Source: Candidatus Altarchaeum sp.
GTDB lineage: Archaea > Altiarchaeota > Altiarchaeia > Altiarchaeales > Altiarchaeaceae
Assembly: GCA_018260615.1 (NCBI GenBank)
Contig: JAGWDQ010000013.1
Location: 1-14,548, forward strand
Reading direction: 5' to 3'
Length of the DNA: 14,548 nucleotides
Numbering within the stretch: position 1 is the first letter of the stretch; each line of letters starts with the position of its first letter. Positions 1 through 14,548 of this stretch are shown piece by piece. Below the pieces are notes generated by a model. That model saw only the letters and a program-made list of their open reading frames with translations, had not been told where the DNA came from and searched no databases. A program made the position numbers and the translations under genes.

Positions 1-61
1 TTTTTTTAAATTTAAAAACAAAAAATTTAATATAAAAAGTTAAAAGTTAAAATATTGTAAA

Positions 62-871
62 ATGGAATTTGTTGAGGAAAAACTGGAATTTGTTGATCCA
101 GTCAAGATTGAGGATTCGCTACTAATGAAATCATTTAGCCGTAATTCAATACCTGCAATTAAAAAAAATTTAAGTGATGTTGAAACAGCAGGCGTGATTG
201 TAAGAATAGGCAACCGACCTATTGTACGAAACTTGAAGGAAATATTGGAATTATCTAATGCTAACATCCCTCCTGAAATTGAAGTATTATTTAAAAAAAG
301 CGATATTTATTCAATTGTTCATGGAATTGGGGCAATAAGAGTTGAAGGAAATGCCTCTATTATTGAACTTCAATATCATGCTAAAGTTGAGAACATAAAT
401 GGTGCCCAAATAATTGATCTAATACCAAGTACTAAATTTAGAGATGTAGTAAAAGTAGGAGTAATAATTCAAGGTTCGATGTCAGCAATTGGCGCTACAT
501 CAATTCAAATACCTGAAGAATTGACTAGAACATTATTACCAAAATATCTATCTTTGGGTGGCGATATGCGGATTCAACTCAGTTCAAATGCAAGTTTTAT
601 TGGAAAGTTCGATTTTAGCGTCAAATTTCCTGTAGTTCAATCACTTGGTGCATCTTCAGATTCTTGTAGTTGGGTATTGAATCCTGATGAACATAAAACA
701 CCTCTATTAGGAGACCAGCAGCTAATTCAAATTATTGCTGTTCCAAAAGGAACTACAAAACTCAAATACAAATCTTGGGGTGTTTTAAAGGTTGATAGAC
801 AGCCTTGGATACCGTTCATCGGAGATGAAACGAAAAAAACCTCTGACGTAGATCTTGATGTAGATTTATAA
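62..871 (+). CDS. Hypothetical beta-rich protein (269 aa), family not recognised
   Basis: Intact ATG..TAA ORF. Long strands with alternating hydrophobic/polar residues (VKVGVIIQGSMSA; LSLGGDMRIQLSSNASFIGKFDFSVKF). No obvious signal peptide or catalytic motif. Confidence 0.8.
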   Translation: MEFVEEKLEFVDPVKIEDSLLMKSFSRNSIPAIKKNLSDVETAGVIVRIGNRPIVRNLKEILELSNANIPPEIEVLFKKSDIYSIVHGIGAIRVEGNASIIELQYHAKVENINGAQIIDLIPSTKFRDVVKVGVIIQGSMSAIGATSIQIPEELTRTLLPKYLSLGGDMRIQLSSNASFIGKFDFSVKFPVVQSLGASSDSCSWVLNPDEHKTPLLGDQQLIQIIAVPKGTTKLKYKSWGVLKVDRQPWIPFIGDETKKTSDVDLDVDL

Positions 872-1203
872 ATAAAGGCATTCCAGCGATGTTCGGATTT
901 ACAGTTTATTCTTCTATACATCAGGCAGATAAGGACGGGAAAATTCCGTTTCCTTCATCCAAGGAAAGTGTTCTTGGAGGCCACGCCATTGATGCAGTAG
1001 GATATGATGATAAGATGAAGATTAAAAACCAAATCAACGGTTATGAGACCACAGGAGCATTAATCATAAGGAATTCCTGGGGAACCGGATGGGGTGATAA
1101 TGGATATGGCTATCTTCCTTACGAATATGTTTTGAAATCACTGGCTGTTGATTGGTGGATACTGCTAAAAAACGAGTGGATTGACAGTGGAAAATTTAAG
1201 TAA
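871..1203 (+). pseudogene. C-terminal fragment of a papain-family (C1A) cysteine peptidase
   Basis: Has the catalytic His motif GGHAIDAVGYDD and Asn motif IIRNSWGTGWGDNGYGYLPY. Similarity extends upstream of ATG 889 (NKGIPAMFGF, from 871). In-frame TGA at 856-858. The catalytic Cys half is absent. Confidence 0.8.
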
Positions 1204-1280
1204 GATTAGATAGACAATGGGGAATTTAAGTAAACATTAAATTTTATTTTTGTATTTTTTTAAATTTTAAAACAAAAATA

Positions 1281-1387
1281 TAACTATTCAGAGGGTACAA
1301 AAATTTACCTGTAATTTCAAAATTTCATGGATTTTGAAATCCCCGAACGGTAGTAGGGTGATTTTTTTTGGATTGCCGAATAGTTAC
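1281..1387 (-). mobile_element. MITE-like element, GTAACTA family, 107 bp
   Basis: Ends TAACTATTC...GAATAGTTAC are inverted repeats. Collinear, in reverse, with 2425-2484 apart from a 47-bp insertion at 1314-1360. Confidence 0.65.
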
Positions 1388-1411
1388 AAAATATTCATAT
1401 CTAAAAATAAT

Positions 1412-1491
1412 GGCTCTTATTTACGAATCCGTGATAACAGCAGAAATTTTTGAAATTTCCTGGTGGCATCACGAAATTTTAGATAAGAGCC
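1412..1491. repeat. 80-bp imperfect hairpin or small MITE of a second family
   Basis: Terminal IR GGCTCTTAT (1412-1420) / ATAAGAGCC (1483-1491), inner IR CGTGAT/ATCACG, AT dinucleotide on both flanks. Confidence 0.55.
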
Positions 1492-1498
1492 ATATAAA

Positions 1499-1506
1499 TT
1501 TATAAA
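1499..1506 (+). promoter_or_regulatory. Putative archaeal TATA box for the nuclease gene (probably leaderless)
   Basis: TTTATAAA centred about 25 nt upstream of ATG 1527. The AT-rich background makes chance matches common. Confidence 0.35.
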
Positions 1507-1526
1507 AATTTAAATGGTTAAATAAA

Positions 1527-2414
1527 ATGGAAAAAGTAAGTATATTTTGGGACCCTAAAGGACAGGAGGTTGATTATCTTGGCAGCAAAAATTATTTAAG
1601 AACAACTGACGGAGATACCCCTTACATATCGGTGGCAATCCGTATGCTGAGCATTGACACTCCTGAAGTGCATTACCCGGGAAATCAAAAACCATCAAAA
1701 CAGGATGCAAACCTGAGTCAATTAGCTAACTGGATAAAAGATGGAAAAGCACCGGTTAACAAAGGACTGGGTGATTATTTGTATCCTAAACTTGTCAGTG
1801 AATCCGGCACACTGCAGGAGGAGCAAGGCATAAAAGCGACTGATAAATTCAATGAGATCCTGGATGAAAAGCTAAATATACATGGATCAGATCAAAAAAG
1901 AGGTGTTTTCATTTACGCTGCCGACGAGCATTTTGATCAATACGGAAGATTGCTCGCTTACATGTCCCCAAAATACACCGAAAAAGATCTTGCGTCAATG
2001 TCAAGAGAAGACCGGGCAACTTTCAATCTGCTGATGGTGAAGTCCGGTTGGGCGGCAACATTACTTATTTACCCGAGTATTCCCAAGCATATTGATCTTG
2101 TCATGCTTCAAAAAGCGGCAAAAGAATCTTATGAAGAAAAAAGAGGATGCTGGGCGAATCCAAATACACTCACGGGATATGAGTTTAGAATGTGTGTTAA
2201 ATTATATGAAATTACAAAAAAACTTGTTTCGGGGAAAAAATTATCCTCAAAGGAGAAATACAACTGGATTTCCAGATTCTGCGCCGACATGACAACAAGA
2301 GAGATATTTTACCCGCAGGAATACTACAAAGTCAAGCCCTACAACCGAATCTTTATATGGCCCGATGATGTTCCGGAAGCGGTAGGCAAAATGAATCTGA
2401 TGCCTTCGGAATAA
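1527..2414 (+). CDS. Thermonuclease (SNase-like) family nuclease, 295 aa, no obvious signal peptide
   Basis: SNase motifs TDGDT, IRMLSIDTPE, DQYGRLLAY, NLLMVKSGWA and KRGCW in the expected order. Confidence 0.8.
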   Translation: MEKVSIFWDPKGQEVDYLGSKNYLRTTDGDTPYISVAIRMLSIDTPEVHYPGNQKPSKQDANLSQLANWIKDGKAPVNKGLGDYLYPKLVSESGTLQEEQGIKATDKFNEILDEKLNIHGSDQKRGVFIYAADEHFDQYGRLLAYMSPKYTEKDLASMSREDRATFNLLMVKSGWAATLLIYPSIPKHIDLVMLQKAAKESYEEKRGCWANPNTLTGYEFRMCVKLYEITKKLVSGKKLSSKEKYNWISRFCADMTTREIFYPQEYYKVKPYNRIFIWPDDVPEAVGKMNLMPSE

Positions 2415-2424
2415 AAAATTCATG

Positions 2425-2484
2425 GTAACTATTTAGCCACCTAAAAAAATTAATGGTAAATTTTTGTACCCTCTGAATAGTTAC
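2425..2484 (+). mobile_element. MITE-like element, GTAACTA family, minimal 60-bp form
   Basis: GTAACTATT...AATAGTTAC perfect 9-bp IR. 2455-2483 is a perfect 29-bp reverse complement of 1281-1309. Confidence 0.65.
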
Positions 2485-2505
2485 TAAAATTTTTACTAAA
2501 AAAGT

Positions 2506-2645
2506 ATACTGAAAATCTACAAGATTTTCAATCTTTAAAAATCACCTCGCTTATGCTCGGAGATTTTAAATACTTCGTATTTAAAATGCTTGAAGCACTT
2601 TTAAATGACTTTTTTAATCTTTCAAAATACTTCAAGTATTTTTGG
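2506..2645. repeat. Array of short palindromic (REP-like) modules
   Basis: GAAAATCT-ACA-AGATTTTC, AAAATCACCTCGCTTATGCTCGGAGATTTT, AATAC-TTC-GTATT, TGCTT-G-AAGCA, AAAATACTT-C-AAGTATTTT. Confidence 0.8.
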
Positions 2646-2717
2646 AATAATCTTTAAAAATCTACGGGACATTTAAATAAATTCAAAATATCAGAAATTT
2701 AAGAAAAAACTTCACAA

Positions 2718-3713
2718 TTATTGCAGTAATTCCTCCAATCTTCCCGTTTCAATACCTTTCTTTATTTCTCTCGCAATCCTCCTTCCCGTGCTCATCGGCT
2801 CATCATACCTTATTTTTGTGTACTGCGAACCGTCAATATATAAATTTGTTCCCGCAACAATCCTCGCTGATACCTCAATTGCATAAAATTCCATATCCTC
2901 TGTAAGAATTGTCTCAATGCAAAAAGGTCCCCACAATCCGCCGAAAAATTTCTTTGAGGCATTAACTAAATTTTCCCCCATTTCAAAGACCCTCGGCAGC
3001 AGTGATTCCCTTATTACAACAGGAGTATTGCCAACAACAACATAAGTCGGATTGATTTTATCCGAAAATTTCGGAGGAATTCTTCCGATGCTGTCGGCAT
3101 TACTCTCATATCTTATATCTATTCCGAAAAATTCCAGTTCATTGTCCAAATTTGAGTAAAAGTAATGCGGATAAAATCTCGTGCCGACAACATATTCCTG
3201 AATTATATAATCCTCGGCATCTTTTATATTTTTCTGTTTTTCATAAAATTCCTTTTCATCACTAACAAAAAAATAACCCTTCCCTCCTTTTGCACCGTAA
3301 AATTTTATAATGCAGGGTCTGTCTATTTTATCGGGGCTGTCAAAAATTTTCGGAACCTTTATTTTTGAATCATTGAGCCATTTAAACATCTTTCTTCTGT
3401 CGCTTTCCCATTCCAATGATTTGCGGTTTCCGAAAAATTTTAAATTGCTTTTCACCATATTTTCATAGCCGATATATTCAACAAAACTGCCGTGAGGAAT
3501 AAAGATAAAATTGCCGAATTTATCCTTAAATTTTTCGTCCAGCATATCCCTGTAATCATCAACTATTAAAATTTCATCGGCAACCTTAAAGCTATCGTAA
3601 ATTTTTGCCATCGGCTTTTTGGTTATGACTGCGGTTTTAAAGCCCTCATCCTTCGCACCTTTCAAAATCTGGAGTGAGGAATGACTTCCTATGGTTGCGA
3701 TTACGGGTAGCAT
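2718..3713 (-). CDS. purP: 5-formaminoimidazole-4-carboxamide ribonucleotide synthetase (PurP family, ATP-grasp)
   Basis: IATIGSHSSLQILKGAKDEGF, HGSFVEY, GAKGGKGYF, EVSARIVAGTN and MSTGRRIAREI are PurP-family signatures. PurP paralogues cannot be separated by eye. Confidence 0.9.
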   Translation of the reverse strand: MLPVIATIGSHSSLQILKGAKDEGFKTAVITKKPMAKIYDSFKVADEILIVDDYRDMLDEKFKDKFGNFIFIPHGSFVEYIGYENMVKSNLKFFGNRKSLEWESDRRKMFKWLNDSKIKVPKIFDSPDKIDRPCIIKFYGAKGGKGYFFVSDEKEFYEKQKNIKDAEDYIIQEYVVGTRFYPHYFYSNLDNELEFFGIDIRYESNADSIGRIPPKFSDKINPTYVVVGNTPVVIRESLLPRVFEMGENLVNASKKFFGGLWGPFCIETILTEDMEFYAIEVSARIVAGTNLYIDGSQYTKIRYDEPMSTGRRIAREIKKGIETGRLEELLQ

Positions 3714-3833
3714 TATGAGAATTTTATTAAAGTATTATTAAAAATTTGTAAATAATTAGAATGCAGGATAAAATTTAAGTAAAAAATATTGTAAAAACAC
3801 AGAAGGTAAAATTTAAAAATCCGGAAAATTTAA

Positions 3834-3905
3834 CGCTCTGGTCGGGATTCGGACCCGAGACACAAGCTCGACAGGCTTGTATGTTAACCGCTGCACTACC
3901 AGAGC
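3834..3905 (-). tRNA. tRNA-Asp(GTC), CCA not encoded
   Basis: Acceptor stem GCTCTGG/CCAGAGC, anticodon arm CAAGC-CTGTCGA-GCTTG, T arm TCGGG-TCCGAAT-CCCGA, discriminator G. Confidence 0.92.
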
Positions 3906-3928
3906 AAAAAATAACAAAATAAGAAAAA

Positions 3929-4056
3929 TCCCCCCTCCAGGATTTGAACCGGGGATCTTCCGGTAACTGCCTTGCCTACACGTCCCTTGCATTCGCAAGT
4001 TAGATGAATATATTACTGACTACAGCCGGACGCGTTAACCGCTACGCTAAGGAGGG
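3929..4056 (-). tRNA. tRNA-Tyr(GTA) with a 55-nt intron (3965-4019) at 37/38
   Basis: C1:G72/A73 archaeal Tyr identity. Anticodon arm TCCGG-CTGTAG|A-CCGGA. CUGU/GCAG 4-bp central helix with two 3-nt bulges (relaxed BHB). T loop TTCAAAT. Confidence 0.92.
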
Positions 4057-4114
4057 AATAAATTTTTCTACATTTTAATTAGGAATAAGACATTAAAAAA
4101 TAATGAATAAAACG

Positions 4115-4230
4115 AGTGATTTCGCTTTCTTTTCAGAATGCGAATTTGTTAAATTTTCAATATACCTCCAATCTAACTGGGTGACACCCGGCACCCTGTA
4201 TTCCATTTGCGAACGCATTTGGAATTGCTT
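4115..4230 (-). ncRNA. Putative omegaRNA scaffold (3' part) overlapping the tnpB 3' end
   Basis: Hairpins on the minus strand: TTCCA-AA-TGC-GTTC-GCA-AA-TGGAA (4201-4224), GGGTG..CACCC (4179-4196), and TTCGC-A-TTCT-GAAA-AGAA-A-GCGAA (4121-4144, GNRA loop) just inside the element end. The 5' boundary is unknown. Confidence 0.5.
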
Positions 4231-5377
4231 TCTTTATTATGTTGTAAGCACCATTTACATCAGCATTTATGATTTTGCCCGATAATGTTTTAAACAATCC
4301 TCTGCAAATTCTCTTTCCTAAATACCTATCATGATGCTTTATCGTTTCATCATCTAAAAAACTACATTTAGATGTATGTGCTTCATTAACAATTATTGTT
4401 TTGATTCCTTCCTCCTCTGCTTTATACTTGAGCATTTCTATCAGTTTATTGAAAGGAACAGATACAAAGTTTTGGTTGTTCTTCTTGCCGATATCAATTT
4501 TTTGCTTCCAGTCATTGTTGTGTCCGATTACTATTGTATCTATGCTATTCATCTTGCAAACAGCAATAATTTTTCTGCTTGCTTTATGAAAAAAGTCCTT
4601 TATTTTAAAATCCCTTTTTACCAATAGTTTATTCAGTTGTTTTGTCCGTCCTTTAACTCCGCTTAAATCATAGTTCGATTGTATTTCCGCCTTTCTTTTG
4701 TTGTAGAAATGATTGATTGATTTAACAATCCCGCCCTTGATAATAATTGGCATTTTGCCAATATTATCTGCAGTAGTTACGAGATTGTTAAGTCCTATAT
4801 CAATTCCCAAAATATTTTTAGTTGTTTCTATTAACGGTTTAATTGCCTTTTTATAAACAATATTGAGCATAAAGCCAACACCTTTTGGAACAATAGATGA
4901 AGTTCCAAGAACTGTTTCATCAGGCAATCGTGTTTTAACTTCAAGAACTATTTTTTTAGGAAATTCAACTTTATTTGATTTAATTTTAATCTGCTGATTT
5001 GTAAACAACAACATAAATTCACCATCTTTAGGTTTGTATCCAGGTAACGCTGGTTTGTTTTTAAACTTTTCAGGATGTTTTTTGTATTCTTTCATTGCCT
5101 TAAAGAATGCTTTCCAGTTTTTCTCAACCAATATCAAAATTTGTTGTGCTGTTGCAGCTGGCAATTGTTTAAAATTCTCACTATTCTTTAACAAATAATA
5201 CAATTGACTATATGTTATCCACTTCCCGGTTTTAATGAACTCCTGTCTGATGATGTAAATTGCTTCATTGTATAGGTTTTTAGCGATATGACATAGTTTA
5301 CTTAATTCCTTATTGGCGTTGAGCCATATCTGTTCTGTTCTGTTCACTCCAGTTAACACTTCACTTAACATTTTCAT
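4157..5377 (-). CDS. tnpB: TnpB RNA-guided endonuclease (IS1341-like), 406 aa
   Basis: N-terminal HTH (CHIAKNLYNEA), RuvC-I GIDIGLNN, RuvC-III NADVNGAYNI, degenerate Zn finger TSKCSFLD, C-terminal G..HP motif. Confidence 0.93.
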   Translation of the reverse strand: MKMLSEVLTGVNRTEQIWLNANKELSKLCHIAKNLYNEAIYIIRQEFIKTGKWITYSQLYYLLKNSENFKQLPAATAQQILILVEKNWKAFFKAMKEYKKHPEKFKNKPALPGYKPKDGEFMLLFTNQQIKIKSNKVEFPKKIVLEVKTRLPDETVLGTSSIVPKGVGFMLNIVYKKAIKPLIETTKNILGIDIGLNNLVTTADNIGKMPIIIKGGIVKSINHFYNKRKAEIQSNYDLSGVKGRTKQLNKLLVKRDFKIKDFFHKASRKIIAVCKMNSIDTIVIGHNNDWKQKIDIGKKNNQNFVSVPFNKLIEMLKYKAEEEGIKTIIVNEAHTSKCSFLDDETIKHHDRYLGKRICRGLFKTLSGKIINADVNGAYNIIKKAIPNAFANGIQGAGCHPVRLEVY

Positions 5378-5599
5378 ATAAATAATTAATTTTAAAACAA
5401 ATTAATAAAAAACAACAAAGCGAAATCACTAATAAAACATAATTAATTTCCACAAAATATCAATCAAAATGCTTAAGCCAAAACTTAAATTTAAGAGTAA
5501 ATTTATATATCTTGACATAATATTGGTTGTAATAGTTATTATCGCACTTGTCTTTATTTTTTTCACAAAAATTTGGAAATTTTAGTTTAAATCAAGTCA

Positions 5600-6031
5600 A
5601 TGAAAACAGTAGTTGCAACAGGGGTCTTTGAAATTTTACATCCCGGACATATAAATTTTCTTACCGAAGCAAAAAAACTCGGGGATAGATTAATTGTAAT
5701 TGTAGCAAGAGACAAAAATATAGGCAGGCAAAAAAATATTGTTATTCCGGAAGAACAGCGACTTGAAGTAATTAATTCCCTGAAGGTGGTTGATGAAGCA
5801 ATTTTGGGTGATAAAAATGATATATTTAAGCCCGTAGAAAAAATAAAGCCGGATATTATCGCACTGGGAAAAAATCAGGATGCGGATGAAAAAATACTCA
5901 CCGAAGAATTAAAGAAGAGAAATTTAAATGCAAAAATAATCAGGATTGAAAATTTTTATAATGCAAATCTTAATTCAACAACTAAAATAAAGGAAAAAAT
6001 TTTAAAATCGGGTAAACCAAATAAAAAATAA
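5600..6031 (+). CDS. ribL: FAD synthase (archaeal cytidylyltransferase-like family)
   Basis: VVATGVFEILHPGH (HxGH), LIVIVARD, EEQRLEVINSLKVVDEAILG, KPDIIALG, STTKI. Related cytidylyltransferases are not excluded. Confidence 0.75.
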   Translation: MKTVVATGVFEILHPGHINFLTEAKKLGDRLIVIVARDKNIGRQKNIVIPEEQRLEVINSLKVVDEAILGDKNDIFKPVEKIKPDIIALGKNQDADEKILTEELKKRNLNAKIIRIENFYNANLNSTTKIKEKILKSGKPNKK

Positions 6032-6037
6032 AAAATG

Positions 6038-6294
6038 CTCACACATACTGAAACCTTCGGTTTCAATCTTTAAAAAACTACAAGTTTTTTAAAAAGCCAC
6101 AAAGTCACAGAGTATTTTAAAATCAATAGATTTTAAAAGATTGAAAATCTCACAGATTTTCAGTATTTAAAAAATTTATTTTTTAAAGATTGAAAACTTG
6201 TAGTTTTCAGTATATTTCTCCTTTCTGTCTTTTTCAAAACGCAGAGTTTTGAAAATCTCCGAGCAAGAGCGAGGTGACGGTGTCTCCGTGTGAG
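6038..6294. repeat. Array of palindromic modules bounded by CTCACAC/GTGTGAG
   Basis: Three AAAGATTGAAA-hairpin-TTTCAGTAT units (one reversed), TTTTCAAAAC-GCAGA-GTTTTGAAAA, one CTCCGAGC..GCGAGGTGA unit, and a 7-bp outer IR at 6038-6044/6288-6294. Confidence 0.75.
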
Positions 6295-6330
6295 GATAAT
6301 AAAACGAACTTTCCTGTACTATAAAAAATT

Positions 6331-7830
6331 ATGCAAATAATTAACAAAATGGGTCAAAACATAAAAAATTTTAAAATTTTAAAATTAATGGGAATTCTTG
6401 CAGGTGTTTTTTTAATTGCCACGGCAATTGCCGCTGTAAATGCAGGTAGTAATACAAATAATGCAGGAGTTATTGAAATAAATATCTCTCCGATTAAGGA
6501 TGTTTATTATGCCGGTGATGAAATAACTATAAATTTTACCCTTACGCCAAACAAAAACGGTTGTTTTGTGACTCTTATTTTCACAAAGATTAATGGGAGT
6601 ATAGAGACATTGTTTCAGCACGAAACAGGTTGTAAGTCATGCGGACTGGCAAAACCGCCATTGACATCAAAGACCGCAAAACAGATAAAGAAAAAATTTG
6701 ATGAAGCGGGGATTTATGAGATTCAGGGGATGATAACGGATGCCGGCACATACCAAATGGATTATAAAACAATAAAAATTATTGTTAAGGATGTTAAAGC
6801 TCAGAGGGCTGAAATAGAAAAATCAAAAGATGAAAAAGAAACCGAAAGTGAAAATATAGATGAAAACAACACCCGGATTCCTATCGTAATTGAGGTCTTT
6901 ACCCGTGACGGTTGTCCGATATGTGAGCATGTTGATGAAGCGGCAAAGAAATTAGCGAATGAGTATAACGAAAAAAACAAAAACAGCATAATACTTCTGG
7001 AATATCATCTTCAGGATACACTGGCAACACAGGCAGGTCCTGACAGAAGAATATTTTATGGCGGGGATGAATGGCAGAATGCCTGTAATTTTTACGCCTT
7101 AACTTTACTCAACGGTGAAGACGAGGACTGCGGAGGAACACACAATACGGAAAGTGATTACAGAAATCTTAAAAATAAAGTTGAAAATAAAATTATAGTG
7201 TCGTCAGTAAATATGCGGGCGAATGCATCCTACAATAAAAATTTATTATATATTGATGTCGGAGTTAAGGGTGTAAATAATGAGGCAAAAAATTTAGATA
7301 TATTTGTATTTATTCTTGACGGCACAAATGTAAAACTTTATATGCAAAAGTCCGCAAAAACTGGGAAAAAACAAACTGCAAATGTTAAATTTTCATTTCC
7401 TTATGGCGAAATTTCAGCATACAAAAATTTAAAAATGGTTGTACTTGTTCATGAGGGCAAAAAAATTTTAAATGCCCGCCTTATTGAATGGAAGGATGTC
7501 CAGGAAATAAAAGATGTGCAAAATATAAGCACAAATACAAATAAAAAAAATACAAATAACACAAATATACCAAATAACACAAATATACCAAATAACACAA
7601 ATGTAGCAAATGCAGCAAATGCAACCGAAGAAGGAAACATTAGAGGGGTAGGAATCACCGCATCCCCGCGTAGTTCGTCAAAAGCAGGTTTTGAAATAAC
7701 AAACTCTATAAATTTTATGTATTGTGCGGCAAACAGAGACATGCTTTACTGTGCAATTAAATTGACCTCACTAGTGTTCGGAGATTTTCAGGACAATCAT
7801 GAAAATAGTAAAAATAATGGCAGAAATTAA
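6331..7830 (+). CDS. Exported protein with a thioredoxin-like CxxC domain (DUF1223/Omp28-like) and Ig-like segments
   Basis: Basic then hydrophobic N-terminus (KILKLMGILAGVFLIATAIAAVNA), GCKSCG, IVIEVFTRDGCPICEHV...LLEYH, Asn/Thr-rich linker. The start could be a downstream Met. Confidence 0.65.
   Translation: MQIINKMGQNIKNFKILKLMGILAGVFLIATAIAAVNAGSNTNNAGVIEINISPIKDVYYAGDEITINFTLTPNKNGCFVTLIFTKINGSIETLFQHETGCKSCGLAKPPLTSKTAKQIKKKFDEAGIYEIQGMITDAGTYQMDYKTIKIIVKDVKAQRAEIEKSKDEKETESENIDENNTRIPIVIEVFTRDGCPICEHVDEAAKKLANEYNEKNKNSIILLEYHLQDTLATQAGPDRRIFYGGDEWQNACNFYALTLLNGEDEDCGGTHNTESDYRNLKNKVENKIIVSSVNMRANASYNKNLLYIDVGVKGVNNEAKNLDIFVFILDGTNVKLYMQKSAKTGKKQTANVKFSFPYGEISAYKNLKMVVLVHEGKKILNARLIEWKDVQEIKDVQNISTNTNKKNTNNTNIPNNTNIPNNTNVANAANATEEGNIRGVGITASPRSSSKAGFEITNSINFMYCAANRDMLYCAIKLTSLVFGDFQDNHENSKNNGRN
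7555..7602 (+). repeat. 18-bp coding tandem repeat (about 2.7 copies, NNTNIP)
   Basis: AATAACACAAATATACCA at 7555 and 7573, plus a partial copy at 7591. Confidence 0.9.
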
Positions 7831-7865
7831 AGGTGAAAATCAGAAGCAGGTTCTGAAATCGTGTA

Positions 7866-8228
7866 TTTTAAAACAGGTTTTAAAATAAGTTCGCTTCGCT
7901 CTCATTTAAAAATCTCAAAGATTTTCAGTATATTTTCAAAATCTTACGCTCACTTCGTTCGTGTATTTTAAAAACTTCGTTTTTAAAATTGCGATTTTAA
8001 AATCACCTCACTTCGTTCGGAGATTTAAAATTTCTGTGAGAAATTTAAAATCACCTCGCTTACGCTCATAGATTTAAAATTTTAAAAAAATTTAAAATAA
8101 GTTCGTTTCACCCTCATATTTAAATCGCAATTTTTAAATCGCAGAGATTTAAAAATCTCCGAACGAAGTGAGGTGAAGATTTAAAAATCTCCGAGCAACA
8201 GCGAGGTGATATTTTAAACAAAGTTTAA
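7866..8228. repeat. Large array of palindromic modules
   Basis: Four CACCTC-type hairpins (8000, 8048 forward; 8153, 8185 reverse), TACGCTCACTTCGTTCGTGTA at 7945, TTTAAAAAC-TTC-GTTTTTAAA, and related TAAGTTCG...CTCAT units at 7886 and 8098. Confidence 0.8.
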
Positions 8229-8229
8229 A

Positions 8230-8775
8230 ATGGTTAAAGTAGAAATGTCGGAATTAAGGAGGTATTTGTCAGCTAAAAAAACTCAGGAATTGTGTGATGA
8301 GCTCGTGGAATTATTTAAATTATTTCCAAATGTTAAAGAACACTATGCAGCGAAATTAAACCCTGCTTCAGAAACCGAAATACTGAAAAAATACAAAAAG
8401 CTCGTAAGGAATGAATTTTATCCGGAAAGGGGCTTTCCTAAAATGAGGTATTCCATAGCCAAAAAAGCTGTTTCCGATTTTAAAAGAATATCAAAGAATC
8501 CGAAAAATATAGCTGATTTAATGCTTGTATATGTGGAATCCGGAGTTGACTGCACGATGGAATACGGCGATATTGATGAAAAATTTTACTACAACATGGA
8601 AACAATGTATGACGAAGCAGCAGCATATATTTCAGAGAACAATTTAAGGAAGGAATTTTGGAAAAGATGTAAAAAAATTATGGAACAACCTCAGGGCAAA
8701 GTCGGCTGGGGGTTTAGTGAAGAACTTTCGGAGACATATACCAAATACTTTCCACCCAATGAATTTCAGGATTAA
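8230..8775 (+). CDS. Helical hypothetical protein, DUF6155-like
   Basis: Recalled family pattern (ELRRYL...EFYPERG..K.RYS.AKKA.SDFK...ADLML.YVE.G...T.EYGDIDE.FY). Not search-verified. Confidence 0.6.
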   Translation: MVKVEMSELRRYLSAKKTQELCDELVELFKLFPNVKEHYAAKLNPASETEILKKYKKLVRNEFYPERGFPKMRYSIAKKAVSDFKRISKNPKNIADLMLVYVESGVDCTMEYGDIDEKFYYNMETMYDEAAAYISENNLRKEFWKRCKKIMEQPQGKVGWGFSEELSETYTKYFPPNEFQD

Positions 8776-8814
8776 ATAAAAATAAATTTAAAATCATGCT
8801 TTTATTCAATCAAA

Positions 8815-9714
8815 ATGAAATTTATTAACGATGTTAGTGTTACCTCACTTCGTTCGGAAATTTTAAATTCTTGCGAATTTAAAATTGCAGTTCTCGGTCC
8901 GGAAGGAACATTTTCCGAAATTGCCGCAAAGAAATTTTTGACAGGGGAAAATTTTAAAGGAAATTTTGTTTATTGTAATGAAGTGGATGAAATTTTTGAA
9001 GCGGTTGAAAACAACACAGTCCATTTTGGTGTCGTGCCTTTGGAGAATTCAATTGAGGGAAGCATAAATTTAACAATTGACTGCCTGCGTGAATATTACA
9101 AAGATATTCAAATAAACAGGGATATAATTTTAGATGTTCGTTTGTGCCTGATGGCGATGGATAATCTTAATTATGTTAATGTTATCTGCTCGCATCCTCA
9201 TGCCATTGCACAATGCAGGAAATTTTTAAGGGAACTCAGCAAAAAACACAATAACAAATTTAAAATTTCTCAGGTCAAAAGCACGGCATCGGCATGTAAA
9301 ATGGCAAAGGAAGACAAAACAGTTGCTGCTATTGCATCAGAAGAGGCGTCAAAAATTTACGGATTAAATTTGCTCTTTAAAAACATAAATGATTATAAAA
9401 GCCAGACGAGGTTTATAGTTGTTTCAAATAAAAGAAGTGAAGTAGAAATAATTTCCGAACAAAAGAAGAATTTGAAAATTGCAATAATTTTTGAACTGGA
9501 AAACAAACCGGGTGCCTTATATGAAATATTAAAGGAATTTGCAGAAAAAGATATAAATTTAACAAAAATAGAGTCAAGACCGTCAAAGAGAAAGTTAGGG
9601 GAATATTTCTTCTTCCAGGAATTTGAGGGAAATTTAAAGGGAGAAAGAGTGAATCTGGCAATAAATAATATTAAAGATAAGGTAAAATTTATTGAAATTT
9701 TGGGGAATTATTAG
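8815..9714 (+). CDS. pheA: Prephenate dehydratase (PDT plus ACT domain)
   Basis: LGPEGTFSE, GVVPLENSIEGSI, SHPHAIAQCR, STASA, TRF, NKPGALYEIL, LTKIESRP. Confidence 0.93.
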   Translation: MKFINDVSVTSLRSEILNSCEFKIAVLGPEGTFSEIAAKKFLTGENFKGNFVYCNEVDEIFEAVENNTVHFGVVPLENSIEGSINLTIDCLREYYKDIQINRDIILDVRLCLMAMDNLNYVNVICSHPHAIAQCRKFLRELSKKHNNKFKISQVKSTASACKMAKEDKTVAAIASEEASKIYGLNLLFKNINDYKSQTRFIVVSNKRSEVEIISEQKKNLKIAIIFELENKPGALYEILKEFAEKDINLTKIESRPSKRKLGEYFFFQEFEGNLKGERVNLAINNIKDKVKFIEILGNY

Positions 9715-9732
9715 GGAAATTTTGATGCTCTG

Positions 9733-11085
9733 CTATAATTTTCTTAAAAAAATAATATTTTCTTTTAATATTGTATCACATAAAACCCCTTTTTCATTTG
9801 TAGGTGAATTTTTTGCAGGCATTCTTTTATTTATTATATTCCGGTATAATATTTTCTCTGTTTTAAAACCCAATGTCGCAGATAATTCGCTTATAATTAT
9901 GTCCGTTCGTAAAAAAACATTTTTAACTGTTCTATTGCCGGTTACTAAAACAAAATATTTATCACTTTTTAAATAATCATGGGCATTTTTTAATGTTTTG
10001 TACAGGTCAATATAAAAAGATAAAACATCTTTTGCCCGTTTGGTGCATTTGGTCTTAATTTCTTCAAGTTGTTCTTTTAAAATCGGTGAATATTCTATTA
10101 TTTCGTTATTAAAATCTACATTATTTTTTCCGCCCAATAACTCTTCATCTAACGAATAAATTTTATTATTGTTATTTATCCATTGCCATGAAAGTCGGGA
10201 AAATTGACCATAAGCAACGGTTGTTCTAGAATCACCATAAGGTGGGGAGGTTAAAATAAAATCAATTGAATTGTCTTCAATTTCTTGTTTAATTCTTGAA
10301 TCCCCTTCTATGATTTTTATTTCCGTTTTAGAATTTTTAACTTTATCAAAAAATTGTGACATCAGATTAATGTTTCTACTACTTACTTTTCTAAATTCTT
10401 CTAATACATTTGGATTAAAGTCCTCTGTTATTTTATTTTTATCTCTGCAAAGTTTAAAACCGCTATGATTTGTTAAAGAAACCCTCCTGATAACTTCACT
10501 TAAAGATAATAAAAAGAAATTCTTAATATTTTCATCTTCAATTTTTAAAATCATTGACTTAAGTTTAGATAATTGTGTAATTGTTTCTTTTTTAAACCAA
10601 AAATTTATGTTATAAAAGACCTGTTCATCATATACTATATTTTTATCTGCATAATTATATGCAATTTCTAAAAAATACTCTCGTAATTTATTTGGTTCTA
10701 TCGGAGTTGTTTTTACTTTTGCCATAAAACACGCAAAAGGATTTAATTCAATTCCAATTACTTTTTTTCTGTTTAGGAGTAAGCATTCAATTAAAGTTGT
10801 GCCTGAACCGGAAAAATTATCCAAAACAACACTATTTTCGTCAGTAAATACTCTCAATATTTTCCTTGCTAACTGGGGTATAAATTTAGCCGGGTATTGA
10901 TGAAAACCATGTGAATAAATATTCGGATTATAATTTTTGAAGTCCCATTCGGAATACCAGTTTTTTGTATCCTCCGTAGAATAATAATTTTCATATTCGG
11001 TAAAACGATTGTAGTTTGAGGCAACAATCCTAAATAAATTTTCAGAGGTGAAATTTATCTTCAATTGTTTTGATTCGGAGATCAT
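9733..11085 (-). CDS. Type II DNA methyltransferase, probably N4-cytosine, alpha motif order
   Basis: HGFHQYPAKFIPQ, motif I DNFSGSGTT before motif IV TSPPY. ATG 11085 lies 1 nt past the endonuclease stop. The ORF track starts at 11112. Confidence 0.85.
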   Translation of the reverse strand: MISESKQLKINFTSENLFRIVASNYNRFTEYENYYSTEDTKNWYSEWDFKNYNPNIYSHGFHQYPAKFIPQLARKILRVFTDENSVVLDNFSGSGTTLIECLLLNRKKVIGIELNPFACFMAKVKTTPIEPNKLREYFLEIAYNYADKNIVYDEQVFYNINFWFKKETITQLSKLKSMILKIEDENIKNFFLLSLSEVIRRVSLTNHSGFKLCRDKNKITEDFNPNVLEEFRKVSSRNINLMSQFFDKVKNSKTEIKIIEGDSRIKQEIEDNSIDFILTSPPYGDSRTTVAYGQFSRLSWQWINNNNKIYSLDEELLGGKNNVDFNNEIIEYSPILKEQLEEIKTKCTKRAKDVLSFYIDLYKTLKNAHDYLKSDKYFVLVTGNRTVKNVFLRTDIIISELSATLGFKTEKILYRNIINKRMPAKNSPTNEKGVLCDTILKENIIFLRKL

Positions 11086-11086
11086 T

Positions 11087-11851
11087 TTATAATTCCTTAT
11101 TAACAAAATCAACTAATTCAGAAAGAGGAGATATAAAGTCCTTTTTAACTGGCTTTGAAATAAATGCCTTATCAAAAAATTTGAACATTCCCCGATGCTG
11201 GGGGTTATCAATTTCATTATAAAAATTTACCGTAGCAAAACAAACCATTGGCATATCATCAACATCATAAGAAATATTATACTTGTCTTTTATAGAATTA
11301 TCTGATGTAGCAATTTCCATTAAGAGTTTCCATTTATATGTCTGCCCTGCTCTTTCTCTTAAAGAGGTCTTTAAAGATAATATTATGCATTTATCAAGTT
11401 CATTGTTTTCTTTCTTCGTATAAATAATTAAGTCGGCATCAGGTTTCTGGGTTTCCCCGTCAACATTTATGGTGGCTATTTTATCAAAATTTTTTATTTT
11501 TGACTTTTGACCGGTTATAAAAATATTGGATCTTATATTACCCAATATTTTGTTCGTTAGGAAAATATAAACAATAGCATTAGAAAAAGCATTTCCCGCT
11601 ATGGATTTTAAAGATTGATTGATGTCTTTTATTTCGCCCTTTAATTTTCTTTCACTCAATAGATTTCTTACATCATTTTCAGCACCTTTTAAAATCTTAT
11701 AAAGGTGGCTAAAGACCTCTTTCCAAGCGGTTTTATTATCCCCGTATTCTTTAACGATACTTTTTATGCCCTTAATAACAGGCAACATATAATTTGTTTT
11801 TTCAATCTTATCGTATATCCGCCTTTCTTCTTTATTAAGTGTATACTCCAT
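11087..11851 (-). CDS. Type II restriction endonuclease, PD-(D/E)XK, CCGG-family-like
   Basis: KSIAGNAFS, KPDADL, SLKTSLRER (an R-(D/E)-R motif as in Ecl18kI, PfoI and BsaWI). Tightly coupled to the methyltransferase. Confidence 0.75.
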   Translation of the reverse strand: MEYTLNKEERRIYDKIEKTNYMLPVIKGIKSIVKEYGDNKTAWKEVFSHLYKILKGAENDVRNLLSERKLKGEIKDINQSLKSIAGNAFSNAIVYIFLTNKILGNIRSNIFITGQKSKIKNFDKIATINVDGETQKPDADLIIYTKKENNELDKCIILSLKTSLRERAGQTYKWKLLMEIATSDNSIKDKYNISYDVDDMPMVCFATVNFYNEIDNPQHRGMFKFFDKAFISKPVKKDFISPLSELVDFVNKEL

Positions 11852-11881
11852 TTTTAATTTTTCTAATAACATTGATTTTTA

Positions 11882-12283
11882 GTAACTACTCCCTCATCTT
11901 AAAAAATTACAGGTAAATTTTTGATTTTTACGCTCACTCCGTTCCACTCACTCCGTTCGTGTCTTTTCAAAACCTCTGTGGTTTTGAAAATCGTGTATTT
12001 CAAAAACTTCGTTTTTGAAATTGTATTTTTTTTGAAATTTTTACAGGTAATAAAAAAATCACGCTGATTTTTTTAGATTGAAAACTTGTAGTTTTCAGTA
12101 TTTAAAAATGCTTCAGCATTTTTAAAGATTGAAAATTTTATAAATTTTCAGTATTTAAAAATCTTGCAGATTTTTAAAGATTGAAAATCTCATTTAAAAA
12201 TACTTCAAGTATTTTTAAAGATTGAAAATCTTGCAGATTTTCAGTATAGATTTTCAGTAATTTCCTACCCCGTGAGTAGTTGC
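11882..12283 (+). mobile_element. MITE, GTAACTA family, expanded 402-bp form with an 8-bp TSD
   Basis: GTAACTACTC/GAGTAGTTGC TIR (9/10). Perfect direct repeat GATTTTTA at 11874-11881 and 12284-12291. First 42 bp align with 2425-2466. Interior is a run of hairpin modules. Confidence 0.75.
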
Positions 12284-12484
12284 GATTTTTATTTATCTAA
12301 AATTTCAAGAAAAGTAAGATAAATTTTTTCGCCATACTATTTTTTTTATTTTACTTGTTTTTGATTTGTCTTTTATAATCACTTTGCATAAGTAATTAAC
12401 TTTTAATAGTAAATAAGTTAAATTTTGAGTTGTAAATTTAATTGTTCTCTAAATTTAAATCGCACTATTTTAAAGATCGCTTTA

Positions 12485-12566
12485 AAATCTCCGAACGATA
12501 TCAAAAATGCTTCGGGCATTTTTGAATATCCCAAAAATCTTGCAGATTTTTGCGATAGTGAGGTGA
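12485..12566 (-). repeat. CACCTC-type hairpin interrupted by two further hairpins
   Basis: AAATCTCCGAA-CGATA-[two hairpins]-CGATA-GTGAGGTGA. Confidence 0.7.
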
Positions 12567-12581
12567 AGTAGTATAAAAACA

Positions 12582-12704
12582 ATGATGCCAACAACCATAG
12601 CTCATGAAAAATCCATATATCCTGAAGTTATTTCCGCCTTTTTCCTGAAAAGAAAATCACCTCGCGTACGCTTGGAGATTTCAAAAACCCTTTGCGGTTT
12701 TTGA
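12582..12704 (+). pseudogene. Duplicated truD 5' end running into repeat DNA (40-codon ORF)
   Basis: 12588-12621 is identical to 12773-12806 (34 bp). MMPTTIAHEKSIYPE versus MKPTTIAHEKSIYLE. Confidence 0.7.
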
Positions 12705-12766
12705 AATGCGGGCGAAAAAGAACATAAACCTTTGAAAATTTAAAATTTAAATAAATTTAAAGATAA

Positions 12767-13876
12767 ATGAAACCAACAACCATAGCTCATGAAAAATCCA
12801 TATATCTTGAATTTTATTCAAGCGATACGGAAGGAATCGGAGGCATTATAAAGAAAGACAAAAACGATTTTAAAGTAATTGAGGACTCTGATGTTGAAAG
12901 AGATGAAAAAGGCGGGCATTTGTGCCTCGTCGTTGAAAAGGAAGACATAACAACCGAGAATTTTATATCAATACTTAAAGGCGAGTTGCATCTTGACGGA
13001 AGATTTATCGGCTATGCGGGAAACAAAGATAAAAATGCGGTTACGGTTCAAAAAATTTCAATTCCTTATTCGGATGAAATTTCAGGCAAAATAGACGAAT
13101 TGCATTTAATTTTGGAAAAATTTAAATTTAAAATAACTGAAAAATTTCGCATTAAAAGAAAAATCCGTCTCGGATATTTAAACGGAAATTTTTTTGAAAT
13201 TTATGTGAGGGATTGCGATACCGTTCAGGCAGAAACAACCGAACGGCTCAATAAAATTTTAACTGAAATCAGCAATGCCGGAGTTCCGAATTATTTCGGG
13301 GTTCAGAGATTCGGGGCAAATTATGATACGCACATTTACGGAAAACATTTGGTTCTTCGGGAATATGAAAAATTAGTGGAAATGCTGAAAAACGATAATT
13401 TGTTTAGCAGGATGATTAGAAATACAAATAATGACTATATGAGAAGTGTAAAAAATCTTCCGTACTTTTTTCTTGACATTTTTATTGCGGGCTATCAGAG
13501 TTATCTGTTTAATAAAATTTTATCGGAGAGAATGAGAAAATTCGGGCTAAATAGAATTGAAGGCGACTATGTCAATTCAAAGCAGGATGTTGTGCTTCCG
13601 TTAATTGGATATAAATCAAAATTTCCAACAGGGGAGACGGGCGAAATTATAGAAGATGTTATGGAAAAGGAAGGAATAACGAAGGAAATTTTTAAGCATG
13701 AAATAAAATTTTTGTCAAGAAAGGGGGATTTAAGGAAGATAAATTTAAATTTTAGGGATTTTAGTTGCGAAGTGGAAGCCAGAGAAACATCTGAAAAAAG
13801 TGATGTCAGGTTTAAATTCTGGCTTGAAAAGGGAAATTATGCGACCGTGTTAATGAGAGAATTCTGTAAAAATTAA
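12767..13876 (+). CDS. truD: tRNA pseudouridine(13) synthase
   Basis: GIGGIIK..DFKVIE, YAGNKDKNAVTVQ (catalytic Asp), GNFFEI, PNYFGVQRFG, YQSYLFNKILSER, GNYATVLMRE. Confidence 0.93.
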   Translation: MKPTTIAHEKSIYLEFYSSDTEGIGGIIKKDKNDFKVIEDSDVERDEKGGHLCLVVEKEDITTENFISILKGELHLDGRFIGYAGNKDKNAVTVQKISIPYSDEISGKIDELHLILEKFKFKITEKFRIKRKIRLGYLNGNFFEIYVRDCDTVQAETTERLNKILTEISNAGVPNYFGVQRFGANYDTHIYGKHLVLREYEKLVEMLKNDNLFSRMIRNTNNDYMRSVKNLPYFFLDIFIAGYQSYLFNKILSERMRKFGLNRIEGDYVNSKQDVVLPLIGYKSKFPTGETGEIIEDVMEKEGITKEIFKHEIKFLSRKGDLRKINLNFRDFSCEVEARETSEKSDVRFKFWLEKGNYATVLMREFCKN

Positions 13877-13969
13877 GGGATATATTTCCTCTGCTTTAAG
13901 GATATATGCTTTATTTTAACCAACAATATTTAATTTATAATGTGAAATTTTAAACTATAAATTTTTAAA

Positions 13970-14497
13970 ATGCGTGCATTATTTGTCGGGAGATTTCAGC
14001 CGTTACATTTGGGACACATCAAAGCAATTTTGGAAATTTCAAAAAAATACGAGGTTATCGTGGTTGTCGGAAGTGCGCAGGAAAGTTATACTGTGAAAAA
14101 TCCTTTTACGGCAGGAGAGCGGGCTGAAATGCTCATTAACGAGAAAAATTTTAAGGGCTTAAATTTAAATGTCATTCCCGTATCGGATATTAACAACCAT
14201 GCTATATGGGTGAAATACATAATTTCATTACTTCCGAAATTTGATATTGTTTGGACACAAAATCCGCTGACAAAAATTTTATTTGAAAAAGAGAAATTTA
14301 AGGTTGCGGCGCAGGAAATTTACACAAACGAATATGGAAAAATTTATTCGGGCACAGATGTCAGAAATGAAATTTCCAATAGACACGAAGATGTATGGAA
14401 GAATATGGTGAGTGCTGATACATACAAATTTATAAAAATGATTGGGGGGGATGAACGACTAATAAATTTAACCTCGCTAACGCCCGGATATTTTTAA
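13970..14497 (+). CDS. nadM: Nicotinamide-nucleotide adenylyltransferase
   Basis: FVGRFQPLHLGH, GSAQES...NPFTAGER, YSGTDVR. Confidence 0.9.
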   Translation: MRALFVGRFQPLHLGHIKAILEISKKYEVIVVVGSAQESYTVKNPFTAGERAEMLINEKNFKGLNLNVIPVSDINNHAIWVKYIISLLPKFDIVWTQNPLTKILFEKEKFKVAAQEIYTNEYGKIYSGTDVRNEISNRHEDVWKNMVSADTYKFIKMIGGDERLINLTSLTPGYF

Positions 14498-14548
14498 CGG
14501 AAATCCCGAATTAAGCGCAACTTTAAATATTACCTTTATGCAATATGA

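Follow-up and report, generated by a model that had tools for sequence, protein, structure and literature searches.

A mobile element of 1317 bp in the genome of an uncultured groundwater Altiarchaeales archaeon carries tnpB as its sole gene between terminal inverted repeats (TIRs), and its insertion duplicated 8 bp of the target DNA. The element belongs to a multicopy family with fixed ends, an intact nuclease frame, and no transposase gene in cis. It is probably non-autonomous and mobilized by a DDE-type enzyme supplied in trans, with TnpB and its omegaRNA acting as an OMEGA system. The participation of a DDE-type enzyme is suggested by the architecture of the element.

TnpB, from which Cas12 descends, usually accompanies transposases whose excision leaves no scar. 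The element bears on how TnpB serves a transposon that makes target-site duplications (TSDs), and on how tnpB-only elements spread in archaea. It offers a clean natural case, a young multicopy family with a duplication proven by empty sites and an intact nuclease with a Fanzor-like active-site layout.

Structure and copies of the element

The window analyzed here is a stretch of 14,548 nucleotides, contig C13 of the host genome (G000; 2.2 Mb, 33% G+C, 87% complete). The element occupies positions 4114–5430 of the window on the minus strand, in the orientation of tnpB. Its boundaries are common to six full copies and three contig-end fragments, and it is exactly the DNA missing from the empty sites described below. 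Comparison across copies places the TIRs at 4114–4131 at the right end, on the 3′ side of tnpB (GAGTGATTTCGCTTTCTT), and at 5414–5430 at the left end, on the 5′ side. The sequence AGTGATTTCGCTTT at 4115–4128 and its reverse complement at 5417–5430 constitute a perfect 14-mer. The repeat extends to 16/17, and its overall length is 15–18 bp (GAGTGATTTCGCTTT). Across copies, the full ends of the element read GAGTGATTTCGC... and ...GCGAAATCACTC. The outer edges of the TIRs are 42 bp beyond the stop codon and 53 bp ahead of the start codon of tnpB. The 14-bp repeats, their coordinates, their distances from tnpB, and the lack of a transposase gene inside the element all agree with the original prediction.

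The six full copies in G000 are 91–96% identical and reside on contigs C13, C24, C42, C69, C70, and C119. Fragments are found at the ends of contigs C26, C110, and C130, with those of C110 and C130 representing the two ends of one copy. In addition, C44 contains one decayed left end. The same TIR bounds every copy at start and stop, and the tnpB frame is open in all six full copies. The TIRs are not due to chance: besides the window copy, five full copies and three fragments at contig ends in G000 begin or end exactly there. When one mismatch was allowed, the 11-mer AGTGATTTCGC flanked only tnpB copies in G000, the remaining matches being isolated singles. Contig depth in two groundwater DNA runs gave a summed value for the element of about 6–25 times that of the flanks, which indicates the copy number only roughly. 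Among the contigs of these two runs, none joined across the element and no circle junction was found.

The TIRs, the TSD, the multiple copies, and the absence of a transposase gene are the features of a non-autonomous TIR element. Members of the IS200/IS605 family (IS1341 group), by contrast, have no TIRs and possess subterminal hairpins at both ends. Here, a perfect 14-bp TIR is present in all copies, and a hairpin is found at the right end but not at the left.

Target-site duplication and empty sites

The window copy is flanked by AATAAAAC on both sides, at 4106–4113 next to the right end and at 5431–5438 next to the left end. The locus is empty in two sister species of the genus, at G003:C185 and G002:C79 (both ...AATAATGAATAAAACATAATT... 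/ ...AATAATGAATAAAACATAATTAATTTCC...), and each empty site contains one AATAAAAC. The inserted DNA is therefore 4114–5430, and 8 bp were duplicated on insertion. The flanking repeat is a true TSD, as predicted, and an empty site with both copies was not seen. The repeat had been described as matching at eight of nine positions. The duplication is real, but the repeat matches at 8/8 positions. The ninth base, G4114, is missing from the empty site and belongs to the element as its outermost base; most other copies carry it too.

Alignment of the other copies, which had been proposed as a check, shows that the ends are fixed at the TIR and that each of eight independent sites has its own duplication of 6–8 bp. 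In tnpB orientation, each site is composed of a 5′ flank, the repeat, a position X, AGTGA...TCACT, a position Y, and the second repeat; L049 and L326 are from other metagenomes. The 5′ flank is ATTAT at C13 (repeat GTTTTATT, X none), C119 (repeat ATGTTGTT, X is G), C42 (repeat ATTATTT, X is G), and C69 (repeat AATTAT, X is A). It is TTTAT at C110/C130 (repeat ATAAATTT, X is G), TATAT at C26, which is the same site as L326 (repeat AAAGTAGG, X none), and AATAT at L049 (repeat GTTATC, X is G). Y is C at these seven sites. At C70, the flank is again ATTAT, the repeat is imperfect (ACCACTT / ACAACTT), and both X and Y are T.

Sequences from sister genomes bear on three of the copies. The reconstructed empty site of C42 agrees with the sequence of G001:C46. 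The copy on C24 is the only one without a duplication, and it adjoins a 139-bp deletion relative to G003:C47. Neither G001 nor G002 has the 7-bp repeat unit of C70 in its empty site, and an extra 9-bp indel in the spacer is required. An interpretation of C70 as an IS605-like element ending in TTAT was rejected, as the segment from TCACT to TTAT is different in each copy.

Insertion by an IS200/IS605-type element makes no TSD. The single AATAAAAC in the empty site and the 6–8-bp repeats at seven further sites depart from that pattern.

An oriented motif at the insertion sites

Read in tnpB orientation, the duplication is immediately preceded on its 5′ side by a conserved motif. In the window, it is ATTAT at 5439–5443 on the minus strand, a candidate target-adjacent motif (TAM) or target motif. 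TAT is found immediately 5′ of the left-end repeat copy at 8/8 sites with both flanks known, always in one orientation. ATTAT occurs at the same register at 5/8 sites, or 6/8 if the imperfect repeat of C70 is counted. The local background per position is 0.037 for TAT and 0.0056 for ATTAT, which yields P ~3e-12 for TAT at 8/8 sites and ~3e-10 for ATTAT at 5 or more of 8, before allowing for the post hoc choice of motif. The probability is still far below chance after a generous correction for the post hoc choice of motif and register. The mirror position past the other repeat copy reads CAT, TAA, ATA, TTT, AAC, CCT, ATT, and ATG, with ATA at 1/8. The preference is therefore asymmetric.

The motif resembles an IS605 target in its fixed register and orientation, but 6–8 duplicated bases separate it from the element. 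The original prediction had considered and rejected an IS605-type alternative. A fixed TAM-like motif, which that alternative calls for, does exist (TAT, mostly ATTAT), but it is located 5′ of the duplication and off the end of the element.

The guide of TnpB is transcribed from DNA just beyond the right end of the element. By this rule, the predicted guide-encoding flank would be 4094–4113 on the minus strand, 3′ of the right end, and would start with a TSD copy. In the empty sites of the sister species (G002 and G003), ATTAT runs straight on into the sequence of the right-end flank (ATTAT + GTTTTATTCATTATTTTTTA), with identity over at least 24 nt. In the occupied allele, only 6–8 nt behind the motif match the predicted guide. 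TAT/ATTAT therefore is a candidate for the TAM by its position, which is the one required of a TAM if the guide is to recognize empty alleles. With ATTAT, the case supplies a TAM that can be tested directly, along with a guide and a target that are both defined. A concrete question that follows is whether the motif is chosen by the inserting enzyme or selected by TnpB homing.

The TnpB nuclease and the presumed omegaRNA

The tnpB gene spans 4157–5377 on the minus strand and is an open frame of 406 residues, judged intact from its sequence. The protein matches Pfam OrfB_IS605 (65.5 bits) and Cas12f1-like_TNB (48 bits), as well as the NCBIfam profile guided_TnpB (196 bits, cut-off 100). In an alignment of 11 homologs of 52–72% identity, D193 (GIDIG), E332 (xEAHTS), and D373 (NADVN) are invariant. 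The OrfB_IS605 and TNB domains and the RuvC catalytic triad are those of an OMEGA effector. The canonical RuvC-II position is occupied by an invariant glycine, Gly285, in the motif IVIG(H/Y)N, and the substitute is Glu332 in xE(A/S)HTS. The zinc finger is reduced to one invariant cysteine, C338. With Gly at the canonical Glu position, a Glu downstream, and NADxN in RuvC-III, the protein is assigned by profile matches and homolog alignment to the RuvC-II-rearranged type. This layout has been described for RIIr-5 and Fanzors (PMC10691335).

A presumed omegaRNA scaffold at 4114–4300 on the minus strand would overlap the 3′ end of tnpB, as suggested by a consensus fold. The fold was derived from nine copies of two families (G000 and G002) and contains 38 pairs, six of which are changed on both sides. 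The final 190 nt before the right end are predicted to form four stems, in which some of the differences between the G000 and G002 families are compensatory. The terminal hairpin (4121–4144, minus strand) folds as UUCGC-A-UUCU-GAAA-AGAA-A-GCGAA. It is kept in the G002 family, which is 73% identical, where compensatory changes have turned two CG pairs into UA. The hairpin's 3′ arm falls within the TIR, in line with the prediction that the right TIR is built into a terminal omegaRNA hairpin. A search of the 3′ region against Rfam matched no family.

Search for the mobilizing enzyme

Neither G000 nor the three sister genomes nor the further loci examined yielded a transposase whose ends match those of the element. 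The sister genomes contain only solo remnants of the element ends. The original prediction had proposed a search for a transposase gene bounded by these ends, and none emerged from it. The idea of a tnpB in a DDE-mobilized element is upheld by the TIR and TSD architecture, but not by a DDE transposase with these ends.

The Y1 transposase TnpA (PF01797) was found in 0/4 genomes of the genus (65–87% complete), compared with 21/61 genomes in the class, although genomes that are incomplete do not prove its absence. The count makes it unlikely that the copies derive from an IS605-type (Y1) element. A serine recombinase (PF00239) was also found in 0/4 genomes of the genus, and this result, together with the presence of TIR and TSD, sets the element apart from IS607. 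No tyrosine-recombinase-type gene was found inside or beside any copy.

G000 encodes four DDE-type transposases, of IS5-like, IS1634-like, IS1380/IS4-like, and IS1-family types. The IS5-like insertion sequence (C51) is multicopy, contains HTH_Tnp_4 and DDE_Tnp_4 domains, and has the ends GAGTGGTTGCGAATTAAG / GACCTGTTGCGAAATAAC and a duplication of TA or TAWTA. Its ends (GAGTGGTTGCGAATT) share 11 of the first 15 positions with the TnpB element, and 15/18 positions in their inner portion agree with the G002 element ends. The similarity fits a published link of TnpB to IS5-family (ISL2, IS1031) transposases (PMC10691335; PMC13565253). As a partner, the IS5-like sequence fits in part: its ends are partly similar, but its duplication is not of 6–8 bp. 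The single IS1-family gene (C42:1249–1989; NCBIfam, 192 bits) has the ends GGTAGTGCTAAAC and a duplication of about 8 bp in a G003 copy. An 8-bp duplication is in keeping with its family (7/8 in G003:C180), but the ends are unrelated, and it is therefore not proposed as the partner. The IS1634-like sequence (C19; NCBIfam, 234 bits; ends CCCATTAGCACGAAAA; duplication of about 6 bp) and the IS1380/IS4-like sequence (C28; weak NCBIfam and Pfam DDE_Tnp_1 matches; ends ACACCGATTTTCGCA) also have unrelated ends. None of these candidates agrees with the TnpB element in ends and duplication alike.

A search of G000 for the IS256, IS1595, and ISL3 families found nothing usable. The repeat families obtained by self-BLAST of G000 are not transposases but paralogous genes (ATPase_2, TPR, beta-propeller, and others). 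Each genome contains one Cas1.

Possible modes of transposition

In the favored mechanism, a DDE-type (RNase H-fold) transposase would act in trans on the inverted ends. A staggered cut of 6–8 bp in the target, followed by fill-in, would give the duplication. The transposase may reside outside the assembled 87% of the genome, or be present but not recognized. The guide would be read from the flank past the right end, namely the TSD and downstream DNA, and the TAM would be the TAT/ATTAT that immediately precedes the TSD sequence in an allele without the element. TnpB would cut empty alleles and spare its own occupied site, where only 6–8 nt match, and the cutting would lead the element to be copied into chromosome copies that lack it. 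There are two possible origins for the constant TAT and the uniform orientation. The inserting enzyme may read the motif; in IS605, likewise, TnpA targets the sequence that serves as the TAM. Alternatively, only insertions behind a TAM may become fixed via TnpB homing.

Several features fit a DDE-type enzyme less well. The length of the TSD varies (6, 7, and 8 bp), as does the outermost base of the left end (G, A, T, or none), both looser than usual for one such enzyme. A dimer on symmetrical ends is not expected to pick one orientation relative to an asymmetric motif. The failure to find a transposase with matching ends and the missing repeat in the C70 empty sites also count against it.

In another scheme, TnpB itself, an RNase H-fold protein, alone or with a partner, would bind the target ATTAT and set the right end directly behind it, with the second strand joined less exactly 6–8 nt off. 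The TAT at 8/8 sites in one register and one orientation would be expected, as would the contrast between a uniform right-end junction (C in 8/9) and a left-end junction that varies in position (6–8) and in its last base. The lack of a cognate transposase would also be in keeping. However, studied TnpBs cut far from the TAM and are dispensable for transposition, and no TnpB is known to have strand-transfer activity. The same motif is explained by a fixation bias from homing, which needs no new chemistry, and the pattern comes from eight sites only. We therefore regard it as unlikely that TnpB or a TnpB-containing complex reads ATTAT and fixes the position and orientation of integration, that is, a guide-independent, TnpB-assisted transposition. 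If true, it would explain the TnpA-free spread of tnpB-only elements in archaea, an old puzzle (PMC3119063).

A non-DDE enzyme with a stagger of 6–8 bp, for example a transposase of the tyrosine-recombinase type, could also generate such a structure, with inverted core-binding sites that mimic TIRs and an overlap that mimics the TSD. The scheme would fit the properties of tyrosine recombinases: a typical overlap of 6–8 bp, an orientation-specific reading of an asymmetric target, and integrated elements in which a short direct repeat borders the inverted sites at the ends. Yet the overlap should match between element and target, and the repeat differs in each copy, which, along with the failure to find such a gene in or beside any copy, makes the scheme very unlikely. 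Moreover, TnpBs linked to tyrosine recombinases are all inactivated in PMC10691335, whereas this TnpB is intact.

The last scheme, movement of an IS200/IS605-type (IS1341-group) element as single-stranded DNA by a Y1 TnpA in trans, with insertion 3′ of ATTAT, TIRs as a by-product of end hairpins, and repeats arising by chance in AT-rich DNA, would suit tnpB as the usual cargo of this family, the oriented pentanucleotide 5′ of the left side, the right-end hairpin followed by TCAC(TC), and the asymmetric, TIR-less ends of Asgard relatives (~57% identity), but it is close to refuted by the empty-site proof of duplication, the separate 6–8-bp repeats at seven further sites, the duplicated bases, different in each copy, that separate ATTAT from the element, the hairpin-less left end, and the PF01797 count in the genus.

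Comparison with known systems

The placement of tnpB within inverted repeats is not new as such. In 2023, TnpBs of prokaryotes were reported from within inverted terminal repeats, some accompanied by DDE transposases and others solo (Altae-Tran et al., PMC10691335; review PMC13565253). In view of these cases, the background of the original prediction, which named eukaryotic Fanzors as occurring in TIR transposons, is out of date. Six DDE-associated branches, DDE-1 to DDE-6, involve IS630, ISL2, and IS1031 types, and solo TnpBs share their ends (PMC10691335). Like those TnpBs, the element has symmetrical inverted ends around a prokaryotic tnpB, solo copies, a tnpB 3′ end less than 250 bp from the element end (here 42 bp), and apparently recent mobility. 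There are also differences. First, a DDE transposase is found inside the same ends in the DDE-associated systems, but none was found for this element in G000 or the sister genomes. Second, the duplication is of 6–8 bp, compared with 2–3 bp for the IS5-ISL2/IS1031 types or TA for IS630. Third, the TnpB belongs to the RuvC-II-rearranged type, and its Asgard relatives have asymmetric ends. Among the searched passages of PMC10691335 and PMC13565253, none describes an ATTAT that is fixed in orientation and precedes a varying duplication. The present analysis contributes proof of the duplication by empty sites at this locus, a survey of eight sites, the oriented ATTAT where a TAM is expected, and the assignment of the nuclease to the RuvC-II-rearranged type, as well as a comparison with Asgard relatives that have no TIRs and a survey of candidate transposases.

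The element shares with the IS1341 group a tnpB followed by a 3′ guide-RNA region, a right-end hairpin, and an oriented pentanucleotide on the left side. It differs in its TIRs, its proven TSD, the left end without a hairpin, a pentanucleotide that does not abut the element, and the Y1 TnpA not found in the genus. Haloarchaeal elements of the IS1341 group also occur as multiple tnpB-only copies without tnpA (PMC3119063).

Fanzors in eukaryotic TIR transposons provide the other comparison (Bao and Jurka 2013, PMC3627910; PMC10530073), and the element represents a prokaryotic parallel to them. In both, a TnpB-family nuclease is the cargo of a TIR/TSD element and has a Gly at the canonical RuvC-II position and a relocated Glu. 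In contrast to Fanzor transposons, the element has an archaeal host, a short protein (406 residues), and no transposase in cis.

Relatives of the element

The G002 family, 73% identical to that of G000, also has inverted ends, but of another sequence (GCTTGTTGCAAAATAATTTAAT, 20/22). Inverted ends were thus maintained during sequence turnover, which argues that they are functional. The TnpB clade is patchy, being present in 2/61 genomes of the class. Its closest outside relatives, with 52–59% identity, are from Asgard archaea and Methanophagales. One Promethearchaeota genome contains seven copies (73–100% protein identity to the query copy) with asymmetric ends and no TIR. One of the seven is surrounded by a 14-nt inverted repeat, for which the other copies gave no confirmation. 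As the Asgard relatives have no TIR, the TIR architecture is not general in the clade, and the TIR/TSD architecture looks to have been acquired in the Altiarchaeales lineage.

A miniature inverted-repeat element (MITE) is found in G001:C46, with the TIR GTAACTATTCAG and the duplication TATTAAAT. Like the tnpB element, it has TIRs, an 8-bp duplication, no transposase, and a host of the same lineage. An enzyme producing 8-bp duplications is, or was, active in the genus. The end sequences of the two are unrelated, and the tnpB element differs in being 1.3 kb long with a full nuclease gene.

Scans of metagenome and genome collections with the 14-mer TIR returned at least 119 matches each, mostly random. 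Among the matches listed, one is relevant, an Altiarchaeales contig with a solo right-end remnant. A search of viral contigs for relatives of the TnpB protein found none. One TnpB homolog of 72% identity carries the name 'Altiarchaeum virus transposase'.

Copies and remnants of the TnpB element in related genomes

Sister species hold solo right-end remnants of the TnpB element, from the 3′ side of tnpB, without a full copy of the element. These remnants are 17–20 nt long (AAAGAAAGCGAAATCACTC) and are present in sister genomes G002 (locus L293, contig C12) and G003 (L292, C38; L295, C185:10481). In G002, a miniature element (MITE), with ends TGTAACTTCTCAATAA, abuts the solo right-end remnant. 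A different MITE, of roughly 130 bp, is located in the third sister genome (L031, G001:C46:6650–7100); its ends read GTAACTATTCAG, and its duplication comprises 8 bp, TATTAAAT. Its insertion point lies a few bases from the position of the TnpB copy on contig C42 of the source genome, G000.

The related TnpB element of G002 (L026, G002:C43, 1700–1785) has a 32-nt right end that is repeated 22 nt downstream, and no flanking duplication is recognisable at this locus. The metagenome copy L326 and the G000:C42 copy exceed the other copies by 48–95 bp. The extra DNA in L326 is a hairpin micro-repeat within the RuvC-III region of tnpB.

Transposase genes of the source genome

Contig C51 of G000 (L045), 1.1 kb in length, is a collapsed multicopy insertion sequence (IS). 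It encodes an IS5-like transposase of 317 residues composed of HTH_Tnp_4 and DDE_Tnp_4 domains. The IS has the ends GAGTGGTTGCGAATT and GACCTGTTGCGAAAT and duplicates a short stretch of its target (TA or TAWTA); the junction contigs are C147, C107, C98, C80 / C37, C43, C136, C141, C95. A copy with 93% identity is carried by G002:C53.

Two further multicopy IS, each collapsed, are represented by C19 (L304) and C28 (L303). The former is IS1634-like (536 aa), with ends CCCATTAGCACGAAAA and a duplication of ~6 bp, ATATAG; the latter is IS1380/IS4-like (at least 514 aa), with ends ACACCGATTTTCGCA and flanks ending in TTA or TAA.

In addition, a single-copy IS1-family transposase gene is located on the minus strand of C42 (G000:C42:1249–1989; L302:350–1090; NCBIfam, 192 bits), 3.4 kb from the TnpB copy of that contig. 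One end is recognisable, GGTAGTGCTAAACATGTAAGG. Within the class, homologues of this transposase are almost confined to the genus.

Genomic surroundings of the TnpB element

A tRNA gene interrupted by a long intron occupies window positions 3929–4056 on the minus strand (Rfam tRNA, 47.2 bits, full model covered) and was not detected by ARAGORN. It is adjoined by a tRNA-Asp gene at 3833–3906. Because the TnpB element lies ~58 bp upstream of the 5′ end of the intron-bearing gene, it is probably situated within or close to the promoter region of that gene.

The window also contains a short repeat of about 100–170 nt at 6045–6217, probably an abundant hairpin micro-element, with dozens of matches on both strands in all genomes of the genus.
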